DNA from: Pelomyxa schiedti
Lineage: Eukaryota > Protista > Evosea
Assembly: GCA_020536535.1 (NCBI GenBank)
Contig: JAHLWZ010000762.1
Coordinates: forward strand, 1 to 59,801
Reading direction: 5' to 3'
DNA: 59,801 nt
Below, piece after piece: positions 1 to 59,801 of the stretch. The stretch's first letter is position 1. Every line of letters starts with the position of its first letter. The translations under genes were made by a program, and so were the position numbers. The notes beneath the pieces were generated by a model, which saw only the letters and a list, made by a program, of their open reading frames with translations, was not told the origin of the DNA and made no database searches.

Positions 1-605
1 TGTGCTGCTCTGCTCCGCTTTTCGTCAGGTTTGCACCCGCATTGTCTCCCCAGTATTTCCTCACTTCCAATCCCAGGCTTTTTTTTTTTCTTGTTCCCAC
101 ACTCAACTTGTGCTGAAATGGTATTCTGCATTTCCGGTGGGTATGTGACTCCTTCTTTTTTATTTGCTCTGGTCTCACAGATAATATTATTTAGGTGGCA
201 ACTTACTGGTTTTGGAGCAGAGACCTATCACCAATGTACTATCATACCCCCACTCAACAGGTACCAGGGATTTAAGAAGGAATGACGAATTGAGTGCCTG
301 GGGCTTCCACCTTTATGAGCTTTGTGGTGGCATCGCCAATCCACATAGGTGACCATCAAACATCAAAGCACCCAAGGGGCTCATTGCCACTGAGGATGAA
401 CCGGATTGCGGCGGAAGTACCCAGAAAAGTGAAAAACAGTGATGAGACGGTCTTTGCAAAAAAATACACGAAACCAACACTGGCTTCCGGTCGTCCGCTC
501 CAGCAGCCGGACGATTGCCGTCTCACGCCAGGTCGGCTGGCGCCGGCCTTTGGCCCCCCTCTTCCCGCCCCTCCTTTTCTTTATCATCCTGTTACGCGGG
601 TGCCC

Positions 606-3600
606 ATGGGTGGAGGCGGAAGTGGTGGTCGCCCCCAGCAACAGCAACAGCAACAACAACAACAGCAGCAGCAGGCCTGTTGCGGTGTCCGGCAGGAACA
701 GAGAGCACTTCTTGACTTATGCCATAAACTGGGCATGCTATACTCCTCGATTTCATCTAACCCGCAGCTTGAGTGCATCTTGGTATTGCTTTTTCGCTCT
801 ACCGATTTTTTCTTTCTTCACTTATTAATGTACAGACCCCACACCTGATGACAGCCGATTTGAAAGCCATTGAAACCCAGGTTCGACACTGGACCTTCGA
901 GGTTTCCATTATTGGGAGAACAAATGCTGGGAAGTCCACACTGTTAAATGCTCTACTGCGGAAACAAGTACTTCCCTCCTCAGTGCAAGCGCAGACTGGG
1001 CCATGGCTACATATAAGGCATGATGAGTCCCCCAGAGAGCCGACGCTATCTCTAGATAGAGAACTAACACCACAGGAAGAGAAATTGGTGAAACAGGCCT
1101 TTAAGATTGAAGAGATTACTGTAACTGGGTGCTCCAAAATCACTCATCAGTTGCAGCAATTAAATGAAAACTTTCGAAATTGGAAACAAATACCAGATGT
1201 GTTCAACTCTGAGAAGCTTGTCTTACGATGCCCAATCCCTTGCTTCCAAGGGTTGTCGTCTAACACGACGTTTGAGTTTGTTGACACTGCTGGATTCCAC
1301 TGAGAACGGCTTATCCAATTACTCTTTGCGCCGCCTTCTATCAGAAACGTTGCCCCATTCTGCCATTGTTCTTTACCTCTTTGACTACACAGTATTAAAC
1401 GAACCTGGGGAAACGGAGTCTATCAGACAAATTATGAGCCAGCTAAGCAGAACAGTGGACAGCTCCCGAATTTTTCTGGCATTGAACAAAGCTGAGCCTG
1501 TGGCGCCCCTCGACCTCTCAGTTGCTGATGCCAAGCATCTGATTTGTGAAATAGTAAAACCACACTTGCAGTATGAGCCTGAAAAGGTTCTCCACTTGCA
1601 ATGCCTCAATGCATTCAAACGGTTCTGTTTCTTGGAGCAGAACCCCTATCCTAATTGGGTGCGGTTCCACAACAACACAATAAATAGTTATCTCACCCAA
1701 ACAACATTTTCAGGTAAAAGAGCAACTTGCACTGGAGTTTGGAGGAACAATCGGGCAGAAGAGACTTTTAGACAATCCAAATGAGCTCATGAGATATGTC
1801 CTGGCAGATCTTGAAGAACGGAGGGAGATATTCGGGCTCGAGGCCTTGGAGAGAGTGCTGCGCACTTACTATGGCAATCTATCAAAGGACCTCATCTTAA
1901 TGTCATTAAAGGGGATCCTGCAATTGGTTCATCGTGACCACCAGCGCGTTACCGCCATCCACTCACAGTTAAAGGCAATCAACTAAGTTATTTTGAGCAA
2001 TGCTGAGGCTATTGAGCACCAGCTGGACGATTTTCTCTCCAAAGTTACAGCATTGATTACCCAGCAAGAGGTGGAAATTACCAGGAAACTTGATGACAAC
2101 TTAAACACAATTTGCGAATACCTTCAAACCCACGATGTACCAAGTTTGTGTGGGGATAACTTTCTCGCATGTAACAATCAGACAAAACTTAAAAACCTCT
2201 TGCAAGAAGTTATTGCCAAGTATGCAGAGCTTATTGTGCTTCAGTTTCGAACCATTCAAGTAGATATGAAAGACTTTGCAGTCGAGCGCATCAATGAGCT
2301 TTCTCATTCTGCTTCGATTCAGGCAGACCTCGCTGCCAAGTACATCAATGAGAATATTTGCTCGAAAGCGGGCAGATCCGCATTTACACCCACTGACATA
2401 TCCAAACATGATCTTGTTCTTTCTGCAGACTCGTGGCAGGCTCTTTCCAAAGCTATGGTATCCCACAAAGACATAACTTTACAAATTACTGCCGATATTA
2501 GCGTGGAGAAAGTGTGTATGAGGAGCTGGTTTTACTGGTGTGGAAAATTGGCAAGTTCCACAACTAGAATTGATAGCGCAGCCAAAATGAGGGAGTTTCT
2601 TGTTTCGCAGCTGCAGAAAGTGAGGCAAAAGTTCCAAAACAGTTTTATAGATGCCCTTACAAAGTGGAAAGAGCACCTGATCCAGAAGAGTCGGGAACAT
2701 ATCAACATTTTTAGGGCGACAGCTCTGGTCAACACTTCTGAAGAAGTTGATGTTAAACTGGATGAATATGATCGGGCTTTTGAAACCCTTACCTTCCGGA
2801 TATGCACTGTCCTGCAGAAGAGGTTTGGACTCAACAACTGCATCCCAACTGATGTAAGCACACTATCAGAAGCTCTCCCCTCCCCTCCCAATCTCCTACC
2901 CCACACACCATTATTGTCTCGCAGAGACCTCAGATCTCCGTCGAAGTTTTCTGATCATCTCACTTGCCGTGGGCTACTTGGAACTGGAGGTACATCTCTG
3001 GTATTTGAAGTTGAATCCAAAGACTTTCCCGGCAAGAAGTTGGCCCTCAAAGCCACGCCGATGTGCCTGGAAGGAAGGACAACGGCGCAAACTGTGATGA
3101 AGACAAGGATCGGGCATGAGGTTCACATTCTCTCCCTTGTTGGAGAACACCCAAACATCATCCACCTGCTGTCTTCAGGGTGCGACTCTCTCGGAAAGGG
3201 CTTCCTCGATTATATTCTCTCAATAGCACAGTGGTTCAAAGATGAATTTGAACACTCCTCATCCATTTATCTCTCGCTCTACGAGAAGTATGACACGACC
3301 CTGGACTCTGTACCTCCTTCAGTGTTCACACTGAGCACCGCCATTTGTGCCTCCGGCAGTGTTGTCACGCACTCCGGCACCTGAAGTACCGGTTCATTGC
3401 CCACAGGTAATCTTCGGCCCGGTAACTCGAATTCTCACACAAAACACAGAGATATGAAGCTGGCAAACATCATGTTCAACATGAGTGACCGCTCTGTGAG
3501 GCTCATCGACTTTGGCTGTGCCGCCCAAGTCGCAAGCAACTGGGAATCCTCGTTTACGACGACCAACCCTGGGGGAACCCCCAGAGCCTCCCGCCGGAAT

Positions 3601-3863
3601 TACACCAAGCCATCAACACCAGGCGGACCGGGAGCCCGCTGATCATCAACTATGACAAGTGCGACCTGTATGCGCTCGCCATTGCGTTCTACAACCTTGT
3701 GGGGACCAACCCGGCAATGGAGTACCAGTCCAGCACCACGAGGCCTCCCCTCAAACCTCAGTTCTCGTGCCTTGGCGGCGTGCTGACCGGGATGTCACTG
3801 TGCAAGAAGGACGAGAGGTTGTCTGTGGATGACACCATCAGGTCATTAGCGACCCTGCTTTAG
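606..3863 (+). CDS. Dynamin/BDLP/mitofusin-like GTPase - helical stalk - PINK1-like Ser/Thr kinase fusion (multi-exon; disrupted as assembled)
   Basis: Starts MGGGGS (myristoylation-like) followed by polyQ. G1 IIGRTNAGKSTLLNALL (~908-960), G3 FVDTAG (~1277-1294), G4 LNKAE (~1482). Kinase motifs: LLGTGGTSLVF, LALK, HPNII, HR|DMKLAN (intron ~3407-3449), IDFG, KCDLYALA; TAG at 3861-3863. Introns ~783-833 and ~1659-1713. Frameshifts at ~1297, ~3345 and ~3580; in-frame TAA at 1984-1986. Confidence 0.85.
637..673 (+). repeat. CAG/CAA microsatellite (polyQ)
   Basis: (cag/caa)n read directly in the sequence. Confidence 0.95.
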
Positions 3864-4401
3864 AATGGAAGACCCAAAACATACGGCTGTGACATTATGT
3901 TCTTGCTACTGTGTGGTATCAAAACTTCAATTTATTTTCCTTTTTTGCAAAAAACCAAAAAAACCGAATCTAACGAAGATGATGCCCGCGACGTCATGAC
4001 GACAACGAGTACGGTGGTGAGAGCGACGACCACGGCGTGATACATAGCACATTACTGAAGCTATCTGGCCACAAGAGGGTATTTTGGGGACGGAGGCCGC
4101 TTCACGTGGGTTGTCAGACGGGCTACTTAAAGGTGTTGCTTCAAGTGAGTGATGTAAACTGCAAGGCTTTAATAGGCGACCTCACTTTGGCAATAACAAA
4201 CAGTGTGCTTTACTGTTTGGGGTGACGAAGGAGCATCGATGGAGAGCTGGAAATCTTGCTTCTTCAATAGAGCTCAATGGAGGATGAAGATGAACTGGCG
4301 AAGCGCGCTTCTTCAATTTCATCACTTCGGGAGAAGCACAAGCAGATTTTAGGGGAACACGACGTGCGACCGTTGAACATGCACCCGAACAAAAGAAAAA
4401 G

Positions 4402-5615
4402 ATGACGACGGTCGACGCCCCGCACGCACGGCAGCAACTCCTCGCTCTGGCGATTGTGCGGCGCCTCGAGCCCCGCGCGCCACTTCGTCTGCCAGTCGGC
4501 GCTGGCCACTGGCGCCATTGTGGGACCTGTGCCTGCGCGACACCGAGGTCGTGTTCGGCTTCCTCGAGCTCCAGAAGGACAACCGCTGGGCCAGGTACTG
4601 CACGCTAGCCCTGTCGTCGGCCCTGTCGAGCGTCACGAGGGGCGCCAAGTTCCTCGGCTCGTGGAGCACGATGTTCGTGCGGCCGCACCCCGCCTGCCCG
4701 ATCGCGGTCGACCCGGCCCAAGCTGTCGTCTCCACCCTCGACCACGACGAGAAGTTCTCGCTGCTGAACATGGCGGCCCAGAGGTACCACCACGTCTTGC
4801 TGAGCGAGGTGAATGGCCGGCTGTACCATTATGGGAACTCGAGGTGGTGGGTGCACTGCCCCAGATCTGGCGACGCCATGTTCGTCGTCGACTTGATGTC
4901 ACAGCCAGAAGGGCTGCTGTACTACGACAAGCTGTTTCACCACACCAAGGTCGATCTTCCTCGTCAACTGGGGGAAGTCCTGGGCCTGATGGACGAGGAC
5001 ATCGAGTTCATGGGGATAAGCTTCAGCAAACTGAACCCTGACAAGGCAGTGGCGATGGCAATTGTGGGTGGCAGGTTTCCATTTCCAGTCCTTCTTCGGA
5101 TTGATGTCAGGAACACCCACTCGACTGGGAAACTTGAGCCTGTTTTGAGCCTGACAAAATGCCAGGTGGAGAGAAGATTCATATTGTCCACCCTTGTGAT
5201 GAGGAAAGCCAATGGTGACCACACATTTATCTGCCAATTTCCTGATGATGCAACTTCTGAGACTGTGTATGAAGTTGTAGAATGTGTGGGCACTTCAAAG
5301 CTAATCTCCGGCGATGTGCAGTGCTTGTTACAGTTGACAGCCTCCTTATTTTGTATCTTGAAAGCTGACCAGACTTTTGAGGTATGGGATTGCAGCAGCA
5401 TTGATGGGGGTGGGGCAAAACCACTGAGGGTCATTGTTCTGCAGCCCAGTGGTGCAAGCACTTTGTGCAACTCTCTTGCCATTGGGCAGTCTGGTTTCAT
5501 CTTCTTCAAGCAGAGGACAAAGAAGACTGTGGACTTGACTGATGTCACTGGAATCCGTATTGGTACCATCTTTTTCCAAAAAGAGTTTGATTACTTCACT
5601 GTCACCGCCTTCTGA
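4402..5615 (+). CDS. Lineage-specific expanded-family protein (beta-rich C-terminus); 5' end frameshifted
   Basis: 365-aa open frame at 4518-5615. The N-terminal motif ARQQLLALA / CGASSPAR / LWD is split over three frames. A related N-terminus occurs at 32449. Confidence 0.65.
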
Positions 5616-6559
5616 TGATAACATATCTTTGAGTTGGATAGCACAACAGAACGGCTTTCCTAAACTACGAAGCTATGCTCTTTGATTCCAACAAACAATC
5701 TCTAGAGGTGCCTTGCTCCAGTTTTGGATGAGACAACTGAGTCTGAGAGGACGCAATCATAAACCAAGGTTTGTTTTGTTTCCTAAGACAAGGGAACGTG
5801 CTACAGGCAATCGAGACTCTGAGTTTGATACATGCAAGCTAATGAAAAACGCAACACAGAAGACAAAAGAGAGTGAAAACTGCAAACTTCTCCATCCCCA
5901 GATAACAGCTACTACTGCAACAAACTCCCAATGCCAGCTCCACTATATATATATACTGGACAGTTGAATTTCACAGTGCGATTCCCTATTAAATTCAACT
6001 CTCTTTCACATAGCCTGTTGCCAACCACCTACTCTCCCATTTCCGGGATCTGCTCTACAATTATCAATACCTTCCATCCATGGATTTATACTTTACAACC
6101 ATTGTGCAAATTCTTGCCAGGTATTGTATGGCACTCTTCATTCCCATGATAATGGCACCGGAGGATGTATGCTGACTGTGCCAGAAATATTCTTCTGTGC
6201 TATCTTGCCAGTGGCTCGCATTTTGCCATGTCTATACCCAATGGCTTGCTGGGTAGTATTACTATTAATACTGAATGTAAATATGCATGCTCTCTCAAAG
6301 CCAGGATCCTGCTGGAACTGTACATTTTTGAGCACGATTCTGGTTTTGAGGGAAACAAAAAGCCTCAAATGGTTATCTGGCACACCTGCTGGTCGAAATG
6401 GTTACTGGACGTTGTATGCGGGACTTTCATAATTCCGTACTAATGCCCTTTTAAAAAGTATGGTGCCAGTGCACCGGAAATATCCGCTTCACTGCCGAGA
6501 ATATCACTGAGTAATCAAATTCTAGGCTAAACACATCATTGTAACAAACGACTCAGAGA

Positions 6560-7050
6560 AAGTACCAACATCTGTACCTGAATGCTCTGAGACATGGTGG
6601 AGGTTCTTCTCCAAGAAACATGCACTGGCTTAAAAGTGTATTCATTGGTATTTAAAAACTGTTTTTTCTCTAATTCCTTAATTATTAAAGAAAGGAAGCC
6701 CAAAACCTGTTTCTTTCACAGAGATGATGGCTGAACACATCACCTTAATGCTTGCTGTATCTGCTAATGGAGAGAGTGTTCCACCACTAGTTATACTGCC
6801 TTTGAAGAACTTCTCCATTGGATCCTTGTGTCACTGAGTATATGGCATTTGCTGGGCAAGAGGCACAGGATGGATAACAGAGATTTTGGGTCAATGGGTA
6901 AAAACTGTTTTGGACCCATTCCTACAGAAGCAACAAGAAATATTACCCCCAGACCAACATCAAGCTCTGTTGATCCTAGATGGCCACTCATCACACAATT
7001 CCCCAGATTTATTACAGTGGCTTTTGGAAGAGGCTCACATGTGTTAATAA
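6560..7050 (+). mobile_element. Decayed pogo/Tigger-like (DDE_1, CENP-B-type) transposase
   Basis: SETWWRFFSKKH (CENP-B HTH-like, ~6584-6620), EHITLMLAVSANGESVPPLVILP (6734-6802) and ALLILDGHSSHNS (~6964-7000) are hallmark DDE_1 motifs. Interrupted by indels; no TIRs found. Confidence 0.8.
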
Positions 7051-7798
7051 AGAATTTAAAACTCAGTTGAAAAAACAGTATTGGTTTCTCTTATTCAATC
7101 ATTAATAATGCAACTTGGATAGAAGTATTACTTGTCTAACCATCAAGTGAAAGACTCTTCTATTATGGGCCTGTTTTGCCTTAAAAGCAACATTATTACA
7201 GGATATCATTCAAGATGGCTGGAGGAGGTCTGGATTGTTTCCTCTCAACAGAGATGCTTGGAAACAGAAACCACAAGGGGTTCAAGAACCAACTACTTCA
7301 ACTTCAATCACAGTTCCACCACAAAAGACCCCAAAAATCAGAATCAGCAATGCTGTAATCACCCCAGAATTAATTACCCAATTGAGAGCTCAACAAAAAG
7401 CCCAACAGAAAAAGAAAGACCGACAGCCATCAAATTACCAGAACCCGACGGTACCGACTTGGTTTTAAAATTAAAACAATCAACAGACCGGAACGCTGTC
7501 ATTTTCGTTCTCGTCGCTCAGGATCGGCGGTCTGGTGTTTTTTTTATTCAGCCAAGTCTTGGGTTTAAAATTCCGACTCGCTTTTTTTTTTCCGGGTTTT
7601 AGTTTTGTGTCTCGGTTTTTAAGGCTACTCTAAGTGCACTTGGGGATTTCCAACAGCGAGGGAAGTTGCCCTGTTTGGACCGGACTTCTTTCTATGGAGC
7701 CTCGTTGGAATTTGAATTGAAAGAAAAACAATAAGTGGGTGCCACTTTCTCCTCTGCTTAACTTGATCCACCAGGCCAACATCAGGGGATTTGCGACA

Positions 7799-9720
7799 AT
7801 GGCCGACGACAAGATCCCGAGTGCGGATATGTTGTCCAGTGTACCGCCTAGTGTGTTTACGTCTGGGTTCGCACAACAACCACCGCAATTCGACATGCTC
7901 GCCAGCGTACCCGCGGTTATGTTGGCTAGTATTCCCCCGAAAGCGCCCGCTGAAATGCTGGCTAGTATCCCGCCGGCTAATATGTTGGCGAGTATCCCGC
8001 CGGCGGCTATGTTGGCGCCAGTTCTTCAGCCAACCTCGGGCCTTTATCCAGAGCCAACTCCGGGCTTCAATTCAGTTGGTCCGGAGCTTACACAAACGGA
8101 CTCCTCCGTCGAAGAATCCAAGCCACGAAGCAGCTTGACGCCATCGATGGCTTCTTTCATTGCTCCTTCGGCAATCCGCGAAGTTGGTAGCGCCCTGGGA
8201 AATTGGACTTCGGTTCCCGAACTCGCCCCAACAACACCGGCACCCACACTAAGCGAGACTACCGCGACTTCCGAACCACTGGCTATACCCGAGTCGGATC
8301 TGAGACAGCGGAAAATTGTTCCCCGAGTTTGTTTGGTGAAAACGACAGAAGAATGGAATGAGAGTGGTCAAGCAGCACTGCACGGTGAAGGAGGTGGTGG
8401 CATTGCCATCAGGAGCAACAACGTTGGGAAACAAGTGAGAAACCAGGAAATCACTGGAAAACAGCATCAGCTGCGTGGTACCCCACAACCATTCTAATAT
8501 AAAATCCTAACACTGTACACACATGGTGTTCAAAAGAAATCAGGGAACTGAATGCACGAATCACACAATTGGAGGATGATGAAAGAAAACGCAGTAAAGT
8601 TGAGCAACAAAGATTTGAAGAAATGAAACGATTCTATGAAGAGAGAGAAACTGACAACCAAAAGAGATTTCAAGAACTGCAACAACTCTGTTTGTGCTAT
8701 CCTCCTTTCGAGCTTTTCTTTTGTCTTTTTTCTTACACCGTTCTTCTCATGGCAGTTAATCAGGCGAAACAGAAATCAGAAGTGTGTGTTTATGTTTGTT
8801 TGATGTGTGCCTCATAATAATAATGATAATTTCTGATAACGCTATCCTCACAGATGGAACTCCAAAGGTTGCAAGAGAAAAACTTGTTGGTCCTGACAGC
8901 AAAGAACAAGGGTTTTATTTCTCTTTTTTTCACCTTCCAGAGATTGAACTCAATCCTCCCCCACCCCATTTCCCAAACAGAGCTCATGGAACTGGAGGCA
9001 CACATAACAACATTGGAGGAAGAAAGTGCAAATAACCTGAAGATATTTTGTGATGAAAGAGCACTTGAACAAAAAATATTTCGTGATCTCCAACACCGTA
9101 TGTGCCAGTCAACACACTCCCTTTCTCTTCACACACATAACACAATGGCAGACACAAATCACATGATGTCACATGTTGAACAAGGAGAAGGCGGCATGTG
9201 GTGCAACATTCTTCCTGAAAACAACAACTGCCAGCAGTTGCAACTCAGGATTGTGTTTGAGGATCAGCCCTCTTTTGATGAAATTGTGTGCGCCTTCTGT
9301 CCTCTTCAAATGGTATGTGACTGTGTTTGTGTTCCTCCCTTGAAGTAATTCCCCAATTTCTAGTTGTTTCTTGCTTGCTTGTTGTTTCTCACTGGTTGGC
9401 TGGTGCATGAACATAAACAAGCAAACCAACGAACGAACACAGGTTGTGAAGCTCATCATCTCAAGGAAGTTTGGAACAGAACCAGCTCAACAACTCATTT
9501 TCATTGTTGGTTCAGGAAACAACAACTCCGAGGAACTGCTGATGGATTCATCCATAACCTTGGATGACATTCAAAAACGACAACAAGGCAACAGCACAAG
9601 CAGAGCTGTTGTTCAAATCAAGGTTCGAATCAAATCAAGCATGACAATACAAGAGAAAGACCTGAAAGTTGTTTCCACACTTGGAGTTGGATCTTATGGA
9701 ACTGTTTTCAGGTGCACCTT
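7799..9720 (+). CDS. MLASIPP-repeat / coiled-coil / ubiquitin-like-domain protein ending in a truncated kinase (subdomain I only)
   Basis: Spliced exons homologous to 24650-25110 (SFDEIVC..CPL.M; SEELL.D; DLKVVSTLGVGSYGTVF.C). Kinase homology stops after GSYGTVFRC at ~9715. Confidence 0.7.
7826..8020 (+). repeat. Coding tandem repeat MLAS(I/V)PP, about 6 copies
   Basis: atg(c/t)tggc(t/g)agtat(t/c)cc units visible in the sequence. Confidence 0.85.
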
Positions 9721-11890
9721 GTTCCTTCACAACGTGGCCACATCCTCTTCCTCATCATCATGCTGTTGTAACTATTTCCAAGGGTTGTGACGTGGAACCA
9801 GGTACTTTGGAGTTGCTGCTTCAGCCGGTTACAAGTGTGGATACACTCACGAGCATGATTATTGCAAAACTTGTGATTCCCAACGCATTCCAGGAGTTGG
9901 CTGACGTTATACAAGGCGGGTGGTCGTCGCCTTATGTGGCTGGTGTTCTGGCTCGATGCGACGGTGCCTGGCCCACGCCAAGTGGAAAAGATTTCAATGG
10001 GATGGCAGCGCTATTTATGTTTGTTTTTTCTGAAGCAATCAAAGCGATTCCTGGGGGGAAATTTGTGCACTACTTCACTCCATTGAAAATGACTAGTAGT
10101 GACAAGGAGGACCTGCCTTTAGTTACTGAGATGGCTGGTGCCAATGGCATTCCTGTTCCTAGAGATTCTGTGGACTTGGATTCATTGGATCTGGGATGGC
10201 TCCCCAAACTTCAAGCCGCGAAGCTCTCTGTCAAGGATTTCCGTTACAAGTATGATGATGTGCGCAATGAGTTCGTTGACATTATTGAGGCGTTTTATCT
10301 TACACTGGCCCTTGCCCTTGAGGGACGAGTACTATCAGTCCCAGAACCAGAAAGCCCTTTGAAAACTAGTGCTACTAGTACCGTTCAACAGCAACCGGCA
10401 AGACCATCAAAATTAGCTCCAAAGCCACCTACCATTATTAACAATGCTCCCCGCATATCATTGCAGATGGAGACAATCCAGAGGGCAATGGCGGAATTAG
10501 CACAGGAAGAAGAAGAAGAAGAAGAAGATCTTCGCAAATGTAAAGCCGCGGAAAACACACAACAAACTACAGAACCTCATTCCATAACAACTGCCAGTGC
10601 AGAAGGATCGACCCATTCAACTACAGTGACATCAACAGAACAGCAACCACCCCTGCTAGAACAACTGCAACCATTTCTGATTCAGACAGCCGATGTTGAT
10701 CAAGTGTGCTCCTGGCTTGGATCTGTTGGTGCAGATGACGACTGTCTCAAGTCCATTAGGGTAAACAAACTGCGGGGGAGAACACTTGCCAATTGCACCA
10801 AAGAACAGCTGTGTAACCTTGGCTTTGCATTTGGAGATGCTGCTTTTGTTGTGGAAGAAGTACAATCGCACTTGGAGAGCCAGAGACAACCACAACAAAT
10901 CAGGTTCACTTGATTCAAATTCTTTTTCCTGTAAATAATGGTGCTATTTACCAGTACCGATATAGAGGCTACAAAAGACATGCAACCACAGCTAATGGGT
11001 CTCTCTTTTGAATTTCTTTGTCAAAGCTCACCCCATCTGCAGGAGCAAGATCCCTGTGCGAAATGAACTATAAGTGTTTCGCATTTATTGTTGGAAATGA
11101 AGCTTATGGGCAGTTTTCCCTCAGAAATACTATCAATGATGCGGACTCGGTTTCAAAGGTTACATTCTTTTTTGCAAACACACACACTCAATTCTTGCTG
11201 ACAGTTCTTGAGGACAACATGCCGGTTCGAAGTTGTTTGTCAAAAAAACATCCCCAATCTCCAAGAGTTTGCGACAAACCTGGAGTTATTTAAATCAACA
11301 CTGAAAGAACAAAAGAAGGCAGGAAACAAGGTCCATTTCGTTTCTTTCCTCCAATTCGCACTTACCCATTAATCAGGTTGCGAGTGTATTTTACTTTGCC
11401 GGACATGGCAGGCAGCTTAAAGGGCACAACTTCCTTCTTATGACCGCCACAGAATCGGCATTCACTGAAACCAAGTTTGACCTCCTGAAATACAATACTC
11501 CAATGCTCGGCGCCGTTCTGGACGGAATCCAGAAGCATTCTGACCTTACAATTGGGATACTCGACGCTTGCCGCGAAGCTGATCCCAACGACTCTGATGA
11601 ATTCCGGGTATTTCCCCAGAGTTCCGAATCGCTCACAATCATAAAAAAAGCCTCATGTGGGCCATTTGACTGACACAATAACAGACACGTGGATTTGGTC
11701 CAACTGGACAACGGCTAACAAAGGAGGATTTTCCAGCAGGATGCATTGTAATTTACCCAACAAGCCCCGGTTCCTATTCCCGTTTCATTTTTAAAAATTA
11801 ACAGCCCTTAAATAGGGAAGACAACATTGTATGCGTGTAAATTGCCAAACAGAAGAAACAATGGATTCTTCACTGGGTGCTTCCTTGAAG
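9720..11890 (+). CDS. Unknown domain - SAM - caspase-like (C14, paracaspase-type) protease, copy A; last exon not found
   Basis: SAM: DVDQVCSWLGSVG...LRGRTLANCTKEQLCNLGFAFGD (~10690-10875). Protease exons: FAFIVGNEAY..LRNTINDA, FYFAGHG (His 11404-11406), ILDACR (Cys 11569-11571), NGFFTGCFLE. The Q-x-PW exon seen in copy B is absent. Confidence 0.85.
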
Positions 11891-12578
11891 GTGGGTTCAT
11901 TTTGTTTCGCTTCTTCTGTGTGTTTTCCCATCTTGTGGCTGGCATTAATGTTGGGATGGAGTTTGGGTGCTGGTTAAGTGGGTTTTGTTTCTTGTTTTTT
12001 TTTTAAAATTTTTTGTTGTGTGTTGTGATCAAGCAAGTAGTTTGGGCTTACAGGTTAATGACAGGGGCCACAGAAATCACCAAAAATCAAGGCAAAGTGA
12101 AACGCAAAGCTGTTCTTCACCCAGCACTTTGGGCAAATGAACAAGGGACCAACCAACAGGAGTCATTTGCGGAAACCAAGTGCATTGTGAGTAGACAGGA
12201 GCAAACATAACTCATTGCCAACCATTCAGTGAATTTACATCCCAGAGGCCAAAGCAAGAGAGACAATGAGAAATTATGAAGGAAAGAAGCTCTATACTCG
12301 AGGAAAGAAATCAAAATGGAGTGAAACGAAAGCAAGCACAACGGACATTACCAAGCAATAATGGAATCATTGGCGGATTAACACTCATATTAACTTCAAA
12401 AAAAAAAAAATGCACCAAGCAGCAACGCACATACATATCCGCGATATCGACGCTGTCTCGGCACCATCAGCCCGTCAACTCAACGCACCATCCACGTACC
12501 AACGCCGCCGAGCGACGTGCGTTTTTACGAGTGACCGGCGATTTACCGCTAATTGAAAACATCGCTTATCGATAGCGC

Positions 12579-15166
12579 ATGACGAGTGGCTGCGTGAGTG
12601 TTTTGGAGGTGTCGCGAGTTGTGTGGGACTGGGTGTTGGTCCCGTGGGTCATCCCACAGTCCCACCACACCCTCATGTTCTTTCATTCTCATCATCACAA
12701 CAACAACGCGGAGGAGGACCTCTACGGGCTCGGACCCGAGTACTTCTTCCTCAACAGGACACCCAAGGACAAGCACACAGTGACTCTGTTGCGAGTGGCC
12801 GAGGCGATGTTCCCCCTCGCTGGGCTGGTCTGCCGGGCCCTCATGCGGGCCCGCGATGCCTCCCGCCGTTGGTTCCTCAGCTGTTGCGGGGAAGCCCAGG
12901 CACCCTCCTGCTGCCGCTGGCTCCTGGACCACTTCCCCCACGGCTCCCCCACCATCACAAGCGGCCCTCAGGGGGAAGAGGCGCTGGAGTGGAGGAGGCA
13001 GGGGTGGGGGAAGGAGTGCATGGCTGTGCTGACCGGGCTGTGCCGCGGGGGTCACCTGGACTCGGCCAGGAGGTTCGTGGACGAAGGGGCACCCTGGGGC
13101 TCGTTGCTGTGGCCTCGCAACAGGGCTCCTGCTGTCACTGGTGATTCCCGATGTCCTTCAGCAGCAAGAAATACCAGGGTTTCACCACTTCCCACTGCTT
13201 CTACTTGTGGTGAAACCCATAACTCCGGCAGCGCGAGTGGAAGGGGGTTTGTGTTTTATCCACTTCCCACTTGTTATCACAAGTATGATGATCGTAAAGC
13301 TGTTGGAAGTGGTGGCGACTTTACCGTTGGGAGGCTGGAGAGCGAATTCTGGGGTGATAAGGGTATCCCAGCACTCCTGGACATTGTGGCCAAACGAGGG
13401 CACCTCGACACCCTCAAGTGGGCATTTTCTCGCTTTGGCGGGACCGACGAGTCTTGGTTTCTGCTGATACGACTTCAATTTGCAGTCAAGGGGTTCCAGG
13501 TCGACACGGTTGTGTGGCTGGTAAACACAATCAATTCCACAGAGAGGTTGGCCCCCCGGCTGACGGAGTGGTGGTGGGTTGCACCTCGCCGTGCGTCTGA
13601 CATCAGGAGGCTCATTGAAACGCTTCCAGAGTTGCCATTTGATGTTGGTGGAATGGGATGGAGTGCAGTGAAATGCAAGGGATCAGCAGACGAGATCATC
13701 AAAGTGTGCGAGTGGCTGATGCAGCGGTTTCCGTCAGAGAAAATGGATTTCACCTACTCCAGGAACTGTGAAGTCCTCAAGTGGGCACTGGAAGGTGTGA
13801 ACCCTTCCCTTCTCGAACCCAGATTGGGGCGTATTCTTCATAATGTGGATGATGTTCAGTTTGCACAGTGGTTGTTGGAGAGAACAACCCCAACCTGTGA
13901 CGATTTCATGAGTGTATGCACGCACAGAAAGGACAACGTGGACATTGCCAAATTGGTGTTTGGAAGAATCACTATCAGTTCTAGGGATATCCTTATTGCT
14001 CTGTACTCAGCACTTGGATACGATAACTCACGCATTGCACAGTGGCTTGAGGAGTGCTTCTTCAGTCTCACTAAAACAACGCCAACTCTTTCCCTGAGAA
14101 AGCTTTTGGAAAAGAATGAATTTGACGTGCCAGACGTGACCGACTTCCTTCGATGTAGACCATTGTTCAACTGGGCCATGCAGCATTTAGGGGATGTGGG
14201 CTGCAGCATCCCAGAGAGCGAAGTTGTTGACTGGCTGCAGGACATTTCCGCTTCCTCAGACCCTGAAACATCCCACCTGGACAGAGACACCAGGGACCTG
14301 GCGTTTTTTATGATTGAGAAGTTCAGGCCACATTTGGGGGACTGGTTCTCATTCCCGATTTATCTAGAGGAGGCAATGGCAGATGATGACCTCCTTCAAG
14401 TCAAAAAGACTGTGCACCTTGCTGAAACTCAAGTTGGTGGGCTGGTTCCCTCTGATGTTCTGGGTCTGTTAACTTGCACACACCCCAGCAAAGTGGTCAA
14501 GTGGCTGATTTCACATTTCAACTTGGAAAAGGAAATGACCTCAAAACAGAAGGGGGAGATTCTGACTTCCTTGATTTCAAGTAATAAGTGTAGTTGCGCA
14601 CAGTGGTTTGCCAACAAGGTCTCTGGCACTACAGAAGGTTTTTCCAATGGAGTACGTTCCATTCACCTGCTGCAAAAAACAAAACAGCCACTAACCTCAG
14701 AAAAAAGGTTTTCGAGCTGCAGCCGTTTTGCCCCATAGGAATGGATTTTGCAGGCTGGAGTTTGATGTTAAGAATGTTCCCAACCATCACCAAAGAAGCT
14801 GTCATTGACCACTTCTTGGACACCATTGCACAGTCACCACTCCTGGTGCTGTGGCCTGATATCGTTGCGAATGAAGAATATCTCACAGCTGCAAAGAATT
14901 GGGACAAGTGGGAAACCATTTGGTGGTTGCAGGACCAAGGTCTCCTCCCAGAGACAACAACAACCCCAAACACAGACAACGACCACGACAATGACCAAGA
15001 CACTGAGGTTCACAGTGGCCTCTTTTTTGACCCTGACCCTGAGGATTACATTGGTGTCTTTGACCATGACCCTGCAACTGACACTGACCCAGACTCTGAA
15101 GATCAAGGTCTCCTCCCAAAGACAACAACCCCAAACACAGATGACAACTGGGGGGAATTTACGTAA
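12579..15166 (+). CDS. Degenerate ankyrin-like repeat protein (expanded family), copy A
   Basis: 719-aa ORF plus intron ~14652-14708 and a last exon. Motifs SRVVWD, AEAMFPL, KECMAVLTGLCRGGH, AKRGHLDTLKW. Paralog of 26786-29126. Confidence 0.8.
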
Positions 15167-15859
15167 GCATTAGAAACTACTGGAATTTAGAAAAGAGGTG
15201 ACCACCTCATACCGGGGCAATGAGAAAAACAGAATTTTTTTGTGAGCAAGGCAGCGTGAAGCGGCCCCGTTTTGCCGGGATTTGTTGATGTTTTGTGCCG
15301 CGGGCGGTTGCCGCGGCGGCAGCGCGGTGTGTGTGTTGAATCGGGTCTCACCACGGCTGCGCGGCCTTGACATAAATGGCATGTCCGGGGTTGTGGAGAC
15401 GGTGCAGTGACTTTGTTCACTACCATCAAAAAAATCGCTGCTACGAGGGGAGATCACCAGTGGTGAAGAGGAACAAGCGGTACCCGCCTTGTGTCGTCTA
15501 TAATTAAATCATCAGTTTTCTCCTCCCTCCAATCCATCTTCCGCCTGGGCTACCACACATTGCCCAGCAACAGGAGGTCTACTCCAATCGACAGACTTAG
15601 ATTTCGCCAACCAGAGATGGTTGGTGAGACACTTCCGATTTTTACTGGCCCATGGAGATGGTAAAAGGGGGGAGAGTGGTAGAGAAGGGGGGAAGGGTCG
15701 AGTCAGAAATTGTTGGTACCACATTCACTGAAACTGAAGCGCACCAGTGTTGGCGGGCCCAGTGGAATGGGCAAGGAATGAGAGGAGAACGCGGCCAAAG
15801 TTTGGCCAATGAACAGCACTCTGGGCTGGTTCAGAAGGAGGGAAGGAGGCGACGAGGAA

Positions 15860-17650
15860 CTCTCAGGAGAGTGTTGGGATAGAACTGGACATCACCACGT
15901 ACGACGATTGCGGGCACCACGACGACGATTTCCCCGGCTTTGTTGACAACCAGGATCACCACATGTGCCGTAGGATCAAAGAATGGCGCAGATCTTACGA
16001 CGATATCAGGCTCTCACGCGAAAACTTCGTGAAGGCGTCGCACGTGCACCTTCCAAGACGACCTGCTCGATGTTCTGGCCAAAGCAGACCGCTGCATCTC
16101 GGTGCTGCTCGAGGCAAGTAAACGGACCCCGGAGTCCATGGCGCTGAAGCTCCTGGTCAGTCCTCTGCTTATTAGCGAGCCGGGGAGGGGCCTGTCTTCC
16201 GCCGTCGCGCGTCGTTGCGTTCGCGGCTTCGCGATGTATGTACATGCACGAGATTGGGCACGGCCCCGCGGAGATGTGGGCGATGCTGAGCGGCACGATG
16301 AAGGAGATTGTGGGAGTTGGTGCGACTGCTGGCATGGGCGACGTCGGGAGGCGGCACTTTGACTTGATGGCATGCGCCTGCGCACAGCAGATTGCAGATT
16401 CGTTGATTTCCGAGTTTGAGGTGATGAATGACATGGTGCCTGTGTGCGTTGGGCCGTTCATCGGAAGGTTGTTTAGATGGCTTCAAGGGATCACGTTCAG
16501 GGCCCAGACTTGACAGCGTTGAACCGCTCAATGTTCATTTTGAAGAGGTTGATGTGGGTTCCAAACTGCAGGCATTTGTTCGTTCCATTTGAAAACCAAC
16601 TGCACGTGATTGTCAACAAGGCATCGGGAAATTCACAGAAAGGAATGCTCGCGTGTTGCATGAACCTTGTCTCGATGCTGCCACAGTTTGTTCATGACCT
16701 CTGTGATTCATTTGTGTTGAAGCTGGATGGTGTCACTGATTGCACAGTGGCGAGGAACCTTCTGAGCTGGGTGAACGGATGGGTTTTTTCCTCTTCAGGC
16801 TCCAAATGGTACTATCACTAATGCTGCTGGGTTTCTCAAGAGCAATGTCACGGCTCGAATCACCGGCTGTGTACTCTGGTTCTGTGAGAGGATTTCTTTG
16901 CGGGAAGTCAACCTTGACAGGCTCGTCTGGCTCCTTGAGAACTGTCTGTCAAAGTTGAACATGTTGTGCTCTGCGGATCCTCCGAATGGACACAGGGTTG
17001 TCCTCCAGTTCGTCAAGGACAACATTGAAAGAAACAACCTCTTCCTCAAGTCTGTTTCAGCATTGATGATCGTCCCAGTGATTGTCACAGGAGGCACAGT
17101 TGATGAGAATCCCGTGACCTTGTTGTGCCCTTTCTTCCAAAGACCGTTTTCTTGGGGCAGCAGCAGAAGTTTCTTGTTCTTCATCTTGATTGCTTTGAGT
17201 TGGAGTTTGTTGCGCCATGAAATTTGCATTTGCCTTCGTGAAAAGAGGAAGATTTCTGATTCGAACAGCACAGAACTTCAACATCTGAAACAGCAACCCA
17301 TCATTCCCGTTCCTGTGCCTTTCCAGTGCCTTCTCAAACAAACATTCAACTGAACTCGTGGAGGTCAACATGTGAAACACTTTCTTCAATGAGAACTGGT
17401 GGGGAACCATCAGAGCATGCAAGCATGAGTGCCTTCATCACGATACAAGGTGCACGTTCTCAGGACTGTTCTCCTCTGTTGGCTCCACAGTGCATCGTCA
17501 TCAGACACTCAACAGCAGTCACCTTCGTCGTCGTCGTCGTAGTCGTAGTCGTAGTCGTCATCATCAAAAGGGTATTTCATTGGGAGGTTGTCACCAAACA
17601 CCATCTACTTCATCCTTTCCTTCCTCTCACCTGCCCACTGGTTGCCATGA
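15860..17650 (+). pseudogene. Pseudogene paralog of the 40118-43174 ankyrin/F-box-like gene
   Basis: Shares LKRLMWVPNCRHLFVPF, LKSVSALMIVPVIVTGG.V.EN, LRTVLLCWL and IGRLS..TI..ILSFLSP.HW with 40118-43174. Has a 4-bp duplication frameshift (~16234), further frameshifts and large internal deletions. Confidence 0.85.
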
Positions 17651-18859
17651 AAAAATCTGTTCCTCTTTTTGTTGAAAAATAAAAGTGGCTCCTTCATCTC
17701 TTCAGGCACACCACTGAAAACGTGGTATTCAGTTTGTTTAGCCTTTGAATGGAACAGCGAGCTGAGACGCACTGTAGATAACCAGGAGCCAGTGTAACAT
17801 GTCTTCAGAAAACGAAGTTACTGGAAGGAGAGCAATGCTAATCCTCAGAAACATTGGATAATATAACGAAGGTGAAAGGCCAGTAGCACCATCATTAGTG
17901 CCCTCCCGGATAGATCGTCATAAAAAATACTTCCGTTTCGATCCGCTTCTCTTGGTATTGGAGGACTGCTTTGAAGAAATTGTTTTTGGCATGCAAAATT
18001 CAAGAGGATAAAATGCAGGCAGAAAATATGTCCTGATCCAGTTGTGGAGTGGAAGATAAAACCTTGGATCCCTTGAAGCCAAGCATTTACTGAGTGCTTC
18101 TACTTGGACATCAATACTGTTGTTTCCATCTGGACCAGCTGAGAGTGAGAAGCTGGTGCTCCTTCGTGTGTTCAGGAACACTGAAAACGTGATAATTTGA
18201 AGAGAACAAAATAGCCATTCCCTGTCTCCACTCCTTGAACCTACAGTAAATCAAAGGACCTGCCTGTCTTTCACTCTATTATTGGGTCTATGTGTTTCTC
18301 CACACCATCAGGTTCTTCTATGTCGGCTGCCTCTCAATATTGGCATCAGCTCGGGGGTTGTGAAGTAATTCCAATGGGCTTCCTGGTGTCCTGATTTCAC
18401 AACCCAGGGAAATAGTCGGGCACTCAATGTGACGGTGATTCAGATGCTGTCACCAGAAGAAATTAATATATTGGCAGGAGCTTCGAAACGATGTCGAGAT
18501 GGCTGATTCCTCCGCAGTGAGTCAAGTAAGAACAATTTCCGGCTCTTTTCTTGGAAAAGAAAAGGTCTCTCGGCTACTGGAAAATATTTCGATTCGGAAT
18601 TATAGGAGATCGTCATGCCGTTGGTATTTCTGTGTCCCAGGGGCCGATGTGTGACTAGCTATCAAGGATCCATAACACCAAGAAACAAAAACGAACCTGA
18701 CGCGTGTGACTTTTATTGTTTGGCTGAAGGCTCTGTAACCTCTTATTTCTATCTCTCTGGTTGTGCATCCTGTGCACCCTCTTTGGAGCCAATCCCATCA
18801 TCAATTTCTCATTTGCATAGGCAGTGTCCAAATGGCTTTCCTGCTGGACATGCTCGATA

Positions 18860-18940
18860 ATCTTAATATCTCAACTCATTCACGAAGTGCCCTGTGCCCT
18901 GCTCCCACTTGCGTGTTCCATGTTTCATTGTGGGTGCTGG
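18860..18940 (-). repeat. Dispersed decayed repeat family (THNE-W), copy 1
   Basis: Reverse complement cagcacccacaatgaaacatgg...aagtgggagcagggcacagg matches 21781 onward. Confidence 0.6.
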
Positions 18941-21774
18941 GGTACATGGTGATCTCTGATTTTCTACAAGTGACCAACGCGGCCACATCATCCCTGATGT
19001 TTTATCCTTTGATCAACAGGCTAATGCATGGGCGTGGCAGCAATAAGGAGGATGTGACTAGACTATCCTGGAGTGCCTCATTTTCATTGTCAAAGTGATG
19101 TTGAGAGAATGAGCAAGAGTTCATAACCTGGTATGTGAGCCCCAGTCCTCTTTCTTTTTGTTTACTCAATTAACTTGATGTGATGTTGTCTTAAGTGAAG
19201 AGCATGTGGAGCTTCCTGGCTTTTTGCAGACACAGCCCAAGCCCTGCATAATATGTGTCTGCCAAGTTGACCCACATCAAAACACCTCCTATCACTGGAG
19301 GGTGTGAAGTAGGACAAGGAAGCTGACACCCTTGTGGTAGCCATGGTGACACTGTTTGTAGAAACTGGCAGTTTTGCCACCGATTTAACAGATTAAATGC
19401 TCTCGACTTGGAATTACGGGACTTCCTCATCTTGCAGGCACATCTGTGTCATAAAACTGGGAGATTCATGCATATTTTCAGCTGTTATTCAATGGGAAAC
19501 CATCCAAGCCAAGCTTGAAACGTCATCCAACATTTAACTCTTTCGCAGTAGAGGCATGGGATTGATGCAGCTTATCTCTCTCATATTCTGTGAGCGATGG
19601 AGGCTAATCAACAATTAGTTTGGTTGTTCAGTCCCCTCAAAATGAATGGAGATTTTGATGCATGGGAAAAATAAGAGACCTGCCCATATTGAAACTGTGA
19701 AAAGGTGGGTCTTGAACTTTGGTCCTTCATAAAAAAGCATGCACCTCCTATTCATTTCCTGTGTGAGCCAGCATCCAGACATCAAATGCTACATAACCCT
19801 GGGTCCCATGAATGTATGGTAGGAAGTCGGAGGTGCCCTCCTAATATGAGCCTGCCCCCATTTACAAGATACAATGCCACTTTCCATTGTAGGAACTCAA
19901 AAGGCTGAGGAGGAAAAATTCGTTTTGGGGAAACTTCCTGAAGATATCATCCAACGTAGTTGATATTACACATCTCCAGTGCAATTGCGCAGCACAAGCC
20001 CAAAGAGGCTGTGAGCACTGCAGCAGAGGATCAAAATAAGGGCTCCACAAAGGTTGGAATTGTATGTTCTCACATCATCACGAGAAACAACTCCACCAGA
20101 AAAAGCCAATTCTTTTTTGCAGTAGAGCATGGAGTTGAAAAAAGCGTTGGAACTGCAGAAAATCATTGGGGCTTAAAATAAAAACATGTTCCACTTTGAA
20201 TTATGATGGTGTGAAATCGTATCATGCTGAAGTCCTGTGAATTCTGCCTGATTTGGAATTGAACAATACACACCCCACCAGGAAAACACACAAGATACAT
20301 CACATTCTCCATACATAAAATCTTCAGCAACTGGGCAAGTGTGAGGATCCAGCAACACCACCAACATCAAACAGGTCCGGCAGATGGAGGAGGTTCTTGG
20401 AGCTTGTCATGGGAAGAAATCAGGACCTGCGAGCCAATCAAACAGCTGATGAATGTAACCCAGGGATGGTGCTGTAATGGCAATGGCCAGCCCCCAGGGG
20501 ATTTGATTCACCAGCACCTAGAATGACAGCAGTTCCAGTTCCAATTTTCACCAATGTTGGTTCTCAGGAATGGCATTGTGACACTTTCATTTAAGAGATA
20601 GAAATGCAATCCATTTTTCATTATGGGTGGCTTGCTTGACAAGGAATCTGAACAGTCAGGGGGAACAAGGCAGTAGATTTTTAAACAGAAAATCCAAGAC
20701 CACAGATCGGCAGAGGTATGTTAATTGGAAGGGAACAAAAAAACGAAATTAATTGCAGCATCTGAAGCCATTTAAAAGATGAAAACCCGATCACTTTCGG
20801 TATTCAGAAGCGATAATGATATACAAAGTTGCAGGAAAGTGATGAAAAACGGCTGGATCAGGAGTTGGTGACAGGCTAAAGTCTGGATCCAGTGGGAGTG
20901 TTTGAGCAGCTAGTTACTCTGATGACATAGTTTACAGTTTTGGAGTTTCTGATTGGTGCTTCTCTGGCTGTGGCAAAGCATAGTTCACATCTTCACAGAG
21001 ATATGGCACTTTGTTCAGTCATCTGAGCCATGAAAAGGGAATGCTTTTTGTGACACTTGGATTCTGCTGGATTTCTTGCTCAAACTCTTTTCCATTATAC
21101 CTGGCTCGAGAAGAAGAATCGCACTGGAGAGTAGAGAAGAGACATGATAACTCCACCAATCCGTTCACACCGGGAGAGGCTCAGTTCCGAGGAAAAACGC
21201 AACCAAAGGTCAGGCCTTGAAGAAGAACCGCAACTGTTCGCTGTTCACATGACATGAAATTGGCTGCAAAGTATTTCGGATGTCCAATACCCGATAACGA
21301 TTAGAAATGAAAAAGCGGAGTCCGTTGTTGTTGTTGGCGACACCTGCGAATAAAATGACCAACGTACCGGTCGCTGTTGCCTACGGTAACGAATTTAAGT
21401 CTCTTGATACTCACCTTTTTTTTTACCTTTGGTGGATCTGCGATTGTTCTGGGTGTCGATTCATCAAGCTGGTTGGTGATGTGGGTGAAAAAAGGACCAC
21501 TGGTTATGAAGTTAATACTCCATAACGCATGTTTTTTTGTAATCCTTTCTTCCCGGCCTGCCAATTTGAATTCTACCACTGTTCCTTGCTGAGCAAGGTT
21601 CTTCTTTTGAGTTTCCCCCAAAAAACATAAGACAAAAATTTACTAAATAGCAGAAGTACAAGCCTCTTAATGTCGGAACATAAATTTCGAACTGACTTGC
21701 ATGAGGGAGGTTACCATGAGCGAACAGAAGTGATGGTTCTTCTTCAACACTTTATTTAAAACTCCGTCATCGGC

Positions 21775-21995
21775 CGTCAACACCCACAATGAAACATGAA
21801 CGGATCATGTTTTTATCTTTAAATGGAAGTGGAACACAAGGCAATACCAGATGATTTGCATTGAAACTGTTCCGTTTGGGAATAGAAGAACATACCGTCG
21901 AACAGCCACTTCTGTACACGCACTGGCCGATCTTCCAAGTTAACTCTATTCCCGAACTGGGGACTTGGATTTTTTTTTTATCCTTTGTCCTGGCA
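21775..21995 (+). repeat. Dispersed decayed repeat family (THNE-W), copy 2
   Basis: cacccacaatgaaacatg...tttttatctttaaatgg...ttgaaact...tttttatcctttgtcc is collinear with the reverse complement of 38355-38600 and 39040-39275. Confidence 0.7.
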
Positions 21996-22980
21996 GTTTC
22001 TGGAGGGAGTCTGGGATGGCTAACTCTTACCCTACCAACACGCCGATTCTGTATTTTTAGAGTGCCGGATTGGCTTTTTCCTTCTCGACAACGACTACGG
22101 CCAGCCCCCACGTTTGGACCGGCAACGTCGTGCGTAGTGGGCGCATCCGTGCTCAACACCTTGTAGATCTCCTGGATAAAAACGTGCAGCTCTTTATCGG
22201 CGATGCTTGAGTCTCAGAATCCTCCTCCTCGCCCTGCTTCTGAGAATTGTACCGGAAAGGTTCCAGCACCAAGTTTGAGGCTCCCACCCACAGGCATATT
22301 TCTGGCCCATGTATTCCTATCCAAAAGAAAAAAATCTCAGTGGGGGCCAATACTTGATCCCAGATTCATGTGTCCGGCGCACCGAGTTTGAGGATCCCTC
22401 CTGGCAATTCAACCAAGTATGATAAGTGAATGCCAATACAGGTGAGACTGCAGTCCATTTTTGGGTGAAAAGCCATGTGTGATGCCCTCCTTAAAGGTGG
22501 CTGTGGCTTGTATATTAACAGGGTTTCTGTCAGACTGTTTGGCTCCAAATAAGCAAAGAAGATCCAATACAACCGAAGTACATTGCTACGGCTCTTGCCC
22601 AAAAATGTGCGTAACTCCTGAGTCAAGGAGTCTACATGAATGTTAACAAGTGACGGCACTACACATATCTTCCAATCATGCACTGGCAGCAATGTTATGC
22701 GAGCATCATAAATGCGAACTAGGGTAAACTTACAGAAGTTGCTTCCAGAGAAACAGAGGCACGAAAATAGCAAATCATGCACAGTCACAGTGCCATTTTT
22801 TTCTTTTTTAAGTTGCTGCTGTGTGGCATAGATGTCTAGTGAGGCCAGAATAACCCCTGTGGAGATCATTCCCGAAAAAAAAAGCCATTCCCTAGCACAA
22901 TAAAACACCACCTTTTTTGTTTGAAGAAAACCACAAAAAAAAACGCACAAAAAAAGGTGGTGTCTCTCTTGTGCTAGGAA

Positions 22981-25900
22981 ATGGCTGCAATCATCAGAAT
23001 TGTGAGTGACATGATGAGCGGGTTCACCACAGCGTGCGCTACGGGGCAGCTCCAACGCATCGAGCTTCTCCTCACGTCGCCCAACACCTACTTCCACCCC
23101 GAGGAGATCTCCCGGGGCCTCGTTTCCGCCTGCCGCGAGGGCCACGTCCCCGTCGTCGCCCGCCTCCTCCGCCTCCCCGCCGTCGGAGATCGGTCCGTTC
23201 CTTCGACCTACAGAGGCTTTCTCAGGCACTCCATAAACTACGCCGTACCCTGCGAGGGAACTGGAGGCACAGGCACAGGCACAGGCACAGACACAGGCAC
23301 AGTCTCCGGCACTACGCCGCTCGGCAGCTCCGCCGGACCAGACGAAGCAGTGGAAGGAGTGACCGCGGCGCCTCCTGCAGTAGAGACGGTGCTGGGGGCC
23401 GCCTGTCAGGGGGGCCGCGAGGAGGTGGTCAGGATGCTTCTGAGGGAGCCAGGGATCGAGGCTGGGGTGGGAACCCCGCTGTGCTTCGCGTGTCAGGGGG
23501 GACACTTGATAATAGTCAACATGCTTCTGGAGAAGCTGCTCGATTCCATCAGCACCGACGAGATAGGCAGAAGCCTGGTGGTAGCGTGCAAGAGTGGATT
23601 CTACGGAATCGTGGTGGCGCTGATGGGACTGAAGCCACCCCACATGAAGGTAAACTTGCTGTCCACTATGGTCGCCGGGGAGACTCCACTGTGCACAGCT
23701 TGCGGGGCCGGCGTCTTGGATGTTGTCAACTTGCTGCTGGAGGAAATGGGAAGCAACCCTGTTTACACCAGGGATATATCAGAAGCGTTTGTCATTGCGT
23801 GCAAGGGTGGCTACGTTGACATTGTCAACAAGTTTTTGAGCTTGCCACGGAACATGAGGCCTTCTCTCATACACACGTCGAAGCTGGATAGGACTGCCCT
23901 GAGTGCGGCGTGTGAGGCTGGGCACCGGGCAATCGTGGACTTGCTTCTAAGAGAAGACTTTGATGTCAACCTTGGAAACCCACTGTGGTACGCCTCAATG
24001 AACAATCACTTGGAAATTGTTAGGAGTTTGTTGAGGAATCCCACCATTACCGTGAACAAAATGCTAGAGAACAAAACGCCACTTGTCGTTGCCATTCTTC
24101 ACAATCAGATTGATAAAGACTTCCTTGTTGCCCGAGTGCTGATTTCACATTCTGGTTTGATTCCACCGCATTGCCAAGAAGCAGTTGTAAGAAAACTTAG
24201 GGGGCATAAAAAATTTTGTGAGCTCTTACAACTCGGTATGATCAAACAAATGAATAGTTGCTTCGAAATTAACGTGATGATACAGCAACCAGCATTGAGC
24301 TTGCAAATTTATTGTTGGATCGCCAACACCCAAGTTGAACTTTGTTTCCATTTGATTTTTCTCACAACTTTTTAGATTTTCAACCGGAAATAAGGAACAC
24401 AGGGAGAGAAAGTGACAGGGAAGAAATTCTCGAACTTAAGAAGAGTTCCACGCCCCTGTGTTTTTGAAAGTACTTACACCCTCCAAAGAGAATGCCGACC
24501 TGGAAGCGCGAATCACAAGAATTCAGGAAGAAAGGGCATCGGACTTGGCAGAAAGCAAACTCAACCAACAGATATCTTATGAAATCCAAAATTGTATGTA
24601 TCACTCACTAGCCAACCCTTAGTGAAATTACTGTGTCAACCATCTATCAGATACCGATCACGTGCTGGCACATGTCTCAGGAGGCTCGTGGTGCAATGTA
24701 CTTCCTGACGGCAGTTGCAAGAAGGGCCAAATCAAAATTTGGTTTGAAGAGTCTCCCTCCTTTGATGAAATTGTGTGCTATTCTTGCCCTCTCGACATGG
24801 TACTTGTACTTCTCTCTGTGATTTTTTTAATTATCTCTCCCAAAGGCTGCCAAGATCATCGTCACAAGAAAGTTTGGTTTTGACACCAAAGAACTAGTCG
24901 TCACGGCGGTTGGAGCAGACAACTCATCAGAAGAACTGTTGACGGACACGAACAGAACTCTGACAGACCTTCAGCAAGGCAGCAGTGGTGCTGATAAGGT
25001 TACACAGATTAAAGTCAGAATAACTTCCCTGGTGAGATTCCAAGAGAGCGACCTAAAGGTGGTGAGCACACTGGGGGTGGGGTCATATGGAACAGTTTTC
25101 AAGTGCCTCCACATCCCAACAAACACATATGTGGCAGTGAAGGCTCTTCACGAGGCTATCCGGTCTGAGTTCAACAACACCCGTTTTTGGGAGGAATTCG
25201 CGGTATTTTTGTCCACCTTCCTCCCCAAAGCTTTTGAAACTAATGCAATTCAATTCAATCACCAGATTCATTCTCGAATGAGACACCCGAACATCGTGAG
25301 ATGCCTTGGGACATGCGTTACCATCACTGGTGGACCCTGGATCGTCTCCGAACTCATGGAAATGAACCTTCGGCAGCTCCTTCAGCGGGTTTGTTATGAT
25401 CGTTCTCTATTCCTCGAGATAATTGCAAACAGAGAAGTTTGAGCTTTCAGGAAGTCATTGCACTCTCGTTGGGAATTTGCAGAGGTGTGGCCGCACTTCA
25501 CAAGTATTGTTTAACCCAATTTTACTTGGATGATGTTAATCAGGAGGAATATCATACATCGCGACTTGAGCAGCAACAATGTTCTCCTGGATTCTCATGG
25601 GATTCCAAAGATAACCGACTTTGGTTTTCAACACTCCATTTTCCGATTACTTCATGACAGTGTTCATTGAACAGGTGTGTCACGTGTTATCAGAAGTGTG
25701 CTTGTTTCAACTTTTTCCATTGCCGGTACACCCATTTATGTGGCTCCGCAGATGCACACTCGTCACTATGGAATCCAAGGTATGTTCTCACCTTTTTTGT
25801 TGTGCCATTTATCCCCATCATTTCGCACAGGAGATATGTGGGAAATTGCAGTTTTACTGAGTGAGATGCTGAATGGAACAATAACAGTAGGACACCCAGG

Positions 25901-26479
25901 AAGTGCAGAACAAATAACCAACTTTATGCGAGAACTGAGGGACTCACTCTCTCCCCTTGACTTTGCCGGTTAGTTTCTTCCTTCCATCACCTGTGAACGG
26001 ACGAGCCGAACATACACACACATACACACAGAAGTGAATCGGCTTTGCAAGGAAACCGAAGGTGGGAATATTCCCATTGCAGAGTGCCTCATACGGCGGA
26101 ACACGATGCTGGAGGCACTCAAATGTGAGCCCAAGTTTGCCAATATCCACCCGACTTGTGTACGGTGCTTCTGCCTCGTCGTCGAGTCCTGCCTCTCCAT
26201 TCTCGGTTTGTTTCCTCCCTGCCACGTGGCACCTTCACAATCTCGCCTGTTAATGTTCCATTCAGTTCACTCACCTCAAACTTACACACAGAGAGCAACC
26301 GACCGTCGTCCCGTGCAATTGAGAAGGAGATTATGACGTGTGCACAACTCGCGTTTGGATCGTGGTCTGACGACGACGATCACGTGGAATCTTGCGTTAG
26401 CCACTGCCTTGCCGCAATGGTCGCATCGTCATTCCCCCCTTCTTCTCACTACGGCACCACAACCTTGTCATCGTCATAA
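22981..26479 (+). CDS. Ankyrin-repeat - coiled-coil - ubiquitin-like - TKL-type protein kinase (about 10 exons)
   Basis: ANK repeats (TPLCFACQGGHLIIVNMLL, TALSAACEAGHRAIVDLLL, NPLWYASMNNHLEIVRSLL). Kinase motifs: LGVGSYGTVF, VAVK, HPNIVRCLG, HRDLSSNNVLL, DFG (split by an intron), GTPIYVAPQM. Confidence 0.9.
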
Positions 26480-26785
26480 TCACACAACTGCTTTCGGTAG
26501 TCCACAAGATCCTGTGGCCGATACCCTAAGGCCACTGGGTAACGACACATTTCAACTGTGTGGTGTCGACACGACGCCCGCCGAGTTCTCAGCCTGAATG
26601 GTGAACAGGGTGGGGCCCACTGTCAGGTCCCTGATTTTGAGACCTGGTAAGTAGATTTCTTGTGTTTTTTTTTGGGTGGACTTAGTTTTTGAGCCCCAAT
26701 TTTGAACTTTGGCAAAAAGAACAACTGATCACCAGCTTCAAAAAACAGGTGGAAAACACAACTCTGGTGATTCACCAAAATGCCT

Positions 26786-29126
26786 TCAATGGAAGAAAAT
26801 GTTGCTGCAGAAGTCATGGATTTGGTTGAGTGAGAGTCCATATTCACGCATTGTGAAGAGTGCAATGTGTGGTGACATTACCACAAACTGCATAAAATGC
26901 TCCTGTATCATGGTGGCATCAATGCTTGGATATTTTCTCAGAAGTATCTTCCACGCTGCAAGGTTCATATCACTGGGGGCATACACCTTTGGCAGGAAGC
27001 CTTTGGCCATTTCAATAATCTGAATGACGCATGGGTTTGCTGTTGTTAAGAGGGGAAAGGAAAGATACATCAGCAAGAGGGATGTCAAAGGAGTCAAGGA
27101 GCCACTTTGCACACCTGCTTTTCCCCAGGTTCAGCAGGGTGAGGAGTAGTTTGTTGTTCTCAAGCTTGATGTGGTTGTACTGCAGATTGAACCTTGAAAT
27201 CACCCACTTGATAGCCTTGCTGGAGGATAAATAGTAACTACTTGATATCAGGCACTTGCCCACGAAGTCTGGGGTTAACAATGATGAGGAACCAAATGAT
27301 GACATGAACCTCTCCTTGAATTGGAAATTAGACAGGAAGGAGTCAAAGGCATCTGAAACAGACAGAGCATCTCCCTGTAGGTTAAAACCAGGAAACATAT
27401 CCAGTAACAAAAATGCAGAATTCAAGTGTGCACAGTGCAGTGCTCTTGTGAATGCAACATGAATAGATTTTTCACTGATCCTAAAAGGCTGTGAGAGGTG
27501 TTGAATGAGCCACTTCAAGCCTGAAACGTTGTTGGACCCACTGACTCCCTCTAAATACTTGAATATTCCAACCAACATCCTTCCAGCAGCCACAGGGTCA
27601 GAGTTGACAACATCCATCACGTGGAATCTTTCCTGCAACCATTCAGCAATCTCTGTGTTGTTCCAGACAAGTGCCTGTGTCATAGATTTGATGAGGTCAT
27701 CTTGTGTGAGTGTGACTCTTGTTGAAACCCACTTTGCAAGTGATGACCCTCGTTCCATTTGAATGGAGCATGCCGAGACAAACGTTGATGGGGTTGGTTT
27801 AAAGTCTGGCCTCTCGGTGACGAGCCACTCTGCAAGTGATACATCCCCAACGTTCTCAAAGACTATACCCCAGGTTGATTGCAGGATACTGTGAGTATCG
27901 GCTGGTAGCTTTGACAGGACCCACTTCACAACCTCAACAGTTCTGGCGTCACACAGAAGAGACTCACAAACTTCACCATCAACGCAGAATTCACAGTCGT
28001 CTGCAGTGCTATGGGTGTTCTTCACCAGGAGACCCATAATAAGGTACCTGTCAACGACTGTGGACACTTGGAGTTTTTCAACACACCATTTGAAATTGCA
28101 AGGAGCTTCACCCATTGCGCACCGTTCAGCAATCTCCACAAGTTCAGATTGGGGTAGACGCTTCACCAAGTCGAACTCATCCAAAAGCCAGTTGACTGCT
28201 TCCATCCTCCCATGATACAGTGAGAAACGCAGGGGTTGGCGCAAAGCCCAAGGTGCCTCATCCCACCCAATCCTGAGTGCAGACAGCAACCACTTCACAG
28301 CACCAACATCGACTCCCCCACATCCATTAACCATCGCCTTCAAGTCATTCACTGATGATTTGATGTGCTCTCTCACTCTTTCCCTGAACTGACCTCTTTT
28401 TGCCTCTTTCTCTGACGAGCTGAAACAGCCAGAATCGGCAGTCCCATCACCAGTTCCGACTTGCCAATAACATGCCCTGCACCACCTCTCAATACGGCGC
28501 CCATCCCACAGCAATGGCAACGTGCCCACAACAGCAGCAGCAGAAGAAGAAGAAGACTCAGAGGCAGCACTCGCACCGCAGTCACCATCGCCAAGCAAGG
28601 CACGAGCGTGTTTCACGTGGCCACCGCAGCACAACCCAACAAGCACTGCCGTCACCTCCTTCACCACAACTTCACAGTAATCCAAAGTAGCAGAGTCATT
28701 AGAATCCCCACGTCGCGGAACACCCAGAGGAATCCCGGGCGCCTCTCCTCCCGTAATAATAATCCCGCCGCCGGCGCGGCCGCCGCCACGTTCCGGGAGC
28801 CTGTGCCTGTTGGCCGCGATCCAGGCCACGCACGAGGGGCTTGGCACCGCCGCGGCGCTGCGCAGGGCCGCGTACGAGCCGCCGGCGGCGTCGGCGAGGG
28901 AGAGCACGCGGGAGCACACGAGGGGCACCAGGGGGAACACGGCCTCCGCCGCGGCCAGCAGCGACCCGTGGCAGCGCCAGCGCCCAGCCCCGTCGTCGTC
29001 GTACTTGGGGCGGCCCCCCACAGAGTCCAGCTCCTCGTCGAGGAGCCCGCGGGACACCGCGCAGTCCCACACGAGTCGCGACACCCTCACTGCCGCCTCC
29101 ATCCCTCGAGCACGAGCCTTGTTCAT
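26786..29126 (-). CDS. Degenerate ankyrin-like repeat protein (expanded family), copy B
   Basis: 721-aa ORF plus a terminal exon (intron ~27020-27068). Motifs SRLVWD, AEAVFPLV, KEVTAVLVGLCCGGH. The last intron is at an equivalent position to that of copy A. Confidence 0.85.
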
Positions 29127-29351
29127 TTCGATGAAAAAAGTGTAAAATTTTACACCAACCAAGCAATGCTGAATCACACAACAGGAATCTCAGAGCTGAC
29201 ACTCATTCCATGCAGGCATCATGAAGAGCCTCCTCATTTCAAAATTGAAAATTGTTTCCTTGGGTGGGAAGCTACACAAAAAGAGAATAAGGAGGTTTCA
29301 ATTTCATGTATTTATTTCAGTTTGCCACACTGAATGAGTAAATAATTCACC

Positions 29352-32287
29352 TTAGAACAGAGCGAAACGGGCACCAACACTCTTTGATAGCCAAGGGGAC
29401 TGTTCACCATTGGACTGTGACTGCACCATCAAAATGGTGTCATCAACAATGTCCCCAAATGGTGTCCCTGGTTGTGCCCTCTCTGCAACTTTTTGTGTCG
29501 TTACGTTTTTGTTTTTTTTTTTTTTGCTGGGTGAAGCGTGGAACATGGATACCTTCAAGGAAACAGCCAGTAAAGAATCCATTGTTCTTGTGGTTTGACA
29601 ACTTGCATGCATCCAGTGTTGTCTTTCCTGTAATGGACAAAATTAGTTACAGTAGGAAAAATTAGGGAACAAAATTTCGAAAAAACCTGGGCTTGTTGGG
29701 TAAATTACAATGCATCCTTCTGGAAAATCCTCTTTAGTCATTGACGACGACTGTGTGGAGCCAAATCCACGTGTCTGAGGTTATGAAAAGTGTTAAATCA
29801 GAGCCCAGAGGGGATGCGTTGTAGCAAGAATTGTTTGTTGTGCAAAACAAAAAGAAATATAAATTAGCACCCGGAACTCATCCCGGTCGTCCTTATCCGA
29901 CTGCCGGCAGGCGTCAAGGATCCCAATGGTGAGGTCAGAGTGTCCCTTGATTTCATCTAACACACTACCAAGCATCGGGGCTGTGTACTTCATGACGCCA
30001 AAGTTGGTTTCAGTGAAAGCCACCTCATCTGATGTCATGAGCAGGAAGTTGTGCCCTTTGATTTGCCTGCCATGCCCTGCAAAGTAAAAAATGCTCGCGA
30101 CCTGCATTTTGTTGTTGAGTTGTCGCTTTGTGAAATGTAAATGCCTGGGACCTTGTTTCTTCCCTTCCGTTGCCCTTTCAAGGTTGATTTGAACTTTTCC
30201 AGTTTGCTAGCAAAATCCAGGATGTTTGAGATATTAACGTGACACACAACTTCAAACTTGCATGTGGTCCTCAAGAACTGGTAAAAAAATTAAAGTGGTG
30301 TGAGCAAAAATTTGAGTAATCTGGGGGGATAGGTAACCAGAGAAACACTTTCTGCGTCATTGATGGCATTCTTGAGGGGAAGCTGACCATATGCTTCATT
30401 TCCAATAACAAACGCAAAGCATTTGTAATTCAGCTCGGGACTAGAAAGAGTTGGGCATCCTGTAAAATGAAAATAGCACATTATGATAGAAGTTTGCAAC
30501 AGCAATTAAATGCAGGTACTGGCTTTTCTTTCCAATGTCTCAAGTTGTGCCTGCAAGTCTTTGATCAACACAGACCGACTACGTTTTGTTTTCAGTATGT
30601 GAACTCAGTGCTTGATAAAAGAGAGAAGGGGTGTTTGATGCACAAAACTGTGATGAAAGAGAGCATCGTGGTCGCTGCTGCTGTTGGCTGGCAAGATGAG
30701 ATCTAACCTCTTCTACAATGAATTCTGCATCACCAACAACAATCCCAAGGTTACAGAGTTGCTGCACTGTGTAATTGGCAAGTGTCCTCCCACGTATTTT
30801 ATTTGATCGGATAACATTGAGGCAACCATCATCCACACCAACAACTCCAAGCCACAGGCACAATTGATCCACGTTGGCTGCTAAAAGAGAAAATGCTGGT
30901 GGTTGTGATGAATCATGTGGCACGTTCCCTGGGAAAGCTTCTGCTTCTGTATTTGTTGAAGGGTGTGGCACAATGTTCTCTGATTTTGATGTCAAATCCA
31001 CCAGGGTTTTTGGGGATGGCGGTAATGAAGGTGAGTCTGGTGCAGCTTGAACTGATGCTGAAAGGGGGTTGGTAGGTATGGTTTCTGGTTGTATCCCTGT
31101 GGGAATTTGAGTTGAACTTACAAGGGGCTGGTTAAGTGCTGGTGGTTCTGGGGGTAAATTTGGTGGCTTGGGAGTTCCAATGGAAGCAGTAGTTCCAAGG
31201 GAGGTGGCATTCAAAGAAGCAGGGCTTTGGGATATTGAATCCTTGTCATCTTGGAGACCCAGAGCAAGGGACACATAAAAGGCTTCAATTATATCAAGGA
31301 ACGTGTCCCGGACCTCTTCATACCGCTCACACCTGTCGCCTACCGGAATTTCCTCCTTGTCAAGTGCAGGGATCCATGCCAATCCCAATTCCTCAAAGTT
31401 CACTGAGTCACGCGGAACTGGGGCTCCGTTGGAGCCAAGCACCGTACCGATATCCGGCAGGTAGGTGGACATATGGCCTCTGACCCTGCTGCGTCGTGTG
31501 GGTGTGAGACCACAGTGCCCCGCTCCCCAGGGAGTGCTCGGCAGAGAGTGTGAGCAAAGAACGCAAAGAACCAGGCAGGGACCCCCCATTGCGGCGCGGA
31601 GCCCCAGGGCATGGTGATGTGCCCGGAACGAAAGTTAGGCACTCCCGCGGGGTCTGGCATCATCGCGGCCAGCCGGCGTAGGACGTAGTGCATCCATTCC
31701 GCGTACGAATGGTCGCTCGCGATGTCCGCCACGCGCGTAAACTCGGCCGTCACGCACTCGGGGTCTATCGTGAAGCAGTCCTCGTTGTGGATTTCCAAAC
31801 CCACAAAAACGACCATGAGGGGCACGCCCACCGAGGAGGGGAGTGGGTGCTTTAACGAGATTGCCGACCTGGCGCAGTCGTAAGTGGCCTGGTCGCCCTT
31901 GGCAACTACCGCGATGGCAAAGTCGAACACCCCGCCTCCTGGTGGAGGTAATACGCCAGAGGCACAGCCGTAAGACGACGAGGAGGAAGAGGAAGAGGAA
32001 GAGGAAGAGGAAGAGGAAGAGGAAGAGGAAGAGGAAGAGGAAGAGGAAGAGGAAGAGGACGGAGGGCGAACGAGGTGCCTGTGGATCAAGGGTACGCCGC
32101 AGGACCGGAGCAGGAGCTCGGCCACCAGGGCGTATGGCGCCACACGTGGGGCGAAGCATAGACAGCAACGGTCGGTTGCAGACACCTTCGGGCGCTGTGG
32201 CTGCGGCGCGGCCTGCCGCGAGGCTCCCCGCGTGCTTGTTTCGTTACCCGTTTTTGTTTCCCTTTGAATGTTGGGAGATTCAGGCAC
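29352..32287 (-). CDS. (Degenerate GTPase-like?) - unknown domain - SAM - caspase-like (paracaspase-type) protease, copy B; complete C-terminus
   Basis: SAM at ~30695-30885. Protease motifs FAFVIGNEAY..LKNAINDA, FYFAGHG (His 30072-30074), ILDACR (Cys 29907-29909), NGFFTGCFLE, GEQSPWLSKS, then stop at 29352. One frameshift at ~31500. Start codon unresolved. Confidence 0.88.
31981..32058. repeat. (GAGGAA)n microsatellite, polySer on the minus strand
   Basis: About 12-13 hexamer units. Confidence 0.95.
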
Positions 32288-32448
32288 CTAGAACTGATTC
32301 CAGTGCCTTCTCCAGCGGTCACTAAGAAAACACCCCTTGGCAGCACCGTGGCTTGCTTATTTTTATTGTTTCTGTTTCACCGGCCGTCAGCACCCACAAT
32401 GAAAAACGATGGCTTGTAGATAAACAGTCTTGTGAATCACGTTATGCG

Positions 32449-32841
32449 ATGATGCAGTACAACGACAACTCTCACTACCCACTTACACTCCAACGGGTAT
32501 TGGACGCACGATCACAATTCATTGCATTGGCATGCGGGGCCACCCCCGCAGTCGCGGCCGCGACGCCGCCCGCACGGCTGCTCTCTGCCGCGCTCAGCGT
32601 GCTGGTCAACATCGAGGAGATCGGGCAAAAGTGGGTCGTCGCGTGCGGCCGCCACGTCGGGTTCCACGTCCAGGGCCGGGAGTTCTTCCCGCGGGGGAAC
32701 CCATGTGCCGTTGTCTTTGTTCGTGTGTCTCACACGCTGGGTGTTGTGTGGCACCGGGTGCATTGGTTTGGGGGATCCGACGTGCTTTTTCAGTCTCTCA
32801 CCATTATTATTATAATAGATGGTGCCTTGCCGGCTTTGTAG
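32449..32841 (+). pseudogene. 5' fragment of a lineage-specific family gene (related to 4402-5615)
   Basis: DARSQFIALA...PAR...VSHTLGVV motifs; ends abruptly, overlapping a convergent ORF. Confidence 0.55.
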
Positions 32842-33533
32842 CTGAGAGCCACCAATTTACATCCCCTCTCCCCTTTTATCTTCACCACACTCAACAGAAG
32901 CTTGTGGCTGCTGACACACTGGTCTAGAAGCCATCCATTGTGGTAGATCGTGCTGTTGTTTGTGGTGATGGTGCCACCATCCACCCAATTGAAGCCTTCT
33001 TCAATTGTGACTTGATTCCCATGTACCTTGAAATCATTACCTATTAATGGCAGGAATTCCGGAAAACTCACATGAATTTTGCGGGTGGAGCGGGTTCCTG
33101 TGGCACCTCTCATGTACGTTCCACCCAGGTCACTGGTGGTTTGGGTTCGGACCCAGAGAGACACCTCATTGAGATCGTGAGTGTTTCCTTGCACCATAGC
33201 AGCAATAGTAGACTTCCAAAGAAGCTCTTTATGTGTGCTCAGAGTGGTGTCCAATGGCCACCCACGAAATGATATGAGTCCTTGACGGATCGTAATTTTA
33301 GGGTCGCACTCTGTCAAGAGAGAGAAGTGCGGCCTCGTCAAATCTAGTGCAGGTGGTTCCTGGGATTCGCAGGAACCGCTGGTTATCTCCCGGATCCAGT
33401 ATGCAGCGTGAACACAATGCCTCACATGTTCAATTATTGAGTCATCACAACATGTTTTAGGCGTAGCAAAAGTCGCCAGGGTTTTTAATGCCGCCATGAT
33501 GGAAGAATCTTTTTTTCGCTGAAACATCAACAT
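32790..33533 (-). CDS. Hypothetical protein (247-aa open frame)
   Basis: Long ATG-started ORF with no recognised motif. Confidence 0.35.
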   Translation of the reverse strand: MLMFQRKKDSSIMAALKTLATFATPKTCCDDSIIEHVRHCVHAAYWIREITSGSCESQEPPALDLTRPHFSLLTECDPKITIRQGLISFRGWPLDTTLSTHKELLWKSTIAAMVQGNTHDLNEVSLWVRTQTTSDLGGTYMRGATGTRSTRKIHVSFPEFLPLIGNDFKVHGNQVTIEEGFNWVDGGTITTNNSTIYHNGWLLDQCVSSHKLLLSVVKIKGERGCKLVALSYKAGKAPSIIIIMVRD

Positions 33534-33915
33534 TCTTGTTAGTGGTGGGGCAGTTGGAGCCAGGCCCCGGTGTGTCGGTTACCATGCAGTCACCTGTGTT
33601 GGTGTGCCACTATGTTGGGTGAATGCTGAGTACCATTATTGATGGCGGGTTTTGGTGAGAGTGCTCTACCACCTTTCTCCAACTTGGTGTTCTATGTAGC
33701 CGCTACATAGAACAGAAGGGATTTGACAAATATTTCAAATAGGCAATCCCGGTTGAATAAAATGAAAAATATTTTTTACTTTGGCCCTTTTCTGGAGGGG
33801 ATGCTGCACGCGTGGATGTTGATTTCCATCCTCGACGAAGTCCCCGTACGTGTACATTCATGAATTCAAATCATTATTGAAGGCAAAGAGAGGGACGAGT
33901 CATCGTAGCCACATC

Positions 33916-34996
33916 ATGTGGAAGCTTGTCCGACTTTTGGTGAGAATGGCGGCAAACAAACCAATGTTGGGTTGTCTTCTTACCAAAAAGATGAACAGAT
34001 TGCGTTGGTTGGAGTCTCCAGTCTTTTTGCAGGTGCCGTTGTGTGCCCCGGTGACTACTTTATCCACAACGTGACAGCACTTGAGGCGTTGAGCAACTGC
34101 ACCGCAATAACAGGTGACTTGGGTCTCTACTGTCCAACGTGCACTGAGGAGGTAATTCGCTCCCCAATGTAACCTTTGTTGGTTTGCTGGCTTGGTGTTG
34201 TTGTTGTTTTTCATAAAGGGTATTGTTTACTACTCGCTTGTACCAGGATTTTCTAAAGAACCTTGATAGCCTCGTCTTTGTTCAACTTGTAGAGATACAC
34301 GAGGTTGGTGCCGCAATTTTGACGTTCAGCAATCTGGAAATTGCGAATTATGGCATTACTGTTGATGCTACCGCAGTGGAGGTGCACTTTCCCAAGCTGG
34401 TCTATACTGGGAACATAATGATGATGGGGAGAAGGTGTTACCTTTTTTTTATTTTAAAAACCTCAAACTAATCAATAAACACATTGCACTGACTTATCTA
34501 GCTCTTTGACCACCTTTGATGCTCCCATGCTTGAAATTGTTAGTGACTACATCGATATTCAAGCGGAAGTCTCGAGTCTCTCTCAATTTAACGTACCTCA
34601 TCTGAAGGTCATTGGGGCCCAAAGCCCCAACAGCGGTTTTGTTAGCAACACCCGAGCACTGGCTGTTCTCGACCTGCCTGAGCTGCAACTGATACGTTGG
34701 GCTTTTGGAGTGCAGGGCAATGTACAGGTGATCAATATGCCAAAGCTTGAATTGGTTTCCTTTGGTGCGAAGTTTGAAAGGTGTGCAGTTCCAAGTTTCC
34801 ATCTTGTCTTTTGACTTCCCCCAACAGAAACCCCTACTTGATGAACATTTCCTCACTCTGTAACCCCCACCTGCTGGTGCTAGAGTCGTTTACTTCCCAC
34901 GATAGCCCAAAACTGTGCTGTTCACAACTCAAAACACTCGCTGATACTGCCTACATTGAAAAGGGACTGAAGTACGACGGTTGCGCCCCTTGTTGA
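33916..34996 (+). CDS. Secreted receptor-L-domain (Ecm33/SPS2/EGFR-L-like) protein
   Basis: Spliced signal peptide MWKLVRLL|IALVGVSSLFAGA (intron ~33941-33998). LEALSNCTAITGDL, repeated F/LP.L..I units, terminal NP.L and SPKLCC. About 5 exons. Confidence 0.8.
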
Positions 34997-35358
34997 CCCA
35001 TCTAATATTAGTAAACCAGAGTCCTTCCACAGGGAGGGGTGTTTACCTTCATAGACACCTTTCTTTTTTTCTTTTGAAAAACATTAGTTATAAGTGGCTG
35101 AAGATACGGAAAACCCAGTAGGGCCTTGATGAAGTCCCAACAATACTTGCGTATCTGCAAGTGAATTTACCGACTTGGTTTAAAGGCGCTATTTCTTTTT
35201 AACCACGTTGGTTGTGGTCACTCCGTTACCGTGCAGTGCGATGGCATTGTCTCAATAACTTACAAGATGAATAATTGGCATGGTTTTTTTGTCTACGTAC
35301 TTTTTAGGCCAGAGATGGCAGCTGACAACAGTTTGGTTTGTCTGGTCATGTGTGGTGC

Positions 35359-37060
35359 TTAATAGACACAGGATAGCAAAAGCTTTCTGATGGATTGGGC
35401 CAAGGTGTCGGCAATTTCCTGGAGGTGAGTGAACACCATGATGGCAAACTGCAAGGAGCCGGCCAGTGTACCACACCACATGATCGGGTCACGTGGTGTG
35501 TACTCCTTCCCACCATGCACAGCAAACCCAGACACCCGGAACAGAGCACTTGGCTTGGCCCCGGCCTCGTCTATGCCAAAGTTTGCACCAAAGTCCCCAA
35601 TGCTGGAAATCTGAGATAGAAAGACAGGTTAGAGTGAACAGGTTGCGTTGAGTGTTACCATTATGTTCAGCGACTTGGGATGAAGGTCAACCATTGGCGT
35701 GTAGTCAGGGCTTAAAAATAAGTCACTTGTGTGCTTGTGGAGCGGTCCGCCCGGCACTGACTGGGCCATGTGGGCGAGTTTCATGGCAGTGTGCCACTGC
35801 CGTGAGAGTTCCCATAAGCACGCGGTTTGGGCCTCCGGGGTGGATGATGTTGGCGTGGCGGGCTGGAAGGGTGGAACTATGATGTGTGATACGGTAAACG
35901 AAAGCCCCATGTCATCAGGTGCATGTAGGTTGACTGGGGTGCAGGCACTCACTGCAGGTGGGCATCCCAGTGCGAGGGTTTCTGCTGCCATAAAAAGGCA
36001 TGTGACCGTTGTGGAATTCAGCTTGCAAGCCTATAAAGAAGAATTATAAACGAGCCGATGTGGAAGATACTACTTCATACATTCACAATTGCTGTCGTTT
36101 CGGCAACAGAGAATTTGAAGGATGATTTAACGTTTTTGACAAGCGTGCGATTGCGGTCTATAATGGGCATATATGTTGCGGCAAAAGCATCCCAATTTTC
36201 AGGCTCCAGGAATGTGGAACCTCAAATGGGAATCAGTATCTCAATATAATATCCCTGTGGAGCACACCCACATGTCTGCACTCATGAGGTTGAGGAATGG
36301 GGAGTGGTGCAAGAATTTCTCCATTCAGTGCCTGTAAAATGTCTCTGCACAAATGGGCAAGTGAAACACCATCCTGAATTGATATCGTGTGAACATAAAA
36401 GGGATTCAGAAAAAGAATGAAAGCGTACAGCGATGCTGTGAGATATAAGAAGATTCAAGAAAATAGCCTTGGAATCCCTGCAGGTACTTGCCACACATTT
36501 CCAAGTTCGCTGAGACACCCAATCCTCGCTTGAGTTATCGTTAGTTGGGAACTACGGCTGCACAAGGTCCTACTCTGCATGTGCCTTCAATATTTGTTGG
36601 GCTTCTGAGGAAGACTCCAAATCACGGAAAGACAGAGGGAGTTCGTCGTCTGCGATCGAAGGTGGAATCTTCAGGTATCTTGGCCAGTGTAAATACGTCA
36701 CATATATATTTTTATAGCAATAGAAAGACCTGTCACTGGGTGGCCCAAACAGAGCCCTCAAAAACGGATGTCGAGCACACACGGCGGCAAAAGCCGCAAT
36801 TACACGCCGTCTAACTTCGGCACTCGGCAAGGCCACATCGGCCTTGCACTCAACTTCCATAAGGCAAGACACTGTCCACACACCAAGGCGGTGTGGTATA
36901 AACTGCAGGGAGGAAAAGGAAGAAGAATCACCATTCGCAAAAATAACCCTTCATACTACTGTGCACAGGGTGTATTGTTGGCTGCCCCCAAAGTAAGACA
37001 CGTACCTCTGGTATTGACATTCGGTACTCGACAACCTCCGGACCCTGCATTTTTCGAGAC
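35359..37060 (-). CDS. CoA-dependent acyltransferase (PapA5 / alcohol acetyltransferase / condensation-like)
   Basis: AVCARHPFLRA, LLISHSIA (HxxxD motif cut by an intron), TPVNL, ISSIGDF; stop at 35359-35361; multi-exon. Confidence 0.7.
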
Positions 37061-37213
37061 GAAAGGCGTTCCTGGAAGGTGAATTTTTCCGGGAGCAGAA
37101 CTTCATCCAAATACGGAAACGTCAACGAAAAGTTTTTTTCCATCATACGGATCAAAAAAACGGGTTTTATTAATAAAGCAAAAGTGCACCTGGTTCTGTG
37201 GGTCACTATTTGT

Positions 37214-37936
37214 TTAATGGGTTTGTTGGTGAGGACTGGAATGTGTTCGAGGGTGCGTGTTGGCAAAATCATTGTGGAACTTGTGATAGTCAAGAACCTC
37301 CATGTGAATGACGGTTTGAACTGCTGAGGATGTGTCAATGCTGATAACCTTGTAAACGTTGTTCACCTTTGTGCAGAGCCAACCCGGTCCTGATGTGTAT
37401 TGCCAAAGGGTGTCCCGAAGGTTTGGAACGTGGTCAACAATCAACCCGGTGCAGAGCTTCACGTAGTTTGTCCCCTTTGTCCGTATCGGGAAGAACGAAA
37501 CTGTATGTCAACCGTCTCAAACACGGTGTCGCCAGTGTGAGTCTTTGCCGAGGGAATGGAAGGGGCAATTGCTTGCCATGCGGAACTCTTTGCAGTGCAA
37601 CCCCTTTATACAATGAGTTGAAACAGTCAAAAAAGCAAAAGGAAAGTTACCCCCAAGAAGGCGTCATGAAAGGTCCAAAGTGGATCCATTTGTCAGGTAA
37701 TGATAATCTTCCACGTGGCGGCCATCCTCCAGCTGGACTCCGCCTTGTATGAGCCGGACCACAAATTCGTCATCCAGCATTGAGGAATTGAAGGAGACTG
37801 TCTGCCGAAAGGCTGGGCGACACATAGCTCGGCACTTAGCAATAACCTTTGCAACAGTGTATGATGAGAATGCGACAACGTGTATATCAGTTTTCCCTTC
37901 TTCCGTGCAATCCTTTACCGTCACTTTCATCACCAT
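37214..37936 (-). pseudogene. Ubiquitin-like domain fused to an unknown C-terminal extension (in-frame TGA and frameshift)
   Basis: RLIQGGVQLEDGRHVEDYHYLTNGSTLDLS*RLLG(G) versus ubiquitin [35 protein letters not shown]. TGA at 37664-37666. Intron at the diglycine. Confidence 0.7.
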
Positions 37937-38189
37937 CCTCTTGCCTTTGTGTCTGGTGTTGTATCGTACTATATTAATTAAGTAAGGATTATAAAAAACA
38001 TCACCCGTAGATCTCAGGAATTAGACTTGGCAGGGGAGTAATGTCTAAAGGTGAATGAAGTGACAGATGTCAAAATTTGGAACACCTACCTTTTTACTTA
38101 AAAAGTCATCCCAAAACGGGTGCAAATCACCCGGCGAAATGTGTCAGAAATTGCGAACCTCGTCAGAGACTTTAAAGCATAAAATCATA

Positions 38190-39340
38190 GTCAGTCTAAT
38201 TTATGGCAAATGGGAGAGATAATTTGGGCTAGTATAAAAGTCCAAGATAAGGCAAAATGGCTTGTTGCTTCATTCTTGGTTGGCTGTGTGTTTGGTTTCG
38301 CGGCATACCAAGCTACGAGCCAGCTCGACTGTATTGATGGAGGGCCTGTATGCGGACCCACGAAAAGGATAAAAAGATCAGGCACCAAGTACAGAAGACA
38401 TGAGCACTTGGCAATCCATCTGTCGAGGAACAGCCCAGTGATTGCAATGGACCGCTTGGGGAAAATCAAGGCTGACGGACTGCCATGGCTCAGGTTCCTG
38501 GATTCGGTAGTTTCAACATAAGTCCTCAGGTAGCGGATTGTGGCCTGCTGCCATCTAAAAGATAAAAATGCGATCCATTTTTCATCGTGGGTGTGAAAAA
38601 GCGAGCGCCCACTTCTTATGCGTAGCGCAAATAGGGATCTGAAGCTTCTCATCCCAATATATAACTTGCCGGTTCGTCCACTGTCACAGGTAATAATTCT
38701 GCTGTCCAAAAATGTTGTCGTGGGAAAGAGACTTCCAGCAGAGGTGCCGGGTTAGCCTTGACCTAGTGAAAAGCATAAAAACATCGCCAGACACCAATTT
38801 TGGAATGCTGCCTCCTGGTGTAATCCATCAGAACCAGTGGCTCTCCTATTGCTGCTCAACTTGTATTATTGTGTCGAAAGTTATGAAGGAAAAAAACAGA
38901 TACCTCACGCTATATGACATTGTGCTTGCCTTCCACACAACACACATGAAGTAAAGCTGAGGCTGAGGCTGAGTTCATCTGCCAGAGTGGTCCTCCTCGA
39001 AATGGGAGATCCTCGGGTTGGCTGAGGAGTGTAGTTGCATATGGACAAAAGGATAAAAATTCACCCAGGCACCAAGTACAAATGTCCGGATAGCGATCAA
39101 TCGTCCACATGCTGTACCCAAGAGGTGATTATGGAGTAATTGCAACGGACTCATCATGGCCGAAATGGAACGCCACAGGCACATGTACAACTTGGTATTT
39201 TCAGTTCAAGTCCTGTGGCCCTCCGCCAATTGAAAGATAAAAACGCAATCCATTCTTTATTGTGGGTGTACAAGGCCACAGAAACCTGCATCAGTGTCAG
39301 GAGAGGTGGCTTGTGACTTTGTTGACGCTTAATCAACTCT
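38190..39340 (-). repeat. Diverged tandem pair (~690-bp period) of the THNE-W family; decayed coding sequence
   Basis: HTHDEKWIAFLSFRWQQAT versus YTHNKEWIAFLSFNWRRAT; caggcaccaagtaca at ~38379 and ~39066. Confidence 0.75.
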
Positions 39341-40117
39341 GGTCACTGTGCTAATTTGTGGAGATCTAGGGACGATTACTTGAGAGAAGTGACAACACCT
39401 GAAGCCTTGCAAATAGCGGGATAAAGGGAAATTTCATCCTGCTCTGGCTTGAGTTTATCAAGAGACAAGAATTCTGTTGTAAGCGGCATTTGTTTATTGT
39501 AAGACTGCTTGAATATTTCCGGTGAGCTTGCGAAGTAAAGGATCTTGCGTGATATTTGGCTTTAGGCCTTCAGCATCGTGTACTTGGCGAGGAAGTTCAT
39601 AAATAATCAAATCTTTTCATCTTACATCAGCATTATACTGTCTTGAATTGCCGGTGTTTGCCTCACTGAACCTTTGATGCTCCTTTCATATGATCTGCAA
39701 TATTCAGTGGTGGAAGAAACTTTGCAGAGAGGAAGTCAAGAACAATAAACCACAGAATCTTGTGCATACATGATCCAGCTCACATTTTTCCAAAATTTTA
39801 CGTCATAATTATCCGCCTGCTCGAAACAACGAACACGTAAGGAAAAGAATAACTTTGTAGCAGATAGGACATACAGTAGAAGCGGGGAGATTAATGTACA
39901 CGCCTCGCAGGAAAGATCAAGAAGCCAACATACAAGTTCGAGGGGTTTTTTGGGAAAATTTTACAACGATCGTATCAACCCGTGTTGACTGGTACAGCAA
40001 ATATATTCTTCTCACGTTGTCAAATAAATATTTTTTTTGCTACGTATCAATGGAGCTTCGTGTCGTCACTTATTTTTTTTCCTGATCCGATCCTAGTCCC
40101 GAAATTAAAAAGCGATA

Positions 40118-43100
40118 ATGGCTAGCCACAAGGCCGACGAAGATGGTGTCGATGACGACGGCGATGGCGACGGCGATGGCGACGGCGAGCGCGGCGACGT
40201 CGATTACGAGGACGCAGAGGCGGAAGAACGAGAAGACGAAGATGAAGAATATGATGGTCACGAAGAAGAGGAGTACGATGACGACGAGGACGAAGAGGAA
40301 GAGGAGGAAGAGGAGGAAGAGGACCCTGTGTGGCAGCAGATAGTGTTGCTGTGCAAGGGGAAGCAGACGCGAGAGTCCATGAACCGCGACATGGCACTGT
40401 ACAAGTCCAAGCTCGACGACCTGACGTCCCTCGCGTCCAAGGAGCCGACGGCCGATCGCGTGGCCAAGCTGGCGGCGCTGAACGCGTCGCTGCGAGAGGT
40501 GATGAGAAACATAGAAATAGCCCCCCCGCAGCCAACGGAACAGCCGGCAGCGGTAAGCACGAAAGAAAAAACAGCGGAATCAACAAATAGGCACGGAAGC
40601 AGAAAAGGAAAAGGAAAACGAAAGGGAGCAATGGCCATCACAAAACCGGAGGTGGCTTCAGACACCAACACCACTAAAATTGGAAGCTTTGTTGATGGCT
40701 GTGAGGAAGCCTGCAGCCAATTCAGTGCCGTGATTTCCGAGTTGCAGAGGCGCTTCGATGACCTTTCCGAGTACCTTCCAAAACTTCAGCTCCAGGTGGA
40801 ATCCACCGTTCTGTCCATGCTCGATGCTCCGCCCGCTGACGCTGAGGAGCCAACTACTAATGGCGATATCTACGATATAGCCTTTACTTTCTGGAAGTAC
40901 CTGAGGGCTATTGGCCGCAGTCCAGAGGAGATATTCGCGGTGTGGCACCACAAGCAGGAGATTGTGGGAGTGGGTGTGACGGAAAAAATGAGCAAGGAAG
41001 ATCGGCACCACTATGACTTGGTGGTGGGTGCTTGTGTGACTCGCATTGCAGAGATGTTCATCTCCGAGTTCGACGAGGTCAATAATTTAGTTGCTGCTGG
41101 TGCGGGGCCATTCTTGGGCAGATTGTTTGAGATTGCCCACAGGGAATATCCCAAGAGTTCTGACGAATGGGACTTGCCTGCGTTTGGTGCAGCAACCAAC
41201 GCTCTGAAGAGGTTGATGTGGGTTCCAAATTGCAGGCACCTTTTCGTTCCGTTCGCAAGCCAATTGCAAGTCCTGCTCAACAATATACCACACCGCATTG
41301 ACCAAGAACTGCTCATATGTTGTGTGAACCTGGGGCCAGTGCTGCCACAGGTCGTAAACGAGCTCTGCGATACTTTTGTATCGAAGCTTGCACAAGGCCG
41401 ATCATTGAATTACAAGCCTCCATTTCGGTGGGTGAATGGGTGGGATGTATTGCCGCGTCAGGCTTCAAAGGATGTAGTTGAATTCCTGAAGCATTGCAAC
41501 GTCACAGCTCGTATTATCGCGGGGTTTCTCCAATTTTGCGAAAGCTTTGGATCGCAGGAAGTCTTCTCTGAGAAGATCCCTTGGCTCATGAGGAAAGTTA
41601 TTTCCAAGGTGACAAAGCTGTGTTCTGTTGATCCAGAGAATGGACACAAGGCTATTCTCCAGTTCGTTGAGGACCACATCGGAAGTGACAAGATGCTTCT
41701 CAAGGCCGTTTCGGCGTTGTTGATCATCCCAGTGATTGTCACAGGAGGTGCAGTCAATGAAAACCTCGTGATGAAGGCCATTACACTTGCCATTGCTGAT
41801 GATTCCCCTTCGCACCTTGATATTCTGCTCAGCACCAAGCAACTGTATGCGCACGTGAGCTCAAGTTCAATTGCACTTTTGCTGGAAAAGGCAATGAAAA
41901 CACACACCACCAGAGGTGAAGGGTTGTTGTATCACATGTTGAAGTTCTGTGCTGATCGAATCAAAAGGCTTCCTATTTTTTCATTTGCAGCTGCGCGATA
42001 CATAGCCCAGTACAAACAAGAACGTCAAAGGTCTTCAAGAGCTGTAAAGCAATCCCAGGAAGATCAACACCCCATCCACGTGCTTGATATTTGGTCCACC
42101 TGCATCCATTCAGTGTACCGGCACGCCTCACACTTTGAGATGAGAGTGGCCTCCCTTTCAGTGGATGTATCATCCTGCTTTGCTACTGCTTTCACAGTGC
42201 TGCTGGCATCAGAGCACCCAGGGGAGAGGACCAGAACCCTCAGTTCTGGTGCTTTCACGTGTCTATCCTCTGTGATGCAGTTGTGCTGTCAGTCATCACT
42301 GTCCATGATTGAGGATAACGAAAGTTCAGTGGTGTCTCTTTGGAGTCGCTCCCCTGACAGAAGGGCATGCATGGAGGAAGTCTTTGAGAAGTGGCGTCAA
42401 AAACCACTGATGTGGGGACCACTGCTGAAAGCAATGCTGATCAGTGAAATCCAACCCATTGCACCACCAGAGCCAAGGAAGTTGCCTCGTTTGCTTCATG
42501 GCATTCAACAAACCAATGTGGTTGTTGAGGAGAAAATCCAAGAAGTTCTGAAGTGCCCTGTGGTGACAAAGTGCTATGAGGCAGCCTTGAATTGGTTGCA
42601 GCACCCGATTGGTTCAGACATTGATGAAAGCAAAATCTGCCGACTCATTACGATGTGGCCAGGGCATTTCAAAACCCCATTCTTGTTCTGGGCAGTGGGC
42701 AGCGGAGCTTATGACACCGTTTGCAAGCTTCTCCCATTGTGTGAACCGGAGCACGTTCCGTGTTCTTGCCTTCTTTCTGCCGTTGCGCATGGCTTCCGTG
42801 ACATCGCCGATTTGCTGTGGTGCCATGGTGTGTTCATTCCTGAGTCCAAACTGAGTGAGGGCAAGGTTAGTATCAGAGCGGAACTATTTGACGCACACCA
42901 TCCGAGTGTGCGTCGATTCGTCAACCATGCTGCAACGTGGGACCCACTCAAACACCAGCTGTTCCCATGGTGGTTCAAGGTCCACATCCTCAGGACTGTT
43001 CTCCTCTGTTGGCTACGCAACACCAGCTATTCATCAGCCACAGTTCCAGCAGACGCCGGCCACCCTATTGGAGCTCTGGATGGAGAATGCAACACACCAG

Positions 43101-43174
43101 TATCCATCGGAAGGCTATCATGGGGCACCATACACCACATTCTTTCATTCCTGTCCCCTGTCCACTGGTTCTGA
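40118..43174 (+). CDS. Acidic N-terminus, alpha-helical body, ankyrin-like repeats and a C-terminal F-box/PRANC-like motif; 1018 aa, single exon
   Basis: Intact ORF. FLFWAVGSGAYDTVCKLL and LLSAVAHGFRDIADLL; ends W.P..H.LFP..F...LRTVLL...IGRLSWGTIHHILSFL. Confidence 0.85.
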   Translation: MASHKADEDGVDDDGDGDGDGDGERGDVDYEDAEAEEREDEDEEYDGHEEEEYDDDEDEEEEEEEEEEDPVWQQIVLLCKGKQTRESMNRDMALYKSKLDDLTSLASKEPTADRVAKLAALNASLREVMRNIEIAPPQPTEQPAAVSTKEKTAESTNRHGSRKGKGKRKGAMAITKPEVASDTNTTKIGSFVDGCEEACSQFSAVISELQRRFDDLSEYLPKLQLQVESTVLSMLDAPPADAEEPTTNGDIYDIAFTFWKYLRAIGRSPEEIFAVWHHKQEIVGVGVTEKMSKEDRHHYDLVVGACVTRIAEMFISEFDEVNNLVAAGAGPFLGRLFEIAHREYPKSSDEWDLPAFGAATNALKRLMWVPNCRHLFVPFASQLQVLLNNIPHRIDQELLICCVNLGPVLPQVVNELCDTFVSKLAQGRSLNYKPPFRWVNGWDVLPRQASKDVVEFLKHCNVTARIIAGFLQFCESFGSQEVFSEKIPWLMRKVISKVTKLCSVDPENGHKAILQFVEDHIGSDKMLLKAVSALLIIPVIVTGGAVNENLVMKAITLAIADDSPSHLDILLSTKQLYAHVSSSSIALLLEKAMKTHTTRGEGLLYHMLKFCADRIKRLPIFSFAAARYIAQYKQERQRSSRAVKQSQEDQHPIHVLDIWSTCIHSVYRHASHFEMRVASLSVDVSSCFATAFTVLLASEHPGERTRTLSSGAFTCLSSVMQLCCQSSLSMIEDNESSVVSLWSRSPDRRACMEEVFEKWRQKPLMWGPLLKAMLISEIQPIAPPEPRKLPRLLHGIQQTNVVVEEKIQEVLKCPVVTKCYEAALNWLQHPIGSDIDESKICRLITMWPGHFKTPFLFWAVGSGAYDTVCKLLPLCEPEHVPCSCLLSAVAHGFRDIADLLWCHGVFIPESKLSEGKVSIRAELFDAHHPSVRRFVNHAATWDPLKHQLFPWWFKVHILRTVLLCWLRNTSYSSATVPADAGHPIGALDGECNTPVSIGRLSWGTIHHILSFLSPVHWF

Positions 43175-43384
43175 ATACCAGCTTCAGCACCTAAGACTTC
43201 TAAGATAAAAAAGACTCCTATGTATTTCTACCCGGCGGAGCCTCCGAGTTGGTCAAACTACGAGAATCCTCAGGTGTGTATCCCGATTCGAGTGCCACTG
43301 TAAAGTAATTTCCCGTATCAGCGTCACATGTACTTATCAAACTAGGCAAAACAATTAGGGGAAAAACCAATTCATGAATTTTTT

Positions 43385-43445
43385 GAGAGGAAGGAAAGGA
43401 TGAAGTGGATGGTGGTTGGTGACAACCTCCCAATGAAATGCCCTG
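43385..43445 (-). repeat. Inverted ~60-bp fragment of the F-box-like terminal motif
   Basis: Reverse complement atttcattgggaggttgtcaccaaccaccatccacttcatcctttccttcctctca is nearly identical to 17574-17629. Confidence 0.85.
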
Positions 43446-43629
43446 TGCTGTTGAAGAACCGCCACACACTCGTGTGATGTGCATCAACTGGTTGATGCTA
43501 AGTGTGTTCCCCGAGGTACCCCATGTTTCCCAACTTGGCTTCAAACCAACTTGATTCCTTGCTTCCAGATATTTTTCAAAACTTGAAATACAAAATACTT
43601 TGGTGGCACGCCTGAGGTCCACGCACAAA

Positions 43630-44001
43630 ATGCAAAGGTCGAACGGGGGTGCACCGGGCACAACGGCAGGATCTACTGTTACCTTCTCGTACCCTACTTC
43701 AACAACAACACCAAGCAACGCCAACAAGCTTCCTCCCCCACAACCAAAGAAGTTGGAGGAGCCATCATGGCTGGTCCAGGAGGAACAAGGAAGAAAACTT
43801 GCGGGCTGAGCAGGAAGCGCGACGGGCAATGGAGCTGCGAAAGAAGCAAGAACTTGTAGAGTTGCAACAACAGCTGCAGAGGCAGCAAGAGCAGGAGCAG
43901 CTACAACTTAAGAGGAAGAAGGAAAAAGAGGAAGAGATGTCGCGGTACCAAGAGTTGTTGCACAAGCAGCAGCTACTGAGAGAGCAACAGGAGTTGCTGA
44001 G

Positions 44002-44086
<85 letters not shown>

Positions 44087-46836
44087 GAGTCGCAGAGGCA
44101 GCAGCAACAACAGAGGCAGAATAGTGAGGGCAATGTGTTGGGCACTAGTAGTAACAACAATGGAGGGAGTGAAGAACCTGCTTGGAGAAAGGCACTCAGG
44201 GCACGGGAAGTAAAGGCACCCACCCCTCACAAGGATATCGCAGAGAGCATCCCAGATTGTGGTTGTGGGTGCACTGTGTATAAGCAGCATATGTACAGGT
44301 CTGATACTAAAGTGTGCACAAACTGTAGCCATGTTCATGGGGAATATACTCCACCTGCACGGGTATGCTTGACATGCTCCTGCACAAGGTATTGCGAGAG
44401 TGTGGACTCCCATGTATGTACAGCTTGTGGGCATGTGCACACTGATCTTGAGGTTCCAACGGAGCGAGCTTTACTTAAGAAACACCAAGACACCGGATCT
44501 GAACAGGTGATTGCCTTTCGTCTCTATTATTGCTATTTACGAGGAACTCAGTTTGTTCACTATGGACGCTATGTTTTGACTGGAGATTTACCAGGATACA
44601 TAACGCATGGTACACCTGAGAGTCTATGGACTTGCTGTGGGAATGCAGATGTTAATGGTGATGGCTGTTGTGTTGAGCTGATTTCCAATCTATCCTGCAA
44701 GTGCACAATGTAACGAGACTACTGTGCGAAATTGCATTAATGTAGAATGAAACAGGTGTGGGCAATATTTTATTGGATGGAAGAATGGTACCTCACTAGT
44801 CCCAGTGAAGAATCAGAGGTGCAAGTTTCATCCTGGTGGCCTTACTCATAATCGTATGGGTGAAGTCAAAGCGTGCACTTTTGACAAAAAAAAGGAACCT
44901 TGGATACTTTTTCCTGGAGTTGCTGTCAACGGTCCTGGGATGCAGAGGGATGTAAAGAGCGCACCACCCACACAGCACCCAGGTCTATTGAAGGTAGTAG
45001 ATGTGGCATGGAGCCAGTTAGTACTCATTATTAATATAGGGTACACAAGAGCTTGTGCATCAAAACCCCCAGTTCTATCTCCCCAGAAGGAGCTCGAAAT
45101 ATTGCCACTCACAGTCTGTCCACAACCAATTTCTCCTCACACTGAAGCAGAATCATCCCTCACCAAGGCAATAAAAGAGACAATTGAAGAAAATAAAAGA
45201 GCAAAGGCTGAAAGAATGGCTGAAATAAAGCGGATAGAGGAAGGGATTCAACGGACCCTACAGAAGAAGCTTGCTTTGGGAATTGAGAAGTGCTGTGTTA
45301 ATAGGACATTGGTGGATGCAATTGTTCGCGGACACCGCAGATGCGCCATACATATGTGCAGAGCGAAATATTGGCGGTCAGAGATTGACGATCTAGAATA
45401 CGTCTCGAGTCTCAGGGATAATCTGACACCACTCCAGGCAGCAGTTACCAATTCACAGCTTGATGTTGTCAAGGCTCTGCTGGTAGCAGGCGCTGATATC
45501 TGGAAAAAGTCTTCACAGGTTACAACCCTCCCAGGAAATTCTCCACTAAAAAAAAACATCACAGGGTAGGACGGCACTTCTCTTGTCCAATTCATCTTCT
45601 GACATTTCCAATGAATTATGCAGGCACATGTGCTCTCTCAGTATGACTCCCACAAAACTGGCATCCAATATGATTGAGGAACTCAAGAACTTGGTTAAGG
45701 CTAACCATGCAGTCTCCACCAAGTACCTGTTGGTGGCACTTCTCAGTCTCTACAAGGGCAACAAAGAAGGCCTCAGGAGTGAATTGAAAAGCATTGCTGA
45801 TTCCCTTGCAACTGGCAGTCATGGTTCCAACCAAAGCTTGCAATTGCTTCTTGAAGTATCCCGCCCCCCTAAGCTGAAAAAAGTGAAGAGGCTTAGCTGT
45901 GCCACAGTTCCTGTATGTTTTGACACTGTTTCGTTTTCCCTCACATCCAAGGAATTCAACAGAGTTCTGCACTTACCACACGTAGTCAAACAACCAAGGA
46001 TGCATTGGATCAAGCCATTGCTACTCTTGAGACGGTGAATAATGCACTGCGTAATGCTAGCAAGATAACCATTAACGTTACGATCATCAAATCCTGAAAA
46101 AAACTTTTGTATTCTTTTCAATTCAAGCCACTACCTAAAAAAAAGTATGGTCCAACGGTGATACAGGGGGAAGTGAAACCAGGTGATCCAGTAAGTACAT
46201 CAATTTGATCTTTAGCCGTAAGGTGATCCCATCCCGGAAATTATCCAGCTGTGGAGATTTAATAGAAATCAAAAAGGGAGAATACACCTTCCCGGACTTT
46301 GTCATATTATGGTGCTCGTTTGTATTCTGTGTCTCACTGGAGCTGTGGTTCCACAGTGAAACGCTTTCTGGAGCTCAACCAGATCTTTTTGGAGTCAGAA
46401 GAAAGCTCGAGAATCCTTGTTTTGACAACGTACAAAAATAAAAACTGAAGGAGACTAACTGTAGAAACCTGGCGTAGCACTATCAGCAACGAAGTCATGG
46501 TACCAAAATGGTTCACATGAGGGAAATTTAGACAAAGAGTACGGTTTGTATGTTGCAGTGACGAAGTTGTTTTGTGTTTCATTTCTTTGGAAGTCTAGTG
46601 TTTTTAATCCACATTTCAGCAGGCTAACCTTAGGAGGCACATACGGAACTTCAAAACTGTCCCTCCAGAGCTTCTGTCAAGCTGGATCCAACTTCGACGG
46701 GTTTTTACCACTTTATTTTCTTTATTATCTGCAGAAACACAAACCTATATGTTTGGACTCCATTATCTCGCGAACGTGCAAGTGACATAATGCACGTTCA
46801 TAGGTCATCCAAGATTGTAGCCTACAATCTTTCTAA
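43630..46836 (+). CDS. PolyQ coiled-coil, 2 Cys/His zinc-ribbon repeats, 2 BTK-like zinc-finger motifs and ankyrin repeats (multi-exon; 3' end uncertain)
   Basis: CGCGC..Y...CTNCSHVH and CLTCSC..Y...CTACGHVH; WTCC...DGC; CKFHPG plus WSCCQRSWDAEGC; LTPLQAAVTNSQLDVVKALLVAGAD. Frameshift at ~43800. Confidence 0.7.
44003..44086 (+). repeat. (CAGCAA)n microsatellite (polyQ)
   Basis: About 14 hexamer units. Confidence 0.95.
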
Positions 46837-47239
46837 CGGTGAGGTGTGGAGAAAAAGAAGGAAAGGCCAAAACCTGTGATACAGCTAAGGTCTTTCTCTG
46901 CCACCCTGCCTGCTCCCCAAAGCAGGGTTCGTAACTGCAATTCTCATTAAGGAGGGGCGACTCTTATGTTCTCAACACCATACAGTAGCAGCCTAATGGC
47001 ATGTAGCCGAGGGTTATTTGGGTCAGCTGACCTGGAACTGTAACTGTGGTGTGACGAAGAGGTCCGCCCAACAAGTTTCTCTGAAGGTCAACAACAAATC
47101 ACCTTCGCAATAACCTCCTCCCAGGGGAGTACATGGATGCCTCGCGCCAGGCCCCTTCATTCTTTGTAAGCGATGTTACGAGAATACTGTAATCAAATCT
47201 GTGGAATAAAAACGAAGCGACGGGTTTTTATTCACCCGC

Positions 47240-50200
47240 ATGTCAGACGTTGTTTCTCAATTGTATGAGTTGCTTGAGCTGTGCAAGAAAAACAGTGGCA
47301 CAGACTTGACCAACAAAAAAATCGTTCTTCTTTTTGGTCCAACCGGTGCAGGTACAACTGCCCTTCAAAAACAAAATGAACACTAAAACTCATTGTCCAC
47401 AATTTCCAAAGGGAAGACACTCACTGCACACTTTCTTGCTGGACACAAGATCATTCAGAAGGAACATTCCACCACGGTATGCGGCAGAACTACTTCCATT
47501 ATGGCGCTCGACGTTGTAGAACAAGACGAGAGGCTCACGGTCGGTCACAGTAAGACTTCGCAGACAAGGAACACTACTTCAATTCCAATACCAAACAGCT
47601 CTCTCTTTGTTGTGGACTCTCCTGGGTTTGATGACAGTGCAGGCCCCCTCGTCGACGTGGCCAACATGGTTGGCCTCCATGACTGCCTCAGAGCGTGCAG
47701 TGCAGTCGTTCCAGTTCTCCTCATCAACTACAACTCCCTTCTCGCGGACCGTGGAAGGAATGTCAGGGAACTCATTAGGCTCGTTGTGCGGCTCTTCAAG
47801 TCACCAAATTGGCTCGACCACCTCTTGGTGTTCATCACCAACGTTCAAGGCCACACACTCCAGAACATCACTGGGAATTTCAACCTAATCACAGAAGCCT
47901 GCAGGCTTGACAACGAAGACCCCCAGATTGCTGAAACAGAACTCCTTGACTTCATTCTCCAAGACCTGCTTGCACATGAAAGAGGGGAGGAAGCAAACAG
48001 GGTCCTCCTTCTGGATCCCCTCGACTCATCACGTTCCCCACGAGATGATTTCATGCGCGTGCTCACTAGAGCCTCTGCCATCAGGAACCCATCTGCAGTG
48101 TTCAACATGGTGCTGACTAGGGATGCACAGGTGAAACTGCGGGAGATGCAGGGGGTGCTGGAGCAGATGTTCCAGGAATTGGTGGAGCAGGAGCACGGGT
48201 TGAAGGAGGCAAACAGGCTGCTGAGCCTGCTGCAGGAGCTGGACAAGTACACAGGGGAATACACAGGCAAGATGAAGGCAAACTGACAGTCGATCCTGAT
48301 GGCGAAGTTCACCAAGATGCAGAAGGACTCGCGGCACCACCTTGAGCAGATGCTGAAGTCACACTGTATTGATGAGGAAGGCTGTGCGTTCATACTCTCG
48401 TACCGGAACACTCTTGTTGCACTGGCCGAGGAATCCGCAGCTGAGCACTTCACTGGGATAGAGGGGATTGCTGAGTTTGACAAGTGGACAATGGTGGGGG
48501 TGGGTGGGTACTGCACGGCATCAATTGAGGAGGTGGTCGATCCGTGCCTGGCAAAGAGGGACCTATCTCAGCTCGCGGCGAAGCTGCTTTTCGTGCAGAA
48601 CCTTGGCAAGTCACTGGCAAGCAAAGACATCAGCCAGCTGTTCGAGTCTGTCTGCCAGCGAGTCATCCAGAAGATAGTCAAGGCCGCCTGCATCCCGAGC
48701 GTCGAGGAGCTACTGAGGCAGCAGGCCACCGCGGTGCTGGAGTCGCCAGGATGCCAGGTGGGAGGAGTGCCCCTGCTTGAGGTCTCCAGGAGCCTCCTCC
48801 TCCTCTCGGAAGCACAGGAAAAGCTGTACTCACTTCCGCACGTGAACGCCGTGACAGAGCTCAGGGTCCACACCCTCACGCAGCTCCAGTACATCCTCAC
48901 AAAGTCCTTCAAAGCAGTCCAGGTCGTCCCCTCAGACGTCTCGGCCTTCTCCCTCCACTTCCTCACCATAAAGATGGTTGCCAGAAACCACGACCTCTGC
49001 TCATTGCTCTCCAAGCTCGACCTGGACGTCGCTGCACAATTCAGGAAGGCTGTCCTTTCCATCAAGGATTACTGTCTTTCCTTCCTTGAGCAGGTTGGGC
49101 AGCTGACTGGCAGCAGCGAAGAGATTCAGGGCAAAGAACTAACCTGGAAAGTGGCCCAAGTCATGAGGCTGAAAGACCTTGATGAAGGCATCACATGTGA
49201 AGTTCAGAAGAAGTTTGCAATCACAATTGCCAATCTCTTGAGCTATCTTCGGGAGACCCAAAAAGTTCTGCAGGAACTTCTGACAAAGTTCCCTACTGAC
49301 TTTCGGCGTGTAAACGAGATGATAGTGCAGATAAAGAGGACATCATGGGTGGATGAGTACTTCAGCGGGTGCCCAGAAGCACTCCTCACCAAGATTTATG
49401 CTCACTTACAGGGGATTGCTGAACGAACAGAAAAAAGGATCCAGGATGCCTGGAGTGTGAGGCTCTTTGCACAGGTGGGTGTTTACTTTGAGCAGCTAGC
49501 TGCCATGCGGGTTCTGGGTTCTGTAATCCCTTCCTTTCATGAAATTGAGGAAAGATGCTCTATTCATGCTATAACTCAGATAAAGGAACTGTGCAATTCG
49601 TTGTCTCAGGGGGACTTGGACTTCAGGAAAACAAGCCATGGTTTTCTTGACATGATGGAGATTGAGAAGTTGTGCACCACCAACGATCAACTTATGATTG
49701 CCAGAACACTCACAAAGGAGTGCAAGGATGCGCTTTTTATTCAGTTGGGAGATAAGATGGAGGTGATGCTTCAAAATCTGGGGCTATTGGAAACTCCAGT
49801 GCCAGAAAAAATCAAAATATTGAAAACGTGCAAGTGGGCCATTGCACAGCAACACCTTCAGAGTATCTGCACATTGGAACAGGTATTGCTCTCTCTCCAC
49901 ACCATATTCAACACCATCATGAGCAGAATTACAAGCTTGGACACACCGGAAACAGAGGCACAAGAACTGCTTTCACTGGCAGCCGAACACATGGTATTGG
50001 GCATTTACGTTCCGGAAGTTCGCCAGTGGGTTGAGGAGTGCCGCTCGCGGCTCGTGATTTCTCTGTTCAATAAGCGAGATGCCGAAGGCGTGCAAAGAGA
50101 GCTCCTGAAGCTCAAAAAGGAGTTTGGCAAAAGTGTCCATCATCAACGGATTCTTGACCTGACTGGAGCCTTCAACAAACTGTGTGCGGATAGGGCAAGC

Positions 50201-51780
50201 CTGTCCCCCAGTTCGTTTGAGTTCCTCTGGAAGGTGTCCTCCAGTCTAATAAAAGACCTCCCCTCATCTGAGCTCACAAAGCTCTGCCAAGAGTTTGTGA
50301 ATATTTCCCTTGACATGATAAAAAAGATCCGGAAGGAAACAGAACCTGTAGTCACCGCCGAGTTCGCCACAGTTGCTTGCCTGCCAGGACCCCAACAATC
50401 CCAGCTGGCTGGATTGGGACTGGTGCTCTTCATATTACCATATTGCACCAGACATGAGGGGATATTTGCTGTGGACCCCCTTCGAGATAAAGCTTCCAGT
50501 ATGGTTAAAGAGTGTACCACCCTGATGGAAGTCATGAAGAGTCAGGCAGAGAAACTTCTCAATACTTTCCATTCTTCTCTAAGTCGCAACAATTTCGTGG
50601 AGGTTACAACTGTCCTGCCTGACATAAAGAGGTTGGAGTTAGGTCACAAGTGTCTGCAACCACTGGCAGCCCAGCTCCATTTGAATCACCCCACCTTCCC
50701 CACATTGGAGCAATTTTGTGACAAAGTTAAAGAACAACTCGCCAGTATCTCCGCTGAATGTGAGCAGAAACTGGATGCCCACACCCCCACCACCTTTGCA
50801 GAAGTTGAAGTGATCTGGAAATCTGAAGCTGCAGTGCATCACATGTTCAAGGAGGTACCTGAAACCACAGTCGAGTTTGAGATAAAGCAAAAGGTGACAA
50901 AGTTTTTCAACGAAAGGAATGCAACTGCTCTGAAACTGTGGAACACAGAGCCGAGGAATTATGCAGCAATAAACGAACTCCTGGTTCTGTTCATAAACGG
51001 CAGATCACTATGCGCCACCTTGAACATTGGGCCTCCCCAACAATTCATGGAGAAAGTGCTGGAGGGAGTAATGACAACTCATCCTTCACCGGATCCAAAC
51101 GAAGTTGTGAACATGCTCCATGACATTTCGACCCATAACTGCTTCACTATAATGTGTATGGACGAGTCTGGCTCAAGTGACGGAGGTCCCTGGACTTCCC
51201 TGAAGACCGCTGTTGACGGCTTTTGTACTCGGCGCAGCTCACTCTGCAAACAGGCTGGCTTCCCTTGTGAGGACAGGGTCTGGGTGATTGGGTACTCAGA
51301 CAGCGCCTTCCATCGAATACCAAGCTCACTGGAGGCAGAACCTGAACGTCTTGTTTCTGGACTTAGTTCCCGCCTTACTCACTTTGATGGTGGGATGACT
51401 TCTTTCCAAGCTCCACTTACTGCCGTCAAGCAAGTATTGGATGGATCCGGCCCCAATCGGAGGTCATCAGCATTTCCCTTTTTTTTCCCCCTCCACTCAC
51501 TGTTACAAATAGGCCTATTGCCGATATGATGAAAGTGCTTCTGTTCACTACTTATAGCAAGTGTGACGACGGTGATGCCGAAATGCAAAAGCTGTACAAC
51601 GCACACCCAGACTTGAAGGTGTTTGTCATTGGCTTTGGGGAGGGGTGTGATACTGAAAGGCTCAAAAGTCTGGCTGTGCAAGGTCATGGCTCTTACTTTG
51701 GTGGGCTCGACTCAGCGGCCCTTATGCGAATGTTTGACACTTTGGCCTCTGCCATCTCCGCCCTGGTGACTTACTTGAAG
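47240..51780 (+). CDS. AIG1/septin-like P-loop GTPase - ~950-aa helical region - VWA domain; in-frame TGA at 48284
   Basis: IVLLFGPTGAG|KT (intron ~47352-47411), VGHSKTSQT, VVDSPGFDDS. VWA motifs: IMCMDESGSS, GGMTSF, KVFVIGFG..CD..RLKSLA. ORFs 47393-48286 and 48299-51529 are in the same frame. Confidence 0.85.
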
Positions 51781-51817
51781 GTATCTATTCCACCCCCTTA
51801 ACTAATTTCCAATTTAG

Positions 51818-53236
51818 GGTTGTATGTTCAAAATTGAGGGTAGTGACTGCTGTGTAGGACAATCCTGTCCAATTCCTTTTCATCCCAGTTCCAGAGAGCA
51901 TCCATTCTGGATAGATGTACAACCAAACGCAAGCGGAGGCATGACTTCACCACTACCGGGACAGATGACACAGGGCAAGACTTGTTTTGAGGGAGCATCC
52001 CTTTTGCCAATAGGTTCTTATTTCATTGTTAACTATCGTTGAGCTTAACACTTATTCTTATTGATTTTTGGGTGGAGAAACTGCTTGGCACCGGCTCAAA
52101 TGCTGCTGTGTTCGAAGTGAAATTCCAAACCACAATATCCAATGGCAGCCTGACCCATTCCCCATCGTCATTGACTTCGTGTGCGAATGCTTGTGCTCCA
52201 GATTCTACAGCAGCAAAAACAAGAGACATGGTGATGAAGATCATTTTCAACTGGGAGAACGCACCCCAGCAGGCATTGTTGCAGAGCAAATACATGACTG
52301 AGTGTATTATCCTCTCATTGGTTCCAGATCACCCAAACGTGATCCACCCTCTTGGTGCTTTGGTACTCCCTTGGTATTTCCCCTCTTGCAAAATAGCACC
52401 TTTTTCAACTCAGCTACAGCATGTCAGCTGAGTTTGTGGAGAAAATCCCAAGTGACAAAATCTATTTCAGGGAGCAACTGGCCAACAACAAGTCACTGGC
52501 CATCCTCATGCCCCATTGTGGGATCACCTTGGCATCGTTCTTCTTGTCATCCTCCAGCAACCATTTGACGGTTGAACATGCCTGGAATCTGTTTTTTCAA
52601 GGACTCCGTGCCATCTGTCACATTGAGTCACATTTCGTTGTTCACAGGTTCCCAATTCCCAACTCCTCTCTATGTGACAAACAAAAACACAGGGAAATCA
52701 AGGGAGACAACATTCTCATTGACCCAGACACTGGCAAGCTGACACTGATCGACTTTGGTGACGCTCAGTGCTGCCCAAACATGGAGGCACTCGTGTCTGC
52801 CACGTCACAGGCATGGGGCAACCCAGGCACGATGCCACCAGAGCTGAGCATTTGCCTCAGGAAGATCACGACGGAAACCAGTGATGTGTTCTCATACTCG
52901 AAGTGTGACTCCTTTGCACTCGCCCTCACCTTCTGGAATGCCCTTCTACCACAGTCCAACAGGTTCATTGGGAGCACAATGAACCATGACATGAGCACCT
53001 TCAACACCCAGTCACTCCTCAGTCACTTCCCTGTCCCTTTGTTTTCTTTGGCAAGTACACTGTCACAACAGCAGGCGAGGGAATCACCACAAACACAAAC
53101 ACAACCACACCAATCCGTGGCAACATTACAACACCCACATGATAATGTGCTCGAGTCAGTGATGATTGGGATGATGAACCCTGACAAAGCAGCCAGGCTT
53201 GGTGCTGCTGATGCCATCCACTCACTCAATTCTTAG
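51818..53236 (+). CDS. PINK1-like protein kinase (probably spliced to the upstream GTPase-VWA gene)
   Basis: LLGTGSNAAVF, MVMKIIFNW, DHPNVI, SLAILMP, HR|EIKGDN, IDFG, GNPGTMPPE, KCDSFALA. A splice donor at 51781 precedes the VWA-frame stop. Confidence 0.8.
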
Positions 53237-53385
53237 AAGAGAGTAATTATGGGGCTCCTTGGTGTCACCAAAAGACGTGAGTGGATTAAACCGGTTTAAG
53301 GCGAAACCGTTTCCATCTTTTTTTTTTCTCTTCAACTGTCGCAAATCCGGCTTTTGGGTACTTTATGTGGGGAACACAAACCGAG

Positions 53386-56300
53386 ATGGACAGTGCTGAC
53401 AACTGCGTGTGGTCCCACAATGCGGCCCTGGTGCGTGCCAATGTAGACCAACAGCTGTTCTTCCGCTCGCTGGCATCGGCCTGCACGTGTGCAGCGAGCA
53501 GCAGTGCGGCCCATAATCACCATATTGTTGCGCCCTCGGCATCATCGTCGTCGTCAGTGGCGACTCCAAGTTGTACAACTACGACTACAACGGTGGCAGA
53601 AGTGGAGGCAAAACCACCAGAGACCAAACGACGCCGCGGCAGGACAACCACTGGCAACAGCGACATCATTATGGGAGGAGGAGGTTCCCCGGTTTCGGCC
53701 ATGGATCCCATCAAAAAAGAACCGCCTCTGCCAAAGACATCATCAGTAGCACAGAAGAGTGAAGATGGTGATTTTGTGTTTGGTGAGGCCGGTCAGGATA
53801 CACACAATTGTGGGTGTGGGACTGTGAGGAGGAACTTCAGGCCGCTCAAATTGTTGGAGTCTCATTCTGGCACTGGTGTGTCAGAATAAGTCTGATCGCG
53901 TTCTTGCATTCCCCAATTGTCTTATCTGTCTGACCACTTCTATTATTATTTAAGGATTGAAGTTTAAGGTGAGGTGCAAGGGAAAGGGACACCCCAAGTT
54001 GTTCAAGCACCAGTCATACATCCTCAAAGTACTTTTCAACTGCCCTGGAAGCGTTGGCATTATTGGGGAAGAGGAATCCAAGGCATTTGAGCATCCCAAC
54101 ATTCAGCAGCTTTTCTGCCAGTTCAAAGACACAATCCCGCTGGAGTTTTACAAGCAAATCCCAGCCTCCACAAAGGACAAAGTGTTTTCTCCCTCGGCAG
54201 TAAGCACATCATCACGAGTGTTCACTTGGATTGTTCTTGAGAACCACCCTGAGACACTCCAAAAACTCTTAGTAGCAACATCAACATCATGACTCGTCTC
54301 CAAAGTGCATCTCCCACAACAGCAACTGCCACCAGCAAAACACCATGGAGTATTGTTCACAAGTATTCAAGGGACATCAGTGCCGCTCTTGTTCACCTCT
54401 TCGTCAACAAAGTCGTTCACTTCAATCTTTCTTTGAACAACATTGCTGTCTCTTTTGTGTGTTGTTCGTTCTTCTAAATTTGTTAGTGCTCACAAATAAA
54501 ACAGAGCAAGGAACAAGTGATTCTGACGGACCTTATTGGTCACACATTGAAATTTGATGAGGAGAACAAGCCACCATTCACCAAGCTTCTTTCAGAATTT
54601 GTACTGGTGAAGAACACAAGACACGTGGCACCTGAGATTCTCAATGCAATTTCGCAGCAGGACCAGCAGCAGCCAGATGCAATTCTGAACTGTGAAATGG
54701 TGCGTGTAGAAGACACAACAATTACCTCTCTCTTCTTACAAACAACACACAGCAAGGATCATTTGGACTGGGATGCATTCTGTTTGAACTTGCAATGGGC
54801 GTTGGTAATCTCCCACTCCCTGGGTACCCTGCCAGATTCCGCCATGAACGTGATGGGCTGATACACTTTGAATTTGAGAGTGCAGAATCGTTCCCGATTC
54901 AGCCACCTTCATTCCCAAAGAAGTTCTGTGACCTCGTTCGTGGGTTACTTCAGTTTGATCCTTCAAAGAGGACTCCCCTTTGTGAAGCACACAGGATTTT
55001 GGTGGATGTCATTGAGCAGCCAAGCCCGGATGAACTCCTCTTGTTCTACAGTCACATTGTAAACCCCACGCACGCCGGTATGCATTTGAACACAATTCAA
55101 TAAAACCTAAACTGAACACAACAGGTGCACTTACATGCAAGGCAATGTGCCAACTCCACTGTGACAGTGTCCCAATTCCAGAAATTGTTTCCACCCTCCG
55201 TGATGCACTTAAAAACTGCCCATCCTTTCCCCCAGCTTTGCTTCTTCTCCATTACATCCATTTTGTTTCCACATCTTCCATGTTTGTAACAACACCAGTT
55301 ACCCTGGACCAGGCTGAGAAACAATGGATTGCCTCTGTTCTGTCTGATTCATCATCACTCAAGCCCTCCAGGATCTGTGTGAAGTTCAAGAGAGCCATCA
55401 TCAATAATCCCCACAGGAAAACGCTCCCCGAGTTGGTCTTGACGGCCATGTGGAACAGGCACCTCACCTGCCCCTTTGAGAGGCACCTTCTTCATCAGAG
55501 AAATTCCTTGGAGCCGCTTTATCACTCAATTCCAGAAGAAGGCCTTTGCTTGGACTGTCAACCTTTGAAAAGAAACACATTCCCACCATCTTCTGTGCTT
55601 TGGAAGATATTGACTGATTCACGTTCCATGCAACTTTATGAGCAGATGTGGAGGGACAAGATTTCTGCGTGTTCATGTAAGAACACCAACACACATCATG
55701 GCCTTTACCAAACACCATCAGATGCCTTGAAGCCTCGGAACGAAATGATGGTGAAAGCTCTTCTTCAGTTGGAGTTGGGGAACATCAGTTCTGCTGTTGG
55801 TCTTGTCTCACAGGCTTATGGCAATTTCACTAGTGATCCAGGCTGTTGTGGTAACTTTTCACCTTCTCTTTTTTCCCCAACACACCAACAGGGAGAGACG
55901 TGACAAATCAGCAGCACTTCCTCCCGGGGTTGTTGTTCCTTTTTGGGTTGCGAAAAATCACATCAAATTGTGAGAAGCTTTTCCATGAGAACACCACCCC
56001 TGAGTTATCACATGCTTTCTCACGTGCAATCTCCTACAATGACACTGAATTGATAAACTATTCCAAACATGTTCTGGCATTCAACAGAGCGAAGAATCCA
56101 GCTGTTATTGATGAGTGGAATGAGTTACTTTCCACTGTGTCAGCAAACATAATTCACAGAGTGAAGGACCGCAGGGAGGAGCCATCTCCAAGGAACAGGT
56201 GGTGTCAAACCAGAAAACTCAATCAGGAAGAAGCCTTTGTAATCACACACCTAGGATATGAACATACACTGTCAGGATGCTGGTCATTGATGTACTTTGT

Positions 56301-57048
56301 GGTGCTCTGGATGCACATTTGCATGAGAACAAACTGTGTACAGTTGCTTTTGAATGAGCTTTCAAAAATTCCCCCCTGCACTCTGCCAACAAGCCCAGCA
56401 GGCAGCACTGTCCAACCCATGTTGACAGGAGTGTGGAAGTTACTATTGGCCTGGTATTACAGAAGGAGTACACCCCACTCCCAGTGTGGTGTGGGCAAAG
56501 ACACAGCCAAGGCATTTTCACTGTTAGAGCAAGCAGTTGAATGTGGAAACGGTGAAGCACTCCTATTGCTTGGTACTAGCTACGAGAGAGGGAAAGGTGT
56601 CAGAACGGACACCACCAGAGCTATTGCACTGTATCAGAGGGCTGCTGATGCTGGCATCGCTGAGGCATTTCACCACATTGCAAACTGTTATTACTTTGGG
56701 AGGGGTGTGGCCAAAAATGTCGACAAGGCTGCAGTTCTTTTCCAGCAGGCCATTAATGCCGGCCATAGAGCATCAGCATATGACCTTGGGATTTGCTATC
56801 GCGATGGTGCAGGTGTTGTGGAGGATTCCAAGAAAGCAATGGAACTGTTCTACACGGCAGTGATGAACGAGGGGTGTGGCAGCAGTGAGGCCCTGGCAGC
56901 ACTTGGTTTTTGCCACCTTGAGGGTGATGGTGTGAGTGTCGTTGATGTGAAGACAGCAACGAAGTTCTTGAGGCTGGCTGCTGCAGACAAAGTTACTGAA
57001 GCACAGGAGGAACTCGACAAAATCATTCACCATGCGAGGCACCACTGA
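53386..57048 (+). CDS. PINK1-like pseudokinase with C-terminal Sel1-like repeats
   Basis: YILKVLFN, HPNIQQLFCQF; HFNLSLNN replaces HRD and TDLIG replaces DFG; APE present. Sel1 repeats: LGTSYERGKGVRTD..RA..LYQRAA, CYYFGRGVAKN, LGICYRDGAGV. Frameshift at ~54290. Confidence 0.85.
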
Positions 57049-57306
57049 TGCCATGAAAAACCAAAAGACTGCCCATCCTCCAGAACACAAATACCAGTAC
57101 ACAAATGGAAACGCACGGCAACTTCGTAACACTGGTAACTTTGTGAATTGGAGCCAAAAACAGCTCGTATCGGACAATTTTTTTTTTACCAACTTGGATG
57201 ATTCCCCCCTGGGAATCAGGGGCTAGGCCCGAACTCGGACTTCAACGAGGCTGTTTTTAAGTGGATTTGGGATTATTTATTTTACAGCAGAAGACAGGGT
57301 GTGTGA

Positions 57307-58723
57307 TCACGAGGAGGACGAGTGATCTGGGAAAGATGCAACGATTCCCGCCAGGCAAGCGGTAATGTGCCCCGTCACGTCGTTGTCAGTGCCACCAGCA
57401 GGTTCTGTTGTGGTGGAGGAGGGGTGCTGACGAGAAGGGGAGCGCAACGGCGGGACTGTTGTGCTTGTGCTTGTTGTTGGGTTTGTGGTTGTGCGTGTGG
57501 GTCTTGCTGTTGTGAACACAATCTCCGCACATGTTATCAGTATTTTCTCATTCGCCGGGAATGACGGCCGGTTGATTTCTGTATTGTTTGTAAGTCCAGG
57601 ACAAGAGACTGGAAAGAACACCCAACCGAGGATTGAGAGGCAGGACTCGACAGCGACGGAGAACAGATCAATGCACGCACGGTGGACGTTCTTCATCTTG
57701 GGCTCAGAATGTAACGCCGAAATGATTGCGATCCTACGGCCGAGGCACTCCGCAACGGGCATGTCTCCAATGTCTTCACAAAGCCGGTCAACTTCTGTGT
57801 GTTGTGAGATAGAGATAGAGACACAGAGAGAGAAAGAGACAGACAGACAAACCCGCGTTTTGTGCGGTGATGTTTTGTTTGTTGGGAGAAACGAACCGGC
57901 AATTTCAGGGGATGGCAGTGGTGACCTCTGGAGCTTCATAAACTCACCCATTTTGGCAAAGGACTTGGGGAGTGTGACTTCCGGGATGGTACCTTGGAGG
58001 AGTTCACTCAACAAAACTGCGAACTCCCACATGTCTCCTGGGATCAGGGTCAGAACGCAACCGAAGGTAAGAGTTCCACCTTGAATTCCGTAGTGACGAG
58101 TGTGCATCTGTGGAGGCAGGTAAATCGGTGTTCCTGCACCGTTTGTGAAGGTACCAAGTGGTGTTGGCCGAACTCCTCCTCCACCACTTCCAGGGAGACC
58201 ATTTCCAACGCTAGCTCTTGACACTCCTTTGGTAACCGTTAACTTGGAATGAAATGGTTGGAGAGAGACACCGAAATCAGCAATTTTTGGAGTTCCACAA
58301 GAATCCAAGAGAACGTTGTTGCTGCTCAGGTCCCGGTGCATGATATTCCTCCTGTGTTGTTTTAAACACAGTCAATACCAACCACAGCACATTACTTTCA
58401 TGAAAGAAAACAATTAAAAAAAGAGGCAAGGAGAAATCACAAACATGTGAAGTGCAGTCATTCCTTTCGCAATTCCTGAAGAGATCGCAATAACTTCCAC
58501 AAATGTCAAACTTTTCTGGTGTGCGTTGTGTGTCAGTATCAGTGTCAAAAGAAGCAAAGTTCGAGGGTGCATGGGGGGAGGAAGAAAAAGGCAAACAAAC
58601 GTGTTGAAGGAGTTGCCTGAGGCTCAATTCCATGAGTTCAGAGACGATCCAGAGTGACCTTGTGCTAGTGATGCACGTTCCAAGGCATCTCACAATATTT
58701 GGGTGCCTCAAACTCGACGAAAT
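57307..58723 (-). CDS. TKL-type kinase, paralog of 22981-26479; 5' part lost in the gap
   Basis: RHPNIVRCLG, HRDLSSNNVLL, DFG|VSR, GTPIYLPPQMHTRHYGIQ|GDMWE; same intron positions as the paralog. Confidence 0.88.
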
Positions 58724-58770
58724 CTAGTGTGGGGGTTGTTGTTAGCAAGTTGTTGTCAACCCAGGAGCAT

Positions 58771-58870
58771 NNNNNNNNNNNNNNNNNNNNNNNNNNNNNN
58801 NNNNNNNNNNNNNNNNNNNNNNNNNNNNNNNNNNNNNNNNNNNNNNNNNNNNNNNNNNNNNNNNNNNNNN
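58771..58870. other. Assembly gap (100 N)
   Basis: Run of n. Confidence 1.
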
Positions 58871-59801
58871 GAGCTGCAACTGATACGTTGGGCTTTTGGA
58901 GTGCAGGGCAATGTACAGGTGATCAATATGCCAAAGCTTGAATTGGTTTCCTTTGGTGCGAAGTTTGAAAGGTGTGCAGTTCCAAGTTTCCTTCTTGTCT
59001 TTTGACTTCCCCCAACAGAAACCCCTACTTGATGAACATTTCCTCACTCTGTAACCCCCACCTGCTGGTGCTAGAGTCGTTTACTTCCCGCGATAGCCCA
59101 AAACTGTGCTGTTCACAACTCAAAACACTCGCTGATACTGCCTACATTGAAAAGGGACTGACGTACGACGGTTGCGCCCCTTGTTGACCCATCTAATATT
59201 ATTGGTAAACTAGAGTCCTTCCACAGGGAGGGGGTGTTTACCTTCATAGACACCTTTCTTTTTTTCTTTTGAAAAACATTAGTTATCAGTGGCTGAAGAT
59301 ACGGAAAACCCAGTAGGGCCTTGATGAAGTCCCAACAATACTTGCATATCTGCTAGAGTGTTGTTTTTGTTTGGGTGGAACCGGGATTTCCCCTATCTTG
59401 ATCCACATTGTTAGTCTTTTTTGATGGTAAAATTGTGTTCTCCAACTTGTTGTGCATCTTCATTCTTTGGGTTGTTTCGTTAGGAATTTCCGGGCCGCGA
59501 GACCGCCGGTCGACTTTCGGGCTGTTTGTTTGGTTCGCGCCATCTGTTTAACTACGTTGGTTGTGGTCACTCTGTTACCGTGCAGTGCGATGGCATTGTC
59601 TCAATAACTTACAAGATGAATAATTGGCATGGTTTTTTTGTCTACGTACTTTTTAGGCCAGAGATGGCAGCTGACAACAGTTGGTTTGTCTGGTCATGTG
59701 TGGTGCTTAATAGACACAGGATAGCAAAAGCTTTCTGATGGATTGGGCCAAGGTGTCGGCAATTTCCTGGAGGTGAGTGAACACCATGATGGCAAACTGC
59801 A
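58871..59801 (+). repeat. Near-identical second copy or allele of 34680-35453 (3' ends of the L-domain gene and the acyltransferase)
   Basis: Collinear match with scattered SNPs and one replaced intergenic segment. Confidence 0.95.

Follow-up and report, generated by a model that had tools for sequence, protein, structure and literature searches.

Genes A and B of a Pelomyxa schiedti contig belong to a family that joins a SAM domain to a MALT1-like caspase-fold protease

The genome of the anaerobic amoeba Pelomyxa schiedti carries, at about 24-25 loci, a cassette in which a SAM domain is followed by a C14 protease that, judging by profile searches and structure models, is MALT1-like. While the cassette stays constant, the part in front of it differs between members and may be an LRR, Sel1, MORN or ankyrin region, a Ras GTPase, or an orphan domain. 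We give a probability of roughly 55% to the reading that these are proteases which would be activated by proximity when their SAM domains cluster, and that gene A, with which this report started, is a damaged member of the family. The window analysed is a stretch of 59,801 nucleotides (contig JAHLWZ010000762.1) and it holds two members, gene A and gene B, both with the orphan domain in front (Table 1).

The first-pass annotation had taken SAM and protease to be parts of one gene. Indeed, this is so, since each of the paralogs on C100, C2001 and C448 has one uninterrupted open frame that spans front domain, SAM and the first part of the protease. Across the genome, 24 of 29 protease-exon loci have the same SAM on the same strand 0.5-0.9 kb upstream, and the catalytic His and Cys are both kept at 22 of the 29. 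As to the wider distribution, we compared the family with 1.84 billion representative proteins, and among the best 150 of 25,849 matches only Pelomyxa proteins carry the SAM. A literature search returned no paper on a SAM domain joined to a paracaspase, metacaspase or caspase, nor on caspases of Pelomyxa or Mastigamoeba, in keeping with the earlier remark that the architecture is not known to have been characterised.

Genes A and B had been described as paralogs that share the order unknown domain, Pro/Ser/Thr linker, SAM and C14 protease, together with the catalytic dyad and the intron positions. All of this stands, at the places listed in Table 1. Gene A has eight exons and seven introns of 50-96 nt, each of them GT-AG, and a tblastn search with its closest paralog (P0004) as the query covers residues 61-804 of that protein at the locus. 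Genes A and B agree in the position and phase of all seven introns, and their exons E4, E5 and E7 are of equal length (126, 231 and 75 nt). Both genes contain FYFAGHG and ILDACR, and in both a Pro/Ser/Thr-rich linker follows the conserved upstream domain. The exons of gene A were searched singly, with two proteins as proxies: P0004, its closest intact paralog, and P0005, the annotated product of gene B. After position 11924 the contig diverges from the family, and no canonical last exon of gene B follows on this contig. The first-pass annotation had missed this, as it had the absence of an ATG and the frame change in gene A.

Table 1. Positions of gene A and gene B features in the window
Feature	Position	Strand	Basis or remark
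Gene A, whole locus (orphan domain, linker, SAM, paracaspase-like protease)	29352..32287	-	ORF pieces, splice sites; open frame extends to 32287
Gene A, ACG; in closest paralog C979 this codon is the ATG of an N-myristoylation-type start (MGN...)	32249..32251	-	
Gene A, N1, first half of front domain, frame -2	31517..32236	-	alignment; equivalent in the C448 paralog is flavodoxin-like alpha/beta
Gene A, (TCC/TCT)n microsatellite encoding a poly-Ser stretch inserted into the front domain	31975..32058	-	read directly
Gene A, frame change from -2 to -1 (at about 31510/31509), a 7-nt gap against paralog C979	31505..31515	-	
Gene A, N2, second half of front domain, frame -1; the "conserved unknown domain" common to gene B	31170..31508	-	
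Gene A, Pro/Ser/Thr-rich linker, probably disordered	30900..31169	-	translation
Gene A, SAM domain	30660..30899	-	family profile against PDB; own-genome profile 137 bits; five-helix model of paralog
Gene A, E1	ends at 30649	-	splice sites
Gene A, E2, short helical linker joining SAM to protease	30520..30578	-	helix 86-105 in P0004 model; length differs between paralogs
Gene A, E3, first protease strand with Asp aligned to MALT1 D365	30338..30459	-	
Gene A, E4, protease domain	30152..30277	-	
Gene A, E5, catalytic His (30074-30072) and Cys (29909-29907), Asp two residues before Cys	29871..30101	-	Peptidase_C14 match
Gene A, E6, protease domain	29687..29774	-	
Gene A, E7, with Asp aligned to MALT1 E500	29553..29627	-	
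Gene A, E8, last helix and strand of protease fold, stop codon (29354-29352)	29352..29488	-	
Gene B, part of annotated protein P0005 (Pelo_9683): N2, linker, SAM, protease E2-E7	9783..11890	+	
Gene B, N2 domain	9936-10340	+	
Gene B, SAM	10671-10901	+	
Gene B, exons	9783-10903, 10955-10998, 11043-11158, 11205-11330, 11377-11607, 11685-11769, 11816-11890	+	derived from P0005
Gene B, final 34 nt still family-homologous	11891..11924	+	

Genes A and B are real family members, but since both carry defects they look damaged in the assembly and are poor representatives of the family, which lowers the value of this particular locus. Because the front domain of gene A is damaged in the assembly (ACG for ATG, one frameshift), the gene is either a recently disabled copy or an N-terminally shortened SAM-protease that starts from the ATG at 31589. 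One may go further and regard gene A, and likewise gene B, as a dying pseudogene, so that the architecture would hold for the family but this locus would yield no functional protein. In our opinion this is a serious possibility, though somewhat doubtful. It draws on the ACG and on the frame-shifting 7-nt gap against C979, and among the proteins retrieved no annotated one is 100% identical to gene A. The family as a whole also bears signs of birth and death: four copies of exon 5 contain in-frame stops, seven copies have lost the dyad, and C1132 carries a fragment with N1 only. However, all seven downstream exons of gene A are open and their GT-AG sites intact. Purifying selection on the protease exons is strong: dN/dS between gene A and C979 is 0.10-0.13 over exons 5-8 and lowest in the catalytic exon, which argues for long constraint on both copies. 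Even N1 is open for 257 codons, and its dN/dS is 0.43 against the other ACG copy, the second one on C1132, which has ACG at the same position. Further, this is a single-cell assembly, in which the frameshift may have arisen as an error.

The SAM domain is not evident from Pfam in the two genes themselves, where SAM_1 reaches 14.4 bits (gene A) and 16.4 bits (gene B), below the cut-off of 23. The same alignment columns score 55 bits in the paralog P0015. A SAM profile built from 13 family members gives 43 matches in PDB at E up to 1, and 42 of these are SAM domains, the best being liprin-beta at 1.3e-6; CNK2, DGK-delta, SHANK, SARM1, SAMHD1 and Eph are also among them, so that polymeric and monomeric SAMs are both represented. 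The structure models are of two paralogs, P0004 and the C448 copy, and these represent gene A here. In the AF2 model of P0004 the region has five helices (11-20, 25-33, 38-42, 46-51 and 56-75), with a mean pLDDT per 10-residue block of 95-97 over residues 11-70. Taken together, the profile and the paralog model recover the SAM fold on which the first-pass annotation had relied.

Presence of a SAM does not by itself imply polymerisation, since many such domains occur as monomers or as defined heterodimers. The SAM could instead serve for docking or localisation, for example by binding a lipid or RNA or by acting as a heterotypic SAM-SAM adaptor, with the protease regulated in another way, by autoinhibition through the front domain or by binding of calcium or a ligand. 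The occurrence of CNK2, SAMHD1 and Eph SAMs among the profile matches speaks for such a role, as does the disordered linker, some 90-150 residues long, between the front part and the SAM. Still, we consider it unlikely. Whatever the front part, at each of the 24 loci the SAM directly precedes the protease, and this is the position that oligomerising death folds occupy in caspases. MALT1-like proteases require dimerisation. Finally, paralogs that have lost the Cys or the His retain the SAM, and this fits co-assembly.

As for the protease, exon 5 of gene A alone matches Pfam Peptidase_C14 (PF00656) with 22.5 bits against a cut-off of 21.4; the score is 26.4 bits when gene A is read in six frames, and 62.5 bits for the gene B product. 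The AF2 model of P0004, which is about 90% identical to gene A in the catalytic exon, has a pLDDT of 89 and a caspase-hemoglobinase fold. A VIA structure search with it places MALT1 first (Z 25.3, 219 residues aligned, 20% identity), with caspase-9, -8 and -3 at about 22.8-22.1, and Foldseek gives 9e-15 for MALT1 and about 1e-9 for caspases. Profile searches agree: with the family alone, only MALT1 entries of PDB match at E up to 0.01 (best 2.9e-4), and when the nearest relatives are added MALT1 reaches 1.6e-33 and caspase-1 1.2e-11. The top 60 profile matches and the top 50 structural ones include no metacaspase, and the Cys motif is D-A-C-R. Family columns aligned to MALT1 D365, D462 and E500 hold conserved Asp, Asp and Asp/Glu. 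These MALT1 residues are the acidic S1-pocket positions that give it Arg specificity. Judging by profiles and models, the protease is therefore MALT1-like, of the paracaspase/orthocaspase type, and closest to MALT1 among solved structures.

The earlier assignment to caspases and paracaspases thus holds at the level of the fold, but not as a statement of kinship with animal paracaspases. The nearest non-Pelomyxa sequence relatives that we checked are bacterial (cyanobacterial-type) or metagenomic caspase-family proteins. Because the Pelomyxa-only profile gives MALT1 about 23 bits and bacterial homologues 100-174 bits, the Pelomyxa protease is not an ortholog of the animal enzymes; its identity to the bacterial relatives is about 23-36%. 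PADLOC and NCBIfam returned weak generic caspase matches alone. It is very improbable that the cassette is mainly a non-catalytic scaffold with the caspase-like domain as an interaction module, even though Cys is replaced by Phe in C100 and C2001, His by Ser in the C448 copy and by Tyr in C290, and bacterial pseudo-orthocaspases with Tyr/Ser for His/Cys are known (PMC6426788): the 22 loci with an intact dyad, genes A and B among them, also keep the acidic pocket residues, and the catalytic exon is the one with the lowest dN/dS.

The front part of genes A and B had been called a sensor. That a conserved domain lies upstream in both genes is correct, but the domain is an orphan with a generic flavodoxin-like fold only. 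We describe it as an orphan alpha/beta domain that is probably N-myristoylated. The AF2 model of the C448 paralog front part is flavodoxin-like alpha/beta (pLDDT 73.8, pTM 0.78). There is no Pfam match; the profile gives chance matches alone in PDB (E 0.4 or more), the model returns nothing from Foldseek at E up to 0.001 and stays below TM 0.5 in a shape search of the ESM Atlas, and word-based homology searches find Pelomyxa proteins only. No recognisable ligand-binding relatives came up in the sequence or structure searches. A wide VIA search yields generic flavodoxin-like folds alone, with TIR, REC and GTPase tied at Z 6-8.5, so a TIR-like identity is unsupported. We also considered a degenerate caspase, but hhalign against a caspase profile was negative and this reading is likewise unsupported.

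Caspase-fold proteases are usually activated by proximity on death-fold platforms. For the Pelomyxa family, we infer a switch of sensor, clustering domain and protease: the front part would bind a membrane or a ligand, SAM domains would meet (homotypically or across paralogs) and so bring protease domains together, and the dimerisation driven by this proximity would switch on cleavage after Arg or Lys. Looking at the genes, the variable front parts across the family do fit a sensor-adaptor-effector logic, which is the layout that had been proposed initially. A more far-reaching version is, in our view, rather speculative and probably wrong in at least some part. The approximately 25 paralogs share a near-identical SAM and could co-assemble as a mixed, membrane-anchored SAM polymer, which would pool the LRR, Sel1, MORN, ankyrin, GTPase and orphan sensors and fire an Arg-specific paracaspase, with the Cys-less members as built-in decoys. 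If that is true, filament-type signalling in immunity or cell death was invented independently in an amoeba whose endosymbionts include bacteria and archaea. Since P. schiedti hosts several prokaryotic endosymbionts (PMC10579272), the family could bear on how protists police intracellular microbes. More generally, a SAM in the death-fold position behind swappable sensor-like fronts would show that such signalling logic arose more than once, and the family would offer a simple one-chain system in which to study proximity-activated protease signalling.

It is instructive to set the family beside known systems. MALT1 of the animal CARD-BCL10-MALT1 complex shares with it the aligned His/Cys dyad, the three acidic S1 residues and an oligomerising domain upstream of the protease, in our case the SAM as a putative one. 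Unlike MALT1, the Pelomyxa genes are without a death domain and without Ig domains (no Pfam match to either in the exons or in paralogs), and the SAM stands in that place; a six-frame search of the assembly also gave no Death or CARD match, though its own control was uninformative. Death-fold caspase platforms (inflammasome, apoptosome, CBM) join variable sensors such as LRRs, repeats or a GTPase to a caspase-fold protease via an oligomerisation domain, as the Pelomyxa family would do, but the Pelomyxa version is contained in one chain, and the subfamily has no NACHT or NB-ARC NTPase.

Bacterial orthocaspases and related caspase-family proteins (for instance of Microcystis aeruginosa, with GUN4, TPR, CHAT and SH3 fusions) are the nearest relatives outside Pelomyxa. 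They share the YFAGHG and ILDACR motifs, they too include dyad-less pseudo-variants, and for orthocaspases cleavage after basic residues has been reported (PMC6426788, PMC5756287). In contrast to them, the Pelomyxa genes belong to a eukaryote: they lie on a nuclear contig and have seven spliceosomal GT-AG introns. None of the nearest bacterial matches examined has a SAM. The proposed logic is the same as in SARM1 (ARM - SAM - SAM - TIR), where a sensor or autoinhibitory part and a SAM oligomeriser are combined with an enzyme that needs proximity. The Pelomyxa effector differs in being a protease and not a TIR NADase, and it has a single SAM, a putative oligomeriser, and not a tandem; the SAM of SARM1 is one of those that the Pelomyxa profile recovers from PDB.

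Genes A and B both lie on contig C762 of a 52-Mb assembly of the anaerobic amoeba Pelomyxa schiedti, and the order front part, linker, SAM domain, protease on one chain is established. The exons of gene A were mapped on its sequence with the help of homology to P0004, its closest paralog on contig C979, and gene B is a portion of the annotated protein P0005 (Pelo_9683). Exons of gene A were searched singly, with the intact P0004 and the annotated P0005 standing in as proxies. The first-pass annotation regarded the two genes as paralogs sharing domain order, dyad motifs and intron positions. We agree, since introns interrupt both genes at matching positions and in matching phases (three exons are also equal in length) and FYFAGHG and ILDACR occur in both. 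The introns of gene A are GT-AG throughout and 50-96 nt long.

Exon maps of genes A and B (window coordinates)
Feature	Position	Strand	Remark
Gene A locus	32287-29352	minus	8 exons
Gene A E1	ends at 30649	minus	single large exon
Gene A E2	30578-30520	minus
Gene A E3	30459-30338	minus
Gene A E4	30277-30152	minus
Gene A E5	30101-29871	minus
Gene A E6	29774-29687	minus
Gene A E7	29627-29553	minus
Gene A E8	29488-29352	minus
Gene B exon 1	9783-10903	plus	from P0005
Gene B exon 2	10955-10998	plus	from P0005
Gene B exon 3	11043-11158	plus	from P0005
Gene B exon 4	11205-11330	plus	from P0005
Gene B exon 5	11377-11607	plus	from P0005
Gene B exon 6	11685-11769	plus	from P0005
Gene B exon 7	11816-11890	plus	from P0005

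One rival explanation is that the locus is a pseudogene. Gene A has ACG at 32251-32249, where its closest paralog has the Met of the MGN start, and at about 31510 its frame changes through a gap of 7 nt against the same paralog. All of the gene downstream of the frameshift is open, and a shortened product could start at an ATG (31589) that is in the frame of this part. Compared with the C979 copy, dN/dS is 0.10-0.13 in exons 5-8, 0.26-0.52 in the SAM and exons 3-4, and 0.36-0.44 in the front domain; by the low values of the protease exons, selection has acted on the protease part either up to a recent time or to the present day. A diverged copy of the first half of the front domain on C1132 (L012) also has ACG, at about 1290, at the position of the paralogs' start codon (contexts of the two, AAAACGG and AGAACGG), and the two copies are 77% identical in DNA, still with a dN/dS of 0.43. 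This might be explained by initiation at a non-AUG codon, by an upstream exon that escaped notice, or by constraint confined to one lineage. Directly downstream of gene A, window 27015-29126 (minus) holds a 704-residue open frame with a weak Ank_4 (ankyrin) match only.

Gene B resembles the family as far as 11924, which lies 34 nt inside the intron that follows exon 7, and no canonical last exon was found within 4 kb. The 2-kb contig C1858 is 98.3% identical to window 11578-11924, introns included, and runs on into the canonical last exon absent from C762 (L033, C1858 1-504). Hence the break points either to rearrangement, in a copy that may be very recent or in a haplotype, or to a join at 11924 made during assembly.

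Across the assembly, catalytic exon and SAM profile have 29 matches each, and in 24 cases the SAM precedes the catalytic exon by 0.5-0.9 kb on one strand. On C100, C2001 and C448 one unbroken open frame takes in front domain, SAM and the opening part of the protease; thus the fusion is physical there and no artefact of gene models, which bears out the earlier placing of SAM and protease in one gene. The SAM-protease cassette is ~60% identical from member to member. Front parts of annotated members include Sel1 repeats, LRR, MORN, ankyrin with a PARP regulatory domain, TRAPPC13-like with Ras, a second, altered caspase domain, and the orphan domain that genes A and B have. An HMM of the cassette gave 25,849 hits among 1.84 billion representative proteins, and in the best 150 of these only Pelomyxa proteins carry this SAM. 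The architecture is not known to have been characterised, and our literature search likewise found no paper on it or on Pelomyxa caspases; SAM with C14 may still occur in unrelated lineages.

Taken alone, the SAM regions score 14.4 (gene A) and 16.4 bits (gene B) in Pfam, both under the cut-off of 23. Their identity as SAM domains is supported in three other ways. A 13-member family profile has 43 PDB matches at E up to 1, all but one of them SAM domains (liprin-beta at 1.3e-6, then CNK2, DGK-delta, SHANK, SAMHD1 and SARM1), and in the same alignment columns the paralog P0015 matches SAM_1 at 55 bits. For residues 440-804 of P0004, AF2 predicts (mean pLDDT 89) five helices in the SAM part (mean pLDDT per 10-residue block 95-97, residues 11-70), then a linker helix and, last, the caspase fold.

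Exon 5 of gene A by itself clears the Pfam Peptidase_C14 cut-off, and P0005 scores 62.5 bits. Among solved structures MALT1 ranked first in every protease test: no other entries matched the family-only profile with an E of 0.01 or lower (best MALT1 entry, 2.9e-4), and it led with the profile of family and nearest relatives (1.6e-33; caspase-1, 1.2e-11), in Foldseek (9e-15; caspases, about 1e-9) and in the VIA alignment (Z 25.3 over 219 aligned residues with 20% identity, against a Z of about 22 for caspases). No metacaspase is in the match lists of these comparisons. Of the relatives checked outside Pelomyxa, the nearest are caspase-family proteins of bacterial or metagenomic origin, including a Microcystis aeruginosa protein, fusions with GUN4, TPR, CHAT and SH3, and a contig on which XisI and OmpA are neighbours. 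The paracaspase reading therefore stands in part: MALT1 is the closest solved structure, but orthology to animal paracaspases is rejected because of these relatives, and judged by sequence the protease belongs with C14 domains that are orthocaspase-like and MALT1-like. Conserved acidic residues of the family align with MALT1 D365, D462 and E500; by what is established for MALT1 and metacaspases, cleavage is predicted to fall after Arg or Lys. Outside the SAM family, Peptidase_C14 also matches C511:3452-4195, C511:41952-42630, C511:59664-60443, C165:21659-22336 and C1049:12672-12914, one of them full-length at 115 bits, its open frame having 449 residues. These genes may be ordinary metacaspase-like ones, or the family may have drawn its protease domain from them.

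In the proposed mechanism, contacts between SAM domains would cluster the chains, whose protease domains would then form dimers like those of MALT1 and cleave after basic residues. A rival would make the SAM a docking module only; SAM-protease linkage is tight across the family, with variable front parts. Both His and Cys are kept at 22 loci, and one or both are gone at 7, among them Cys to Phe on C100 (L004) and C2001 (L003), His to Ser in a copy on C448 (L009) and His to Tyr on C290 (L027). Members with these losses still have the SAM, which makes them candidate pseudo-proteases recalling bacterial pseudo-orthocaspases, and under the clustering proposal they may be modulators. A further rival, that the caspase-like domain is a scaffold and no enzyme, has to be set beside the intact catalytic and pocket residues.

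A 'sensor' role of the orphan front domain is an assumption. The domain occurs at about a dozen loci, and intact copies begin with MGN, a typical N-myristoylation motif, and go on with a Cys-rich strand. The C448 copy, modelled with AF2 (pLDDT 73.8, pTM 0.78), has a predicted flavodoxin-like first half, and structural matches to the model are only generic, with TIR, flavodoxin, REC and GTPase domains tied at Z 6-8.5. No relatives were found by Foldseek, ESM Atlas shape search or PDB profile search, homology searches gave no matches beyond Pelomyxa proteins, and hhalign found no match to the caspase profile. Within the front domain of gene A, a (TCC/TCT)n microsatellite (window 31975-32058) encodes ~28 serines; paralogs have shorter Ser/Pro/Thr inserts in the same loop. 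Another paralogous fragment, at window 24464-25013 (plus), is 40-45% identical to P0005 residues 297-471, a part of the gene B model upstream of the second half of the orphan domain. On C1366 (L005, 21-2705, minus), an 895-residue open frame carries two tandem orphan front domains before one SAM.
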